Of a stretch of 64,000 nucleotides of DNA, positions 1 to 64,000 are shown piece after piece. The stretch is from an uncultured Chroococcidiopsis sp. (GTDB taxonomy: Bacteria; Cyanobacteriota; Cyanobacteriia; Cyanobacteriales; Chroococcidiopsidaceae). Within the stretch, counting starts at the first letter, position 1, and each line of letters starts with the position of its first letter. The position numbers and the translations under genes were made by a program. A model generated the notes under the pieces. That model saw nothing but the letters and a program-made list of their open reading frames with translations. It was not told the origin of the DNA and did not search any database. The stretch covers positions 32,001 to 96,000 of the forward strand of contig CAXTYC010000010.1 in assembly GCA_964248365.1 (NCBI GenBank). The letters are read 5' to 3'.

Positions 1-4
1 GAAT

Positions 5-1426
5 ATGACTTTTTCAAGAAAACTCAATCCTTATGGTCTGCGCCAAGAGTGCCTTTCTTATCCTGAAATCCTAGCTCAGTCAATAGGTAACATTGCACCT
101 ACTATGATCGCATCTGTGAACGTAGCGCTAGTATTTGGCACTGCGGGCAATGGGACTTGGTTGGCTTTTTTAATTGCAACGGTTGGAGTAGTTTTAGTCA
201 GTCTTTGCATTAAACCCTTTGCGCGTCTGTCTGCCTCTGCTGGTGCGCTGTATGCTTACATTGGCAGGAGTCTAGGAGCAACAGCAGGTGTAATCTCAGG
301 TTGGGCTTTGGTTCTAGCTTATGCCTTCACAGCTATGGCTATGTTAGGCTCTTGCTCACTTTACACAAATATCGTACTGAGTGTATTTAGCTTGCACGCT
401 TCTCCCATCATACTTTTTGCTATATGTGCGAGTTTGACTTGGTATTACGCTTATACTGACATCCAGCTATCGGCAGTATTGATGCTGCTTTTGGAGTTTT
501 CTTCTGTTATTTTAATTGTAATTTTGGCGCTGATTGTGTTGTTTGGGCATGGCTTGACAATAGATACAGCCCAGCTTTCACTTGACTCAGTTTCGGCAGA
601 TGGTATCCGACTGGGAATGGTGTTAGCTGTCTTCGGCTATGTTGGTTTTGAAAGTTCAACGACTTTGGGTATTGAAGCTAAAAATCCGCTCAAAGCCATT
701 CCCAATTCTATGATTTGGAGTTCTGTTTTATGCGGTCTTTTCTATATACTCATTGCATATACTCAGGTGCTAGCGTTTAGAGGCTATGCAACGCCACTTA
801 ACAAAGTTGATAGTCCACTTAGTGTCATAGCTTCTATGGTAGGAGTGGAATGGTTAGGAGTAGCTATATCTGTAGCGATTGTGATGAGTGGTTTCAGTTG
901 TATTCTTGCTAGTCTGAATGCGGCGGCGCGGGTTTGCTTTTCGCTTGGGCGACATGGTATTTTGCATTCGTCACTTGGTCAGGCACACTTGGAAAATGAA
1001 ACACCTCATATTGCCATTAGCATCTTAAGTATGCTGATTTTCCTTGTTCCTGCCTCAATGTCAATGTTTGGTATTTCAGACTTGGATATTTTCGGTTACT
1101 TAGCAACTATTGCTACCTACGGATTTTTGCTTGTATATCTTCTCATTGCAGTTGCTGCGCCTATTTATCTTTCGCGTAAAAGAAGGCTGAGTTTAGGGAA
1201 TTTGGCAATCTCTGGTGTAGCAGTTATTTTTATGCTAATTCCAATTATTGGTAGCCTGTATCCAGTTCCAGCTTTTCCCTACAATGTCTTTCCTTACTTA
1301 TTCTTAATGTACCTAGCTGTAGGTGCTGGATTTTTGTGGCTACTGGGTCAACGTTCTCCCCAAACTATTGATTCTATGCAGCGGGATTTAGAAGCAGAGG
1401 AAAGGAAATTTAGCACAACAGACTAG
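5..1426 (+). CDS. APC-family amino acid permease
   Basis: 473 aa, about 12 hydrophobic segments; AQSIGNIAP in TM1, SAGALYAY loop, GFES motif typical of APC transporters. Confidence 0.9.
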   Translation: MTFSRKLNPYGLRQECLSYPEILAQSIGNIAPTMIASVNVALVFGTAGNGTWLAFLIATVGVVLVSLCIKPFARLSASAGALYAYIGRSLGATAGVISGWALVLAYAFTAMAMLGSCSLYTNIVLSVFSLHASPIILFAICASLTWYYAYTDIQLSAVLMLLLEFSSVILIVILALIVLFGHGLTIDTAQLSLDSVSADGIRLGMVLAVFGYVGFESSTTLGIEAKNPLKAIPNSMIWSSVLCGLFYILIAYTQVLAFRGYATPLNKVDSPLSVIASMVGVEWLGVAISVAIVMSGFSCILASLNAAARVCFSLGRHGILHSSLGQAHLENETPHIAISILSMLIFLVPASMSMFGISDLDIFGYLATIATYGFLLVYLLIAVAAPIYLSRKRRLSLGNLAISGVAVIFMLIPIIGSLYPVPAFPYNVFPYLFLMYLAVGAGFLWLLGQRSPQTIDSMQRDLEAEERKFSTTD

Positions 1427-1458
1427 ATTAACAGGCTACTGTAGCCTGTATGCATTAC

Positions 1459-1492
1459 TTCTCGTAACCCAGCTTACGCCAGGTTACGAGAA
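1459..1492. repeat. Palindromic REP-like dispersed repeat (CTCGT-N-CCAG...GAACGAG family), possible terminator between convergent genes
   Basis: TTCTCGTAACC-N12-GGTTACGAGAA; related copies near 2155-2198, 58232-58262 and 61437-61467. Confidence 0.6.
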
Positions 1493-1539
1493 TTTAGAGG
1501 TTCTACCTCCACAAATGGAAGATGTGAAAACCATCTCTA

Positions 1540-2124
1540 CTAATAGCAATACTTATCGTTACTGTTAGCTGTAGAATGTTCTTGCCCAGTCCGCATAGCT
1601 CCTAAAATAGTAGAAATATAGACGCAGCGTTGGATACTACTATTTTTAATATTTAGCGTTATTTGTCCTAATTCTGATACCCCCCCTTGTGGTTGTCCTT
1701 TGTAGTCAAATTGAACTCTCCAAGGACCAGTTGCCGGACAATTTGCAAAAGGTTGATTTAGAGTAGTTTCACATTGATTTAATTTATTCTTATCTTTAAC
1801 AACTTCGATATCTTGGTCAAGATTATTCCAATTGATATCAGTAGGAATAAAAGAGTTAGGGTGGGCAGGGTGGATAGCCCACTGAACAATTCCATCTTTT
1901 TCTTTAAAGCTAGCTTGCCAAGTAATTTTATCTCGTTTGGCGTTGCTTTGAGCTTCACGCATGGCACGATAAACTTGATCTTGGGCAACATTAAGGCGAC
2001 GAGTATTAACAAACGAAATCCAACTTGGAGTTGCGATCGCTGCTAAAATACCCACAATCATAATCACAACCATCGTTTCGATTAGGGTAAATCCTAAATT
2101 TAATTTCTTGTATTTATTACTCAT
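1540..2124 (-). CDS. Type IV minor pilin, FimT/GspH-like (HpsD-like), cluster 1
   Basis: Prepilin site LG|FTLIE plus hydrophobic helix, AAIATPSW; C-terminal RCVYISTILGAMR and Cys pairs. Confidence 0.85.
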   Translation of the reverse strand: MSNKYKKLNLGFTLIETMVVIMIVGILAAIATPSWISFVNTRRLNVAQDQVYRAMREAQSNAKRDKITWQASFKEKDGIVQWAIHPAHPNSFIPTDINWNNLDQDIEVVKDKNKLNQCETTLNQPFANCPATGPWRVQFDYKGQPQGGVSELGQITLNIKNSSIQRCVYISTILGAMRTGQEHSTANSNDKYCY

Positions 2125-2202
2125 TTATTTTATAATTAGTATTATATATTGTCTGAAAACGAGAGTAGTACTTGTTTCCAAGCTTAGTTTGAGAACGGGA
2201 TA

Positions 2203-3198
2203 TTAATTCCTTAAAGTTCCTTTGCTTTTTACCTGCACATTTGCACTAGGAAAATACTCAGAAATGTTTTCACTGTAGCTTACCTCTTGATTCATTCGAG
2301 CCGTAGCATTTCCTCTTAAATAAAGAGAGGCAAAATTTTGTGCTGAATCTACGCAGGCATAGAAGCTATAGGTTTTTAATGTTTCTGTAATATTGTTTGC
2401 CGGAACTTGTTGTGCATTAGAGGAAATATTATTGCAATTTTCTGGTGCAGGAATTTTATCTCCCGTACTTTGGTCAATATAATCAACCAACGTTTCAAAA
2501 GGAGTTTTTCTTAAATCGTAAGGATTTGAAGCATCCTTTTTCCATGCATTCATTTTATCTTTGAGCGTACCCGATCCTGTTAGGTCAAATAGCTGAAAAC
2601 CAGGAGTGGGACTTATGAGATAATTGCTGGAATTCTTAGGATCTCTAATTCCATCTTTAAGTTCAATCCTACCAATTCGGGCAGCATTAGACCATTGGGA
2701 GTTCTTATCTTTTATCAAGTAATAACTTACTAAAGAATATCCCAAATAATCTTTTTCATCACATTCATTAGTATCTGGAGTTTTGACTAAGCAACCTACT
2801 TTAGTAGAAGTGCCATTATCTAAAACAACTTGACTGTCTTTAGGAAAAAAAGTGCGCTTCCAAAATACGAGGACGGGAACTTTATCTGTAGCTGACGGTT
2901 CAGGTAGTTGATTTTTGATAGCAGCAATTCCATCTGCATCATAAATATATACAGCTTCTTGTAAATCATCAGCAATATAGTCAATTGCCGATTGAATTTC
3001 CAGTTCAGTCGTTGCCTTGGCTTGTTCCCGACGCTCAGAATTTAGAATGTTAGTCATAAAGGCAAGTAAAGTTCCCAAAACGATGAATGAAATCACCACT
3101 GATACTAAAAGTTCAATCAGGGTAAAGCCTCCACTTTTTTGAGCCAGCTTAAAAAGTTTTAGCTGCTTGTTTAAAAGTAATTTAAGTGGATTCATCAT
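2203..3198 (-). CDS. hpsC: Minor pilin HpsC-like (PilW/GspJ-type), cluster 1
   Basis: GG|FTLIELLV prepilin site; AIDYIADDLQEAVYIY and VPVLVFWKR motifs. Confidence 0.75.
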   Translation of the reverse strand: MMNPLKLLLNKQLKLFKLAQKSGGFTLIELLVSVVISFIVLGTLLAFMTNILNSERREQAKATTELEIQSAIDYIADDLQEAVYIYDADGIAAIKNQLPEPSATDKVPVLVFWKRTFFPKDSQVVLDNGTSTKVGCLVKTPDTNECDEKDYLGYSLVSYYLIKDKNSQWSNAARIGRIELKDGIRDPKNSSNYLISPTPGFQLFDLTGSGTLKDKMNAWKKDASNPYDLRKTPFETLVDYIDQSTGDKIPAPENCNNISSNAQQVPANNITETLKTYSFYACVDSAQNFASLYLRGNATARMNQEVSYSENISEYFPSANVQVKSKGTLRN

Positions 3199-3239
3199 GT
3201 GTGCCTCTCACCTTGCAAAACAGATAATAGGTAGTCTAA

Positions 3240-4076
3240 TTACTGTGTATCTTGCGCATCTTGTGCATCTTGACAACCAAGGCGATCGCACATATCTCTA
3301 AAAGTAGTATTTGTAACAATTTCAGTCGTCATTTCCACAAGTGGTGTTTTGCGATTCCCAAGTCCTCCAGAAAATGTTTGCTGCGTTCTCTTTGTTTCTG
3401 AGTCGCTTTTGAGTATAGGAGTATTATCACTAAAAGCATCAGCTCGATAAACCCTGATTCCCAATAGATATCCTCTATCAGCATCGGTTGAAACAGGAGA
3501 AACGCTGCGATTATCATCGGTTGAAATGGGAGTAAAGCTGCGAAAAGCTTGAACTACCAGATCTTTAGCGCTCTTAGTGCTACAACCATTGCTATCAAGA
3601 TCAATGCAGTACAAACTTGAGGTAATGGTATTCGAGCAGTAGGAATTGCCTGCTTTATTCGTGGAGCAAGGTAAACCCCCAGCAGGTGAGGGAGCAGCTA
3701 CTCCAGCAAATAAAATCCTTTGGGGAATAAAATTATTGTTGTTATCTACCTCATTAAGTGTAATAGTGTGTTTTGGTGGTTCGATGATTCCAGATTCAAC
3801 GCCATCAATGTAGGTTCTAGCAGCTTCGCTTGCTAGTTCTACCCGTCTAGCTTGCACCCTGTTACTAACTGCGAGGACAATTACAGGAGCAATTACTGTC
3901 ATGAGGATGGAAATTATAGCTATAGCTACCAAGGATTCAATAATAGTAAATCCAGATTGGCAAGTTAGATCCCCCCTAACCCCCCTTAAAAAGGGGGGAA
4001 TAAAGCCGCCCCGAATGGGGGGAATAAAGCTCCTCTTTTCAACCCCTGTTGGAGGAATCAGCTGTGTGTTTTTCAT
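3240..4076 (-). CDS. hpsB: Minor pilin HpsB-like (PilV/GspI-type), cluster 1; leader extended by a palindromic repeat
   Basis: SG|FTIIESLV site; RVQARRVELA and GIRVYRADAF motifs; ATG 3 nt after the hpsA stop. Confidence 0.75.
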   Translation of the reverse strand: MKNTQLIPPTGVEKRSFIPPIRGGFIPPFLRGVRGDLTCQSGFTIIESLVAIAIISILMTVIAPVIVLAVSNRVQARRVELASEAARTYIDGVESGIIEPPKHTITLNEVDNNNNFIPQRILFAGVAAPSPAGGLPCSTNKAGNSYCSNTITSSLYCIDLDSNGCSTKSAKDLVVQAFRSFTPISTDDNRSVSPVSTDADRGYLLGIRVYRADAFSDNTPILKSDSETKRTQQTFSGGLGNRKTPLVEMTTEIVTNTTFRDMCDRLGCQDAQDAQDTQ

Positions 4077-4079
4077 AGT

Positions 4080-7000
4080 TTAATTGCCGACTACATTAGT
4101 ATTATTTCCAGAATTATTTGCTGGATAGTTAGGAGCATCATTCCGACAACTAGCAGGGCGCTGTTGTTTGTCAGGAACTGCATATTGAGTATAAGTTGCT
4201 GTTGATCTTCCTACGCGATCGCTTGCCGTTGCAGCACACAGCAAAGTTTGCACCCAAGGATCATCTCTACCGACTTCTCTGAAGAACTCGTTAGGAGAAC
4301 TCTTAGAGGGTGTCGTGAACTTTTGGGCAAAAAGATCTGTCGGTTGAGACAATAAGGCAACATCAAAAATCCAGTGTCTATTAGGTGCGGTGAAATATGG
4401 CACTATTCCAGCTGGTGTACCGTTGTTAGTCCTGTAATTGTTTATAGGATAGTTAAACAGGCTGAGGTTTTCACCTAGAGTAGCTGTAGCCGTTGCCTTT
4501 TGCCGAAGGATAGTTGAAAACGGTGCAGTAGCATAGACACTCCGCTTCATCTGAATAAAACTACCTGCAATGTTAAGTGCCTTGTCTTGCCAGTTTTCTA
4601 GGAAACGCACAAAGTTAGGCAACCCTGCTGATTCTTCCTGCGGACGACTGGGACTGTTACCAGAAACAAATGTAGCGTTAACAGTTGTATCCTCCCCTGC
4701 GGTTTGTAGCCAGTTCGCCCCATAACGCCGTTCATCTCCTCGATCTAAATTGTTACTAGGAGAACCATCTGGACTATGAATTTGCAAAACAGGCTCTAAC
4801 AGCGGCTGACCAGATGAATTGCCAATAAATAGCGGTTTATCTGCGCTGTATGATTCACCCTGCCTTGGGTTAGCGGGGTTATTAGTTGTCTTGAACCATA
4901 GCGCGTTAGGTACTTGTCGAGGTAAAGCACCACCGTATGGAAACTCCTGCACTATTCCTCGATCATTGATTCCGAGAGGGATTGGCAATGCACCGCCACC
5001 ACCAGTACTACCGCTTCCAGCACCACCACCAGTACTACCGCTTCCAGCACCACCACCAGTACTACCGCTTCCAGCACCACTACCACCAGTACCAGCACCC
5101 CCGCCAGCACCGCTGCCAGCACCACCAGCACCAGCACCACCAGCACCAGCGTCTGTACCAGCACTACCAGCACCACTGTCAGGCTGGGTGCTATTCTGGC
5201 TAATAAATTGGTTGATATTCAGGTTATTATTCGGATTGCTTGGTGAGTTGCCGCCAGCACCGCTACTACCACCGTTAGTACTACCACTACCAGCACCACC
5301 AGCGCCGCCGCCTGATCCATTACCAGCACCGCCGCCGCTAGCACCGCCGCCGCTAGCACCGCCACCACCTGAGCTGCTGCCACCACCTGAGCTGGTTAGC
5401 CGGAAAGCAACCCGACGAGGATAGCGTCGATCGTCTGGTTGTAAGGCAGGTCGTGCAGTAGTCCCTGCCCCAAGTTGGTCAAATTTAGCTCCGCCTGCGA
5501 TATTTTTTATTAAATCTATTGCTTTCACATTTCGTTCGTCGTCCTCCAGTTTGCCGTCAACTGGCTTGCCGCCAAACCCGTCATAGCCAACCACCCAATC
5601 AGCATCTGTACAGCTTTCCACAGGAATTTTTCGGCAGATTTCCATCACGTACTCAGGAAAATTCGTGCGTCGCTGCACGGGTGTCACGCCATTAGTTAAG
5701 TAGGAACTTACATAACTATCGTTAGTTTTCTGATTAGGATATGGATTACCATTACTGTTTGTATCCGACCAAGCAGCACTAGTAACAAAGCTGTTGTCCC
5801 AAAAGCCCATGCCCTTACGCTTTTGAGTGGTATCGCTTGGAGAATTTTTAGTAGGAGAGATGTATGCATTATTGTTTAGGTCGTAGTCTCCTTGATTGCG
5901 GAAACCATCTTTAAACGTGCCAGACAGTACGGTAACAGCATCAGAAATAATGGTAGCTGGTCGCCAGGTGTCACCTTCACTATTAGGGCATCCTGGTTTG
6001 CCTGGACGACAGGCAAAGTTAGGATTTAGATCTGCATTACGAGTGTAAAAATTGCTCCAATCAGGAAACTGCAATTTTTCTAAAAACTCTTCAAGTATAT
6101 TGCGTGATGGTGTCTGATGTAGGTTAAAGTTGCCTTTAATATATACAGGCAAATTAGTGACTAGAGTTAAACCTTTTTCTTCTTCACGGTAAGTATTTTC
6201 TATTGTTCGTGACAAGTTGCTGCCATTAATTAATCGAATGCCATTAGGACGACGAGTAGAGTCGAGTATAAAATCAGTTGGGCTAAGGAGTTTTGTTTCA
6301 GTAGGTGGTGCGCTTTCTCCATTCAAGGTAGTAGTAGTAGTAGTGGTATTGCTCTCCTGACTCAATTCAAATGAATCATCCAGCAACGCATCATCCCGAC
6401 TGGCATAAATAATCCCACTGTTCGGCAACACATACTCATTATTATTTGTACCAATCAACTCTTTCCTGGTGATTCCCCTCGTTTTATCAGTATCTAAATT
6501 GATTTGTGTCACCCTAACTTCTAAGGGTTGACGCTGTTCTAGTTTTAAGTTGTAATCCGTCTTTGAATCTTGATTCTGTGACGTTCCCGAAATAACTCCT
6601 CCAGTGGTGTCATCTTCATCTTGATGCAGTGCCTTAACTTCTCTAGCATCCAGAAAAGATGCTTCCCTAATTGCCCCATGAGGAATCACTGGGTTAGTCT
6701 GGGGTGTAATAGTGTTGTCTAATATTTTTAGACTGCAAATCGCTGTATCAATTGCTGAATTTTCAGATAAACTTAGTGGCTTATTAGGGTCTATAAGCGT
6801 TCCATTAGAGCTTAATTTTATCAGGGCTTTTTGTAGCGGTTCATTGACAAGCCGCCCGTTAGGAAACAACATTCTCGCTTGTGCTTTTAGCTCTGGCAAA
6901 TAAGTAGCGATCGCGCTAAATCTAGCATTATTATTTGTATAAGGAGCAGAATAAACAACTCCATTATTCGATCTACCCTTACCAGTCCGTGCAGTCAGAG

Positions 7001-9350
7001 GTCTAACTGTTATATCTCCACTAACATCCGGTAACTCATCCCGATTTCTAGCCGTCAAACTATCAGTAGGATCGTAATAGCTACTAATACAAGCAGTGGG
7101 AGTGCGACTAATATAATTAGTGTCTGTATATGAAGTATCCCTGTAATCATATACTGCCGTAGCCCTCATCCTCAGATCGGGTTTATCTTTTGGTGGCTTG
7201 ATGTCATCACCACCTGTCATTGGCATTAAGTCAGACCAAACTAGATCCTTAGCAGTATATTCATTTACAAGTTCGCCTGCTAATCTAAGGTCTTTAGGAG
7301 CTTTTTTAGGAAGTTTTTCGCCTGAATCTAGTTTATCCTTATTAGGAATATCGGGAAGGAAAGAGTCATTTTGCAACTGGGGAATTGTTGATGACTTATT
7401 TCCTTTATGCTGATAAATTCCTGCACCTGTAATAATACGTAATCCCCCACTTTCAGCCACAGAAGTAGCAGGATTTTTGGCGGCTTCTTCTTCCCAAAAG
7501 CCATCCCTATCAGACATATTTAAGTCACCAAGCTGCTGCACCTGAGTACTACGGTAGCGAGGCTGGTTATCGGGATCAGTCCAATTAGTTCCAGCAATAA
7601 ACTGCTGATCTTTGGGAGATGTAATATAATTTTTTCCGTCTTTCCAATAAGCAGGAAGATTGTTTCCTACTACAATGCGATCGCCTAAATACTTTTGTTT
7701 ACCATCTTGATTCAGCTTGTCTGGGGAAGTTGCTTCTAACTGGCGTGTTTTCAGTTGAAGTTTTGTATAATCTAATGTCGGTTCTCTCCATTCTTGGGGC
7801 GGTTCAATTATATTAAATCCAGGGAAAACATTATTTTCATTGTAAAAGCCTGTTGCATTACCATCCTGTGGTACTTCAGCATAAGGAACACGACGAGTAC
7901 GATTTTTCAAATAAAGCTCAAGTTCCTCAGAAAGAACATTATATGTGTTTAAACTGGGGTTTTCTTTGAGGCGATCGCTAAATCTATTTTTTACCTCTTG
8001 CGGGTATCTATTTATAGCTAAAACAGTACTATTTCGTGGTGGATTTATTTCCGAACAATAATTACTTTCCTCTCTACAATAGGAAAGTGCTTCCCGTTTC
8101 ATTAAGGCAATGCGTTGGTTATAAGCATCATCATTATAAGCTACCAGCGCACCACCTCCACTCTCTATAGATTTATTAATACTACCAATTCGAGCATTAT
8201 TCCTATCAGGTTCGTCCCCAAATAAATCAACATCTACAGTGTTTTGATCCGCTGTATCGGCTGCATTTCCATTTGCTACATTTCCACCTACTGTAACATT
8301 AGCATTTTCTGCTTGATAAAAGCAGGAATTTTTCCCACTAACTTGATATAAACGTATTTCGGCGTTGTTACGTCCTCCTACTAATAAGTTACCATTTGTA
8401 TGTACTCTCCCATTTAAGCGAAAATCCGTTGTTGGTGTTAATTCAAGATCGCCATCAAAGAAAGCTGCATAATTAATCAGCGGAATTCTACTTTGATCTT
8501 GCTGATACTCCAGAGCATAAAAGCTTTGATTGCCTGGAAATTTTTCAAATTCACCGCCCAAACCAGTATTATCAGTAATTGGTACAGTAGCGGTGTAAAC
8601 AAAAAAGCTCTTTTTGAGTTCGTCGCCTGACTTCTGCCAACCAGAATCACCTAATGAATTGGTATTATTATTTAGTAAATTTGCACATCGGCTACCACCC
8701 ACTTGAGTAGCAAGTGGTGTACTTCTTACTTCTAATGGATTTGTAGTAGTGCTAGGATTGCGAAAGTAGATACCGTAGAGAATATAACTATCAAACTTAC
8801 CATTGTTATCTGTATCAACAGGAAATCTCCAGGCAGTGGTTAATGTTTCATCATTATCTATATTTGTATTGTTAGTTTCGATGATATTATCTTTATTAAT
8901 ATCGAAAGCAAGTTTGAGACGAGTTTCATCGCCAAAAGTATATTTAGGATTGGTTTTAATAGCGTTATAAAGCGTCAGTTCCGATGGAGTTTCTTTAGGT
9001 AATCTAGGGTCTTGGAGCAACTCCTCGATTTTGACTCTAGCACGAGCGGTCGCCGGAGTAGCAGCCTTAATCGCAGCTTGACTAGCTCTGACATTACTAG
9101 CGTTTCTTGTGCGATCAAAAGACCGCAGCATCATCGCCGTAGTGAGCAACACTACCACCAACAACACTATCATCGCTGTTGGCAACACAAACCCCGATCT
9201 GGAAAAATGTTGTTGTCTTCGGGATTTTCTATTAATGACAAGCAGGCTACGCCTCAACCACTTGATTAGCCGCTTAAGCAAGGTGCTGAATAACTTACCA
9301 ATATTTTTGTAAAGATTTCTTCGGTTCTTGATTCGCTTGCGCTTTGACAT
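4080..9350 (-). CDS. hpsA: Giant PilX-like minor pilin HpsA-like, cluster 1 (1756 aa)
   Basis: SG|FVLPT prepilin site without Glu5; FPVDTDNNGKFDS, NFVRFLENW and NEFFREVGRDDPW motifs. Confidence 0.8.
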   Translation of the reverse strand: MSKRKRIKNRRNLYKNIGKLFSTLLKRLIKWLRRSLLVINRKSRRQQHFSRSGFVLPTAMIVLLVVVLLTTAMMLRSFDRTRNASNVRASQAAIKAATPATARARVKIEELLQDPRLPKETPSELTLYNAIKTNPKYTFGDETRLKLAFDINKDNIIETNNTNIDNDETLTTAWRFPVDTDNNGKFDSYILYGIYFRNPSTTTNPLEVRSTPLATQVGGSRCANLLNNNTNSLGDSGWQKSGDELKKSFFVYTATVPITDNTGLGGEFEKFPGNQSFYALEYQQDQSRIPLINYAAFFDGDLELTPTTDFRLNGRVHTNGNLLVGGRNNAEIRLYQVSGKNSCFYQAENANVTVGGNVANGNAADTADQNTVDVDLFGDEPDRNNARIGSINKSIESGGGALVAYNDDAYNQRIALMKREALSYCREESNYCSEINPPRNSTVLAINRYPQEVKNRFSDRLKENPSLNTYNVLSEELELYLKNRTRRVPYAEVPQDGNATGFYNENNVFPGFNIIEPPQEWREPTLDYTKLQLKTRQLEATSPDKLNQDGKQKYLGDRIVVGNNLPAYWKDGKNYITSPKDQQFIAGTNWTDPDNQPRYRSTQVQQLGDLNMSDRDGFWEEEAAKNPATSVAESGGLRIITGAGIYQHKGNKSSTIPQLQNDSFLPDIPNKDKLDSGEKLPKKAPKDLRLAGELVNEYTAKDLVWSDLMPMTGGDDIKPPKDKPDLRMRATAVYDYRDTSYTDTNYISRTPTACISSYYDPTDSLTARNRDELPDVSGDITVRPLTARTGKGRSNNGVVYSAPYTNNNARFSAIATYLPELKAQARMLFPNGRLVNEPLQKALIKLSSNGTLIDPNKPLSLSENSAIDTAICSLKILDNTITPQTNPVIPHGAIREASFLDAREVKALHQDEDDTTGGVISGTSQNQDSKTDYNLKLEQRQPLEVRVTQINLDTDKTRGITRKELIGTNNNEYVLPNSGIIYASRDDALLDDSFELSQESNTTTTTTTLNGESAPPTETKLLSPTDFILDSTRRPNGIRLINGSNLSRTIENTYREEEKGLTLVTNLPVYIKGNFNLHQTPSRNILEEFLEKLQFPDWSNFYTRNADLNPNFACRPGKPGCPNSEGDTWRPATIISDAVTVLSGTFKDGFRNQGDYDLNNNAYISPTKNSPSDTTQKRKGMGFWDNSFVTSAAWSDTNSNGNPYPNQKTNDSYVSSYLTNGVTPVQRRTNFPEYVMEICRKIPVESCTDADWVVGYDGFGGKPVDGKLEDDERNVKAIDLIKNIAGGAKFDQLGAGTTARPALQPDDRRYPRRVAFRLTSSGGGSSSGGGGASGGGASGGGAGNGSGGGAGGAGSGSTNGGSSGAGGNSPSNPNNNLNINQFISQNSTQPDSGAGSAGTDAGAGGAGAGGAGSGAGGGAGTGGSGAGSGSTGGGAGSGSTGGGAGSGSTGGGGALPIPLGINDRGIVQEFPYGGALPRQVPNALWFKTTNNPANPRQGESYSADKPLFIGNSSGQPLLEPVLQIHSPDGSPSNNLDRGDERRYGANWLQTAGEDTTVNATFVSGNSPSRPQEESAGLPNFVRFLENWQDKALNIAGSFIQMKRSVYATAPFSTILRQKATATATLGENLSLFNYPINNYRTNNGTPAGIVPYFTAPNRHWIFDVALLSQPTDLFAQKFTTPSKSSPNEFFREVGRDDPWVQTLLCAATASDRVGRSTATYTQYAVPDKQQRPASCRNDAPNYPANNSGNNTNVVGN
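4997..5077. repeat. Three perfect 27-bp tandem repeats encoding GAGSGSTGG within the Gly-rich insert of HpsA1
   Basis: CACCACCAGTACTACCGCTTCCAGCAC at 4997, 5024 and 5051. Confidence 0.95.
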
Positions 9351-9825
9351 ATATATTCACGGGCAAATATTCCCCCTTGTTAAAGGAGGGTTCGGTATTT
9401 ACAAAAAAGCAGGTTGGCACAGTAATTTTATCGTGCTTCTCATTGCTTTGACTTAGACGATCGCGCGATCGCCCTTTTGGTCAGCAACTACATTGATATT
9501 ATTTTATACATATAACTTTTTGTTGCATGGAGTAGAAATTTCAAGCCCCCAAGCCAAGCCACAAGAGCTAAATTTAACCTCTTGTCCGATGAGCGTCTCG
9601 CTTGCTGGGGGTTATCTTCTAGCTCCCGTCTCATACTAGGAGCGATCGCAAATAATCTTAATTAAATAATCCCAATTAGAAAGCCAGGAGTTTAAACCCC
9701 TGGCTGCGTAGCTAAAGTCCTTTATAGAGAATTAGAAAACGAATTGTATAGACGCGAGAGATTGCGTTTCAACTGAGCATTTTTAATTATTTTTTGGTAT
9801 AATATATATACTCAATCAAGTATGT

Positions 9826-10383
9826 TCACTGACAATCAGTATCCTTTGCTGTACGCATCGCTCCAAGTAAGGTAGATACAAAGACACAGCGTTTAACACT
9901 ACTGCTGTTACGAGTTTGAAAAGTGATTTTCCCCATCTGTCCATTAACCCAGCCATTGAACTGAAATTGTATCCCGTAAGCTCCACTTGGCTGATTTGTG
10001 GTGGAAAGGTTAGTACTGGTGTCAATGGCAATTTTAGCTGTATCTTCCCCAGCTAAATTATTCCAGATCCAGCTACTAGCAAGAGCAACAGTAGGACAGT
10101 TATTAGTAGCAACGCTAGGAAGATGAGTAGACCATTGGACTTTAGTGCCATCATCACGAAAGCTAGCTTCCCAGCATAATTTTTGACTTCTGGCTTGCAA
10201 TTGAGCATCTCGCATCACTCTCAAGGCTTGATCTTGAGCTGTATTTAATCTCTGTTTATCCATTAAAGCAAGCCAACTGGGAGCAGCGATCGCAGCTAGG
10301 ATACCAACCATCACCGTAACAATTAATGTCTCTATCAGAGTAAATCCGGCAACTTGCTGCCTTGAGATCAGTTGTTTTTTCAT
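9826..10383 (-). CDS. Type IV minor pilin FimT/GspH-like (HpsD-like), cluster 2
   Basis: AG|FTLIE site; AAIAAPSW, RLNTAQDQ and KRCVFVSTLLGAMR match 1540-2124. Confidence 0.85.
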   Translation of the reverse strand: MKKQLISRQQVAGFTLIETLIVTVMVGILAAIAAPSWLALMDKQRLNTAQDQALRVMRDAQLQARSQKLCWEASFRDDGTKVQWSTHLPSVATNNCPTVALASSWIWNNLAGEDTAKIAIDTSTNLSTTNQPSGAYGIQFQFNGWVNGQMGKITFQTRNSSSVKRCVFVSTLLGAMRTAKDTDCQ

Positions 10384-10445
10384 CTCCTTTCTTCAGCCTT
10401 ACACAAAGGGTTTTAGGGTGCAAATATCTGGTATCATGACTACGA

Positions 10446-11468
10446 CTATTGGGGTGTTTGAGGTTGTTTACCAACAACTCCTCGACCAAGGACTTGTGTT
10501 TGTAGAGTAGGAAAGAACCTATTATCATAATTGCCTTGTCTATCACCAGGATTGCCCCTTAAGTAAACAAGAACATCCTGATTGAGTCCACTTTGTTGGT
10601 TAGTAATATCTCTGACACAGGCATAAAAACTACTTACACTAGCAAAATTTCCAGGAGTATTACTAAGAGGTGATGCGATATATTGAGGAGTGCTACTAGG
10701 ATCGCAAGAAACTTGAGAATTGCTTACACCAGCATCTACAAAGTCCACTAGCGTCATAGAATTGGAAGAATCAGGTAGACTAGTTTGTAAATCATTTGTC
10801 CATGTTCCATTTACTTGTCTACGTGGCCAAGTGCGGTAACTTGTCCCATTGCTATTTGGGTTGACATAACCAGATGTCGGGGTTAAGTTGCCGTTACTGA
10901 CTGTGAATTGATCTAGTTCATAGCGAGTAATACGTGCCTGTCCTCGCCACTGAGGAGCATCACTTGACTGGTTTCTTCTGAGGAAATAAACTACTAAGGT
11001 AGGAGTTCTACCAGCCAACAGGAAAGGTCCACAGAGGGCGGGAGTTTGATTTGCAACGATTTGGCACTCAGGCGGTAAAGGGTCTAACTTCCAAAAAGCT
11101 AGGATCGGAACGCTGTTAGGGGGAATTGTAATGTGGTTGACTATACCAGGACAATATTCATTTGCAGCTGTAGCAGGATCGTCTGCGCGTCCTTGGATAC
11201 AACTACCATCATAGACATACGTTGCTTCTCGCATATCTTGGCTAATGTAGTCTAAAGCCATCTGCATCTCGCTTTGCGTTGTATTACGGACAGACTCTTG
11301 CTGGTCTGTTTGTAGTAGACTTGTAATTAGAGCTAATATAAGTGAGATAGCAATGCTACCAATTGCCATAGCTAATAGAAGCTCTATTAAAGTAAACCCA
11401 GCTAACTTACGCTTTGGGGACAAAACCCAAAGTTGATTTAATAGAGATTGCAGATGTTTTCTAGCCAT
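10446..11468 (-). CDS. Minor pilin HpsC-like, cluster 2
   Basis: AG|FTLIELL; ALDYISQDMREATYVY, VPILAFWK and VYLRGN shared with 2203-3198. Confidence 0.75.
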   Translation of the reverse strand: MARKHLQSLLNQLWVLSPKRKLAGFTLIELLLAMAIGSIAISLILALITSLLQTDQQESVRNTTQSEMQMALDYISQDMREATYVYDGSCIQGRADDPATAANEYCPGIVNHITIPPNSVPILAFWKLDPLPPECQIVANQTPALCGPFLLAGRTPTLVVYFLRRNQSSDAPQWRGQARITRYELDQFTVSNGNLTPTSGYVNPNSNGTSYRTWPRRQVNGTWTNDLQTSLPDSSNSMTLVDFVDAGVSNSQVSCDPSSTPQYIASPLSNTPGNFASVSSFYACVRDITNQQSGLNQDVLVYLRGNPGDRQGNYDNRFFPTLQTQVLGRGVVGKQPQTPQ

Positions 11469-11513
11469 TGAAATTTAGCCAATTTTTAATAAGCTTTTGA
11501 ACTAATGCCAGGT

Positions 11514-12302
11514 TTATTCCGCGCAAGTAGCGCCAGGAGTGAGGAATTTAGTGTATTTGCACAAAGAAAAACGTTGATCGCTCCTAACTATGGGTATGTA
11601 TAAAACAGCTAGGGGACGTTGAAGACTTTCACCAGAAGTAAACCCTAGCTTAGTCGGTTGGGTGAGAGTGGGACGTGCGCCATTAGCAAAGGAGCGACTG
11701 CTGTAAACCCTAACCCCCATTATGAAAGCAGCGGGGGTAGTGATAGTGCTACTAACTGCTTGTTCCTGTCCTCGAAATGTTTGCACGACAAATTCAGGGG
11801 GTGTATTTGAATCTCTATCGAGATCGACGGAGAAACTTTGTGTAGGAGAAGTTCTTGCTGCCGTTGGGTTGTTAAGATTATTAGTATTAAGATTAGAAAT
11901 AGCGTCAGGTGCAGGTGTGTTTTGAATTGGATTTGATCCACTGCTAGGAGGTAAGTTAGCAGTTTGATAGTCTCCTCGCTCAACTAGCAACTTAATGCGA
12001 TCCATCTCACCTCTAGCTATCCCATTCGCTTGCTCAACTCTCTGATTCTGTATGCGGGTTGCCGCAGATAGTATGATTGGTGGAGCGATCGCTGCACCGA
12101 CAAGCGTAATTATTAGAATTGCTACCAAAGTTTCTAGCAGGGTAAATCCCTGGTTTGATGAGCTTTGCCTTAAATGATATGACTTACGCACTATTAACAG
12201 CATTTGAGATATTTCACCTTTTAGAGATCCCCCCAACTCCCCTTTACAAGGGGGGCAAAGGGGGGATTGCCCCCTTCCTAGCTGAGTTACTCTTGTTAGC
12301 AT
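11514..12302 (-). CDS. Minor pilin HpsB-like, cluster 2 (start may be the internal Met near 12203)
   Basis: QG|FTLLE site; RIQNQRVEQA and MGVRVYS shared with 3240-4076. Confidence 0.75.
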   Translation of the reverse strand: MLTRVTQLGRGQSPLCPPCKGELGGSLKGEISQMLLIVRKSYHLRQSSSNQGFTLLETLVAILIITLVGAAIAPPIILSAATRIQNQRVEQANGIARGEMDRIKLLVERGDYQTANLPPSSGSNPIQNTPAPDAISNLNTNNLNNPTAARTSPTQSFSVDLDRDSNTPPEFVVQTFRGQEQAVSSTITTPAAFIMGVRVYSSRSFANGARPTLTQPTKLGFTSGESLQRPLAVLYIPIVRSDQRFSLCKYTKFLTPGATCAE

Positions 12303-12316
12303 TTCGGTTTCCTGGG

Positions 12317-15300
12317 TTAAGAACAGCTTGCACTTGTATCAATGCGAGTTGAACTTCCTACTGTTTTGGCACAGCGTAGGTTTCTAATATATGGGTCGTC
12401 TACTGGCAACTCGCGGTAGTATTCATTGCGGGTGGTATTACCACTCACAAAACGCCTTGCTACAGGACCAGCTGGTGCCATTTGTAGAGCCACGTCATAA
12501 CCCCAGAGGCGATTGGGCGGATTATAGTATTCGTAACTTGTGATAGTAGATGATGGTGTATTTCCTGGTTCCCAAGCGTCTTGGTCAAACGGTGCAGCTG
12601 CGGATGTACTGAAGTTAAGCTGGACTAAAGCACCAGTAATACGCAATGGCACATTAGTCCAGATTTCAAGAAATCGAGGGAAGTTGTGTAAACCCCCATT
12701 GAACTGATTAGCCCTCGAAGGTACAGTACCACTGATAATAATTGTGTTAACCGTGGTTTGTACGGCGGTATTGAGGGGCTTCTTATTATTTGAGTTGTAG
12801 AAAGGATGGTAAGAAGCATCAAGCTCACTATAAGGTGTTCCAGAATTAATTACAGGACTACCATTCGCGTTTACTTGAATTGGTGACTGTAAATCGGAAG
12901 GATTTTCTCTCAACCAACCACCACTAGGGAGGGTAATGGGACGATTTTGATTGAGATAGGAAGTTTGTCCAGTACTACTGCTACAACCATATTGTGCAAA
13001 TGTGCCTGATGGGACTGTTGTAGAATTACTAAATGGTCCAGCAGTCGTAAAACTGTCTTCTATGCTCCCGTCACAGAAGTTGTTGGAAAGAATGCTAACT
13101 GCATCAGCAATAATCTCTGAGGGACGCCAGCGATCGCCACCTGGTTTAGCAAATCGAGTGTCAGGTGTGCTTCGCGTGTAGAAATTGCTGTAAGTGGTGG
13201 TATTAAGAGTTTCAGTAAATTCCTCTAAATTATTAGCGCTGCCATCTGTGCTGTGGAAGTTAAAATTTCCTTGAATATAAACAGGATTGTCAGAAATTAA
13301 AGATAAGCCGCGAGAATTATTTGGATCGTTGAGAGGCAAACCAGAACGGGTTAAATCCGCTCCATCTTTTAAACGAAAACCATAAGGACGGCGATCTGGA
13401 TCTGCGTAGAAATCGACGGGCTTAGTAGAAATGCCATTGGTTGAATTAATGGGTGGATCTTGAGGGGTATTGGCATTCATGAAACAACTGGCGGTTGTTG
13501 TTATTTCTGTGGTTGTATCGCAGCTTGCCCAAGTTGTAGCAGCAGGTCTAGCAATGCCGTCTTCGCGCACTGCATCTTCTCGGAAGGCGTAGACGATACT
13601 TTTTTGGGGCAACCAGTTATCGGTAACGCTATTTACAGTTAGGGTATTCTGCCTGAGCAAGTCTAAGTCAATATCCAAGACTCGCACATTCATCATTTCC
13701 CGACCGTTGAATAAAGCTGCATCTTTGAAAGGAACTTGGTAGACACTCTCAGTTCCGCTGGCATTTCTATATTTGATTAGACTATTTTGATTATTATTGG
13801 GTGCAGCAGTACCAGGGCTACTCACTACAGTTGTAGGTAGCTTCCAAGGATTAGTGCCACCTATAGTTCTTGGTCTGAGTCTAATACTTTCTAGTGCAGT
13901 AGCGTCTGAAGTGAGATTATAAGTAGCGCCAGTATTACCATCAATCGGCTTGTAGAAATTTGTACCTGGAGTTGGGGCGTTGACAAGCGCGTCTTTGATG
14001 TAATTATCGCCTGTTCTAGCTGTCTGATATTCATCGTGTTTTGTGGCAGGGAAGATGTAATACAAAGCTGGATACTTCACATCGTTTATTGTGTATGAGG
14101 CACCTGCTTTAATAGGACATAATCTTGCCAACTGGCTAACTACTGCTGGATTAGCTGAATTAAATTTGTTAGCTGTACACGTATAGTTGCTAACACCAGT
14201 GTTAATGTTGTAGCCGTAAATATTGCGCTCTAGTTCTATTTGTTCCTTCAAATAAACAGTGCGAGCCAACCGCTGCCAGTCTGAAGAAAGCGCTGTAATT
14301 ACCATTTCAGGTGTATTGTAAAGAGAAGGAGATAAATTACTAATTGCAGTATTCAAATTCGTTGACGTATTTGTCCATAGAACTCCCGCGTTTCTGCTGT
14401 AGTCGAAGTCTTGAAGCAGCTTGATGTTATTAGCCAACATTCCCAAGCTGCAAGCCGCTGTATGCAAGTAAGATTGATCTGCGATGCTGAGGTTAGCGTA
14501 TCCAGAAGCATTGAGGTTTCTGATGGCTCGGCGCAGATTTGAAAAGTCCCCGTACTGCGTCAATTGAGGATAGGGATGGATTACCGATCCTGCCGCTGCA
14601 ACTGCTTTAGAGCTTGAGTTATCTTGCTGCGCTGGGAATGCGCCAAAAGGATCGCCTGCAAAATTGGCTAGGTTGTTTAAAGCCCTTAACATAGCAGGAT
14701 TGGGAAAAGATGTAGCATCGGGTACATCATATTCCCAGCCATTCGTTCCCCTGCCACTGAAGAAATCATTAGACAGTTTTAGGTCGTTGCCGCTTGAATC
14801 TTTAAAAGTTATTTCTTCAAATGTGGCACTGCGCTTAAGCGTGTCAGCTGTTCCCGGATGCACTGTAGTAGCTAGACAAGCGATGGGGAAATCTTGAACA
14901 TTTCCGGCTGCATCTTTATTAGCTTGGTGATAAATTGCTGTTGCTTGAACTGCTGCTAGATTATCTCTTAAAGCACGTCGTTGCCGCGCTTGGTGAGTGA
15001 TTGTACTAATCGTTGGTAAACCCAAAGGACTACCTAACTCTAAGCGCTGACCTACGATCGTTCGGAGTCCTTCCAAACGCGCCCGCCGCTCCCAATAACC
15101 ATCCAATCCTAAATTTTCTTGACCTCCACCCATCGGATCTTTGCTAGTCAACTCAGGTTTCCCACTGGGGATAGAATCGCCAACTTTTGTTCCTGCTGGT
15201 ATTTGTAATGAAGGATTTGAACCGTAGGATGGCTTAGGACCATATCGGTCATCTGCGCGATAAGTATCATCAAGGTAAGGCTTAGGCTCTTGTTGATTAT

Positions 15301-16663
15301 AAACTCGCCTATTTGTAACAAATGGTTGATTTTGCCAGTTAGAATCCCTTAATGCACTCCAGTTAGTAACGTTAGTAGTTGCGTGAGATATTTCTTGAGT
15401 AAAAAGATCGATTGGATCGAGAGCAATATCTGCTGGCAATACACTGGAAGTGCTTGCAACAGAATCATTGTTCTGAGTAAAATTAATAGCGTTACCTGAA
15501 GAAACTACATTATTGTTTTGATCAACAGAATGAATTCTGTTTGTATCAGTGGTCATTGTATTGTCTATTACAGAACCACTAAGAACTTGCCCTTGAAATT
15601 GAATTTGGTTTTGACTGTCTCTGATTTCAGAAACTGTAATTTCAGATGCAGTACGGCTAAAACTACAAGACTTTGGAGCGCTGAGCAAATAAGAGGTAAA
15701 GTTGCCAAGTCCTCCTATAAAAATGCTACCTTCTGTGTGCATAGCTCCGTTCCAGTTGAAGGGAGGAGGATTATTTAGTGATACGTCATAGCGGAACCAA
15801 GCACCCCACTTATTTCCTCGGTCAAGTTGTCTGTCTTGTTGGAGTTCTAAAGTAGAATAAGGTTTACTACTTGCAGTGGTTGTATTAGTTGGAATTACAA
15901 CAGCATTGATTTGAAAATTCTTGCGTAGAACAGAAGTATTGTTATTGGCAATAAACCAACCTTCTTCCTGAATTTGTCCTGTTGGGCAATTTGGGGAGCT
16001 AACTAGATTAGCAGGATTAAAAACAGGACCATTACGAGTAAGAAGGTTGCTGGCTCTATTACTTAAAGCAGTGCTACTTTGATCGTTAAGATCGTTTTGA
16101 TTAGTTGGAACTTGCCCAATAATAGAGTAAGCAACAGTAGCATCATTTTGCCCATCACCATTAGTATCAGCTGGAAAAGACCAGGCATTATCAGCTTGCC
16201 CGTCGTTATCCAAATCTAAGCGTGTTTCATCTCCAAGTTTGTACACATCCGGTTGAGTGGTATCAGTAGGAGGCTTCATCAAGCTGACTAGAACTGTTTG
16301 CCCTGGTACTCCATTAGGTATGTTGGAATTTGGGTTAGAAAACAGATACTCCAACTTAGACTTAGCTCGGTCGATAGCTGGCGAGGCTGCGTTAGAGATA
16401 TAGTTCTCCTGTCGTTCCGCAAAGACCTGGTTTGTCCGGCTGGAAGTGCGAACAATTAAAGCACCAATTACTATGGTCATGACCAACAGCAGCATGACTG
16501 TTGTTGGCAACACAAACCCCGCTTTGGCAAGACGAACTCGTCTACTCAGAACAAGCAGGCTACGCAGAAACCACTGAATTAACCACTTGAATATGGCACT
16601 ATGTAACTTCCAAATCTGTTTGAATAAATTTTGTTTAGCCTTGGTTTGCTTGCGAGTTGCCAT
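12317..16663 (-). CDS. Giant PilX-like minor pilin HpsA-like, cluster 2 (1448 aa)
   Basis: AG|FVLPT site; NPVYIQGNFN, WRPSEIIADAV, GLHNFPRFLE and NEYYRELPVDDPY homologous to HpsA1. Confidence 0.8.
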   Translation of the reverse strand: MATRKQTKAKQNLFKQIWKLHSAIFKWLIQWFLRSLLVLSRRVRLAKAGFVLPTTVMLLLVMTIVIGALIVRTSSRTNQVFAERQENYISNAASPAIDRAKSKLEYLFSNPNSNIPNGVPGQTVLVSLMKPPTDTTQPDVYKLGDETRLDLDNDGQADNAWSFPADTNGDGQNDATVAYSIIGQVPTNQNDLNDQSSTALSNRASNLLTRNGPVFNPANLVSSPNCPTGQIQEEGWFIANNNTSVLRKNFQINAVVIPTNTTTASSKPYSTLELQQDRQLDRGNKWGAWFRYDVSLNNPPPFNWNGAMHTEGSIFIGGLGNFTSYLLSAPKSCSFSRTASEITVSEIRDSQNQIQFQGQVLSGSVIDNTMTTDTNRIHSVDQNNNVVSSGNAINFTQNNDSVASTSSVLPADIALDPIDLFTQEISHATTNVTNWSALRDSNWQNQPFVTNRRVYNQQEPKPYLDDTYRADDRYGPKPSYGSNPSLQIPAGTKVGDSIPSGKPELTSKDPMGGGQENLGLDGYWERRARLEGLRTIVGQRLELGSPLGLPTISTITHQARQRRALRDNLAAVQATAIYHQANKDAAGNVQDFPIACLATTVHPGTADTLKRSATFEEITFKDSSGNDLKLSNDFFSGRGTNGWEYDVPDATSFPNPAMLRALNNLANFAGDPFGAFPAQQDNSSSKAVAAAGSVIHPYPQLTQYGDFSNLRRAIRNLNASGYANLSIADQSYLHTAACSLGMLANNIKLLQDFDYSRNAGVLWTNTSTNLNTAISNLSPSLYNTPEMVITALSSDWQRLARTVYLKEQIELERNIYGYNINTGVSNYTCTANKFNSANPAVVSQLARLCPIKAGASYTINDVKYPALYYIFPATKHDEYQTARTGDNYIKDALVNAPTPGTNFYKPIDGNTGATYNLTSDATALESIRLRPRTIGGTNPWKLPTTVVSSPGTAAPNNNQNSLIKYRNASGTESVYQVPFKDAALFNGREMMNVRVLDIDLDLLRQNTLTVNSVTDNWLPQKSIVYAFREDAVREDGIARPAATTWASCDTTTEITTTASCFMNANTPQDPPINSTNGISTKPVDFYADPDRRPYGFRLKDGADLTRSGLPLNDPNNSRGLSLISDNPVYIQGNFNFHSTDGSANNLEEFTETLNTTTYSNFYTRSTPDTRFAKPGGDRWRPSEIIADAVSILSNNFCDGSIEDSFTTAGPFSNSTTVPSGTFAQYGCSSSTGQTSYLNQNRPITLPSGGWLRENPSDLQSPIQVNANGSPVINSGTPYSELDASYHPFYNSNNKKPLNTAVQTTVNTIIISGTVPSRANQFNGGLHNFPRFLEIWTNVPLRITGALVQLNFSTSAAAPFDQDAWEPGNTPSSTITSYEYYNPPNRLWGYDVALQMAPAGPVARRFVSGNTTRNEYYRELPVDDPYIRNLRCAKTVGSSTRIDTSASCS

Positions 16664-17279
16664 GAATCCTTTCCTGCCAAAAGTTGAAGTTGTTGCCTTT
16701 AAATCTGAAAAATAATTGATAAAAACTTAAGTTTTAACATAAATAATTAAGCACTCTACTACTAATTAGGAGAGCGCAAACTTTTATTTTAAATTCAAAT
16801 TGAAGCTAAATTGCCCCTGAAAGTAACTATCTATTGTTTTAGCAATTTATTTTGATAGCAATTACCGTGAATGTACGAATTTAAGTTATAAGAGCTTGCA
16901 AGTTATTTACGTAATTTTACGGTGAAAGATGTGGAAATAAGGCTTGGAATGAACCTGGAATCTAGGTTTCAAAGCGCTCCCCCCTAGCCCCCCATTGAAT
17001 TAGGGGAATTAAAGAAGGAAATCTTGCATTTGCCTAATGACCCCTTGGCAAATTAATTTGCAGGCTCATAGCTCAAGTCCTCTTAAGAGGACTAAAATAA
17101 TTAGTTGATTTTAATTATGAATAAAATGCAGTAATTTGTGAAAGGTTTAAGTTAGTTACTTTTAATCTTGTTATTAGAGTAATTCGGAGAATAAAAAATT
17201 GATATAATAAGGTAGGAAAATCGTTAGTTTTTTATTTTAATTTATGATTTTCCCTGCTTTATAGTTGGGACAAAAATTT

Positions 17280-17529
17280 TTATGCCTCTGCGTCCAGGCG
17301 ATGGGCAAGAACGTAAGCTCGGAGTTCTTCATCGTTCATTGCACAATAGTCAATCATCTCATCATCCTCCTACCATTGGGATAAATTTCTACTTCGATTG
17401 ACTCACCTGCTTTGAATTATTAGGTTGGCGCTACGCTCATCGATGCGTACTAGATAGATGTTGACATAAGCATTGGTGAGAAATGCGCTCCTCTTGAAAC
17501 AAAGCTAAAAGTTGTGCTGGAGTTGGCAT
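17280..17529 (-). pseudogene. DUF6888/DUF6887-like small gene pair, copy 1 (frameshifted and truncated)
   Basis: MPTPAQLLALFQ / FLTNAYVNIYLVRIDERSANLII / KAGESIEVEIYPNG in three frames; ATGA overlap into MIDYCAMNDEELRAYVLAHRLDAEA*. Confidence 0.65.
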
Positions 17530-17676
17530 TCACTGCTCCAGTAACAGCGATAGTAGGGCAACTTTCATTAATGATTTTGCAACCTTTGTTACTCAGTGTG
17601 TTATAGAGGAAAAATCTAACAAAGCGAGGCTAACTCTTCAAGCTCGGTGCTGGATAGCTGTTGAAGGCGCGATCGC
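17284..17676. repeat. Direct repeat copy 1 (~390 bp) of 18851-19244
   Basis: Near-identical sequence at offset ~1567, e.g. GATGGGCAAGAACGTAAGCTCGGAGTTCTTCATCG; both copies end in HIP1. Confidence 0.95.
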
Positions 17677-17727
17677 TAACTACCGTTTTACCGTACTAAG
17701 TCGCCGCGTAAGTTGTCTCAAAACTTC
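17578..17727 (-). pseudogene. Orphan Rpn C-terminal (DUF4351-like) remnant A
   Basis: VLRQLTRRL...RSRLQQLSSTELEELA / LALLDF with stops and frameshifts; homologous to the 3' end of 20235-21083. Confidence 0.75.
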
Positions 17728-17799
17728 TGGCTTAGCTTCCTCACAACTGAGCTTAGGTATAGTGAGTGTAGCTAGTCTTCAAGACATGGTGGAGGAATA

Positions 17800-18051
17800 A
17801 TGATGAAAATTAAAGGCATAAAGCGTGGTAAACAAATTGAATTGTTAGAGGAAATTAACATTCCTGATGGTACAGAAATTTATGTGGAAGTTGAGGTTGA
17901 GCAGCCTTTAAGCGAACAGGAAAGACTAACAAGACTCAACCAAATATTTGGAGCCTGGAAAAACCAAACCGATCTTGATGAAATATTTAATGAAATTGAT
18001 ACAGAGCGTCATGCCTATCCTGGTAGAACACTAGAATCCCTCGATGACTAA
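17800..18051 (+). CDS. Putative VapB-type antitoxin (AF2212/DUF104-like)
   Basis: 83 aa, GGAGG RBS; KGIKRGKQIELLEEINIPDGTEIYV N-terminus and FGAW motif; directly upstream of a PIN toxin. Confidence 0.75.
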   Translation: MMKIKGIKRGKQIELLEEINIPDGTEIYVEVEVEQPLSEQERLTRLNQIFGAWKNQTDLDEIFNEIDTERHAYPGRTLESLDD

Positions 18052-18062
18052 GGTAATAATTT

Positions 18063-18458
18063 GTGTATTTATTAGATACAAATATTTGCGTGGCTCTGCT
18101 TAAACAGAATGCTTTAGCTGTTGGAAAATTTAATGCAAAAGCTGATTTTTGTTACCTTTCTACAATTGTGGTGGCTGAACTTTATAAAGGCGTTTACTGT
18201 TCTCAACGGCGGTGGCAAAACTTGAGTATACTAGAGCAATTCCTTAGCTTGATGCCAATTGTTGACTTTGACTCTAGTGCAGCTGAAGAATTTGGTAAGA
18301 TTCAAGCCGAGTTAAGATGCATCGGTAAACCGACAGGTGAATTAGACGCAATAATTGCTGCGGTTGCCCGTTCTCGTCAAAATATTCTCGTAACTAATAA
18401 TACGCGCCATTTCGTAAATATTTCAGGTTTGCAATTAGAAAACTGGTTAGAACCTTAA
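18063..18458 (+). CDS. vapC: VapC PIN-domain toxin
   Basis: YLLDTNI, VVAELYKG, DAIIAA and LVTNNTRHF PIN motifs; GTG start. Confidence 0.92.
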   Translation: MYLLDTNICVALLKQNALAVGKFNAKADFCYLSTIVVAELYKGVYCSQRRWQNLSILEQFLSLMPIVDFDSSAAEEFGKIQAELRCIGKPTGELDAIIAAVARSRQNILVTNNTRHFVNISGLQLENWLEP

Positions 18459-18610
18459 AACGGGTATCTTCTCTATGAGTTCTACTTTGTAGCCTCACGC
18501 ACAATTGATAATTCTATCCCTAGTGCATCTTTACCAGGTAGCGTAAGCGTTGCGTGAGCGTAGCGATCGCCCATATTACCCCTTGCGATCGCATCGATCA
18601 TCTACCCCAA

Positions 18611-18719
18611 TTATTGACGAGCCAACCTTTGTTACTAAGTCTGCTTTCCTGGTAAAATCCAACAAAGCGAGGCTAACTCTTCAAGCTGGGCGCTAGATAG
18701 CTGTTGAAGGCGCGATCGC
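18611..18719 (-). pseudogene. Orphan Rpn C-terminal remnant B, retaining the stop and 3' flank
   Basis: DRAF/RSRLQQLSSAQLEELA...LLDFTRKADL; 18564-18620 matches the 3' flank at 20186-20243; 5' break at HIP1 18712-18719. Confidence 0.8.
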
Positions 18720-19096
18720 TAGTAGTTTTTGTCTTTAGAGCGCTGCAACTTCTCGTCAAGGATCTGTTGCATCCGCTCCTCACTCCATTCTTTCGGTTCA
18801 ATAATGGCAACGTATGGGCGTTGTTGCATCCATCTACATAGGTATGAAAAGCCACTGTGTCCTGGTGATGGGCAAGAACGTAAGCTCGGAGTTCTTCATC
18901 GTTCATTGCACAATAGTCAATCATCTCATCATCCTCCTACCATTGGGATAAATTTCTACTTCGATTGACTCACCTGCTTTGAATTATTAGGTTGGCGCTA
19001 CGCTCATCGATGCGTACTAGATATATGTTGACATAAGCATTGGTGAGAAATGCGCTCGTCTTGAAATAAAGCTAAAAGTTGTGCTGGAGTTGGCAT
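18719..19096 (-). pseudogene. DUF6888/DUF6887-like small gene pair, copy 2 (frameshifted)
   Basis: Same two frameshifts in the upstream gene (18921-19096) as copy 1; downstream gene MIDYCAMNDEELRAYVLAH...FHTYVD / RMQQRPYVAIIEPKEWSEERMQQILDEKLQRSKDKNY* broken by a 1-nt deletion. Confidence 0.7.
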
Positions 19097-19244
19097 TCAC
19101 TGCTCTAGTAATAGCGATAGTAGGGCAACTTTCATTAATTATATTGTAACTTTTGTTACTAAATATGCTTGACTGGTAAAATCCAACAAAGCGAGGACTA
19201 ACTCTTCAAGCTGGGGGCTGGAGAGTTGTTGAAGGCGCGATCGC
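18851..19244. repeat. Direct repeat copy 2 of 17284-17676
   Basis: Same near-identical sequence as copy 1; the two copies bracket vapBC. Confidence 0.95.
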
Positions 19245-19380
19245 GGTTGTGGTTCAATCACACCAAATCGCCGTGTCAGTAGCCACAGAACTACTGCCAA
19301 TCCTTCCTATCTTCCTTGCAAAGCCCTTCTTCTAGTGCCTCTTGATAGCCTAATTGCCTCAATTCGTGAAATCTTAGCAT
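19148..19380 (-). pseudogene. Orphan Rpn C-terminal remnant C, starting at the internal Met
   Basis: GAACAG-ATG CTA AGA TTT CAC GAA TTG AGG CAA (MLRFHELRQ-GYQEALEEG...), preceded by HIP1 at 19391-19398. Confidence 0.75.
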
Positions 19381-19496
19381 CTGTTCTGGGGCGATCGCAC
19401 CGATATCCAAAAGCTCCAAAATATAATCATTGCTATATCGGCAAAATTCCCTAGAAGGCTAGGATAGGTTTACAGCGACGCGACCAATTTAGTCTT

Positions 19497-20135
19497 ATGG
19501 TTCAAACCCTTGCCATTTCTAAAGCCATAACCAGCATGGCGCAGCTGCAAGAAAGGTTCAATCTGACCCCAACTAACAATGACCAATTCTTTACTGAGTG
19601 GTTTCAAGACTTACCTGAACTTACTGATGAGGAAAAGGTATCCCTAGACAAAATTAAACACAGATTCACTCGGCACAGAGATCTTGGAGAATTGGCAGAA
19701 GGCACTGTTAATTTATTGGTGGTATCACCTTTACTAGAACTAGCAGGCTTTTACGATGAGCCTTTCTTCATTAGGACTGAACCCCAAGTTGAAATTTTGC
19801 TGGAAGACCAAGATGAAATTTTACCAGGTCGAATTGACACTTTAGTAATCAAAGAACGCCTTTGGGTTTTAGTAGTTGAATCAAAGCGGTCTATTTCCTT
19901 TGAAGCAGCAATACCCCAAGCGCTAACTTACATGATGGCGAATCCTAACCTCAATCAGCCAGTTTATGGCATGGTATGTGATGGCGATCTGTTTATGTTC
20001 ATCAAACTCTTAAAACAAGACCCGCCACAGTATGACTTTTCTGATACGTTTTCGCTTTTACTACGGCGGCAAAATAAGCTATACGACATCCTGCGCGTGC
20101 TGAAGCGAATCAGTGGTTTAATAGCGCAAGCATAA
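19497..20135 (+). CDS. Stand-alone HsdR N-terminal-like PD-(D/E)XK nuclease (cyanobacterial type)
   Basis: E...LLVVSPLLELAGFY, GRIDTLV...VVESKR and AIPQALTYM motifs. Confidence 0.75.
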   Translation: MVQTLAISKAITSMAQLQERFNLTPTNNDQFFTEWFQDLPELTDEEKVSLDKIKHRFTRHRDLGELAEGTVNLLVVSPLLELAGFYDEPFFIRTEPQVEILLEDQDEILPGRIDTLVIKERLWVLVVESKRSISFEAAIPQALTYMMANPNLNQPVYGMVCDGDLFMFIKLLKQDPPQYDFSDTFSLLLRRQNKLYDILRVLKRISGLIAQA

Positions 20136-20234
20136 GCAGCACAGCGTAATTCAATCTACTTTACTGCGATCAAAAAAGTTGTACAGCGATCGCCCATATT
20201 ACCCCATAGCAATCGCCTCAACCATCTACCCTAA

Positions 20235-21083
20235 TTATTGACGCTCCAACCAAGTTTCTAAATCTGCTTTCGTGGTAAAATCCAATAGAGCGAGGGCTAA
20301 CTCTTCAAGCTGGTTGCTGGATAGTTGTTGAAGGCGCGATCGCAACTGTGGTTCAATTGCACCGACTCGCCGCGTAAGTAGTCTCATCACTACTGCTAAC
20401 TCTCCTTCGAGCCTTCCTTCCTCTAGCGCTTCTTGATAAACCCTAGTTTGCTTCAATTCATTTAATCCCAGCATCTGTTCTATCTCCTGCCTGCTTAATT
20501 CTGGAAACTTGTAAATCAACACCGTTTCTACTAATTCTATTATCTGGCGCTGCTGGGCAACATCTGTAGTTTCTTGTCTAGTTCTGGCAATTAGCTGTTT
20601 TGCTTGCTGCGGTGCAGTTTCTGCCTTTATACCAATCAACTGTAGTACACCTAACTCCAGCGAACACTCAGTGTAATCCACCCTCAGTTCATCCAAATAG
20701 ATGCGCTGCAAGCGAGGATTATTGGCAAAATCCTGGTACTGTAATGGTATGCCAGGATCTAAACGCCTTTTCGTGAAGATTACCACCACTCGCCAGTCAT
20801 TCATTGGACGGTAATCGTTGAGATACAGGAATATTTCGCCAAACAAGCTAGGGTAAAGATCGCCTTTTGTATCTCGATAGCCTTGAAATTCAACAAAGTA
20901 TATCGGCAGATCCCTAGCATAAATCGGCGGGACGAGAATACCATCGATGCGAAAACTAGTTTGTTTGACTTCTTGGGAAGAAAAGCTGTAGGTTGATGCT
21001 CTTGGATCTGTATTGCCAAGTAGCTCGAACAAAACGCCAGGACTATTTTGAAATAGCTGGTAAAACAGGCTATCTGTTTGCAC
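20235..21083 (-). CDS. Rpn-family (DUF2887 PD-(D/E)XK plus DUF4351) nuclease, copy 1
   Basis: MQTDSLFYQLFQ, EVKQTSFRIDG, YFVEFQ, LKQTRVYQEA and LEELALALLDF; GTG start. Confidence 0.88.
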   Translation of the reverse strand: MQTDSLFYQLFQNSPGVLFELLGNTDPRASTYSFSSQEVKQTSFRIDGILVPPIYARDLPIYFVEFQGYRDTKGDLYPSLFGEIFLYLNDYRPMNDWRVVVIFTKRRLDPGIPLQYQDFANNPRLQRIYLDELRVDYTECSLELGVLQLIGIKAETAPQQAKQLIARTRQETTDVAQQRQIIELVETVLIYKFPELSRQEIEQMLGLNELKQTRVYQEALEEGRLEGELAVVMRLLTRRVGAIEPQLRSRLQQLSSNQLEELALALLDFTTKADLETWLERQ

Positions 21084-21199
21084 AAGGCTGTAATCGAAAA
21101 CAATAATGGGGCAATCTTACCCCAGAATATGCACGAGCTATTATTTTATCCTTAGTGCATTGCTTATAGGATAGCAATCGTATTAACCATCTACCCGAA

Positions 21200-22096
21200 T
21201 TATTGACGCTCCAACCAAGTTTCTAAGTCGGCTTTCGTGGTAAAGTCAAGCAAAGCGAGGGCTAATTCTTCAAGCTGGGTGCTAGATAGTTGTTGTAGGC
21301 GCGATCGCAACTGGGGTTCAATTGCACCAACTCGCCGTGTGAGTAGTTTCATCACTACTGCCAACTTTCCTTCGAGTCTTCCTTCAAGCCTGCCTGCGAG
21401 TCTTCCTTCGAGTCTTCCTTGCTCAAGCCCTTCTTCTAGCGCCTCTTGATAAACTCTTGTCTGCTTCAATTCATTTAATCCCAGCATTTGCTCTATCTCC
21501 TGCCTACTTCTTTCGGGGAACTTGTAAATCAACACCGTTTCTACTAATTCTAGAATTTTGCGCTGTTGGGCGGCATCAGTGAGTTCCTCTGTTGTTCTGG
21601 CAATTAACTTTCTCGCTTGTTCTGGGGCGTAGTCAAGCTTAACTCCAATCAATTTGAGTACGCCTAACTCCAATGAACTCTCAGCCTCATCGATTGTCAA
21701 TTCGTCCAAATAGATGCGTTGCAATCGTGGATTCTTAGCAAATTCCTCGTAGTGTCGTGGTATGCCAGGATCTAAGCTTTTCTTGGTAAAAATCACTACT
21801 GCCCGCCAATCATTTACGGGGCGGTAGTCATTCAGATACAGAAATATCTCACCCAACAAGCTGGGATAGAGATCACCTTTTGTATCTCGGTAGCCTTGAA
21901 CTTCAACAAAGTAAATGGGCAGATCCCTAGCATAAATCGGCGGGACGAGAATACCATCGATGCGAAAACTAGTTTGTTTGACTTCTTGGGAAGAAAAGCT
22001 GTAGGTTGATGTTCTTGGATCTGTGTTGCCAAGTAGCTCGAACAAAACGCTGGGACTATTTTGAAATAGCTGGTAAAACAGGCTATCCGTTTGCAC
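21200..22096 (-). CDS. Rpn-family (DUF2887 plus DUF4351) nuclease, copy 2, with expanded EGRL repeats
   Basis: Close paralog of copy 1; EGLEQGRLEGRLAGRLEGRLEGK linker. Confidence 0.88.
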   Translation of the reverse strand: MQTDSLFYQLFQNSPSVLFELLGNTDPRTSTYSFSSQEVKQTSFRIDGILVPPIYARDLPIYFVEVQGYRDTKGDLYPSLLGEIFLYLNDYRPVNDWRAVVIFTKKSLDPGIPRHYEEFAKNPRLQRIYLDELTIDEAESSLELGVLKLIGVKLDYAPEQARKLIARTTEELTDAAQQRKILELVETVLIYKFPERSRQEIEQMLGLNELKQTRVYQEALEEGLEQGRLEGRLAGRLEGRLEGKLAVVMKLLTRRVGAIEPQLRSRLQQLSSTQLEELALALLDFTTKADLETWLERQ

Positions 22097-22202
22097 TGGG
22101 AGACGATCTCAAACAAGGAATGACACGGCAGGTTGCTCCTATTAACATTACCTGATTAGCCTTGCCTTGTCCCCCGCAGTCCTAAAACAATTACTGATGA
22201 GT

Positions 22203-22292
22203 TTGCAACGTTTGTTACCAAGCCTGCTGTTGAGGAAAAATCTGTTCTCAACGGCTACAGCAAAACTTGAGTATAGTAGAGCAATTTTTTAG
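22203..22292. pseudogene. Fused scar: short Rpn-tail end joined to an internal vapC fragment
   Basis: 22203-22232 resembles 17576-17616; 22232-22292 (CTGTTCTCAACGGC...CAAAACTTGAGTATAGTAGAGCAATT) matches vapC 18197-18247. Confidence 0.7.
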
Positions 22293-22334
22293 TAGGATCA
22301 AATTATTGATGGTGGGCAATGCCCACCCTACAGC

Positions 22335-22412
22335 TGCTTCCGTGGTAAAATGCATCAAAGCAAGGCTGACTCTTCAAACTGGGTGCTGGATAACTGCTAA
22401 TGACGCGATCGC
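22335..22412 (-). pseudogene. Orphan Rpn C-terminal remnant bounded by HIP1
   Basis: CGTGGTAAAATGCATCAAAGCAAGGCTGACTCTTCAAACTGGGTGCTGGATAACTG matches the Rpn 3' region; HIP1 at 22405-22412. Confidence 0.7.
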
Positions 22413-22492
22413 GCAGACATCCAGATGCATTGAAAATAAACCGAATTATGAGCTGACAAAAGGGGATCAATATTAGCTTTTTCACCATCCAC

Positions 22493-22888
22493 CTACGCAT
22501 CAATTACGGCAATACAATCAATCTCCACCAACACATCCTTCGGCAACCGAGAAACCTGGACACAAGCACGAGCAGGAGCAGTTGACTCATCAAAATATTG
22601 AGCATAAACAGCATTCATCGCGGCAAAATCATTCATATCTGCCAAAAAAACCGTTGTTTTCGCCACATCCGAGAAAGTAGCCCCAGCTGCTACCAATATC
22701 GCTTGCAGATTTGCCATCACCTGCTTCGTCTGCTGCAACACATCCCCTCCTCCCACAATTTCACCCGTATTCGGATCAAGTGGAATTTGCCCAGCCACAA
22801 ACACCATTTTCCCACTAGCTGCGATCGCCTGATTATAAGGTCCCACCGGAGCCGGAGCCTGATCAGTACAAATAACCTCTCTGTTCAT
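22493..22888 (-). CDS. ridA: RidA/YjgF reactive enamine deaminase
   Basis: [20 protein letters not shown] and [19 protein letters not shown] motifs. Confidence 0.95.
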
Positions 22889-23003
22889 CTTCTTCCTCTG
22901 CGTTTCCCTGGGGTTTAAACCCCAGGCTAGTGTCTAACACGCTATCGCGCTAACGGCTTCGCCTTCGCCTGCGGCTGGCGCTTCGCTGGGGCGCTTCGTT
23001 CCC

Positions 23004-23435
23004 TTAACCCAACCTCGGTCGTATCCCATAGAACCGATAATGGCAATAATCCCGCATAATGCGATCGTGGTCAAAGCACAATTGCTCTGGTATCCGCCAA
23101 GATTCAAAAATCTCAACCCAGTTAGCATCATCCCCAGCCTTGGGTTCCCCCTTTGCCGTTGCCAAAAACACCACACTCATAGTGTGCTGCCGAGGATCAC
23201 GACTAGGATCAGAGTATACATGAAACTGTTCCACTAGCTCCACTGCCAAACCCGTCTCTTCCTGTGCTTCTCGTCGTGCTGCTACCTCAGCTGACTCACC
23301 ATAATCAATAAAACCCCCTGGAAGCGCCCAACCTGCGGGGGGATTTTGACGCTCGATCAAGATAATTGGTCGGTGTGGTCGGTCAACCAGTTCAATAATA
23401 ATGTCAACAGTAGGAACAGGATTGCGGTAACTCAT
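23004..23435 (-). CDS. NUDIX hydrolase (ADP-ribose pyrophosphatase-like)
   Basis: Nudix box [27 protein letters not shown] and FDH motifs. Confidence 0.92.
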
Positions 23436-23631
23436 TGATATTTTGCTTTTGAATACATAATATTAAACTCTAATGTGAGACTTTACTTGCCATTTCTAAC
23501 TGGGGCGATCGCCCCAAAGTGAATAAGCGGTGTAGAGGCAATTCCTCTATCTGCACTTATCTGAAAATCTGGACAGGGGAAGATTTCAAACTAATACTGG
23601 GCGTGATAAATTCAGTGGCGATTTTCCCCTC

Positions 23632-25161
23632 TTGATTAATTTCTCTATGCCTTCTCCCAGATGCGCTGGTATTTTGCTTCATCCTACTTCCTTCCCTAGC
23701 CGCTTTGGTATTGGCGACTTAGGCTGGGAAGCTTACCGTTTCGTTGACTTTTTATTCAAAAGCTACCAGCAATTGTGGCAAGTATTGCCAGTAGGACCGA
23801 CAGGGTACGGCAATTCCCCTTATGCTTCTTATTCGGCAATGGCTGGAAATCCTATGCTGATTAGTCCTGACAAACTACGGGACGAAGCGTTGCTCAGTGA
23901 GGAGGACTTTGCCAATCTCCCAGAGTTTCCCCATGAACGAGTAGATTATGAGCAAGTGGTGCAGATTAAGACACCTCTGCTCAAACAAGCCTTCGGGAAC
24001 TTTAAAAATAGGGCAACGCCAATGCAGCAGCAAGAATTTGCTGGTTTCTGTGAAACCAAAGCTTATTGGCTCGATGACTACGCCTTGTTTATGGCGCTCA
24101 AAGACGCTCATGAGGGAGCAAGCTGGCATACTTGGAAACCAGAAATTGCCCGCCGTCAACCAGAAGCCCTGGAACAGTGGCGAGTGCAACTCAATGATAA
24201 GATATTCTACTACAAATTCATTCAGTTTGAATTCTTTCGCCAGTGGTCGCAGCTAAGGAGCTATGCGAATATGCACGGCATCCAAATTATTGGCGATATT
24301 CCCATTTACGTTGCTCATGACAGTGCCGATGTGTGGGCGCATCCTGAAATTTTTTGTTTGAATGAAGAAACGGGCGAAGCGGCACTGATGGCAGGAGTAC
24401 CGCCAGATTACTTTAGCGCCACTGGTCAACTGTGGGGCAATCCAATTTATAACTGGGAGGAATTACAAAAACAAGACTTTAAGTGGTGGGTGCAACGCTT
24501 TGAGGCGATGCTCGATTATGTGGATGTTATTCGGATTGACCACTTCCGAGGCTTTCAGGCTTACTGGGTGGTAAAGCAAGGGGAAACCACTGCTATGAAT
24601 GGAAGTTGGGTTGAAGCGCCTGGAGAAGCTTTGTTTGAGGCGATCGCTCAAAAGTTAGGCAAGTTACCTGTGTTAGCCGAGGACTTGGGTGTGATTACGC
24701 CCGAAGTGGAAGCACTGCGCGACAAGTTTGAATTTCCTGGCATGAAAATTTTGCAGTTTGCTTTTGGTTCAGATCCAGGTAATCCTTACTTGCCCTTCAA
24801 CTATTCCCGCAACTGTGTTGTATACACTGGGACTCACGATAATGATACCACAGTAGGCTGGTTCAGTCAAGCTTCTGACTACGAAAAGCATAAATTGTGG
24901 CTTTATTTGGGTTGCATGAGTAATGACGGCATTCAATGGGATATGATCCGGCTAGCTTTGAGTAGTGTAGCTAATCAGGCGATTATTCCACTACAAGATG
25001 TGCTGGGATTAGGAACACAGGCGCGGATGAATGTTCCAAGTAAAGCAGACGGAAACTGGGGATGGCGGTATCAGCCAGATGCTCTGACAGAGGAATTAGG
25101 CGATCGCCTCAAAATCCTAACTGAAACTTTTGGTCGCGCACCGCAAATGAGGGGCGCTTAG
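23632..25161 (+). CDS. malQ: 4-alpha-glucanotransferase (GH77); likely start at ATG 23647
   Basis: GILLHPTS, GVPPDYFSATGQLWGNP, RIDHFRG, AEDLG and YTGTHDNDT motifs. Confidence 0.96.
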   Translation: MINFSMPSPRCAGILLHPTSFPSRFGIGDLGWEAYRFVDFLFKSYQQLWQVLPVGPTGYGNSPYASYSAMAGNPMLISPDKLRDEALLSEEDFANLPEFPHERVDYEQVVQIKTPLLKQAFGNFKNRATPMQQQEFAGFCETKAYWLDDYALFMALKDAHEGASWHTWKPEIARRQPEALEQWRVQLNDKIFYYKFIQFEFFRQWSQLRSYANMHGIQIIGDIPIYVAHDSADVWAHPEIFCLNEETGEAALMAGVPPDYFSATGQLWGNPIYNWEELQKQDFKWWVQRFEAMLDYVDVIRIDHFRGFQAYWVVKQGETTAMNGSWVEAPGEALFEAIAQKLGKLPVLAEDLGVITPEVEALRDKFEFPGMKILQFAFGSDPGNPYLPFNYSRNCVVYTGTHDNDTTVGWFSQASDYEKHKLWLYLGCMSNDGIQWDMIRLALSSVANQAIIPLQDVLGLGTQARMNVPSKADGNWGWRYQPDALTEELGDRLKILTETFGRAPQMRGA

Positions 25162-25280
25162 GTTGGGGACTGGGGGCTTGGGAGAGTGGGAGAGGGGGAG
25201 AGGGGGAGAGGGGGAGAAATTATGAATTGCCTTTTCCCTTTTCCCTAGCCCCTAGCCCCTAGCCCCTAGTCCCTAGCCCG
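25162..25280. repeat. Short tandem heptamer/octamer repeats (GGGGAGAG, CCCTAGC) between convergent genes
   Basis: GGGGGAGAG run and (CCCTAGC)x5; similar blocks at 26941-27006, 27890-28080, 28970-29135, 40478-40506, 44060-44235 and 47805-47966. Confidence 0.85.
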
Positions 25281-25282
25281 CA

Positions 25283-26077
25283 TTAAAGCTTCGTATTGGG
25301 AACAAAGGTTACTTCTTGCACTTGACCTGGCTGTCCCAGTGGCTTGGCTTCTTTCTGCTCGACAGTAGACACTAGCACTCCCCCTGCATTACCGACTCTT
25401 ACTTTTAGTTGTTCGTTTGCTACCCAAGTGCGTTGGGTTCCTTGTGGTAGCAGCCCTTCAAATTGCTTTTTTCCGTCAGCTACTACCCTAATCCACGATT
25501 CGTCTTTCAAAGTAACGCCAATCTGAACTGGTTTGTTGGTTTTGCTAGGAGCATTGACAGTTTTTACCTTTTGTGTATGCGGCGGTTTTGGCTTGGCAGT
25601 AGCAGAAATTGCTGGCTGTTTTTGCGGCACAGTGTTAGTGACTTGCATCTCGGAACGATTTAATGTTTGAGATAAGGCGCTCACTGTGCCAACAATCACA
25701 AGGATGTATAGCACGTAAAGATGAGTAGTGTGTAACTGAGCTGCGGGTAGAGGTCGGCTAACAGGTTTGGTAATCGGTTGGCGATCGCTAGTAGGAAAGC
25801 TGCTTGCCAACTGTGTTCCATCTAAACCGAGTGTTTCTGCATATTTCTTAATAAAACTTTGAATATAAACTGGCTCTGGCAGTTGATCTAGCCTACCCGC
25901 TTCAATTGCTTGTAAAAAACGCGATCGAATGCGAGTTAGAGCTTCGACTTGGTCTAAAGACAGTTGTTTTTCTTGACGTTTTAGGCGCAGTGTAGACCCG
26001 ATCTGTGCTAGCTTTTCGGCTGGAGGTTCCTCAAGGGTCTGTACTGACTGATGCTGCTGCTTTTTCCACCACTTCAT
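25283..26077 (-). CDS. rodZ: RodZ-like protein (HTH_25, TM helix, DUF4115)
   Basis: LQAIEAGRLDQLPEPVYIQSFIKKYAETLGLD; single TM helix; SWIRVVADG...VRVGNAGGV. Confidence 0.85.
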   Translation of the reverse strand: MKWWKKQQHQSVQTLEEPPAEKLAQIGSTLRLKRQEKQLSLDQVEALTRIRSRFLQAIEAGRLDQLPEPVYIQSFIKKYAETLGLDGTQLASSFPTSDRQPITKPVSRPLPAAQLHTTHLYVLYILVIVGTVSALSQTLNRSEMQVTNTVPQKQPAISATAKPKPPHTQKVKTVNAPSKTNKPVQIGVTLKDESWIRVVADGKKQFEGLLPQGTQRTWVANEQLKVRVGNAGGVLVSTVEQKEAKPLGQPGQVQEVTFVPNTKL

Positions 26078-26085
26078 ATTTTTAT

Positions 26086-26925
26086 TTATTGCACTCCTTG
26101 ACGTATCAAGTGCTGCTTCTTTCGTGTCAGTTTAATCTGCTCTTGCAAAAAGTCCAGTTCAACAGGGCCCAGAGAACGATATTTACCCATAGGTAACGCT
26201 GCTGCTTTTGTTGGTTGTAATTGAATCGAACCAATAGCGGTGCGATGTAGTTTAATCACCGGATAGCCCAACTGCTCAGTCATGCGGCGAATTTGTCGAT
26301 TTCTCCCCTCCCATAAAACGATTTCCAAAAGAGTTTGGTTAGCATCTTGCTCAAGTAGGCGCACTTGAGCTGGTAGGGTTTTTCTGCTATCTAAGACAAC
26401 ACCTTGTCGCCACTGTTGTAACACTGATTTTGGTGGATGTCCTTGCACCACAACATGATAAGTTTTGGGAATATTGTGACGCGGATGAGTGAGGGCAAAT
26501 GTCAATTCTCCATCATTTGTTAGCAGCAACGCTCCTGTAGAGTCTACATCCAAGCGTCCAACAGGATGAATCCCCTGACTCTTTCGCAGGTGGGGTGGCA
26601 ATAGATCTATCACAGTAGGACGTGATTGTGGATCATCACAGGTGGATACAACTCCAGCAGGTTTGTTGAGTAAAAGATAAATCAGCTGGGGACGATGGAG
26701 TGGTTGAATTAGCTTGCCATCGACCTCGATCGCATCCTCAAGAGGATCGGCTTTTTGCCCTAGTTGGGCAAAAATTCCATTACACCGCACACGCCCAGCT
26801 AAAATCATAGCTTCTGCCCCCCGACGTGAAGCGATCCCCCATTGGGAAAGAATTTTTTGTAGCCGTTCCTCCATTGGCATCTCCACCAAGGTACTACCAA
26901 TATATAGCAATCTCCTAACCGTCAT
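26086..26925 (-). CDS. RsuA/RluB-family rRNA pseudouridine synthase (true start likely MEERLQK, ~26872)
   Basis: S4 domain ERLQKILSQWGIASRR; LLNKPAG, VGRLD and EGRNRQIRRM motifs. Confidence 0.93.
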   Translation of the reverse strand: MTVRRLLYIGSTLVEMPMEERLQKILSQWGIASRRGAEAMILAGRVRCNGIFAQLGQKADPLEDAIEVDGKLIQPLHRPQLIYLLLNKPAGVVSTCDDPQSRPTVIDLLPPHLRKSQGIHPVGRLDVDSTGALLLTNDGELTFALTHPRHNIPKTYHVVVQGHPPKSVLQQWRQGVVLDSRKTLPAQVRLLEQDANQTLLEIVLWEGRNRQIRRMTEQLGYPVIKLHRTAIGSIQLQPTKAAALPMGKYRSLGPVELDFLQEQIKLTRKKQHLIRQGVQ

Positions 26926-27177
26926 GGAATACTGCGATAGTTGTCAATAGTCAATAGTCATTAGTCCTTTGTAACTACAAATGACAAAGGACTAATGACT
27001 ATTGACAGCCAGCATGGAAGATTTACAAATCTAAGCGGGTTACTATATTTGCATTGTTTTCACCTGATGTGTAGAAATATTACAATTACCCTCCTTAGCG
27101 CTCTTGCTCTCATATTTCATTTGAAAAAGAATATATGATTCGCAGCAGTTGCACCCTACCGATTAACTAACTAACAG

Positions 27178-27888
27178 TTGATGAGGCATAACTTGGACAA
27201 AGACGCTACGCCAAAGCAAAGTCGGCTAATTAGCAAGGTGCTGTCGCCTGCACTGAAGCTATTCTTGCGATCGCAAGTAGAACAAGTCTCCCATCTAGAA
27301 GTAAAAATTAGCGGGGGCAATCGGCAAATTTTCACGGGTAGTATTCCACAAGTAAGTATCTGGGCTAACCACGTCATATATCAAGGCTTGCATCTAGCAC
27401 AGGTTCAGCTAGTGGGGAATGGTATTCGCATCAACTTAGGTCAAGTTCTCAAAGGTCAGCCCTTGCGACTTGTAGAACCTGTACTCGTCTATGGTGAACT
27501 GCTTTTGCATGAAGCTGATCTAAATGCTTCCCTCCAGTCGCGCTTGTTGTCTGATGGTTTAACCGAGTTATTGCAAATGCTACTTCCAGCAAATTACTCA
27601 CTAAAGGGGCAAGTTAGCTGGCGCAAAATTACTCTTGCGTCAAACCACCTGACATTAATAGGCGACTTAGGAGATTATAGTAGAAAAATGTCTTTATTAC
27701 TGCGTTGTGGTTTACAGCTAGTGAATTGCCATGAACTACAACTAACTCAGATCCAACTGCAAACCCCAGATATAAACCAGGAAAAGTTAGATCTCTCAAT
27801 AGATTTAGGTTCACAAGTCAATTTACAAGAATTAACTTTGCATCCAGGTAAGTTAGTGTGTCGCGGTAGCATTACTGTCATGCCCTAA
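27178..27888 (+). CDS. DUF2993/LmeA-like conserved cyanobacterial protein
   Basis: LKLFLRSQV, INLGQVLKGQPLRL and DLNASLQS motifs. Confidence 0.7.
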   Translation: MMRHNLDKDATPKQSRLISKVLSPALKLFLRSQVEQVSHLEVKISGGNRQIFTGSIPQVSIWANHVIYQGLHLAQVQLVGNGIRINLGQVLKGQPLRLVEPVLVYGELLLHEADLNASLQSRLLSDGLTELLQMLLPANYSLKGQVSWRKITLASNHLTLIGDLGDYSRKMSLLLRCGLQLVNCHELQLTQIQLQTPDINQEKLDLSIDLGSQVNLQELTLHPGKLVCRGSITVMP

Positions 27889-28080
27889 ACTAGGGGCTAG
27901 AAAAAGGGAAAAGGGGAAAGGTAAAAGGGAAAAGGTAAAAGGGAAAAGGTAAAAGCAACAAGTATAAATTAACAATTCTCCCCCTCTCCCCCTAATCCCC
28001 ACAACGCGAGTGAAGAGCGAGTTCCCCTTTTCCCACACTCCCCCTAGCCTCTAGCCTCTAGCCTAAGCGCCCCTTTGCCC

Positions 28081-28959
28081 CTAGCCTCCAATAGAAGCGA
28101 TCAGTGGTAGAAGTAAGGTGACAAAATAGTAAACTAAAGGAGCTGTAAAGACGTAGCTATCAGCGCGGTCTAAGATGCCGCCGTGACCTGGGATCAGTTG
28201 TCCTGAATCCTTGACTCCAGCATCGCGTTTCATCATTGACTCGGTAAGGTCGCCTAACAAGCTAGCAATGCCAATTAGCAAACCCAAAGCTAGACCAGAC
28301 CAAGGCGAAGCAGACCAATCTAAATACCAAGCTCCCGCAGAGGCTACAGCTACACTGGCGGTCACTCCAAATGCAGCACCTTCAACGGTCTTTTTAGGGC
28401 TGATATTGGAAAGCTGGGTACGACCGAAGAATTTGCCAATGAAATAAGCGCCGATATCTGCTGCCCAGATGCATAAGAAGGTGAGCATTGTAGCTGTTAG
28501 ACCTTGAGGCAGTGCATTGATATTTGTCCAAGTGGTTGGTAAGTAACCTCCTAAAGGTAGATTGCTAACGGCGGCACTATCAAGCGATCGCAATCGAATC
28601 CAATAGCTGGGTAAATAACCACCATAAAATAGCCCTAAAATTGAGGTGGAAATATCAGCGATCGTCGCTAATTTCGGTTGAAACAGCAGATAAAAACAAA
28701 TAAATGTTCCTGCCACTGGCATCACAGCATCAGCTAAAGTGGAAGAAACCGTAGCAATTATCAGCAAGGCTTGGCTGACTGCTAAGGTAGTTTTAGCAGC
28801 AGGTGCAATTCCCTTGGCTCGCACTAGCTGAAAATATTCCTGTTGACCTAAATAAACAATGACCGCAAACATCAGGGTGAAATACCACCCCCCTAATATG
28901 CTGGCTGTGAAAGCGACGGCGATCGCAACTATTCCACTAACAATCCGAGTCCAGGGCAT
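28081..28959 (-). CDS. cdsA: Phosphatidate cytidylyltransferase
   Basis: ISPKKTVEG and ESMMKRDAGVKDSGQLIPGHGGILDRADS signature. Confidence 0.96.
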   Translation of the reverse strand: MPWTRIVSGIVAIAVAFTASILGGWYFTLMFAVIVYLGQQEYFQLVRAKGIAPAAKTTLAVSQALLIIATVSSTLADAVMPVAGTFICFYLLFQPKLATIADISTSILGLFYGGYLPSYWIRLRSLDSAAVSNLPLGGYLPTTWTNINALPQGLTATMLTFLCIWAADIGAYFIGKFFGRTQLSNISPKKTVEGAAFGVTASVAVASAGAWYLDWSASPWSGLALGLLIGIASLLGDLTESMMKRDAGVKDSGQLIPGHGGILDRADSYVFTAPLVYYFVTLLLPLIASIGG

Positions 28960-29140
28960 GACTAAAATTATGAAGTGTGAAGTGTGAAGTTAGAAGTATT
29001 AAGTATTAAGTGTGAAGTGTGTAAGCGTTGCGGCGCTTTGGGAGCTTGTCGGAAGTATAAACTTTTATCCTTCAAACTTCAGCTTTTATCCTTCAGCCTT
29101 GATCGAGCATCCTTTATCCTTCAGCCTTCATACTTCCGAT

Positions 29141-29743
29141 TTAGTCTAACTTCTCTCCACTGAGAATAAAAATAGGGTCAATGGCGGCAAAGGTTTGCTG
29201 GCTTCCCCGCATCTCTAAGCGGTTAACAGCCGACTGAACAACTTCGATATTGCGAGCTTGCAACTGTGCCAAGGTTTGAGAGATAGCGTATAAACTTTCA
29301 AGATTACTCGCTGTGGCAACAACTCTACCTTGAAGGGGCAAGTAACGCCAAACTTCTGTAAGGATTTCTTTGATTGGACGACCACCCTCAATACAGACAC
29401 GGTGAGGAGTTTGGGGTAAGGAAGGTAGACAATCTGGGGCGATCGCTTCAATCACTTCTACATTTTGCACATTAAAGCGATCGCAGTTACGACGGATCAG
29501 ATTAGCTACTTCTTCATCTCGTTCGACAGCGATAATCCGCGCTTGGGGACACAATAACCCAATTTCTACAGGAATTGTACCCGTTCCCGCGCCAATATCC
29601 CACACCAGCGACTTTGGTTGTAGCCGCAGGTGTGAAATCAACAGCAGCCGAATTTCACGCTGCGACAAAGGAATCCCTGGTAGGTGATCGAATAAATCAT
29701 CAGGGATGCCTGGGGTAATGTATGGCCAGATTTCGGAAGGCAT
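29141..29743 (-). CDS. cbiT: Precorrin-6Y C15-methyltransferase (decarboxylating) CbiT
   Basis: PGIPDDLF, REIR, WDIGAGTG SAM motif and PIFILSG. Confidence 0.9.
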   Translation of the reverse strand: MPSEIWPYITPGIPDDLFDHLPGIPLSQREIRLLLISHLRLQPKSLVWDIGAGTGTIPVEIGLLCPQARIIAVERDEEVANLIRRNCDRFNVQNVEVIEAIAPDCLPSLPQTPHRVCIEGGRPIKEILTEVWRYLPLQGRVVATASNLESLYAISQTLAQLQARNIEVVQSAVNRLEMRGSQQTFAAIDPIFILSGEKLD

Positions 29744-30057
29744 AGAAAAATGTAGGTATCCCCTTCGTTACAGTAGCAGAATACAGCGCCTTTCAAATTG
29801 CAACTTTTCAAGTTGATTGACTTCCTTTGACAGGCGTTAAATCGAGCGCTTTTTAGGTCTATACTTTGCAATTCCAAACCCTCTCAAGGTAAAGCGTACT
29901 CCAAAATGATTTACCGAAAATTTCGCTCACCAGTAGCATATTGCCTCAGCAGTTCATCTTTAGTCAAAATTTATCAGAATGTACTAGGAGGGAATTTCTT
30001 TGGAGCTAGCTATCAACTATTATTGTCTATTGAGTGAAATTGCATGAAAGAAGCACG

Positions 30058-30264
30058 ATGACTATTTGGGTAAACGAACAGATTGATCCGTCTGGTATGA
30101 TCCATGCTTGTATTGCCTGCTGTGATGAAACCCAGGCAAATGCTTGTCACCTGTCCTATGAACAGAATTTGACAGATACCCAAAAAGCATCTGGTTGGGT
30201 GGCGCGGCTGCGAACAGTTGATTCGTGGGATGATGTACCAGTCAATGCGCTGAAATTAGATTGA
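30058..30264 (+). CDS. Small conserved cyanobacterial protein (68 aa, HACIACC motif), function unknown
   Basis: MTIWVNEQIDPSG...GWVARLRTVDSWDDVPVNALKL; ATG at 30058 preferred over the upstream GTG. Confidence 0.7.
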   Translation: MTIWVNEQIDPSGMIHACIACCDETQANACHLSYEQNLTDTQKASGWVARLRTVDSWDDVPVNALKLD

Positions 30265-30448
30265 TTAGCACACGCACGAGTGCGTTAAAGACAGTGTAAC
30301 TTAGTATTTTACTTGTTATCTAGCCTCTACTCCAGAGTAGTCCCCAGTCTCATACCTAGGTGTAAGACCACCAAGTTTCATTTTCAGATAGAGCGACCGA
30401 TAAGACTGGGCGGCACACGTAATGAGCTAATAGTAAAGTACCCTCAAA

Positions 30449-31513
30449 TTAAGGTTGTTTTGGTAGTCGTGGGACTCGCTGGCGAATTGGTCCTAAGATT
30501 TGATTAAGCTGGCGTAGTTGTTCAGCCGTACCCATGCAGATGAGTAAGTCTCCAGGCATTAATTGGGTATCGGCTGTGGGACCACCAATCAAAGTGCCAT
30601 CGGCGCGGCGGATGGCAAGGATGAGTGCGCCTGTTTGCGATCGCAGTCTCGCTTCCCTCAAGGTTTGACCCACACAAGGACAAACAGCCGGCTCGAGCCG
30701 AACTTCTTCTAAATAAAGCTCTCGGTCTGCACCCGTGAGAATACCATCGACAAAATCCATCACTTGGGGTCTAAGGGCAGCTGCTGCCATCCGTTTACCA
30801 CCAGTAATATAAGGAGAAACTACTGCATCTGCTCCAGCTCGTTGCAGCTTTTTTAAGGCTTCTTGCGTACTTGCTCTAGCGATCGCCCGAATTTGAGGAT
30901 TCAGTGTCTTGACTGAAAGCACTGTATAGAGATTTTCGGCATCTGAAGTCAGGGCGGCTACTAAACATACAGCTCGTTCAATTCTCAAATTGATTAAAGT
31001 TTCATCTAGTGTGGCATCTCCTAAAATCGCTGTATAGCCAAGCTGTCGCGCTGACTCAATCGAAGCACTGTCTACATCAACAATTACAAAAGAAACACCT
31101 TCAGCTTGAAATTCTGAAGCGATTTGCCGCCCCGTTCGACCAAAACCACAGATAATATAGTGTCCAGATAGCGATTCCATCAAACGTCGCTGTTGCCTCA
31201 GCCGAATTCCTTCTTGAAAGTAACCTTGAATTACAGCTTCTGTAAATCGATTAACGATATAACCAATAGTAACCACTCCCATGAAAATTAAGCCGATTGT
31301 AAACAGTCGTCCGCTAGCGTCTAGTGGTCGAGTTTCTCCATAGCCAACTGTAGCCAGAGTAATCACCGTCATGTAAGCCGCATCTACCCATGACCAACCC
31401 TCGATTAGCCGATACCATAAAGTACCAATTAGGAAGACACAGCCAAGGGCGATCGCTCCTGCTAATAACTCTTTTTGAATCCGATAATATTTCTGCTCAA
31501 GCCTTGAGTACAC
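30449..31513 (-). CDS. MthK-like potassium channel with RCK (TrkA-N/C) domains
   Basis: TVGYG selectivity filter; HYIICGFGRTG RCK-N; TrkA-C tail. Confidence 0.93.
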   Translation of the reverse strand: MYSRLEQKYYRIQKELLAGAIALGCVFLIGTLWYRLIEGWSWVDAAYMTVITLATVGYGETRPLDASGRLFTIGLIFMGVVTIGYIVNRFTEAVIQGYFQEGIRLRQQRRLMESLSGHYIICGFGRTGRQIASEFQAEGVSFVIVDVDSASIESARQLGYTAILGDATLDETLINLRIERAVCLVAALTSDAENLYTVLSVKTLNPQIRAIARASTQEALKKLQRAGADAVVSPYITGGKRMAAAALRPQVMDFVDGILTGADRELYLEEVRLEPAVCPCVGQTLREARLRSQTGALILAIRRADGTLIGGPTADTQLMPGDLLICMGTAEQLRQLNQILGPIRQRVPRLPKQP

Positions 31514-31845
31514 GGGTTTTTAGCAATTAGCGGTTAGCTGTTGCGAGAACGCTGTTAGCTGCCAAGCTGTTAGCTGGCGCGCAATTCCTTTTTGTTTCTA
31601 GCAGATAGTTATTTTTGTTACTCATTAGTCAATTGTGTTGCTACAAGCTACTTGCAAGCTCGCGCAGGGGCTAAAAGCTAAAAGCTAACCGCGCGCCAGT
31701 TAACAGCTTGTCACAAATATCCTGCCTTTGGCGATATTCAAAAGATAGCTTAAGATCGTGTGTCATCTGAATCTGATGAGACAGAAAGTTTTAAAGAATG
31801 CTATTAAGTTGGCAGATGAAAATAAAAGATTATCAGGAGTAAATA

Positions 31846-33135
31846 GTGAACATAGAAACTCTTGTTCAAGATCCTTCTATTCCAGCAGAATCAGCTCCAG
31901 CCATTGATCCTTACGATCCGGCTAGCTTTAATGAGTCTGTAATGACTACCTACGCTCGCTTTCCTCTGGCTCTAGAGCGCGGGGCTGGCTGTCGGGTGTG
32001 GGATACTCAAGGACGAGAATATCTAGATTTTGTGGCGGGGATTGCTACTTGCACTTTGGGACACGCTCATCCTGCTTTGGTAGAAACGGTAACGCGGCAA
32101 ATTCAGACTTTGCACCACGTTTCTAATTTGTACTATATTCCCGTGCAAGCTGAGCTAGCCAAGTGGTTGATTTCCCATTCCTGCACTGATCGCGTGTTCT
32201 TTTGCAACTCTGGGGCGGAAGCAAATGAAGGAGCGATTAAACTAGCTCGGAAGTATGCCCATACAGTGCTAGGAATTCAGCATCCTGTGATTTTAACAGC
32301 GAATGCTAGTTTTCATGGCAGGACATTGGCAACGATTACGGCAACAGGTCAACCAAAGTATCAAAAAGATTTTAGTCCCCTAGTGCCTGGTTTTCATTAC
32401 GTACCTTATAACGATATTGCCCTCCTCAAAGAAGCAATTGGGGAACTAGATGAAGGCGATCGCGCAGTAGCGGCAATTCTTTTGGAACCGTTGCAAGGCG
32501 AAGGTGGTGTAAGACCAGGAGATATAGCATACTTCCAGCAAATACGCAAGATATGTGACGAAACTGGGATTTTACTTATCCTAGACGAAGTGCAAGTCGG
32601 AATGGGTCGCAGTGGCAAGCTTTGGGGTTATGAAAATTTGGGCATTGAACCAGATATTTTCACCAGTGCTAAAGGCTTAGGCGGTGGTATTCCGATTGGT
32701 GCTATGATGTGCAAAAAGTTCTGCGATGTCTTCCAAGCCGGAGATCATGCCAGTACATTTGGCGGAAATCCCTTTGCTTGTGCAGCAGCTTTGTGCGTGT
32801 GTGAAACGATAGAACGGGAAAATCTTCTGCAAAACGTGCAATCACGGGGCGAACAGCTACGGAATGGCTTGAAGGCGATCGCAGCCAAATATCCCAGTCA
32901 AATTACCGATGTACGCGGCTGGGGTTTGATTAATGGTATGGAACTAAATGCAGACATTCAGCTAACTGCTGCTGATGTTGTTAAAGCTGGCATAGCTGAA
33001 GGCTTGTTGCTAGTACCAGCAGGACCAAAAGTAGTTCGCTTTGTTCCACCTTTGATTGTTAGCGAAGCAGAAGTTAATACGGCATTGCAAGCAGTTGAAC
33101 GAGCAATGGCATCTGTAATGCGCGTAACCGTATAG
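31846..33135 (+). CDS. argD: Acetylornithine aminotransferase
   Basis: FCNSGAEANEG, FHGRT, EPLQGEGG, DEVQVGMGR, SAKGLGGG and HASTFGGNP motifs. Confidence 0.93.
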   Translation: MNIETLVQDPSIPAESAPAIDPYDPASFNESVMTTYARFPLALERGAGCRVWDTQGREYLDFVAGIATCTLGHAHPALVETVTRQIQTLHHVSNLYYIPVQAELAKWLISHSCTDRVFFCNSGAEANEGAIKLARKYAHTVLGIQHPVILTANASFHGRTLATITATGQPKYQKDFSPLVPGFHYVPYNDIALLKEAIGELDEGDRAVAAILLEPLQGEGGVRPGDIAYFQQIRKICDETGILLILDEVQVGMGRSGKLWGYENLGIEPDIFTSAKGLGGGIPIGAMMCKKFCDVFQAGDHASTFGGNPFACAAALCVCETIERENLLQNVQSRGEQLRNGLKAIAAKYPSQITDVRGWGLINGMELNADIQLTAADVVKAGIAEGLLLVPAGPKVVRFVPPLIVSEAEVNTALQAVERAMASVMRVTV

Positions 33136-33169
33136 TTTTGATGCTGACGTAGTAGGCGGCGAACAATAC

Positions 33170-33202
33170 AAAAAAGCCCGTTTCACTTCTTGTGAGACGG
33201 GC
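33170..33202 (-). terminator. Rho-independent terminator hairpin between argD and the intI relic
   Basis: GCCCGTTTCAC-N5-GTGAGACGGGC with an A-run on the left (U-tract on the minus strand). Confidence 0.7.
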
Positions 33203-33232
33203 AAGTTATTATCCAGGGCTTTTCGATAAATT

Positions 33233-33640
33233 AGTACCGTAAAGTAGTTTAATAAGAAGTTGATAAACACCCGATAATTGATTAAAAATTGCTAAAACTT
33301 ATGGCTTTATTAAAATAGTTGTTATATCTCGATTTTGCTTTGCCCTGACTGCATCAACCTTTAAATCTAAATCTTGTTTCAATACCTCTTTATATAAAAA
33401 TAGAATGGCATGGAAGTGCTTGATTTTGATTCGATTCAGCTACGTTTTCATTGAGGGCTAGATGGGTGAAAAAAACCTCTTTTTCCTTACCTCCCATATC
33501 CTTGGGATGATGTTTGTCATGAAAAAGAATGTATCGCCGAATTCAGTTAATATAAGTTTTTTTCTGTTTGGTAAGAATAATGCTTAAGCCGAATTAAGTC
33601 TTGCAGTTGCGGCACTCAGCTTTTTCGGGCGTTATTCCAT
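33233..33640 (-). pseudogene. intI: Integron integrase N-terminal half, with frameshifts and stops, truncated before the catalytic Arg
   Basis: Multi-frame translation: ME*RPKKL / LQDLIRLKHYSYQTEK / YIN*IRRYILFHDKHHPKDMGG / FTHLALNENVAESNQNQAL / AILFLYKEVLKQDLDLKVDAVRAK...TILIKP*VLAIFNQLSGVYQLLIKLLYGT. Confidence 0.88.
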
Positions 33641-33664
33641 AGAGTGATATCTAGAATTTATCTG

Positions 33665-33723
33665 TATAATGCTCTAATACAGTTGTTATTTAGAAAAATT
33701 CTGGATAACACCAATAGTTATGT
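33665..33723 (+). promoter_or_regulatory. Putative attI core, with a possible cassette promoter -10 element (TATAAT 33665-33670)
   Basis: ATAAC-ACCAATA-GTTAT inverted core (33705-33721) and G|TTATGT crossover at 33717, ~80 bp upstream of the intI start. Confidence 0.65.
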
Positions 33724-33827
33724 GGCTTAAGTTCAGCAGTTGTGGCAGTAGTTTGAATGTTATGTGTGGATGTTCAACATCAAAGCGAATCTTAGACTCA
33801 AGATAACAGTGCATACATTGGTAAGGT

Positions 33828-34406
33828 ATGGGAGCAGACATATACATCTACGCTGAGATTCGGAAAGATGATGACTGGGAACCTGTACCTGAACCTGCTG
33901 TTTCAAGGTCTAAGAAAGTTCCTATTGACTCAATCAATCTTCCTTGTACTCGCCCATATCGATTATTTGTCATGCTTTCAGGCATTTATCATCACGCTGT
34001 TTTAGGCGTGGCAAGACCTATTTCAGAGCTACGAGGATTTCCAGATGATATGAATGCTGTTTACAAAGAGTATTTTGACCAACACGGTACAGGAGTTGGA
34101 CGTTCTTAGTTAATGGTTGGAGAAATCATTAATTACAAGTGGGATAGTGAGTTTGTGATGTATAGAGCTTGTGTTGATAAGAAGTACGCTCCGCTATTTC
34201 ACGAACGTTCTCCTTTCCCTGATGCCTTTCCAAAGGGCGCTTCCATCTATCACACACAACAACCTGGTACTGTTTAGGTTTCGTGGAAAAGTAGTTGTCG
34301 AGAATTTGTGAACTTAGACCACGAAACCTGTTTAGAGGACTTCATTGAGGAGTTACTAAAGCTAGGAGATCCAGATAAAGTAAGGATTATTTTTTTGTTT
34401 CTTTAA
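33828..34406 (+). pseudogene. Integron cassette 1: hypothetical protein with two in-frame TAG stops
   Basis: 193-codon frame MGADIYIYAE...RGFPDD...S*LMVGEI...PDKVRIIFLF; stops at 34107 and 34275. Confidence 0.75.
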
Positions 34407-34419
34407 GTTGAGATACGCC

Positions 34420-34468
34420 GCATAACAATCCCGTTGCACACTGACCGCATCAAGTGAAATTTCTAGGC
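34420..34468 (+). other. Degenerate attC site of cassette 1
   Basis: R'' GCATAAC, then GTTGCACACTGA...TCAAGTGAAA; right end eroded; GCCGCATAAC is 9/10 complementary to the cassette start GTTATGTGGC. Confidence 0.6.
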
Positions 34469-34469
34469 A

Positions 34470-34559
34470 AGCCACCCATGCCCACGATTATCAGAAAGAG
34501 CGGGCAGGGGTGGCAAACCCCTTCATCTACTGTTCACGAATGTTTTAGGATTGCTATAT
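34470..34559. repeat. Dispersed MITE/REP-like element next to the degenerate attC
   Basis: Reverse complement TAGCAATCC...GTGAACAGTAGATGA resembles 59649-59735. Confidence 0.5.
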
Positions 34560-34769
34560 AATAATGAACCATTCTACAATGGTCTATGTATTACTATTTA
34601 TGCTGCTGATTATATCTGCTCTCATCAAGGTAAGTAGATTAGGACGAACTCACTAGATGATCGAACAACACTTGAACAAGCATATTATCAGCAAAATATT
34701 CTTATCACGCATTAAGATCACTTGAATGTGGTTGATGATAAACTCCTAACTCTATAGCAAATCAAGCAT

Positions 34770-35072
34770 CTATCCAATTTTTTAAAAGATGCGCCAGATA
34801 ACGTTTTTGCATATATTGGAAAATGGGTATATTGAAAAGAGGTTTACGTGAACTTGGCTTGTCGGAAGATATGCCCCGCGTTGGCTGGCAAAGAGGATAC
34901 TATCGCTGTCCCCTAGCTCAGAACTGGAAGGAATATCTGCTGGGAGACACAAATCGAGTAGTATGGCGAGAGTTTACAAAAGAGAGATTTGGTAAGCTAC
35001 TGGCATGAACGGTGGGTTGCTCCAAGACTGGATATGCTGCAAACCAATTTGGAATTAGAACCTATTTTGTAG
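34770..35072 (+). pseudogene. C-terminal fragment resembling Druantia DruA (DUF4338)
   Basis: YWKMGILKRGLRELGLSEDMPRVGWQRGYYRCPLAQNWKEYLLG... then, after +1 shift, DLVSYWHERWVAPR; recalled motif match only. Confidence 0.5.
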
Positions 35073-35153
35073 AATTTGCCAAACTTTATAGGATAAATCA
35101 TATCTTGCATGGCTCAGGTAGAGGGGGTATTGTGTTTAACCTATACTTAGGTT

Positions 35154-35570
35154 ATGCCCAGGTTAGACATCATCCATGACGCTGTAAAAAATGCACTGAT
35201 AAAGGACGGCGGGACGATTACAGACGATCCCTACATAATTCAGTATCGAAGAACAACGTTGTACGCTGATCTTGGTGCTGAACGCCCTATTGCGGCTGAA
35301 CGCAATGGACAGAAGCTTATCATTGAAGTCAAAAGCTTCGTTGGCGCATCAAAAATACAAGATTTGAAAGAAGCTCTCGGTCAGTACGATATCTATCGCT
35401 ATCTTTTAGAGGTAACAGCGCCAGAGCGCAAACTTTATGTTGCTGTCAGTGTAGTCCCTTATAACACCTTTTTTAAGCAGGACGTGGTTCAACTCATTCT
35501 TAATAGACACCAACTTCCACTCATTGTCGTAGACATAGAGGTAGAGGAGATTACGCAATGGATAAATTAA
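35154..35570 (+). CDS. xisH: XisH family PD-(D/E)XK-fold protein
   Basis: HDAVKNALIKDG.TITDDP, ADLGAE, IEVKSF and ALGQY motifs. Confidence 0.93.
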   Translation: MPRLDIIHDAVKNALIKDGGTITDDPYIIQYRRTTLYADLGAERPIAAERNGQKLIIEVKSFVGASKIQDLKEALGQYDIYRYLLEVTAPERKLYVAVSVVPYNTFFKQDVVQLILNRHQLPLIVVDIEVEEITQWIN

Positions 35571-35902
35571 CTGAGTATCCCAAGCTAATCAAACGTATCT
35601 TGGCGGAATATATAGAATTGTGTAACCGCCGTTCCGACCGAGACATCGAAACATTCTTGATTGTAGATGAGCTAAAGGGTCACTATATTTGGATGAACCT
35701 TGGTTGGCAAAATGGCGATCGCATTACTGGTATGACAGTTTACGTTCGTATTCGTGATGGTAAGTTCTGGATCGAGGAAGATTGGACTGAAGATGGCATT
35801 GCAACTGATCTAGTTCGTGCGGGTGTTCCCAAGGAAGATATCGTGTTGGCATTCCACGAGCCTAAGATGCGGCAGTACACCGATTTTGCCTCTGCGTCGT
35901 AG
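35558..35902 (+). CDS. xisI: XisI family protein
   Basis: MDKL start overlapping xisH; GKFWIEEDWTEDGIATDLVRAGVPKEDIVLAFH. Confidence 0.93.
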   Translation: MDKLTEYPKLIKRILAEYIELCNRRSDRDIETFLIVDELKGHYIWMNLGWQNGDRITGMTVYVRIRDGKFWIEEDWTEDGIATDLVRAGVPKEDIVLAFHEPKMRQYTDFASAS

Positions 35903-35912
35903 CAGTTGTACA

Positions 35913-35999
35913 GGCTAACAACCCATTGGAGCGGACGGACGAAAGCCTTCGGTATCGTGGCATAAGGCTGTCTACCGCCGCTCATCTGTGCCGTTATGC
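35913..35999 (+). other. Complete attC site (87 bp)
   Basis: R'' GGCTAAC, 5 nt, TG(G)AGCGG(A)CGG ... AGCCTT/AAGGCT ... CCGCCGCTCA, spacer, R' GTTATGC; two extrahelical bases on the left arm. Confidence 0.85.
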
Positions 36000-38096
36000 C
36001 GCAGCTAAGCCACTATGTCTGAGTAAAGGCTCGGTACTCGGTTCGCGTCCTCGGAAGGACTTAAACACCTCCATCGGGTGTTTGCTACCACCCAAAGCCA
36101 GGACGGTTTCGCGGAAGCGCTTACCAGTAGCAGTTATAGCCTGAGAATCTTCCAAGCCAGCTTCTTCAAAAGCACTGAAAGCATCAGCGCTTAATACTTC
36201 AGCCCACTTGTAGCTGTAATAACCTGCGGCATAACCCCCCGTAAAGATATGCCCAAACGAGCATAAAAATGCATCTTCTGGTAGAGGTGGCAAGACAGTA
36301 GTTGTTTTAGCAATGCGGTTACGCACATCATTCACACTTTCACTACTGCCTGGTTGATAGCGGTGATGCAGTTCTAAGTCAACTAAGCCAAAGTGTAACT
36401 GTCGCAGCATAGCACTACCACTCATATAATTACGAGCAGCCAACAGCTTTTGATAATAATGTTCTGGCAAAGTTTCACCTGTTTCGTAGTGCTTCGCCAT
36501 TCCCAGCAATGTCTCGCGGTGGTAACACCAGTTTTCCATGAACTGGCTGGGTAGTTCGACGGCATCCCACTCGACATTATTGATTCCGGCTGCTCCTGCG
36601 TAATCTACCTTAGTCAGCATATGCTGCAACCCGTGACCAAACTCGTGAAATAGAGTTTCCACCTCTCTGAAAGTCATTAAGCTGGGCTTACCATCTACTG
36701 GGGGTGTTTGATTACACACCAAATATGCTACTGGTTTGCGGGTAATAGTTGTGCCATCGGTTGTAGTAATTTTGGCACGACCGATGCAATCATCCATCCA
36801 AGCGCCGCCACGTTTTTCGGCTGGACGACTGTAGGGATCTAAGTAGAAGTAGGCGATCGCTTCCCCTGATTCGTCAGCAATTTGGAAATACCGCACATCC
36901 TCGTGCCATACTGGAGCTTGACCATCGGCAGCAGTAACGGTAACACCAAAAATCCGCTTTACTAGGTCAAACAACCCATTTAGCACTTGGGGTAGAGGGA
37001 AGTAAGGACGCAGTTCTTCATCACTAAAGGCAAATTTTTCTTCTCGCTGGCGTTCAGCCCAATAGCTAACATCCCAGTGCTTGAGATCGTTAGCTTCCGG
37101 TGCGCCTTTAGATGCAGCAAAGGCTTTTAGCTCCTCAAACTCTTTTTTAGCAGCATCATAACTAGCACGGCGCAGTTCTTCATGTAGCGCCTCTACTGCG
37201 TCATAACTAGGAGCCATTTTACTAGCTAAGCTTAATTCAGCATAGCTGTTAAAGCCAAGTATATTTGCTTCTTCCTGACGCAGTTGTAAAATTCGTTCAA
37301 TGATTTGTGTATTATCTAACTCACCGGATGAAGCGCGGCTGATGAAAGCCTTATAAAGTTTCTCCCGTAAATCCCGACGTTTGCTGTGTTGCATGAAGGG
37401 ACCATAACTGGGGAAATCTAGAGTAATCCGCCAGGGACCATTTTCAGCAGTGGCATTTTCTTCACCCGCAGCACGAGCAGAAGCAGCAGCAAGACTGAGT
37501 AGGCTGGGGGGTAAACCGTCGATTTCGTCTTTGTTTGTCAGAGTAAGGCTAAAAGCTTTAGTAGCGTCTAAGACGTGGTTGGAAAATTTAGTAGAAAGTT
37601 CTGCTAATTCTAGCTGAATGGCGTTGAAGCGATCGCGCTTCTCTCCCTCCAAACCTACACCCGAAAGTTCGGCATCTCTAATCGCTGCTTCCACAATTCT
37701 TTTTTGGGCATCTTCTAGGCTATCCCATTCTTTACTATCCCGCAGCGCCTTAAAAGCTTCATACAGTGGTTTACTTTGATTGAGCTTATTGTAGAATTGC
37801 ACTACTTGGGGTTGTACGGTTTCGTAAGCCGTTCGCAATTCTGGGCTATTCTTCACACCCATTAGATGCCCAACTATACCCCAACTCCAGCGTAGGCGAT
37901 CGCTCAAGCGGTCTAGTGGCTCTACTAAGCCGCTCCAAGTGGGTTGCACTTTTGCCTCTAATTTGCTAAGTTCTGTTTCTAATTCTGCCAGCAGCTGCGT
38001 CATCGCTGGCTCAACGTGTTCAGGCTTAATGGTTGCAAACGGTGGTAGTCCCTCACCAATCAGCAACGGATTATCAGTAACTGTGCTTACACTCAT
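35994..38096 (-). CDS. prlC: Oligopeptidase A (M3 family)
   Basis: KRGGAWM, FHEFGHGLQH, DAVELPSQFMENW and GYYSYKWAEV motifs. Confidence 0.95.
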   Translation of the reverse strand: MSVSTVTDNPLLIGEGLPPFATIKPEHVEPAMTQLLAELETELSKLEAKVQPTWSGLVEPLDRLSDRLRWSWGIVGHLMGVKNSPELRTAYETVQPQVVQFYNKLNQSKPLYEAFKALRDSKEWDSLEDAQKRIVEAAIRDAELSGVGLEGEKRDRFNAIQLELAELSTKFSNHVLDATKAFSLTLTNKDEIDGLPPSLLSLAAASARAAGEENATAENGPWRITLDFPSYGPFMQHSKRRDLREKLYKAFISRASSGELDNTQIIERILQLRQEEANILGFNSYAELSLASKMAPSYDAVEALHEELRRASYDAAKKEFEELKAFAASKGAPEANDLKHWDVSYWAERQREEKFAFSDEELRPYFPLPQVLNGLFDLVKRIFGVTVTAADGQAPVWHEDVRYFQIADESGEAIAYFYLDPYSRPAEKRGGAWMDDCIGRAKITTTDGTTITRKPVAYLVCNQTPPVDGKPSLMTFREVETLFHEFGHGLQHMLTKVDYAGAAGINNVEWDAVELPSQFMENWCYHRETLLGMAKHYETGETLPEHYYQKLLAARNYMSGSAMLRQLHFGLVDLELHHRYQPGSSESVNDVRNRIAKTTTVLPPLPEDAFLCSFGHIFTGGYAAGYYSYKWAEVLSADAFSAFEEAGLEDSQAITATGKRFRETVLALGGSKHPMEVFKSFRGREPSTEPLLRHSGLAAA

Positions 38097-38573
38097 GAAT
38101 GTTATTTAGGTCGCTTTTACTTTCACGATAATGAAAGTTGGCGACTTTTGCCGAGTGTTGAACACCGTAAGCAGATGGCTGTTAGCGGTGTTGGATAAAA
38201 TTAGAATGATCTTATTTCACGCAAAGACGCAAAGGCGCTAAGGAAAACAAAGGGTAATTTGAGTAGATGGGTAGGGTGTGTTAGGCTTTGCCGTAACGCA
38301 CCAGTGCTGAGGTTAAGGGTGCATGACGAGTAGCTCAAATCGCACCCAAAGTTTGTGCAACTTAGCTGCTAGCTTTTGGGTTGTCGGTATTTGTGTCGCT
38401 GTTGTCGGTTTGGATGAGCGAGAATAAGGAATTGCTCTTTAGCTATACAAATATTTTTACAATTTTAAGGTCATCTGGCTTTGATTCATACTCATCGCTT
38501 TGAATTGCTTCTAAAAACTTGGTAGAAAACCTTGATTTGTCCTTCATAAAATCTTCAAACATAACCAACGGTA

Positions 38574-38676
38574 AGTAGGTCGTCTGAAATAAACAGCGAA
38601 CCGTGTGTTGGCGGATCTGTTATGCAGCAAGGGTTATCTATGTTGACGGTTCGCTGTTTATTTATGACTTTGTACT
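38574..38676. mobile_element. 103-bp MITE with imperfect 30-bp terminal inverted repeats, flanked by a TA duplication
   Basis: AGTAGGTCGTCTGAAATAAACAGCGAACCG ... CGGTTCGCTGTTTATTTATGACTTTGTACT; TA at 38572-38573 and 38677-38678. Confidence 0.8.
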
Positions 38677-39822
38677 TAGTAGTACGCTTTCAACTTCTAC
38701 ATCATCCTCATTGAAGATAATCGTCTCAAATCTAAATCTATAGCCAGACCATCTGATAGTAGGTAGTCTATCTACTGCGTCCTGTAAGTATTTTATTATG
38801 TTGTAAGTTTTTGGATCAGGATTTTTCTGCCCCTGCTCTACCCACCAATAAACATTGTGCCTAACAAAGTGCTTCCCATTTCCATTAGTACATACCTCTA
38901 TTTCCACACCGTCTACAAACAAAAACTGACGAGACATTTCTCTAGCTTCGCCTTCTGGCATTGGTTCTAATTCCTCCCAAGGTTCGACTTCAATAAAATC
39001 TTTATGCTTTTGCTGCTGATGTTTGACTGTAAGCTCTATCGCAATAGGATCATCTTCTAATGCACCTAGACTTGAAGCGTCTTCCTTTAGCTCTGGTGTA
39101 TTCTCTATAATTGTTTCTAGCTGCTTGCGACTAAAAGCCATCAGCTCTACACCTGCTACCGTCCGACGAGTCGCATCATGCATAAAATCGACTAATCCCT
39201 GAATCGGAGCTAGGTCTATTCTTATACCGTTGTACTCGGTTTCCCAATACCCAAATTTACCTAGAGATTTAGGATCTGTGTGGTATTGTTTCCACTTCAA
39301 AGAGCTAGCTTTTTTATTGATGTTTCTTAATGCACTGCGTATGCTACCTGATACACCGCGCTTGCCATACACGGGGTAAACTAAATATATTGTCGGCGGT
39401 TCTTCTTCAGCAATTGGGTTAAACCCAAATACCATAACATTCAACTTGGTTAGCTGTTGAAGGCTTTGTTGTAAAGCTATTTCAACTGAAGTTATTTTTC
39501 TAACTGGTACTACTACTTTTGACCAATTCAGCGGCGGCTTGTATAATTTTATAAACTGATCTTCGAGATTTGAGAGAGTATTGATATCATTACTACAAGT
39601 TATCCAGCTAATACTAACGCGGTCTTTTCGATTAAACCTTTTTAGCTGGTTAAATCTGTGGTGCTGTCTCCAACGCTCAACTAAGTTGACTGTTCTACCA
39701 ATATAAAGAACATGACCTTTACTGTCAGATACAAAGTAAATGGCTGCACAATTGGGGAGATTATTTCTGTCTAATAAATAAACTGATGGCAAGTCAGACA
39801 ATTTGATGTTTTCTAATAACAT
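38662..39822 (-). CDS. GIY-YIG nuclease-domain protein; C-terminus truncated by the MITE
   Basis: AIYFV...LYIGRTVNLVERWRQHHR...E..FIKLYKPPLN; stop codon supplied by the MITE. Confidence 0.8.
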   Translation of the reverse strand: MLLENIKLSDLPSVYLLDRNNLPNCAAIYFVSDSKGHVLYIGRTVNLVERWRQHHRFNQLKRFNRKDRVSISWITCSNDINTLSNLEDQFIKLYKPPLNWSKVVVPVRKITSVEIALQQSLQQLTKLNVMVFGFNPIAEEEPPTIYLVYPVYGKRGVSGSIRSALRNINKKASSLKWKQYHTDPKSLGKFGYWETEYNGIRIDLAPIQGLVDFMHDATRRTVAGVELMAFSRKQLETIIENTPELKEDASSLGALEDDPIAIELTVKHQQQKHKDFIEVEPWEELEPMPEGEAREMSRQFLFVDGVEIEVCTNGNGKHFVRHNVYWWVEQGQKNPDPKTYNIIKYLQDAVDRLPTIRWSGYRFRFETIIFNEDDVEVESVLLSTKS

Positions 39823-39936
39823 CAGTGCATTAAGTTTATGTTATTTCTTGGTAGCTCAAGAGAAAGATGAGTACAACAAAACACGTAGCTAATAATTTGT
39901 GCTGAGAAATAGTAGCTAACCGCTAATTGCTAACTG

Positions 39937-40443
39937 CTAACTGCTAACTGCTAATAATTGATCGATATCTAGTAGAAATATCGTCATCGCTGTTTCCATT
40001 GTTGGAATTACAGCCACATGAGTAGCGAAACCAAATATATCAGCATTGCGGTAGGAATCTGGCAAAACTCGAATGCAGGATAATGCTATTTCCATTAAAG
40101 TGGGAACGGAGCCAACTGGAATGCCATAAAGTTCGCTTTGTCGATTTTTAACAATCATCAAGTAACTGTTTTTAGATGCATCTTTGATACTGCTAGATTG
40201 GAATAATCGTTTATGCAAATCAACAACAGTCACCTCACGATCGCCCACATGAGCAATTCCTACCCCATGTAGCCCACTACCATAAACGGTAGTTTTTGGC
40301 AATACTTTAGCAATATTGTGAATGGGCAAAGCTAACTTAATATCGCCCATTTCAAACATAATTACTTTAAGGGAATTTACCGCCTCTTGGTTATTAGCCT
40401 GCCTAGAAGCATTTGCTTTTGTTTTAATTAAGGCACTTTTCAT
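39937..40443 (-). CDS. cheW: CheW-like adaptor (second copy)
   Basis: VIMFEMG..KLALPI, GIAHVGDREVTVVDL and LYGIPV; follows cheA. Confidence 0.85.
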   Translation of the reverse strand: MKSALIKTKANASRQANNQEAVNSLKVIMFEMGDIKLALPIHNIAKVLPKTTVYGSGLHGVGIAHVGDREVTVVDLHKRLFQSSSIKDASKNSYLMIVKNRQSELYGIPVGSVPTLMEIALSCIRVLPDSYRNADIFGFATHVAVIPTMETAMTIFLLDIDQLLAVSS

Positions 40444-40505
40444 AATTTTTTATCCTTTGTCATTTGTCAACAACTAATTACCAATTACCAATTACCAATT
40501 ACCAA

Positions 40506-43500
40506 TTAGCGTGAAAGAGATACCTGACCTCTGGTGGGAGCATCCTGGGTTAAGATATTTTTGATCGCTGCCAAAAATTCTTGTTCAATATAAGGCTTGG
40601 TAAAGTAGTGTTTAGCGCCCAAATGCATTGCTAGCTGACGATGTTTCTCACTGCTGCGCGAGGTGAGCATTACAGTGGGAATTTTTGACATTTGCGGGTC
40701 AGTACGACGATGGCTAAGAAACTCAAAGCCGTTCATGTTCGGCATTTCTACATCAGAAATTATTAATTGAATGTTGGGATTTTTCTGCAATTGATTAATT
40801 GCTTCCCGACCATCTCGTGCTTGCAAAACTTTGTAGTCTGCTTTTTGCAGAGTGAGAACTAAAGTTTGCCGTACAGTGATCGAATCATCCACAACTAGAA
40901 CGGTGGACACATTGATTGACGCGGGTAACGCAGCTGGGATAGTGTAATCGCCCTCCTCTGCTAAATCAGCAATTGGTAAACTAGGCACAGAACCTACTCC
41001 AGTTAAAGTCTTAGTTTCGCCGAAGAAGGCGTTAAGTAACCCAGCAGCATCAATTACTGGGATTAGACAACCATCGCCCAAAATAGTACAGCCGTAAACA
41101 TAGCTAGGAGGCGCGATCGCAGCCCCAAAAGGTTTAATTACCAATTCTTGCTCAGTCACTAAACGATCAATTTCTAAAGCAAGCATTTGATCCTCTTGTT
41201 CCAGTAACAATATCGGGGCTGCCCAGTCATCAGGGGTAGGAACTGCACTCAAAACTTGGCTGGGCGGAGTTTCTGGCAGAGGGCAGGCATAATTGAGTAA
41301 TTGGGACAAGTGAAAGGTAGGTATAATGTGTCCTTGCCAGTGCAAAAACCGCTTACCAGCAGACTGCTTGATTTGATCGGGTTGAGGAATCAAAATTTCT
41401 ACAATGCTGTCAGAAGGAAAGGCAAAAGCACTAGAGCCGACAAAGCAAACCAGTAACTTAGCAATCGATAAAGTCAGGGGAATGCGTAAAGTAAATACAG
41501 TGCCTTCTCCTGGTTCAGAAGTGATGGTAACGCTACCCTTAAGCGATCGCAATTGATCGCGCACTACATCTAGTCCCACTCCCCGTCCAGACAGTTGACT
41601 AACTTGACTTGCTGTAGAAAATCCAGGCTCAAATAGAAATTCGAGTAGGCGCGACGGTTCGGCGGTGTCTGCTTGTTCAGGTGTCAATAGTCCCATCTTT
41701 ACAGCCTTAGCGCTAATACGCTCCAGGTTGACACCTCGACCATTATCTCGCACCTCAATGATCGTTTGACTGCCCTGGTGATAGGCACAAATTTCAATTA
41801 TGCCTTGCTCTGATTTGCCTTGTTTAAGACGATCTTCCGGCGTTTCAATTCCATGATCGAAGGCATTACGGACTAAATGCACCAAAGGATCGTTGAGCTT
41901 TTCCAATACTGCCTTATCTACTAAAACCCCCGTACCACTGAGTTTAAGTTCAACTTGCTTTTGATACGACATAGACAAGTCGCGCAACATTCGTGGAAAG
42001 CGGTTAAGAATTTCACTCAAAGGCAGCATTCTTGCCCACATCAAGTCATCTCGCAAGTGACCAAGCATTTGGCGTTGTCTTTCTAGTGTCTGACTTGACT
42101 GTCCGGCGAGTAAGACAACGTCAACTACGGTTTCTTCGAGTTGCGCCATTTCTTCCAAGGTTGTTTGTACTATGGAGTGTAATTCTCCATAGCTATCCAT
42201 TTCCAGGGAGTCAAAGTTAGTTTGACCCCATGCGATCGCTTCTGTAGGTGAGCTTGATACTACATTGTAGATATTCTGTTCTGTTTGACTGTTTGTTGGC
42301 GCTAATTGGCGATGTTTATAGCTTTCTGGATTTACTACTATTTGATCGGAAAATTCACGCAACATTTGACCAATTTGCTGAAATTTGCCAAATTTACGCA
42401 ATAACTCCTGAATAAATGCTTGTAACTGTTCGTTTTGCAGGGCAAGGCTATTGCGGTTAATTGCCAATTCGCCGATCAAATTATTCATCCGTTCTAGCCG
42501 TTCTAAGTCAACTCGGACGGAAAGCCCAGCGGTAGAAGTCTTAGGAGCCGAACTAGCTTCGGGTTTTGAACTTGTGGTGTTCGTTTTATTATTAGTTGGA
42601 GCAGAGACTAGGTCAGCCTTGGGTTGCACACTAGGCAAATGAGGAATTGCAGGAACTATAGCAGACTTAGAATCAGCTGGAGTAGTAATATCGTTTATGG
42701 GCGGTAAGTTATTAAATACCTGCTCGATTGATTGAAATGCTGAGGAATTATTTTGGCTATTATTTGGTGATAAGGAAGAATCGGCTGGAGTAGCTGAACC
42801 AGGATTTGCAGCTGTAGGCTCGTGGGAGAAGTTAAAGCTGCCAAAGACATCATCTAAAGAAGGAATAGAGCTAATTGCTTCATCATTAATCGGAGCAGCA
42901 GAGGTATTCGGCTCGGTTGAAACTGATTCTATTACCTGGGCGTTAAGTATTTGTGGCTCCAGATCTGAAAAGACATTAGCTAGATCTAGCGGTACTGTTG
43001 TCGCTGGCTGGGGTGCGATCGCACTCGTTAGAAACGTGCTAGGATCATTATCACTAATTGGCTGGGTCGAACTAAAGACACCAAAAATATCATCTAGCGA
43101 GGGAAGAGTAGAAGCTTCGGCAGTAACAGAATTATCGTTTGGTGGTTCTGTAAATGTGGGTAATTCATCAAATGTTCCTAAAGAGCCAAAGACATCGTCT
43201 AGGGATGTGAGAACATTAGCTTCCAGTCTTGGTGTTGATGCTATTGCTAATTGTGCAAGATCGGTCGAGGTAGTACCGCCACTTGTGCGATCCCCAGCCA
43301 TCACAGCTTGTCTACCAGCCTCAAAATCAGCTAAAGCTAGTTGTGTAATTTGCAAAGCTTGCTCTGGATGAGCCTCAAGTGCTGCTAAGGCTGACTGCGC
43401 GATCGCGCCAAATCCAGGCAAGTTCAACATCTCAGCGATGCCAGTAAAAACCTCTACTTGCGCCCGCAATTCTCCGGCTATTTCCTTGCCTTGTGGCTGG

Positions 43501-44021
43501 GCTAAAACAGCTTCAAGCCGTTTTAGTCCCTGAGCGACATCTACCTCAAAGATAGACAATGCAATATCTACCCCCAAGTCAATTGAGCTAGGAAGGGAAT
43601 CCGCCCCCTTGAGAAATTCTCCGATTTGGGCTTCTATCTGAGCAAACACAGGTTCTGCTGCTGTCATTGCCCGATCTGTATCGAATTGACCAGTATCGAT
43701 CTGCTCCATCAAAGGGATACGGAGACAGTCGTAAGCTGCCAGCAACAAGCCTTCTACCGAGTCATCAATTTCGAGTTCTTCGTTATGAAGCCCCTTAAAA
43801 ATATCTTCTAGGCTGTGAGCTAGAGTTTTAATCGTTTCTAGCCCAACACTAGCTGCTCCTCCCTTAATTGAGTGGGCAGCTCGCATCATGTTATGAACTT
43901 TGGCTGTACTGCGCTCTGTTTTTAGCGTCAGTAACTCTTCTTCAATTAGCTGTAGTAGCTCTGGGGCTTCTTGGATGAAGAACTGATAAGCTTGGTCGCG
44001 TATATCAGAGTCAATTGCCAT
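40506..44021 (-). CDS. cheA: Hybrid CheA (Hpt, dimerisation, HATPase, CheW, REC), PixL/PtxE-like
   Basis: RAAHSIKG, HLVRNAFDHGIE, SGRGVGLDVV and C-terminal REC SDVEMP. Confidence 0.95.
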   Translation of the reverse strand: MAIDSDIRDQAYQFFIQEAPELLQLIEEELLTLKTERSTAKVHNMMRAAHSIKGGAASVGLETIKTLAHSLEDIFKGLHNEELEIDDSVEGLLLAAYDCLRIPLMEQIDTGQFDTDRAMTAAEPVFAQIEAQIGEFLKGADSLPSSIDLGVDIALSIFEVDVAQGLKRLEAVLAQPQGKEIAGELRAQVEVFTGIAEMLNLPGFGAIAQSALAALEAHPEQALQITQLALADFEAGRQAVMAGDRTSGGTTSTDLAQLAIASTPRLEANVLTSLDDVFGSLGTFDELPTFTEPPNDNSVTAEASTLPSLDDIFGVFSSTQPISDNDPSTFLTSAIAPQPATTVPLDLANVFSDLEPQILNAQVIESVSTEPNTSAAPINDEAISSIPSLDDVFGSFNFSHEPTAANPGSATPADSSLSPNNSQNNSSAFQSIEQVFNNLPPINDITTPADSKSAIVPAIPHLPSVQPKADLVSAPTNNKTNTTSSKPEASSAPKTSTAGLSVRVDLERLERMNNLIGELAINRNSLALQNEQLQAFIQELLRKFGKFQQIGQMLREFSDQIVVNPESYKHRQLAPTNSQTEQNIYNVVSSSPTEAIAWGQTNFDSLEMDSYGELHSIVQTTLEEMAQLEETVVDVVLLAGQSSQTLERQRQMLGHLRDDLMWARMLPLSEILNRFPRMLRDLSMSYQKQVELKLSGTGVLVDKAVLEKLNDPLVHLVRNAFDHGIETPEDRLKQGKSEQGIIEICAYHQGSQTIIEVRDNGRGVNLERISAKAVKMGLLTPEQADTAEPSRLLEFLFEPGFSTASQVSQLSGRGVGLDVVRDQLRSLKGSVTITSEPGEGTVFTLRIPLTLSIAKLLVCFVGSSAFAFPSDSIVEILIPQPDQIKQSAGKRFLHWQGHIIPTFHLSQLLNYACPLPETPPSQVLSAVPTPDDWAAPILLLEQEDQMLALEIDRLVTEQELVIKPFGAAIAPPSYVYGCTILGDGCLIPVIDAAGLLNAFFGETKTLTGVGSVPSLPIADLAEEGDYTIPAALPASINVSTVLVVDDSITVRQTLVLTLQKADYKVLQARDGREAINQLQKNPNIQLIISDVEMPNMNGFEFLSHRRTDPQMSKIPTVMLTSRSSEKHRQLAMHLGAKHYFTKPYIEQEFLAAIKNILTQDAPTRGQVSLSR

Positions 44022-44238
44022 ATTTGTAGAAAGGGAGTAGTTCGTTTTGGAGTAGGGAGCAGAGGGGCAGGGGGGCAGGGGGGACTCCGAGTCCCCGGTT
44101 CCGAAGGAACTGGGGATAGGGGGGCTTCGGGGTCATTCGCGTAGTGGGGTTGGGGGGAAGAGGGGAAATTAACTTTTCCCTTTACCCTTTTCCCTTTTCC
44201 CTTCCTCTAGCCTCTAGCCCCTAACCCCTAGCGCTTAA

Positions 44239-47200
44239 CTAATTAACTTTGAATTGACTAGCACTAGTTTGCAGTTCTTGCGCCAGTGCTAGCAGTTCCT
44301 TAAATGAGGCTGAAACGATTGTTGCATCGTTTGAGGTTTGACTAGCACTTGCTGCTACATCAGTCATAGCAACAGTCACAACTTGTGAAACTTGTGATTG
44401 CGCTGCTGCTGCTTGGCCGATCGCTGCCACTGATTCACTAATTTGTTGGCTAACAAAGGTAATTTTATTCAGATTCTGACGAGTCTCATCTACTAATTTT
44501 GTTCCAACAACTACTTGCTCTTTACCAGCTTCCATCGCTGCCACCACTTCGTTGGTTTCTTTTTGAATGTTTGCGATCAAATTTTCGATTTCTGCTGTTG
44601 CTTCGGCTGATTGACGGGCAAGAGTTCGCACTTCGTCGGCTAATACAGCAAATCCTCGCCCTTCATCCCCAGCACGAGCTGCTTCAATCGAAGCTTTCAA
44701 TGCTAGCAAGTTGGTTTGAGCTGCAAATCTGCCGATCAAGCTCACCACTTTAGAAATCTTTTGTGAAGATTCACCCAATTGCTTGACTTTTTTCGATGTT
44801 TCTGTTATACTTTCCCGAATTGCCATAATTCCATCAACGGTGCGGTTCATTGCCGCATCCCCAGCTGCTACTGTCGTAGTTGCCTCCTGGACGGCTGCTT
44901 CTGCTATGGCAGCACTTTGCGTCACTGCGCGAATCGAAAGAGACATTTCTTGAATTCGATCTAGTGTTGATGCAATTTCTTCGGCTTGCCGTAGTGCTTC
45001 AATAGACAGTTCTTGTACTGCACCTTCGTTGCTGGTGGTGGTGGATGTGACTTGTTGTGCCGCTGCTTGCACTTGGCTGACAATATTGCGTAAGTTGTTA
45101 ATCGTGGCGTTGTAGGAGTCAGCGATCGTACCAATTTCATCTTCAGTCACGCTGGCACGGATAGTAAGGTCGCCTTTATTAACAGGGTCAACTTCCATCA
45201 GCAATTCCAAGGCGCGACGCTGGAGTAGTTCTTTGGCACTCTTTTGCTGTTCGAGTAGGTGGAAGCGATCTAAAGCAAGTCCCACTTGCGTGGCAAGCTG
45301 GGCAAATAAATCAATTTCTGCCTGTTGCCATGCTCTTGGTGCAGAACACTGATGGGCGATCAATAAGCCTAGTAGCTTTCCTGCTTGCAAAATTGGTGCT
45401 ACTAAATTGGCTTTAACCTCAAATGGTTCAAGTTGTTTGATGTGACACGGGGTTAGACCTGCTTTGTAAATATTCTCAGTAGCCCCGATGCGACCTGCGC
45501 GATACTTTTCTACATATCTATCAGCAAAACAGGGATCGGCAATTTTGGCTCCTAAAGCGCGAGGGAAACCACTGGCAACAGATTCAGCAATTACAGTGCC
45601 TTGCCAATTTTCATCAAAGCTGTAAACGACGACGCGATCGCTATTAATTGCTTTTCGGATTTGGGAGACAGCAGTATCAAAAATTTCTTTGGGTTGTGCT
45701 GTTTGCGCCAGATGTACAGTAATATCTTTAATCATCTGTGCGCGCTTGGCTTCTGTTTGCTGCTGTTCTAGTAAGCTCTCTCGGTCTAAAATCAGTCCCA
45801 GTTGACTTGCTAACTGTCGCAGAAAATCGATTTCTGACTGCTGCCACTCATGGGGTGCATTGCAGTGATGGGCAATTAGCAAACCATAAAGTTGGTCGTT
45901 TTTTACAATTGGTGTTACCAAATTGGCTTTGATTTGCAGTCGTTCCATTAACTTTTGATGCTCAGGGTGGAAACCCGCACTCATCACATTATTTGTAGGA
46001 ACGACACGACCTTTTCTGTATGCTTGTATGAGATCATCTCCAATACAAGAGTCTTCAATTTTGTCATTCAGAGCGCTCCGCCAACCAGGTAGCACAGATT
46101 CATTGGCAATGTAGCCGCTCCAGTCTAGGTTGAAGCGATAGATGACTACTCGCTCTACCTTTAGGAGTTCTCTAGCTCCTGTAAGTGCTTTGTTGAAAAC
46201 AGATTCCAAGCCTTGAGAGTCATTTGTACCGGAATTGCCAATATCAGCAAAGAATCTAGCTCGTTCTGCTTCGAGTTGACGGGCTTCCAGGTTAGCCTCA
46301 ATATTAGCCGCCATCTGATTCAATTCTTGGGAAAGAATGCCAATTTCGTCATGACTGTGGGTGGTTTCTAGTCTAATACCTTCTTCTCCGACTCCGACAG
46401 CTTGAGCAAAACTAGCTAAACGTTTCAATGGGCGAGAAAATGAGCCAGCAATTGGAATACCAACTAGACCAACCAACAGCAATATACCTCCCCCAATGCC
46501 ATAAGCTGTGAGTTGCTGATTTCTTAAGCTAGTATCTACTTCCTTGAGAGACTGACCGATATAGGCTATGCCTACAGGCTTTGCTTGGTCAGGATTGAGT
46601 TCCTTTTGATGGTCATACAAGGGGCTATAGAATGTTAGATACGGCTGACCTATAATATTTGTTTGACCGCTAAACTCTTGCCCCTGATTGAGGACTTTCT
46701 CTGCTACCTCTCTGGCAACCCGCGTTCCCACCGCCCTAGTTTTACCGTCTGTGTAGGGAACATTCGTAGCTACCCGCCAGTCGTGAGCAAATACAGTCGC
46801 ACTAGGTAGTTTGTAATTTTGCGAAAATTTGTCCACTAAGACGTAGTTGCGGTTTTGCACTGCCCCTACGATGACAGTTCCCACTAGCTTATTGTTGATT
46901 TTGATTGGATAAACAGCCATAGCGACCAAGCCTACTTTTCCTCGGTCAGTGTCGTAAGTTCCTTCGGGGAAGGGTTGCTTGGATTGAGGTAAGTCCTTAG
47001 TAGGTTGTGGTCGCAAACCGATATCTGCCTGTTTCTCTAACCCTAAACGTTGGAGTGATTCTTTTTTCAGCAACTCCATACCAGCTAAAGGGCGTTGAGT
47101 TTTTAATGTGTCTTTCACAATTGGAATATCTGCTAAGTTAATCCCTACTGGTAAAGATACTGGGCGATATTTTGGCTCGGTTAATTCTTGGTTATTCTCG

Positions 47201-47781
47201 GCTGGTAGAGGTGGATTACTAGAAAAATCCTCTGCCAGAATTTGAATATCCTGAGCAACTGTTCTACCCTGAGCATCAGTGAAAATTTGAAAGTTTTTGT
47301 TGCTCTGAGGCTCTCCACCATTTTGGATTGCGAGGAAATTTTGTAAAAAGGCACGACGGGCAGATACTTCACTAGGATTACTCAAATCGATTTTAGTAAC
47401 TTCTATTAGCTTAGCCAGGTTCTTTGCTTGTGATTGATTTTCTACTTGTGTCCCAAGAACATACTCTTTTTTAAAGGCTGTCCCGTCCTTTTGTAGAGAT
47501 TCTTTTAATGTTTTCAACTGATAGTCTTTATTAAGAGTAACTAACCCTTGGGTAACAGCAATCGTAGGCAGGGCAGCACTAATCATTAAAATAAGAGTGA
47601 GTTTAGTACGAAAGTTTAGGTGATTCCAAGGTTGAGTCAGGGACTGTAAAAAAGAAGAAGGCTTACTGGGTTTTTGTTGTGGTGGTAACTTTGATTCTGG
47701 TAATTTTGGATCTGAATTTGATACTTGGATAGGTTTTTTGATCGGATAATCTAACATGGCGGTTACTCTAAAACTTTTCAC
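44239..47781 (-). CDS. PixJ-like MCP 2: Cache_3-type periplasmic domain, HAMP, two cyanobacteriochrome GAFs, MCP domain (ATG at 47757 likely)
   Basis: [17 protein letters not shown] Cache motif; GAF1 DSCI/HPEH, GAF2 [24 protein letters not shown]. Confidence 0.92.
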
Positions 47782-47966
47782 TTCAAAGCGGGAACTTGTC
47801 TTGTAGGGGCTGGGGGCTAGGGGCTAGGGACTAGGGGAGGACAAGGGGACAAGGGGACAAGGGGGAGATGGACAAGATAAAGAATTCACTATTGTGACTA
47901 CTGACTACTGACTACTGACTCCTTTTCCCTTTTCCCTTCTAACCTTTAGCCCCTAGCCTCTAACCC

Positions 47967-50900
47967 CTAACTAACTTTGAATTGACTGGCGCTAGTTTGC
48001 AGTTCTTGCGCCAGTGCTAGCAGTTCCTTAAATGAGGCTGAAACGACTGTCGCTTCGTTGGAAGTTTGATTTGCGATCGCCGCTACATCAGTCATCGTAG
48101 TCGTCACCATCTGTGAAGCTTGCGATTGTGCACTCGCCGCCGTTGCGATCGCACCTACTAATTCACTAATCTGTTGACTGACTGAGGTAATTTTGAGCAA
48201 ATTCTGGCGCGTTTCATGCACTAGTACGGTTCCCGTCACCACCTGTTCTGTACCAGCTTCCATCGCCGCTACTACTTCGTTGGTTTCTTGTTGAATATCC
48301 TTCACTAGACTTTCAATTTCGGCTGTAGCTTCTGCTGATTGACGGGCTAGTGTTCGCACTTCGTCAGCAACGACAGCAAAACCGCGTCCTTGTTCTCCAG
48401 CATGAGCAGCTTCAATCGAAGCATTCAGCGCTAGCAAGTTGGTTTGGTCGGCAAATGTACCAATCAGGTTCACCACTTTGGAAATCTTTTGCGAAGATTC
48501 GCCCAAACGCTTGACTTTTTTCGATGTTTCTGCTACTGTTTTGCGAATTGCCATCATTCCATCTACAGTGCGGTTCATGGCTGCATCCCCTGCTGCTACT
48601 GTTTGCGTAGCTTCTTGTACCGCGGCTTCTGCTTGCTGGGCGCTTTGGGTTACTGCGCGAATCGAATTCGACATTTCTTGAATTTGATCTAAGGCGGCTC
48701 TAATTTCTTCGGTTTGCCGCAGTGCTTCTTTAGAAAGTTCTTGGACTGCACCTTCGCTGCTAGTGGTGGTTGATGCTACTTGTTTTGCCGCTGCTTGCAC
48801 TTGGGTAACAATTTTCCGCAAACTGTTAATTGTGGCGTTGTAAGAGTCTGCGATCGTACCAATTTCATCTTCTGTCACATTGGCACGGATGGTGAGGTCG
48901 CCTCTACTAATTGGGTCAACTTCCATCAGCAGTTCTAAAGCGCGGCGTTGGAGTATTTCTTTAGCACTCTTTTGCTGTTCCAGCAGCATGGCGCGCTCAA
49001 GGGCAAGTCCCACTTGTGTCGCCACCTGGGAAAACATATTAATGTCCTCTTGCAGCCAAGTCCTTGGTGCATTACACTGATGGGCAATCAATAAGCCCAA
49101 AAGTTTCCCGTTGCGCATAATCGGGGCGACTAAGTTTGCTTTAACCGCAAATTGTTCGAGTTGGGCAATGTGACAATCAGTTAAACCAGCATCATAGATG
49201 TTTTCGGTAGCTTGGACACGACCTTGAGTATATTTTTCTACATACCTATCGGCAAAACAGGGGTCATCAATTTGCGCTCCCAGTGCTTTGGGAAAACCAC
49301 TGGCAACGGATTCAGCAATTACTGTACCTTTCCACTTGTCATTGAAACCATAAACGACGACGCGATCGCTTTTAATCGCCCCGCGAATTTCAGCAACAGC
49401 AGTATCTAAAATTTCTTGTGCCTGAATACCTTGCGCTAGTTTGAGGGTGATATCTTTAATTTGTGAGGCACGTTCAGCGGTAGCTTGTTTTTGTTCTAAG
49501 AAAGATAAGCGGTTTAAGATAATACCCAGCAAAGCTGCCAGCTGGGTGAGAAAGTTAATTTCCCCTTGCTGCCACTCATGAGTTTCTGCACAATGATGGG
49601 CAATTAGCAAGCCAAATAATTGGTTATTTTTGAGAATTGGTGTTACCAAATTGGCTTTGATTTGCAGTCGTTCCATCAAGTTTTGGTGTTCAGGGTGAAA
49701 ACCCGCACTCATCACGTTGTTGGTGGGAACGACACGACCTTTTCTATAAGCTTCTATCAGGTGTTTACTAATACAAGGATCGTTGATTTTGTCATTCAGA
49801 GCGCTCCGCCAACTAGGTAGCACAGATTCAGCCGCGATGTAGCCACTCCAGTCAGGGTTGAAGCGATATACGACTACTCGATCTGCTTTGAGGAGTTCTC
49901 TAGCTCCTCGTACTGCCTTATTGAAAACAGACTCTAGTTCTTGAGATTGCTGATCCTTTGCTGAAGCGATAGCAGAAAGGAAGTTTGCCTGTTCAGTTTG
50001 GAGTGCTTGGCTGCTGACGAGGTTCTGCAACTGAATTGCCATCTGGTTAATGTTTGACCCCAGAATTGCCAGTTCGTCTTTACCTGCTACAGCAATGCGG
50101 GTATCAAGTTCGCCTTGACCTAATTTTTCCACCGCATCAGCAGCAGCTAGGATGGGACGAGTGGCTCGGTTTGCTAGGTAAGCAGCTACAGCACTTACTA
50201 CTAATGCTGCTATTCCAGTTCCAATTGCCAAAGTCAGCAGCAGTTGTCTCTGTGGTTCAAATACAACGAGTGTGTCTGCGCTAAGAATTACATCCCAGTT
50301 TAGATCTGGTAAACCTTCTAGTTTTTCAAAAGGCGCGAAGGTTATTAACTGTTGATGATTGCTACTTTTTTCTATTCCTATTACCGAATCTACCTTATTT
50401 CCTTGTTCCAGTTGCTCAAAATTGGGTAAATGTTTCTTAGCTTCTTTACCTATGTCATCTTTTTCCGTAGCTGCTAAAACTTTCTTAGACTCGTCGATCA
50501 GATAGTATTGGTTGTCATTGGTCTTGAACGATCGTAGTAGCTGTTCAAAGGCTTTTATAGGCATACGCGCTCGCGCTATGGCAATCGTTTTACCAGTAAT
50601 AGGATCTTTAACAGGTGCGGCGAAGAAAATGCAGACATCTTTTGTCAGTACTGAAACTTCTTCGGTAATTACAGGACGACCAGTTTTAAGCACTTGCGAA
50701 AAATAATTTTGCTCTTTAAGTTTGCCATTGGGAATAGGCTTCCCTTGGGACTGAGCAATTACGTTGCCATCGAGATCGAGAACGGCAATGCTTTCATAGA
50801 CACTGTAAGCTTGTATAACGCGGTCTAGGATTGCTTGTTTTTCCTGAACGGATGTTATCGCCGCTAATTTAGGATCGCGGAACACTGAGTAGTTAGCCAC

Positions 50901-51356
50901 TACCTGAATATTTCCAAACCGCTCAAACATAATGCGGTTAACTAGATTTGCTATTTGAGCGGCACGCTCTTGTTGTACTTGTTTAATTTGCTTAACAACC
51001 GCTTGGTTGGCAAAGTAATAAGCTGTTGCCCCGACCGCTACCACTGGGATTGTACCAATAGCGATCGCGGCAAGCATTGCCTTTGTTCTTAAGCGCATCC
51101 CTCCCCAAAAGGATGACTGTTTGATCGCTGGAGATGAATGCAGTGCTGATTCGTCGTGTCGATAAGAGCCTAGTATTGTAGTTGGTTTTTCTAGCTGTGG
51201 CGATAAGAGCGTTGATTGTGGTGTTTGAGTATCAGATAATTCATCCCCTTCGGAAGTAGAGCTAGTAGAATGACCGTTGGGAGCATTTGTATATTGTTTA
51301 GTATTAGAGTCATTCATATTGTTATGACCGGAAGATTTGGGAGATATTTGAGTCAT
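47967..51356 (-). CDS. PixJ-like MCP 1: dCache_1-type domain, HAMP, two cyanobacteriochrome GAFs, MCP domain
   Basis: Two TM helices, [14 protein letters not shown]1 DPCI/HPEH, GAF2 [24 protein letters not shown]. Confidence 0.92.
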
Positions 51357-51437
51357 AGGAGAAAGAGTGATAGCTAGTTGTTTGGGAGTTACTTAGGCAC
51401 TATGAATAAAAATGGCTAAGAAAAAAGAAATCTTTAA

Positions 51438-52007
51438 TCAATTTTTAGGCTGAGGCATACCAGCAATGATGGAATTACCATCCAAAACCACTAAGATTTC
51501 GCCGTTGGATTTCAGCCAATATCCACGTAAAAAAGGCACTAACTGGGGAGTGACAGCAGACAGCGGCGGCGATTGAATTTCATCAGGATTGCACCATTCC
51601 ATGTCTTCTAATCGATTGACCAATAGCCCTAGAGTTTTTCTACCTGTTTTTTGGCTACTTTGGTTTTTGTCTGAAGCCTGCCCAGTGCTATGAATTACAA
51701 CTGCCGTATAATTTGAGCGGCTAGTTGCCTGTTGGTGCAAAGGGGTAAGTCCGATCAAGTGACCTAGATCTACTATCCATAGAATTTCACCCCGCCAGTT
51801 ATACACACCCATCACCTCTGCTGGCATCTGCGGAATTGGCACAACAGAGGCAATAGGTATAGTTAGCACTTCTGTCATCTGTTGCACTGGTAACATGGCA
51901 GCAGTATCAGGTAGTAGGTGAATTCGCAAAAATTGCTGTCCAACCTGCGCTGTTTGTGCTGCACTTAACGGTCCTGCTGCTGTACCCCTGGTCAAAAACT
52001 CCAACAT
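51438..52007 (-). CDS. cheW: CheW adaptor (PixI-like)
   Basis: PIPQMPAEVMGVYNWRGEILWIVDL. Confidence 0.92.
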   Translation of the reverse strand: MLEFLTRGTAAGPLSAAQTAQVGQQFLRIHLLPDTAAMLPVQQMTEVLTIPIASVVPIPQMPAEVMGVYNWRGEILWIVDLGHLIGLTPLHQQATSRSNYTAVVIHSTGQASDKNQSSQKTGRKTLGLLVNRLEDMEWCNPDEIQSPPLSAVTPQLVPFLRGYWLKSNGEILVVLDGNSIIAGMPQPKN

Positions 52008-52070
52008 GATCGCGGATCTCCTAATGCTGCTGGGGAGCGAATGCGATCGCGCACACGCTGCCCTCGTGGC

Positions 52071-52436
52071 TTAATTTTTAATTAGTTGCTTAACTGTTTG
52101 CAGTAGTGTTTCTTGATCGATTGGCTTGGTAATATAGGCATCTGCTCCTTGTTTCATGCCCCAAAATTTATCCATTTCACTGCCTTTTGTTGAGCAAAGC
52201 ACGACTGGAATTTTGCTTGTTTCTGCTTCAGCTTTGAAATCGCGGCATAGTTCAAATCCACTTCGACCAGGTAGTACAATATCCAAAATGATTACATCTG
52301 GTTTTTGGCTACTAATTTTGGCACGGGCTTCTTCTCCGTTATTGGCTGTCTGAACACTTAAACCACCACGTTGTAAGCAGCTAGCGATTACTTGCATCTC
52401 GGTTGTCGAATCGTCAATAACTAAAACTGTACTCAT
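52071..52436 (-). CDS. cheY: Single-domain response regulator CheY (PixH-like)
   Basis: VLVIDDS, LDIVLPGRSGFE and DKFWGMKQGADAYITKP. Confidence 0.92.
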   Translation of the reverse strand: MSTVLVIDDSTTEMQVIASCLQRGGLSVQTANNGEEARAKISSQKPDVIILDIVLPGRSGFELCRDFKAEAETSKIPVVLCSTKGSEMDKFWGMKQGADAYITKPIDQETLLQTVKQLIKN

Positions 52437-52548
52437 GACATTAACCTCAAAAAAATAGAAATTGGCTAGGATAGGCTATGACTCAAAGGAGTCAAAATTC
52501 ACCGCGGCGATAGATAAAACAGCTACACTAAACAAGACGTTTTGTGGA

Positions 52549-53718
52549 TTACTCACTCAAGGAGTTGCTGTTTAGATATTTGTGCGTTATTGATAACACT
52601 GTTTCTGCATCTACTGGTTTGCTCAAGAAATCTGAAGCACCGACAATTTTGGCTCTAACTCGGTCGATAATGCCATCATTTCCGGTCAGGATAATGATAG
52701 GAGTAGTACGGAATGCAGAAACTTTTCGTAATTGGCTACATATTTCATATCCATTGGTATTTGGCATGACTAAATCTAAAAAGATCACATCGGGTTTACG
52801 AGTTAATAAACCTGCGATCGCCCTGAGTGAATCTTGAATTGCTACAAATTGGTAGCCATTTGATGTTAAAATTTGTTCCATACTTTGACAAACTAAAGGG
52901 CTATCATCCACACAAGCAATCAAAGGTCCTGAAGCCGCAGCAGTACTGCCTGGTGGTGCTGTAGGAGATTTGGCAGAGATTGGTGCAGCTAAATCAGGAA
53001 TATTGATTAACTCCACTAAACCCGCTTGAATGTAAGGCAGTAGGGAACAAGTTACATCTTTAACCTCTCGATTCATTACTACAGCCAAATCCCGCAACGT
53101 GCGTTGTCCATCCAGTAATTTGGTAAGATTTTGGTAAACTGCTGGTGAAACTTGTTGCTGTAGCTGTTCGCGCTGATTAATTACTAACGCTTTGTTGGGA
53201 GAGCGATCGGCAATATTAGCTTTTTGCCAGCTTTGCCAAATCTGCTGTACTTCTGTTAGTAATTGCCCAGGATCTAGCAATACTAATTGTGGCAATGATG
53301 TGTTTTCTGGCTTGAGATAATAATTCACTTGTATTGCTTGAGTGACATCAAACAATACTTCAGCAACAATAGCGGCAATCATTTTTCCCGCTTGCTCTCT
53401 AGTTATTTGTTGCTGTTCTACCCCTGCATACAACAATTGACATTCCCAACATTCAGATGTAGCCGATGAGTTAGAAAGAATGGCAGATAACTTTAGCTGT
53501 TGAAGATCAATTTGAGGGCAGTTTATCTTCAGCTGTCTGAGCCAGCGCCTAACTGGATGATTACCGCCTGTTGCATACAAAATCCGACCAAGAAATAGAT
53601 AAATAATCCATTCTTGATTTCCTGGTCCTTTCAGTAAAAATTGCCCAGTAAATCTATCTTGCTTTAAAGCAGCGATTTGACTGATAAAATCATTAGTTGC
53701 AAGTGGTTCCGCCATCAT
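52549..53718 (-). CDS. PatA-family response regulator (PATAN plus REC), PixG-like
   Basis: FTGQ..W.IYLFLGRILYATGG PATAN domain; C-terminal REC IACVDDS, LDLVMP. Confidence 0.9.
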   Translation of the reverse strand: MMAEPLATNDFISQIAALKQDRFTGQFLLKGPGNQEWIIYLFLGRILYATGGNHPVRRWLRQLKINCPQIDLQQLKLSAILSNSSATSECWECQLLYAGVEQQQITREQAGKMIAAIVAEVLFDVTQAIQVNYYLKPENTSLPQLVLLDPGQLLTEVQQIWQSWQKANIADRSPNKALVINQREQLQQQVSPAVYQNLTKLLDGQRTLRDLAVVMNREVKDVTCSLLPYIQAGLVELINIPDLAAPISAKSPTAPPGSTAAASGPLIACVDDSPLVCQSMEQILTSNGYQFVAIQDSLRAIAGLLTRKPDVIFLDLVMPNTNGYEICSQLRKVSAFRTTPIIILTGNDGIIDRVRAKIVGASDFLSKPVDAETVLSITHKYLNSNSLSE

Positions 53719-54932
53719 AATACCAGTTATTTTACTTACATTTATTTTGGGTGAATACTAATTTAAATAAACTGGTTATTGCTCAAGGATTAGATTTTAC
53801 TTCAATCGATAATGATGTTTTACTTCTTGAGATTACCAAAATTTTAAAAAAATCTGTTTGCAAAAGTAGGAATAAGGAGGAGCATTAAACTAAAGAAACA
53901 ATGAAGAAAGCAAAAAATCCTGAATTTAAAATCTGACAAAAGCCTCGTCTTAACGTCGCATTGATCATGGCATCAGCTTAATTAAGCAAGTAACCGTATG
54001 AATACTGAATTTGTTTGACCTAGGCAGAGTTTACGTACGTATGAGCAGGGGTTTATTATTTACTTAAAAAAGTGTTTCAAAAGGAATAAAGACAATCTTC
54101 AAAGCCTATAATAATCAATGCTTAGGCTTATAGAACTAGCATCCTATTAACAGTTACAGCAGGGGTAGCAGTAAGAAATTAGACTTATTGCAAAATTGAT
54201 TTTTCTTCTGGGTAACAGGAAAGTAACTCTCCTTCCCACGAGGTCTACCTCTTGACTTCCTATCTGTGTGGAAAGGGAGTAGGTGTGTCCTTCCAAGACT
54301 TATCCGCCCCATGTTCATACTCCAGCCCAAGCGCGATCGTCATTTGATGACATCATTATTTAGAGTCCTTGCTGGCGTGGACTTTTGCTATTAGCGAGGG
54401 CTTAAGGCGCAGCTAAGGAGGAGCGTAATGTATATTTGCTCAAAAGTAATGTATAAAATTTGCCCAAGGGCTTAAGTAAGAACAACGCCTATGCTGCTAG
54501 CACTGGTAGCATAAGTTAGTAATGCATCCGCAGCTTGGTGGGATAAGCTGCTCATGCATTTAAGCTGCATTCAATGGACGGGCTTTCCTGCCCATCCCAC
54601 AACAGTTAGATCATAAATATGGTTATATCAAAAACTTTTAACCAGGTAAACCAAAACAAGCTTGTAGAGCAAGTAATAGCCAGCAGTTTGACTAAATTTA
54701 TAAGTGATATTATAATTTTCTTCTGAAGCTGCACATTCACTGTTATAGGTACGTAAACCTTGGGGAGGTAAGTACTTACTTACAATGAGAGTGAGTTTAA
54801 CTACAAGTTTTGAGTATTTTGAGTATATTTTAAGTCTTTACTTAGCCTTCACGCTATCACTATTATATTAGCAGAAATATTTACTAATTTTTTAAATTGA
54901 TAACTGTATATTTACTGTGTCTTTACATTTCG

Positions 54933-54972
54933 TTAGCTAAGTGCATATTAGGATTAATATGCACTTAGCTAA
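54933..54972. repeat. Perfect 18-bp inverted repeat upstream of rfbF
   Basis: TTAGCTAAGTGCATATTA-GGAT-TAATATGCACTTAGCTAA. Confidence 0.9.
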
Positions 54973-55060
54973 ATGAAGGCGTTTGCTCACTCACACAACA
55001 GTGGTGACGGAATCTACCAAAAATACAAACTAGTCTGGTAAAAAATTTCGAGGTAACCAC

Positions 55061-55834
55061 ATGAAAGCCGTAATACTTGCAGGAGGGCTTGGCACTCGTC
55101 TTTGCGAAGAAACCACTGTTAGACCGAAGCCTATGGTTGAGATTGGCGCTAGACCCATTCTATGGCACATCATGAAAATCTACTCAGCCTATGGCATTAA
55201 TGATTTTATTATTTGCTGCGGTTACAAAGGATACATAATCAAGGAATATTTTGCTAATTATTTTTTACATATGTCAGACGTGACGTTTGACATGAGATTT
55301 AATCAGATGAATATTCATTGTGGCTATGCAGAACCTTGGCGAGTCACACTGGTAGATACAGGTGACAAAACCATGACTGGTGGACGGCTCAAGCGAGTAA
55401 GAGAACACATCGGTAATGAAACCTTTTGTTTTACCTATGGCGATGGTGTCAGCAGTGTGAACATAAAAGATTTAATCGAGTTTCATAAACAGCAAAAGAC
55501 TTTGGCAACACTAACAGCAAGCCAACCACCAGGACGATTCGGTGCAATCTGCTTGTCACAAGAGCAAACTAAGATTACCAGCTTTCGTGAAAAGCCAGTA
55601 GGAGACGGTGCTTGGGTAAATAGTGGTTTTTTTGTGCTGGAACCAGAAGTTATTGACTTTATTGCCGATGACTCTACTGTTTGGGAACAAGAACCTTTGC
55701 AAAAGCTAGCTAATATGGAGCAACTGTCAGCTTACAAGCATACTGGTTTTTGGCAACCTATGGACACTTTACGAGATAAGTGCTACTTAGAAGACCTTTG
55801 GAACAGCGATTATACTCCTTGGAAGGTATGGTAA
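55061..55834 (+). CDS. rfbF: Glucose-1-phosphate cytidylyltransferase
   Basis: [35 protein letters not shown] and [11 protein letters not shown]. Confidence 0.95.
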
Positions 55835-55882
55835 TTGTTTTTGCCACCTGGTATCAACTTCAGTTTGATGGATGACATTCTC

Positions 55883-57097
55883 ATGTATGATTTTGCAATT
55901 ATAGGCGGCGGAATTGTTGGTCTTGCTAGCGGTATGGCTGTAGGTAAACGCTATCCTAATGCACGAATTTTAATTTTAGAGAAGGAAAGTAATTGGGCAT
56001 ATCACCAAACTGGAAATAATAGCGGTGTAATTCACTCTGGTATTTATTACAAGCCTGGGAGTTTTAAGGCTAAGTTCTGCCGTGACGGTAGTCGTTCAAT
56101 GGTGGAATTTTGCCAGCAATATGGTATTGATTATGAAGTTTGCGGTAAGGTAATTGTTGCGACGGAGGTTGAACAACTGCCACTACTAGAAAATCTCTAC
56201 AAAAGAGGTTTAGAGAATGGCTTGAATGTTACTAAGATTAGTGCAGAGCAAGTTAAAGAAATTGAGCCTCATGTTAGTTGTCTAGCAGGCATCCGAGTAT
56301 CGACAACTGGAATTGTTAACTATAAACAAGTTTGTCAGAAATACGCTGATTTAATTAAATCTCAAGGCGGCGATTTGCGGCTCAATACTAAGGTTGAGAA
56401 GATTAGCCAAACCAGTACAGGTACTGTATTGGAAACAAACAATGGCACGTTTGAGACTCGCTTTGTAATTAATTGTGCTGGATTGCATAGCGATCGCATT
56501 GCTAAATTAGGACAAGTCGATCCGCAAGCTAAGATTGTGCCGTTTCGCGGTGAATACTATGAATTAATACCAGAAAAACGTTATCTTGTCAAGACGCTAA
56601 TTTATCCGGTTCCCAATCCTGCCTTTCCGTTTTTGGGTGTCCACTTCACTCGGATGATTGATGGTAGTGTCCACGCCGGACCAAATGCCGTACTGAGTTT
56701 GAAGCGTGAAGGATACAAAAAGACTGACTTCGACCTACGGGATTTTACTGAAGTTATGACTTATCCTGGTTTCTGGAAATTGGCAGGTCTCCACGCCCAG
56801 GAAGGAATTGGGGAAATCATTCGTTCATTTAGCAAAGCTGCTTTTGTGCGAAGTTTACAAAAGCTAATTCCAGAAGTAAAAGCAGAAGATTTAGTTCCAA
56901 CCCATGCTGGGGTAAGGGCGCAAGCGTTGATGAGCGATGGTAAGTTGGTAGACGACTTTTTGATTGTTCAAGGTAAGAACGCTACTCATGTATGTAATGC
57001 GCCGTCGCCTGCTGCTACTTCTTCACTGGAAATTGGCAAAGCGATCGCCGCCGCCATTCCCGAACAATCCCATCTTGAACCAAGAGTAAAAGTATAG
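55883..57097 (+). CDS. lhgO: L-2-hydroxyglutarate oxidase (FAD)
   Basis: IIGGGIVG, HQTGNNSGVIHSGIYY, PFLGVHFT and NAPSPAATSS; ATG at 55883. Confidence 0.92.
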   Translation: MYDFAIIGGGIVGLASGMAVGKRYPNARILILEKESNWAYHQTGNNSGVIHSGIYYKPGSFKAKFCRDGSRSMVEFCQQYGIDYEVCGKVIVATEVEQLPLLENLYKRGLENGLNVTKISAEQVKEIEPHVSCLAGIRVSTTGIVNYKQVCQKYADLIKSQGGDLRLNTKVEKISQTSTGTVLETNNGTFETRFVINCAGLHSDRIAKLGQVDPQAKIVPFRGEYYELIPEKRYLVKTLIYPVPNPAFPFLGVHFTRMIDGSVHAGPNAVLSLKREGYKKTDFDLRDFTEVMTYPGFWKLAGLHAQEGIGEIIRSFSKAAFVRSLQKLIPEVKAEDLVPTHAGVRAQALMSDGKLVDDFLIVQGKNATHVCNAPSPAATSSLEIGKAIAAAIPEQSHLEPRVKV

Positions 57098-57109
57098 GAA
57101 TTTACACAG

Positions 57110-58132
57110 ATGAAAGTATTAGTAACTGGAACAGAAGGTTATCTAGGCTCATTGTTGCCACCAATTTTAATGCAGCGTGGGCATGAAGTAATAGGGGTAG
57201 ATACGGGCTATTACAAAGTTGGTTGGCTGTACAACGGAACTGAAGTTACTGCTAAAACCCTAAATAAAGACATTCGACACATCACGGCTGAAGATTTAGA
57301 AGGCGTAGAGGCGATCGTTCACATGGCTGAACTATCGAACGATCCCACCGGACAACTTTCGCCCAATATTACCTACGACATTAACCATAAAGGTTCAGTG
57401 CGCTTGGCAACATTAGCTAAAGCTGCTGGTGTGCGGCGTTTTGTGTATATGTCTTCTTGTAGTGTCTATGGCGTTGCTACCGAGGGAGACGTTACCGAAG
57501 AAACTCCAGTCAATCCACAAACAGCTTATGCCGATTGTAAAACTTTGGTAGAGCGCGATGTGATGGCAATGGCAGAGGATAATTTCTCGCCCACATTCTT
57601 ACGCAATGCTACTGCTTTTGGGGCTTCTCCCAGAATGCGTTTTGATATTGTTCTAAATAACCTAGCAGGACTAGCTTGGACTACCAAAGAAATCAAAATG
57701 ACGAGTGACGGTACGCCTTGGCGACCACTAGTTCACGCTTTGGATATTTGTAAAGCAATTGTTTGCACATTGGAAGCACCGCGCGACATTGTGCATAACC
57801 AAATTTTCAATGTAGGCGATACCGCCAACAATTATCAAGTAAAAGAAATTGCCGAGATAGTTGCACAAATCTTTAAAGGATGTCAATTAACTTTTGGGCA
57901 AAACGGTGCAGATAACCGCAGTTATCGAGTTTCCTTTGAGAAGATCAACAAAACTTTACCAGGATTCAAGTGTGAGTGGGACGCGGTTCGTGGTGCTAAG
58001 CAGCTATTTGACATATTTACTCTAATTGATATGTCAGAAGAGACTTTTTTCTTTAGGGGTTTTACTCGCTTGAAGCAACTTGAGTATCTAATTCGCACTG
58101 CGCAAATCGATCAAGATTTCTTCTGGAAATAA
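57110..58132 (+). CDS. NAD-dependent NDP-sugar epimerase/dehydratase (extended SDR)
   Basis: VLVTGTEGYLG, SSCSVYG, YADCK and SDGTPWRP. Confidence 0.9.
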   Translation: MKVLVTGTEGYLGSLLPPILMQRGHEVIGVDTGYYKVGWLYNGTEVTAKTLNKDIRHITAEDLEGVEAIVHMAELSNDPTGQLSPNITYDINHKGSVRLATLAKAAGVRRFVYMSSCSVYGVATEGDVTEETPVNPQTAYADCKTLVERDVMAMAEDNFSPTFLRNATAFGASPRMRFDIVLNNLAGLAWTTKEIKMTSDGTPWRPLVHALDICKAIVCTLEAPRDIVHNQIFNVGDTANNYQVKEIAEIVAQIFKGCQLTFGQNGADNRSYRVSFEKINKTLPGFKCEWDAVRGAKQLFDIFTLIDMSEETFFFRGFTRLKQLEYLIRTAQIDQDFFWK

Positions 58133-58231
58133 ATAGAAATAGTTAGCCTCTATCTCTAAAGTGCGCTGGCGAAAGTGGAATTTATTTTCAGTTATCTTGC
58201 ACTAATAACTAATAAGGCTCCGCCTTAACGA

Positions 58232-58262
58232 TCTCGTTTCTAAGCTGAGCTTAGAAACGAGA
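58232..58262. repeat. Perfect 15-bp palindromic REP-like repeat
   Basis: TCTCGTTTCTAAGCT-G-AGCTTAGAAACGAGA. Confidence 0.85.
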
Positions 58263-58336
58263 GCAAAGAGGTTATACCTCCTAGCTGTGCAAGAAGTGAT
58301 TCGTGCTATTCATTAAATCAGTAGGAAACATTAAAT

Positions 58337-59614
58337 ATGAGTAATCAGTGTCGTTTTTGTAATAATCAACTCAAGTATACTTTTGCTGACTTAGGAACAT
58401 CGCCTATAGCCAATGACTATTTAAATCCCGAACAGCTCCTGCGGGCAGAAAAATTTTATCCACTCCATGCATACGTTTGTGAGAAATGTCTGTTGGTGCA
58501 GCTAGATGAAGTTGAATCCCCCGATCACATTTTTGGTGATGGTGACTATGCTTATTTTTCTTCCTACTCGGATAGTTGGCTAAGACACGCCAAGGCATAC
58601 ACTGATCTAATGGTAGAAAGGTTTGGATTTAACTCTAATCATCGAGTGATTGAAATTGCTAGTAATGATGGTTATTTGCTGCAATATTTTCACGAAAAAG
58701 GAATTCCAGTTTTAGGGATTGAACCTGCTGCAAATACAGCCAAAGTAGCGGCAGAAAAAGGTATTCCAAGCTGGGTTAAGTTCTTTGGGGTGGAAACAGC
58801 AAAAGAACTGGTAGCGGAAGGAAAAACAGCAGATTTATTGTTGGGAAACAATGTATTAGCTCACGTTCCTGATGTGAATGATTTTGTGGCTGGGATGAAA
58901 ATTGTCTTGAAGCCAAATGGTATTTTGACAATGGAGTTTCCCCATTTGTTGCAACTGATGCAGCAAAATCAATTTGACACAATTTATCACGAGCATTTTT
59001 CCTATTTTTCATTCTTAACAGTAGAGAAAATTTTTGCGGCACATGGTTTGACAATATTTGATGTAGAGGAATTACCAACTCATGGCGGTTCTTTGCGGAT
59101 ATATGGCAAATATAATGATGCGATCGCACCTGCAATTAGTGAACGAGTAACAAAATTAAAAGATAAGGAAACTTCTTTTCTTTTGCACGACGTGGAAACT
59201 TATTTAACATTTGGGGAACAAGTAAAAGCAACCAAACGTAAACTACTAAGTTTTCTAATTGAAGCGAAAGCTCAAGGGAAAGCGATCGCCGCTTATGGTG
59301 CGCCAGCTAAAGGCAATACCCTACTGAATTACTGCGGTGTTGGCACAGATTTTATTGACTATACAGTAGATCGCAGCCCCTACAAACAAGGAATGTTTCT
59401 CCCTGGAACTCACATTCCCATCCTGCATCCAGATCAAATCCGCTCCACTAAGCCGGATTACATACTAATTTTGCCCTGGAATCTCAAAGAGGAAATTATG
59501 AGCCAAATCGCATATATTGCTGACTGGGGCGGTAAATTTGTAGTACCAATTCCCTATGTACAAGTATATGACCCCTCGCTACAATTTAACATACAGCCTT
59601 TATTATTGAAATAG
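58337..59614 (+). CDS. NDP-hexose C3-methyltransferase-like protein (Zn-binding, SAM)
   Basis: CRFC...CEKC, EIASNDGYLL, FDTIYHEH, THGGSLR and YGAPAKGNTLLN. Confidence 0.9.
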   Translation: MSNQCRFCNNQLKYTFADLGTSPIANDYLNPEQLLRAEKFYPLHAYVCEKCLLVQLDEVESPDHIFGDGDYAYFSSYSDSWLRHAKAYTDLMVERFGFNSNHRVIEIASNDGYLLQYFHEKGIPVLGIEPAANTAKVAAEKGIPSWVKFFGVETAKELVAEGKTADLLLGNNVLAHVPDVNDFVAGMKIVLKPNGILTMEFPHLLQLMQQNQFDTIYHEHFSYFSFLTVEKIFAAHGLTIFDVEELPTHGGSLRIYGKYNDAIAPAISERVTKLKDKETSFLLHDVETYLTFGEQVKATKRKLLSFLIEAKAQGKAIAAYGAPAKGNTLLNYCGVGTDFIDYTVDRSPYKQGMFLPGTHIPILHPDQIRSTKPDYILILPWNLKEEIMSQIAYIADWGGKFVVPIPYVQVYDPSLQFNIQPLLLK

Positions 59615-59878
59615 ATTAACCTCAGATCTTGCATCTGGCTTGATTGCTACAGCAATCCGCGCATCATTGGTGAACAGTAGATGATGTAGGGCATTGCCCA
59701 TCGAATCTGATAATGGTGGGCAATGCCCACCCTACTATAAATTAACTTGTCACCAAAAAATAGAGGCTTTGCCTCATTTAAAAAAGGGAAATAAAGCCCA
59801 ATTATCTTAATTAACTCATCTACAAGTTAATGACTAAATTACTAATGTAAACAAACGTTTTGAGATAAAAATTGATTT

Positions 59879-60421
59879 ATGTTATTTACTGAAACTACTC
59901 TTAAAGGCGCGTTCATTATTGACATAGAGCAGCGAGAAGATCATCGCGGCTTCTTTGCTCGAACGTTTTGCGCCCAAGAATTTGTCGCCTACGGTTTAGA
60001 AGTAACTAATGCCCAGTGCAGCATCGCCTTTAATCGTAAAAAAGGCACAATAAGAGGTATGCACTATAATGCTGAACCTGCAACAGAGGCAAAGTTAGTT
60101 CGTTGTACTCAAGGGGCTATCTATGATGTGATTGTAGATTTACGTCCTGACTCTCCCACTTTTCTAGCTCATATTGGTGTGGAACTAACAGCTGATAACC
60201 ATCGATCGCTATATGTACCGGAAATGTTTGCTCACGGCTACCAGACGCTGACAGATGGGGCTGAGGTTGTATATCAGATGAATAAATTCTACACACCAGG
60301 TTACGAGCGGGGCTTGCACTATGACGATCCTATGTTAGGTATAGAGTGGGCGCTACCAGTAAGCGAAATTTCTGAAAAAGACTTGAACTGGCAATTTTTG
60401 GAAACAAGTATCATTAAGTAA
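59879..60421 (+). CDS. rfbC: dTDP-4-dehydrorhamnose 3,5-epimerase family (RmlC)
   Basis: DHRGFF, GTIRGMH, KLVRC, DLRPDSPT and FAHGY. Confidence 0.93.
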   Translation: MLFTETTLKGAFIIDIEQREDHRGFFARTFCAQEFVAYGLEVTNAQCSIAFNRKKGTIRGMHYNAEPATEAKLVRCTQGAIYDVIVDLRPDSPTFLAHIGVELTADNHRSLYVPEMFAHGYQTLTDGAEVVYQMNKFYTPGYERGLHYDDPMLGIEWALPVSEISEKDLNWQFLETSIIK

Positions 60422-60441
60422 TGACGGTATAAAATTTACTG

Positions 60442-61404
60442 TTGAATACAGGAGCTAGCAGGGTGAATAATACGATTTTCTTCGATTCTAGCCATAGTGA
60501 TGAAGCCAGACGTGAGCAAATATACAACGGACAACTGTTCGTTTACTCACCTTGCAAGAGCGCGATCGCAATGTGTGAGTTTGCTCGTGAATTGGCACAA
60601 TCCGCTTTTGCCCCCCTACATCCAACCGAAGCACAGCATCACCTACCAGTCGAAGAGTATGCAGCAATTTTGGCTGAACTCAAGCCGAAATTTATCCACC
60701 ATCCCAAGTCAAAGCAATTTATTCAGGGAATTCTGAGCGAGTTGGGATGTGATTTAGAAAAAACATACTTCGACGTACCGCGTTTGCGTACAGCAACCAG
60801 TGACAATTATCTCACCTCTGGCATCGCCTATGCCTTCCATCCCCATCGTGACACTTGGTACTCGGCTCCCCCCTGCCAGTTAAACTGGTGGTTCCCAGTT
60901 TATGACGTTGAGCCAGATAACGTTATGGCTTTTCATCCCCGTTACTTCTCCCAGCCAGTGAAAAACGGTTCTAGCGGCTACAACTACTACGAATGGAACA
61001 AAGAAAGCCGCAAGAACGCAGCACAGCATATTAAGAAAGATACACGCAAGCAACCACGAGCCGACGAGCCGATGGAACTCGATCCACAAATTCGGATCGT
61101 GAGCAAAGTTGGTGGTATAACGCTTTTTTCTGGTGCTCAGATGCACTCCACTGTACCTAACACTTCTGGACGCACACGCTTTAGTATCGATTTCAGAACA
61201 GTGCATCTTGATGATGTGGTAGCAAAGCGGGGCGCACCGAATGTTGACTCGGCTTGTACGGGAACTGTTTTGCGGGACTTCTTGCGTGGTACTGATTTTG
61301 CTCACATTCCCGAAGAAATAGTCAAACTCTACGATGATGGAAATCCGATAGATGGTGTGCTGGTGTTCGATCCTTCTGTGCTTTCCCACCCTGTCCGCAC
61401 ATAA
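60442..61404 (+). CDS. Putative Fe(II)/2-oxoglutarate-type oxygenase (double-stranded beta-helix fold), substrate unknown
   Basis: HPHRDTW (H-x-D), distal QMHS and TRFSIDFR; start may be GTG 60463. Confidence 0.6.
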   Translation: MNTGASRVNNTIFFDSSHSDEARREQIYNGQLFVYSPCKSAIAMCEFARELAQSAFAPLHPTEAQHHLPVEEYAAILAELKPKFIHHPKSKQFIQGILSELGCDLEKTYFDVPRLRTATSDNYLTSGIAYAFHPHRDTWYSAPPCQLNWWFPVYDVEPDNVMAFHPRYFSQPVKNGSSGYNYYEWNKESRKNAAQHIKKDTRKQPRADEPMELDPQIRIVSKVGGITLFSGAQMHSTVPNTSGRTRFSIDFRTVHLDDVVAKRGAPNVDSACTGTVLRDFLRGTDFAHIPEEIVKLYDDGNPIDGVLVFDPSVLSHPVRT

Positions 61405-61498
61405 GCCGTCGGGTGCGTTAGAAACGCACCTTTAGCCTCGTATCCCAGGCATCGCTGTGGGAACGAGAATGTAGTGCAAGATATCAGGTAGACAAAGT

Positions 61499-62293
61499 AT
61501 GGCAAGTAATAACCATGATCAACAGCAGGAAGTTATCGCCTTGATACCAGCAGGGGGGCAAGCAACGCGCATATCTCCTTTGCCTAGTAGCAAAGAGTTG
61601 TATCCAATTGGGTTTCGGTATCACGAAGACGGTAGCTTAAGACCTAAAGTGGTTTCTCATTATTTACTCGAAAAGATGCGACTGGCTGGTATTCGTAAAG
61701 CTTACTTCTTGCTGCGTCCTGGTAAGTGGGATATTCCAGCCTATTTTGGCGATGGCACATTTTTAGATATGCATCTAGGTTATCTAGTTGTGCGCTTGCC
61801 TTTTGGTGTTCCTTACACCTTAGACCAAGCATATCCTTTTGTCAAAAACGCCATAGTAGCTATAGGCTTTCCTGATATTCTTTTCTCTCCTGATGATACC
61901 TTCAAGCGGTTATTGGCACGTCTTGCCGCCGAAAGGGCAGATGTAGTTATTAACTTATTACCGTTTGAGCATCCCCACAAAGGCGGAATGGTTGATTTCG
62001 ACCAAAAGGGGCGAGTGCGGCTGATTGTAGAAAAACCGGAGCAAAGCGATTTACGCTACAGTTGGTGTGCGGCAGTGTGGACACCAACCTTTACCGAGTT
62101 TATGCATCAGTATTTAGCTGCAATTGAAGCCCTGCGATCGCCTCATCGGCGAGAAATACCGATTGGAGATATGATTGGGGCAGCAATTGACAACGGTTTA
62201 CTCGTGAGTGCCGAGCTTTTTAATGATGAACCCTACCTAGATATTGGCACACCAGCAGACTTAGTAAAAGCAGTGCGCCGCTTTACTCCTTAA
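61499..62293 (+). CDS. Sugar-phosphate nucleotidyltransferase (RmlA-like)
   Basis: LIPAGGQATRISPLPSSKEL and YLDIGTP. Confidence 0.85.
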   Translation: MASNNHDQQQEVIALIPAGGQATRISPLPSSKELYPIGFRYHEDGSLRPKVVSHYLLEKMRLAGIRKAYFLLRPGKWDIPAYFGDGTFLDMHLGYLVVRLPFGVPYTLDQAYPFVKNAIVAIGFPDILFSPDDTFKRLLARLAAERADVVINLLPFEHPHKGGMVDFDQKGRVRLIVEKPEQSDLRYSWCAAVWTPTFTEFMHQYLAAIEALRSPHRREIPIGDMIGAAIDNGLLVSAELFNDEPYLDIGTPADLVKAVRRFTP

Positions 62294-62417
62294 AATCCAA
62301 ACGTTACTCCCTTTGTGTCCAAAGAATATTCATTGACACAACAAGGCAAGCATTGGCAACCTGGGGGAGAATGATAAATTACAAATTACGAATAGCTTAA
62401 TATATAGGACTTGAGTC

Positions 62418-63761
62418 ATGCTGCAAGAAACACTTAAAACTCTTAGTTTGCCGCAACTGAAAAAAGATATCGAATCTCAAGATATTGGGCAGGAAATATA
62501 TAAACTGGTTACAGATTTCTATCCTATTTGCCGCAGTATTACAGGTAACGGAGTTCGAGAAACTCTGAGAATTATTCAAGATTATATTCCTTTAAAAATA
62601 CATGAAGTTCCTACAGGAACAGAAGTATTTGATTGGGAAGTACCAAAAGAGTGGAATATTAAAGACGCATACATTAAAAACTTAAAAGGTGAGAGAGTCG
62701 TAGATTTTAATAAATCTAACTTGCACGTAGTTAACTACAGTATGCCTGTAAACAAGGTAGTGCCTTGGGAGGAATTAAAAACACATATTTTCACTCTACC
62801 AGATTATCCTAATCGAATTCCTTATCGCACTTCATATTACAAAGAAACTTGGGGCTTTTGTTTAAGTCACGAGCAATTTTTGGCAATGCAGGATGCAGAG
62901 TATGAAGTGTGTATCGATTCTACTTTAAAACCAGGTAATTTAACATACGGCGAGTATTACTTAGAGGGAGAAAGCCAAGATGAAATTTTAATATCTTGCC
63001 ATATCTGTCATCCATCCCTGTGTAATGATAATCTTTCAGGTGTAGCTCTAGCTACACTATTGGCTAAACATTTAAGTCAGGTTTCACCCAGAAGATACTC
63101 TTATCGATTTATCTTCATTCCTGGCACTATTGGTTCTATCACTTGGCTTGCTTTAAATGAACATAATGTTCACAAAATTCAACATGGTTTAGTGTTAACT
63201 GGTGTCGGCGACGCTGGCAAATTTACATACAAAAAAAGCCGTCGAGGGAATGCAGATATAGATCGGGTAGTTATTTATGTTTTAAAATCTTCTGGTCAAG
63301 AACATCAAGTTATTGACTTCTTTCCCTATGGCTATGATGAACGCCAATATTGCTCACCTGGGTTTAATCTGCCTGTGGGTTGTTTTATGCGATCGTCTCA
63401 CGGTCAATATTCTGAATATCACACTTCGGCAGATAACTTGAGTTTTGTACAACCCCAGTATCTAGCTGATTCATTCTCACAATGTTTATCAGTTATAAAT
63501 ATTCTAGAAAATAATCAAATTTACTTAAACCAAAATCCTAAATGTGAGCCACGTTTAGGAAAAAGAGGGCTATATCGAGCAATTGGCGGTCATGCAGAAG
63601 AACAAGTTAATGAACTTGCTTTGTTATGGGTGCTGAATTTGGCTGATGGTGAACATACTTTGCTAGACATTGCCGAACGGTCAAAGTTTAGTTTTGATGT
63701 GATTAAAAAGGCAGCAGATGCATTGTTAGAAACTGGATTATTAAAAGTAAAATTAGAATAA
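62418..63761 (+). CDS. DUF4910 aminopeptidase-like protein of polysaccharide loci
   Basis: PICRSITGNGVRETL, HICHPSLCNDNLSG, GYDERQYCSPG, EYHTSAD and a C-terminal wHTH. Confidence 0.88.
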   Translation: MLQETLKTLSLPQLKKDIESQDIGQEIYKLVTDFYPICRSITGNGVRETLRIIQDYIPLKIHEVPTGTEVFDWEVPKEWNIKDAYIKNLKGERVVDFNKSNLHVVNYSMPVNKVVPWEELKTHIFTLPDYPNRIPYRTSYYKETWGFCLSHEQFLAMQDAEYEVCIDSTLKPGNLTYGEYYLEGESQDEILISCHICHPSLCNDNLSGVALATLLAKHLSQVSPRRYSYRFIFIPGTIGSITWLALNEHNVHKIQHGLVLTGVGDAGKFTYKKSRRGNADIDRVVIYVLKSSGQEHQVIDFFPYGYDERQYCSPGFNLPVGCFMRSSHGQYSEYHTSADNLSFVQPQYLADSFSQCLSVINILENNQIYLNQNPKCEPRLGKRGLYRAIGGHAEEQVNELALLWVLNLADGEHTLLDIAERSKFSFDVIKKAADALLETGLLKVKLE

Positions 63762-64000
63762 TGAGCAATCCTTTTGAGCAATTGTTAGGAAAAAGAGTAT
63801 TGATTACAGGTGCAAGCGGATTTTTTGGCTCTCATTTATGCGCTCGCCTGTGCAAAACTATAGAAGTACACGCTGTTTCTCGCACACAAAGATCCACCTC
63901 ACAAGGTGTGCAATGGTGGCAGGGTAACATGGAAGATATTCAGGTAGTGCAAAACCTGTTTCAGACAGTTAAACCTGATGTGGTTTTTCATCTATCTGGG
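63761..64000 (+). CDS. NAD-dependent epimerase/dehydratase, 5' part (runs off the window)
   Basis: MSNPFEQLLGKRVLITGASGFFGSHL...KPDVVFHL; ATG overlaps the previous stop. Confidence 0.85.
   Translation, partial: MSNPFEQLLGKRVLITGASGFFGSHLCARLCKTIEVHAVSRTQRSTSQGVQWWQGNMEDIQVVQNLFQTVKPDVVFHLSG

Follow-up and report, generated by a model that had tools for sequence, protein, structure and literature searches.

The gap between argD and prlC in Chroococcidiopsis is a relic chromosomal integron, and what it contains today is one phage-like gene, broken, along with what is left of a cassette of five genes, probably defensive. We have studied it in a window of 64,000 nucleotides and ask here how a cassette array came to lie between two host genes, how it lost its integrase and what in it is still whole. 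We think it very probable that a chromosomal integron arrived as a unit, swapped cassettes with its own integrase and then decayed, leaving intI broken, attI short and both cassettes damaged; xisH-xisI and one attC are all that is intact. This reading builds on the identity and lesions of the integrase gene, the attC, the origins of the cassettes, an assembly with no further intI, the different cassettes of a close relative (G005) and three integron-free relatives.

A preliminary description of the DNA had proposed integron architecture at this place, and rightly: every element that it described is located where it was reported (Table 1), with a fragment that matches IntI best, an attI core and an attC scored by an independent model. 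The context is chromosomal, with argD and prlC as flanks and no transposase-like ORF among the ORFs listed. An Rfam search of 33000-36200 gave nothing above the gathering score, a repeat finder returned no informative repeat family and no RNA data sets with the locus were listed. Integron relics are common and well known, and the relic itself is ordinary; it looks like a known kind, with a few details that look undescribed.

Table 1. Features of the argD-prlC interval and its flanks (window coordinates)
Feature	Position	Strand	Basis
argD (left host flank)	31846..33135	+	TIGR00707 above cut-off; PF00202
Terminator-like hairpin, T-run on minus strand	33170..33202	-	stem 33176-33202; common to relative G005
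GTTA, 2 nt beyond hairpin; candidate left border of the element, unproven	33205..33208	+	GTCA in G005
intI pseudogene, codons 1-136	33233..33640	-	profile, relative and structure matches
Shortened attI region	33644..33717	+	comparison with relatives' platforms
Gene of cassette 1 (192 codons; phage-type family, function unknown)	33828..34406	+	intact homologue
Left half of cassette 1 attC (R'' GCATAAC, L'' arm)	34420..34454	+	same arm in relatives' complete attC sites
REP/MITE-like genome-wide repeat over deletion point	34452..34563	.	repeat counts
nurA fragment, codons 65-150 of 410, three stops	34557..34814	+	intact relatives
druA (DUF4338) 3' fragment, codons 273-353, one frameshift, fused to nurA fragment	34815..35063	+	
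xisH, intact frame	35154..35570	+	PF08814 E 1e-51
xisI, intact frame	35558..35902	+	PF08869 E 3e-41
Complete attC, 87 nt, bottom strand folds	35913..35999	+	fold test; attC model
prlC (oligopeptidase A family; right host flank)	35994..38096	-	profile matches

The integrase gene and its attI

The N-terminal half of intI had been read as broken by stops and frameshifts, and so it is: there are stops at codons 3, 32 and 113, three +1 insertions (near 33612, 33563 and 33413) and a truncation after codon 136, beyond which the C-terminal catalytic half is deleted. One letter of the earlier reading has to go, the W of "WIRRY," which is a TGA stop in the window's copy. The hallmark of IntI is a subfamily-specific C-terminal insertion plus the catalytic residues; the window's copy retains neither, and the relatives' copies pass the TIGR02249 cut-off. 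What kind of recombinase, then, was this? Judged by the sequence of its N-terminal half only, the fragment is a member of the IntI subfamily and not another tyrosine recombinase. Genome-wide, TIGR02249 matches best at 33227-33421 and 33381-33569 (profile positions 17-130; E 7e-13 and 1e-11), and the fragment is 54-61% identical to the intact IntI of a relative and at most 27% identical, over long stretches, to the genome's other tyrosine recombinases. In NCBIfam, a 42-aa piece of it matches models of integron integrases and no others (none of XerC/XerD at E<=1); the piece also matches PF13495 and, among solved structures, finds VchIntIA (2a3v) at E 2.5e-6, with the runner-up at E 0.4. The better match to non-integron tyrosine recombinases that the preliminary description had named as a refutation did not occur.

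A profile search found no intact intI in the assembly (99.97% completeness, 102 contigs), so no IntI is supplied in trans from the assembly; in 102 contigs, an intI may have gone unassembled. The integrase is dead, as had been proposed. The same truncation occurs in contigs of four environmental runs, in two of which attI is lost too. According to the available text of PMC2426708, about one-third of intI genes are pseudogenes.

The attI has also been cut back. From the intI start to the crossover (G33717|T33718) there are 77 nt in the window vs. 256-260 nt in the six closest platforms, and the palindromic units are a clear one at 33685-33709 and a weaker one near 33644. Despite the loss of ~180 nt, the site adjoins the 5' end of the divergent intI with a G|TT crossover, and the GTT at 33717 aligns with the relatives' conserved attI crossover, in an ATAG|TT core like theirs. 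The attI-like core singled out earlier, ATAAC-N7-GTTAT at 33705-33721, is only partly what it seemed: its GTT is the relatives' crossover, but its 7-nt spacer (5 nt in kin) is most likely the scar of the ~180-nt deletion. Alone, the pattern is not beyond chance, with one match here and one also in 13 of 100 shuffles. We found no cassette promoter Pc (10 promoter-like sites vs. 7.4 expected, none in attI) and, among the papers listed, no description of tandem attI palindromes. Only the complete attC is likely to be usable by an incoming IntI.

The cassettes and the complete attC

Cassette 1 begins exactly at the attI crossover, and its start had been said to complement its own R'' flank, which it does at 9 of 10 bases (GTTATGTGGC at 33717 vs. 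GCCGCATAAC at 34417). Its gene has two in-frame TGG>TAG stops where the intact homologue has Trp; that homologue matches PHROG 10141 (E 1e-14), and the Atlas clusters are mostly viral. The right half of the cassette's attC is missing, and the attC model gives no match there. The repeat over the deletion point has 104 exact copies of its core 15-mer and 9-10 of its right-hand 34-mer, with no REP-associated transposase beside it at the three Y1 transposase loci. Both the half-lost attC and the nurA and druA fragments that follow were missed in the preliminary description.

Comparison with intact copies shows what the second cassette once was: a ~4.9-kb nurA-herA-druA-xisH-xisI unit, from which the window has lost herA, most of nurA and druA and the cassette start. 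The intact cassette lies directly after attI at one locus (L154) and between two attC sites at another (L132), and it begins with GTTAGCCTGC, which is complementary to GCAGGCTAAC, the flank of its R'' (10 of 10 bases in L154). GTTATG at the xisH start was considered as a cassette start and rejected; relatives read GCTATG or ACTATG, and the true start is before nurA. The PADLOC profiles DruA1 and HerA and Pfam NurA match genes of the intact cassette, and these matches and the gene content suggest that it probably acts against phages or plasmids. NurA, HerA and DUF4338 occurred together in none of the 25 papers listed of 120, and NurA with DruA in none of the 25 listed of 105. A widespread, unnamed nurA-herA-druA operon occurs as a true integron cassette with xisH-xisI, which is one route of spread, and an intact copy can be tested.

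Why should xisH-xisI alone have stayed whole? Selection has likely maintained the pair as a module for addiction or defence. Five separate deletions of the five-gene cassette have spared xisH(I). In the window's lineage, xisH and xisI (252 codons) took 21 non-synonymous and 37 synonymous changes and no stops, vs. 21.5, 23.5 and three stops in nurA and druA (141 codons); the numbers are small, and pairwise dN/dS values overlap (0.08-0.15 for xisHI, 0.07-0.10 for the dead druA piece). XisH has Gly in the window vs. Trp20 in both compared relatives. The separate deletions make a toxin-antitoxin or defence role, outside heterocyst rearrangements, directly testable. The array had been called frozen and decaying: the integrase is indeed dead, with no other intI in the assembly, but decay is uneven, the xisH and xisI frames being intact.

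We also considered, and rejected, the idea that xisH-xisI is generally cassette-borne: 0 of 60 further xisI loci (59 of 66 family matches and one from G028) have an attC directly behind, and two have one upstream. The seven matches outside the 60 are the window's own, G017:C268 (attC present), G011 (attC upstream and, by eye, a decayed one behind) and, with no attC, G022:C32, G024:C153 and two pieces of G018:C82. XisH, XisI and integron were not found together in any of the 29 papers listed.

The complete attC has R'' and R' boxes, extrahelical bases and a bottom-strand hairpin (fold z -3.3; 0 of 200 shuffles equally stable), with its crossover at G35993|T35994. Earlier attC heuristics missed known sites, including this one, and a model built from 28 attC sites of relatives was used instead; built without the window's site, it scores that site at 67.4 bits (E 2e-16), with the next independent match in the window at 12.9 bits. 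The failure to score that might have undone the preliminary description's complete attC did not occur. Two further single attC sites lie elsewhere in the genome. A CALIN contains two attC sites or more, with no intI nearby; here, there is one complete attC with an intI pseudogene adjacent.

Arrival, exchange and loss

The array ends inside the prlC stop codon, whose TAA coincides with TTA in the R' box of the complete attC. Comparison of the argD-prlC interval across relatives, which had been advised, finds it filled in the window genome (G000) and in G005, which has other cassettes (an AIPR gene and a TacA-GNAT pair) ending at the same base; in G011, G003 and G004, argD and prlC are adjacent without an integron. 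Environmental contigs hold several array variants at the locus, from strains 5-15% apart and most not precise excisions. These variants and the G005 cassettes support the view that cassettes were still exchanged once the platform was in this gap. An empty allele with the window's terminator was absent from 28 family genomes and from metagenome contigs (0 matches) and from the joints listed for four environmental runs. A sedentary chromosomal integron would keep one locus across the genus; here, related platforms are at other loci.

We picture the course of events as follows. An integron would have entered the argD-prlC gap as one unit and, with its own integrase, captured and exchanged cassettes there; each newcomer would have entered at the G|TT of attI and pushed the older ones towards prlC, so that whichever attC stands last would end in the same bases every time. 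Then, intI would have been cut back, the stretch between the attI repeats may have been shortened by ~180 nt, and the right attC arm of cassette 1 and the core of the five-gene cassette would have gone in two deletions, with selection retaining xisH-xisI. The cell itself would no longer rearrange the array, and an outside IntI could at most act on the complete attC.

How might the platform have come? Its own integrase may have inserted the whole intI-attI platform into the prlC stop codon, an attG-type site between gene and terminator, in a family where such platforms would hop from one chromosomal site to another; this concerns origin only, is compatible with the relic and seems to us possible but doubtful. 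At a second locus, integron-free alleles (G016, G020) read terminator-TG-GTTAC, and in filled alleles (G015, G008, G009), the array ends on the same stop codon as that GTTAC. The second-locus empty site and the G005 prlC end fit GTT-NNN-CRGM, the attG hotspot motif in the available text of 10.1101/2022.09.11.507474, which occurs at 1.2% of GTT sites in the window genome, and the window has GTTA 2 nt beyond the terminator stem. Kin hold related intI-attI platforms at several loci, and copies from at least five other loci group with the intI of the window (support 0.87). Between genera, and at different loci, one platform is 90.6% alike vs. 76.3% for prlC, and because ~91% stands against a background of ~76%, the platform itself appears to move; a second genus pair, however, gives only 80.2% vs. 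75.3%. Against insertion, of five filled/empty comparisons, a single one is precise (those at the aroA, hemH and "B" loci are not); there, the left junction is GG|CT and not G|TT, and the allele could be a precise excision; the G005 left junction is G|TC. Native cassettes start with the same motif (8 of 34 perfectly, 22 of 34 at >=3/4), and between loci, there is neither conserved sequence beyond the intI stop nor an att-like left platform end. The intact integron of G003 and G001:C11 had no syntenic flanks for such a comparison. An equally tentative account has the integron come by transformation or another element, with a deletion fusing a further cassette's first bases to the prlC Ala codons and so supplying the stop. 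It would explain why prlC ends GLAAA-TAA-C in G000 and G005, one Ala more than the GLAA* of G011, G021, G023 and G001-G004 (none with TAA-C), and GTTATGCCGC and GTTATGCAGC are common native cassette starts too; but an Ala run readily gains a GCN codon, tails vary in other relatives (TKAA*, ATAA*) and the second-locus stop codon is demonstrably host DNA. The broadest version, in which IntI would insert (or excise) whole intI-attI-cassette units at attG-like sites where convergent housekeeping genes stop, and so seed each genome with many short integrons that lose intI while the five-gene cassette so spread shrinks to an addictive xisH-xisI, we regard as somewhat less probable again. The filled and empty alleles suggest movement of platforms between loci, which bears on the origin of new attI loci and scattered attC clusters.

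Two other readings touch the relic itself. An IntI acting in trans might still serve the array, given that the complete attC is intact, that 7 of 41 searched genomes have an IntI match above the cut-off and that array variants exist in environmental contigs; but with no intI in the assembly, a short attI, a broken cassette 1 attC, decay in both cassettes and variants from strains so far apart and mostly not precise excisions, this is improbable. It is scarcely credible that isolated cassettes (SALIN or CALIN) were inserted by an integrase from elsewhere beside an unrelated recombinase fragment. Because only one attC is complete, attC-only tools would call a single site, and the genome has its two other single sites; yet the fragment is IntI and divergent to an attI that can be recognised, in its usual position, and from whose crossover cassette 1 starts, and a continuous 76% DNA match from intI through attI to complete integrons refutes the idea. 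The decayed resident integron remains our preferred reading.

Relation to known systems

In the available text on Xanthomonas integrons with inactivated intI and on the pseudo-integrons of Nemergut (10.1101/2025.06.18.660453; PMC2426708), intI has stops, frameshifts and a large deletion, the array is fixed and sister lineages carry different cassettes at one locus, all as here. Xanthomonas, in that text, has a single ancestral locus beside ilvD, whereas related platforms here occupy many loci, with short arrays and often more than one platform in a genome; the attI damage of the window is also unlike Xanthomonas as described there. CALINs, SALINs and attG insertions (available text of PMC4889954 and 10.1101/2022.09.11.507474) share with the window an attC without a working integrase and an array end in host DNA at GTT; the window retains an intI pseudogene and attI, reported there for only ~5% of CALINs, and attG insertion is demonstrated there for cassettes, not whole platforms. 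With the cyanobacterial attC family (taxon model in PMC8352920), the sites here share homogeneous lengths of 84-92 nt, an R box and an L box with an unpaired spacer, and extrahelical bases. Druantia type I shares DruA, but druB-E are absent from the intact cassette, which thus falls outside that type; compared with NurA-HerA nuclease-helicase and HerA-linked defence, NurA here has no PADLOC match, and the triad is joined to xisH-xisI in one cassette. Finally, the Anabaena fdxN element (available text of PMC11249958 and PMC4853749) has, like the window, an overlapping pair with Pfam XisH and XisI; unlike there, no serine recombinase xisF is seen in the window's element, and the pair is the tail of an integron cassette.

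Anatomy of the relic between argD and prlC

The integron relic between argD and prlC is real. It lies in a genome assembled to 5.58 Mb in 102 contigs (99.97% complete), within a window (contig C10, 32001-96000) whose gene content supports its cyanobacterial identity, and its GC is 32–43% across 33200–35600 versus 44–49% in the flanking genes. What a preliminary description had read as a broken intI is indeed IntI by TIGR02249, PF13495 and VchIntIA. An open copy from a relative (G019) served as reference: codons 3, 32 and 113 are stops, the frame is shifted by a +1 insertion near each of 33612, 33563 and 33413, and the piece ends at LLYGT, before the catalytic half. It shares 54–61% identity with the intact IntI of a relative, and for one 42-aa piece the sole matches are integron-integrase models, PF13495 and VchIntIA.

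Features of the element and its neighbors
Feature	Position	Strand	Remark
argD	31846-33135	+	left flank
intI pseudogene	33233-33640	-	first 136 codons
nurA piece	34557-34814		cassette 2
druA end piece	34815-35063		cassette 2; followed by xisH, xisI, attC
attC	35913-35999	bottom	complete
prlC	35994-38096	-	right flank, convergent with argD
GIY-YIG-domain gene	38662-39822	-	386 aa; AT-rich stretch upstream of prlC

The same description supposed the integrase dead. A profile search for an intact intI across the whole genome places its two best TIGR02249 matches in this very piece, and all 15 matches fall below the family cut-off. The only other trace is a second relic, on contig C9 between aroA and a GST-like gene, where no attC scored and where one relative (G005) has no insert. 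In that relic (C9:92900-93130; L046:8900-9150) intI is down to a few codons, the attI core has the usual 5-nt spacer, and the first cassette is a GNAT gene. An IntI above the cut-off is present in 7 of the 41 genomes searched and, across the order, in 44 of 401, many broken copies alongside.

The attC was scored with a model built independently, from 28 aligned sites of relatives and none from the window, whose consensus has an R box, an unpaired spacer and an L box with extrahelical bases, with compensatory change at 10 of 16 pairs. The site reported earlier as complete earns 67.4 bits. With 150 candidates scored per genome, at least 27 of 28 family genomes have attC sites (genome maximum at least 56), and the source genome has two more single sites without intI. 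Of these (C20:10534-10621 and C25:33649-33735; loci L107 and L108), by eye, one comes after a broken toxin–antitoxin-like pair plus a small membrane gene, and a methyltransferase-like, HTH and nuclease-like trio precedes its counterpart.

From intI codon 136 to 33714, 76% of bases agree with the complete integrons that three relatives carry. In the six closest platforms (units of intI and attI), 256–260 nt separate the intI start from the crossover, whose context is (T/A)AT-AAATA-G|TTA; this interval holds four to six copies, as scored, of a palindrome of 25 nt, GTTATAC-GGAAAAATTCC-GTATAAC, a consensus composed in this analysis. The window's attI has 77 nt and one clear unit, with ATAAC-ACCAA fused to TAG|TT, so that of the attI-like core first proposed, ATAAC-N7-GTTAT (by itself a pattern within chance), the crossover base stands and the N7 is most likely a deletion scar. 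The palindromes of relatives form tandem arrays (L033:1050-1360, L034:10580-10885, L039:5420-5720, L042:10300-10600), of which the literature searched gave no description; since each palindrome is two inverted core-like heptamers, IntI may have additional sites here, comparable to the DR1/DR2 of attI1 (PMC8946536).

Cassette 1 and the locus in relatives

Cassette 1 begins at T33718 with a gene of 192 codons, two of them TAG stops where the intact homologue, a member of PHROG 10141 (function unknown in PHROG), has Trp; 8 of 30 candidates proved relatives. Its attC retains R'' and the left arm, then enters a repeat dispersed across the genome. At the repeat's right end (34533-34562) is a sigma-70-like promoter (10/12) facing xisHI; promoter-like sites in the region number 10 versus 7.4 expected, which is no enrichment.

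G005, whose flanks are 87–91% alike, shares the terminator at this locus, keeps an intI relic that is shorter still, carries different cassettes (AIPR; TacA-GNAT) and, like the window, has its array end on GTTA within the stop of prlC. In three other relatives (G011, G003, G004), argD adjoins prlC across 90–110 nt. Contigs of four environmental runs, compared at 85% likeness, give hints only, as their joints may stem from other organisms: the same intI truncation appears in three of the four runs, two contigs skip 33506-33763 (intI start and attI gone), and one joins 34454 to 35994, as though the array closed with cassette 1. Where the skip occurs, the two contigs show 46 of ~310 bases changed in the intI relic, besides 7 gaps, and 25/559 and 38/692 in cassette 1, a pattern that would fit an integrase long dead and a cassette 1 useful until recently.

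A five-gene cassette and the survival of xisHI

Cassette 2 is the remnant of a nurA-herA-druA-xisH-xisI unit. Species genomes yielded 44 nurA loci; 34 of them have 3.3 kb or more downstream, and of these, 30 contain both herA and druA and 8 contain xisH. The attC model finds sites at only 4 of the 44, so the nurA-herA-druA triad mostly lacks attC. The five-gene unit is flanked by attC on both sides in L132, followed by one in L161 and G017:C268, begun by an attI-like site in L163, and placed directly 3' of an attI in L154, where a reverse-transcriptase element interrupts the R'' of its attC. That insertion (L154:12810-16300) is group II intron-like and comes with an IS-like gene; group II introns that target attC exist.

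Deletions from nurA into druA, all with different end points, retain xisH-xisI in L167, L168, L170 and the window; in L158 xisH is retained as far as the contig end. On the window lineage, xisHI has no stop in 252 codons versus three in 141 codons of the dead nurA/druA pieces, and a lower non-synonymous share; Trp20 of XisH, however, is gone, and pairwise dN/dS fails to separate the two. Generally xisI is not cassette-borne (0 of 60 loci). A different xisH-xisI pair in G011 (L109:5244-6230) resembles a cassette of its own, with attC upstream, a broken xisH and a decayed attC behind. PMC4853749, citing Hwang 2014, gives XisH the likely role of an endonuclease and XisI that of a directionality factor; we infer an addiction role for the pair.

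How the platform came here

In a tree of 55 sequences (5' part only, the 81-nt G003 piece and L154 left out, inner support weak), the window's intI clusters with copies from the MTAP, por and other loci. Platforms move between loci at least sometimes, since the por-locus platform of G004 and the MTAP-locus platform of G008 are 90.6% alike versus 76.3% for prlC, and the G003/G019 pair gives 80.2% versus 75.3%. At the por locus (L041, L042, L043, L209, L213), close relatives have different small gene modules in place of the 3' part of intI, by eye toxin–antitoxin-like pairs bounded by GCGATCGC (HIP1) octamers.

Did the integrase itself move the whole platform? One further locus (L077:10154-13938, L037, L100, L097, L098), with three different intI lineages in G015/G008, G009 and G019, has a precisely vacant counterpart in each of G016 and G020; the empty alleles read terminator-TG-GTTAC, matching the attG hotspot motif, and the filled alleles' arrays end on that stop codon. 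However, the left junction at this locus reads GG|CT, the other four filled/empty comparisons are imprecise, the motif also occurs in native cassette starts, and the extra Ala of prlC permits a fusion origin of the prlC junction. For these reasons, integrase-driven movement is a live hypothesis, not a result.

The weight of the finding lies in the five-gene cassette, in xisHI having survived more than once and in the signs that platforms move; integrons of cyanobacteria (PMC4889954, PMC8352920), intI pseudogenes (PMC2426708) and, in Xanthomonas, frozen integron arrays (10.1101/2025.06.18.660453) are already published.
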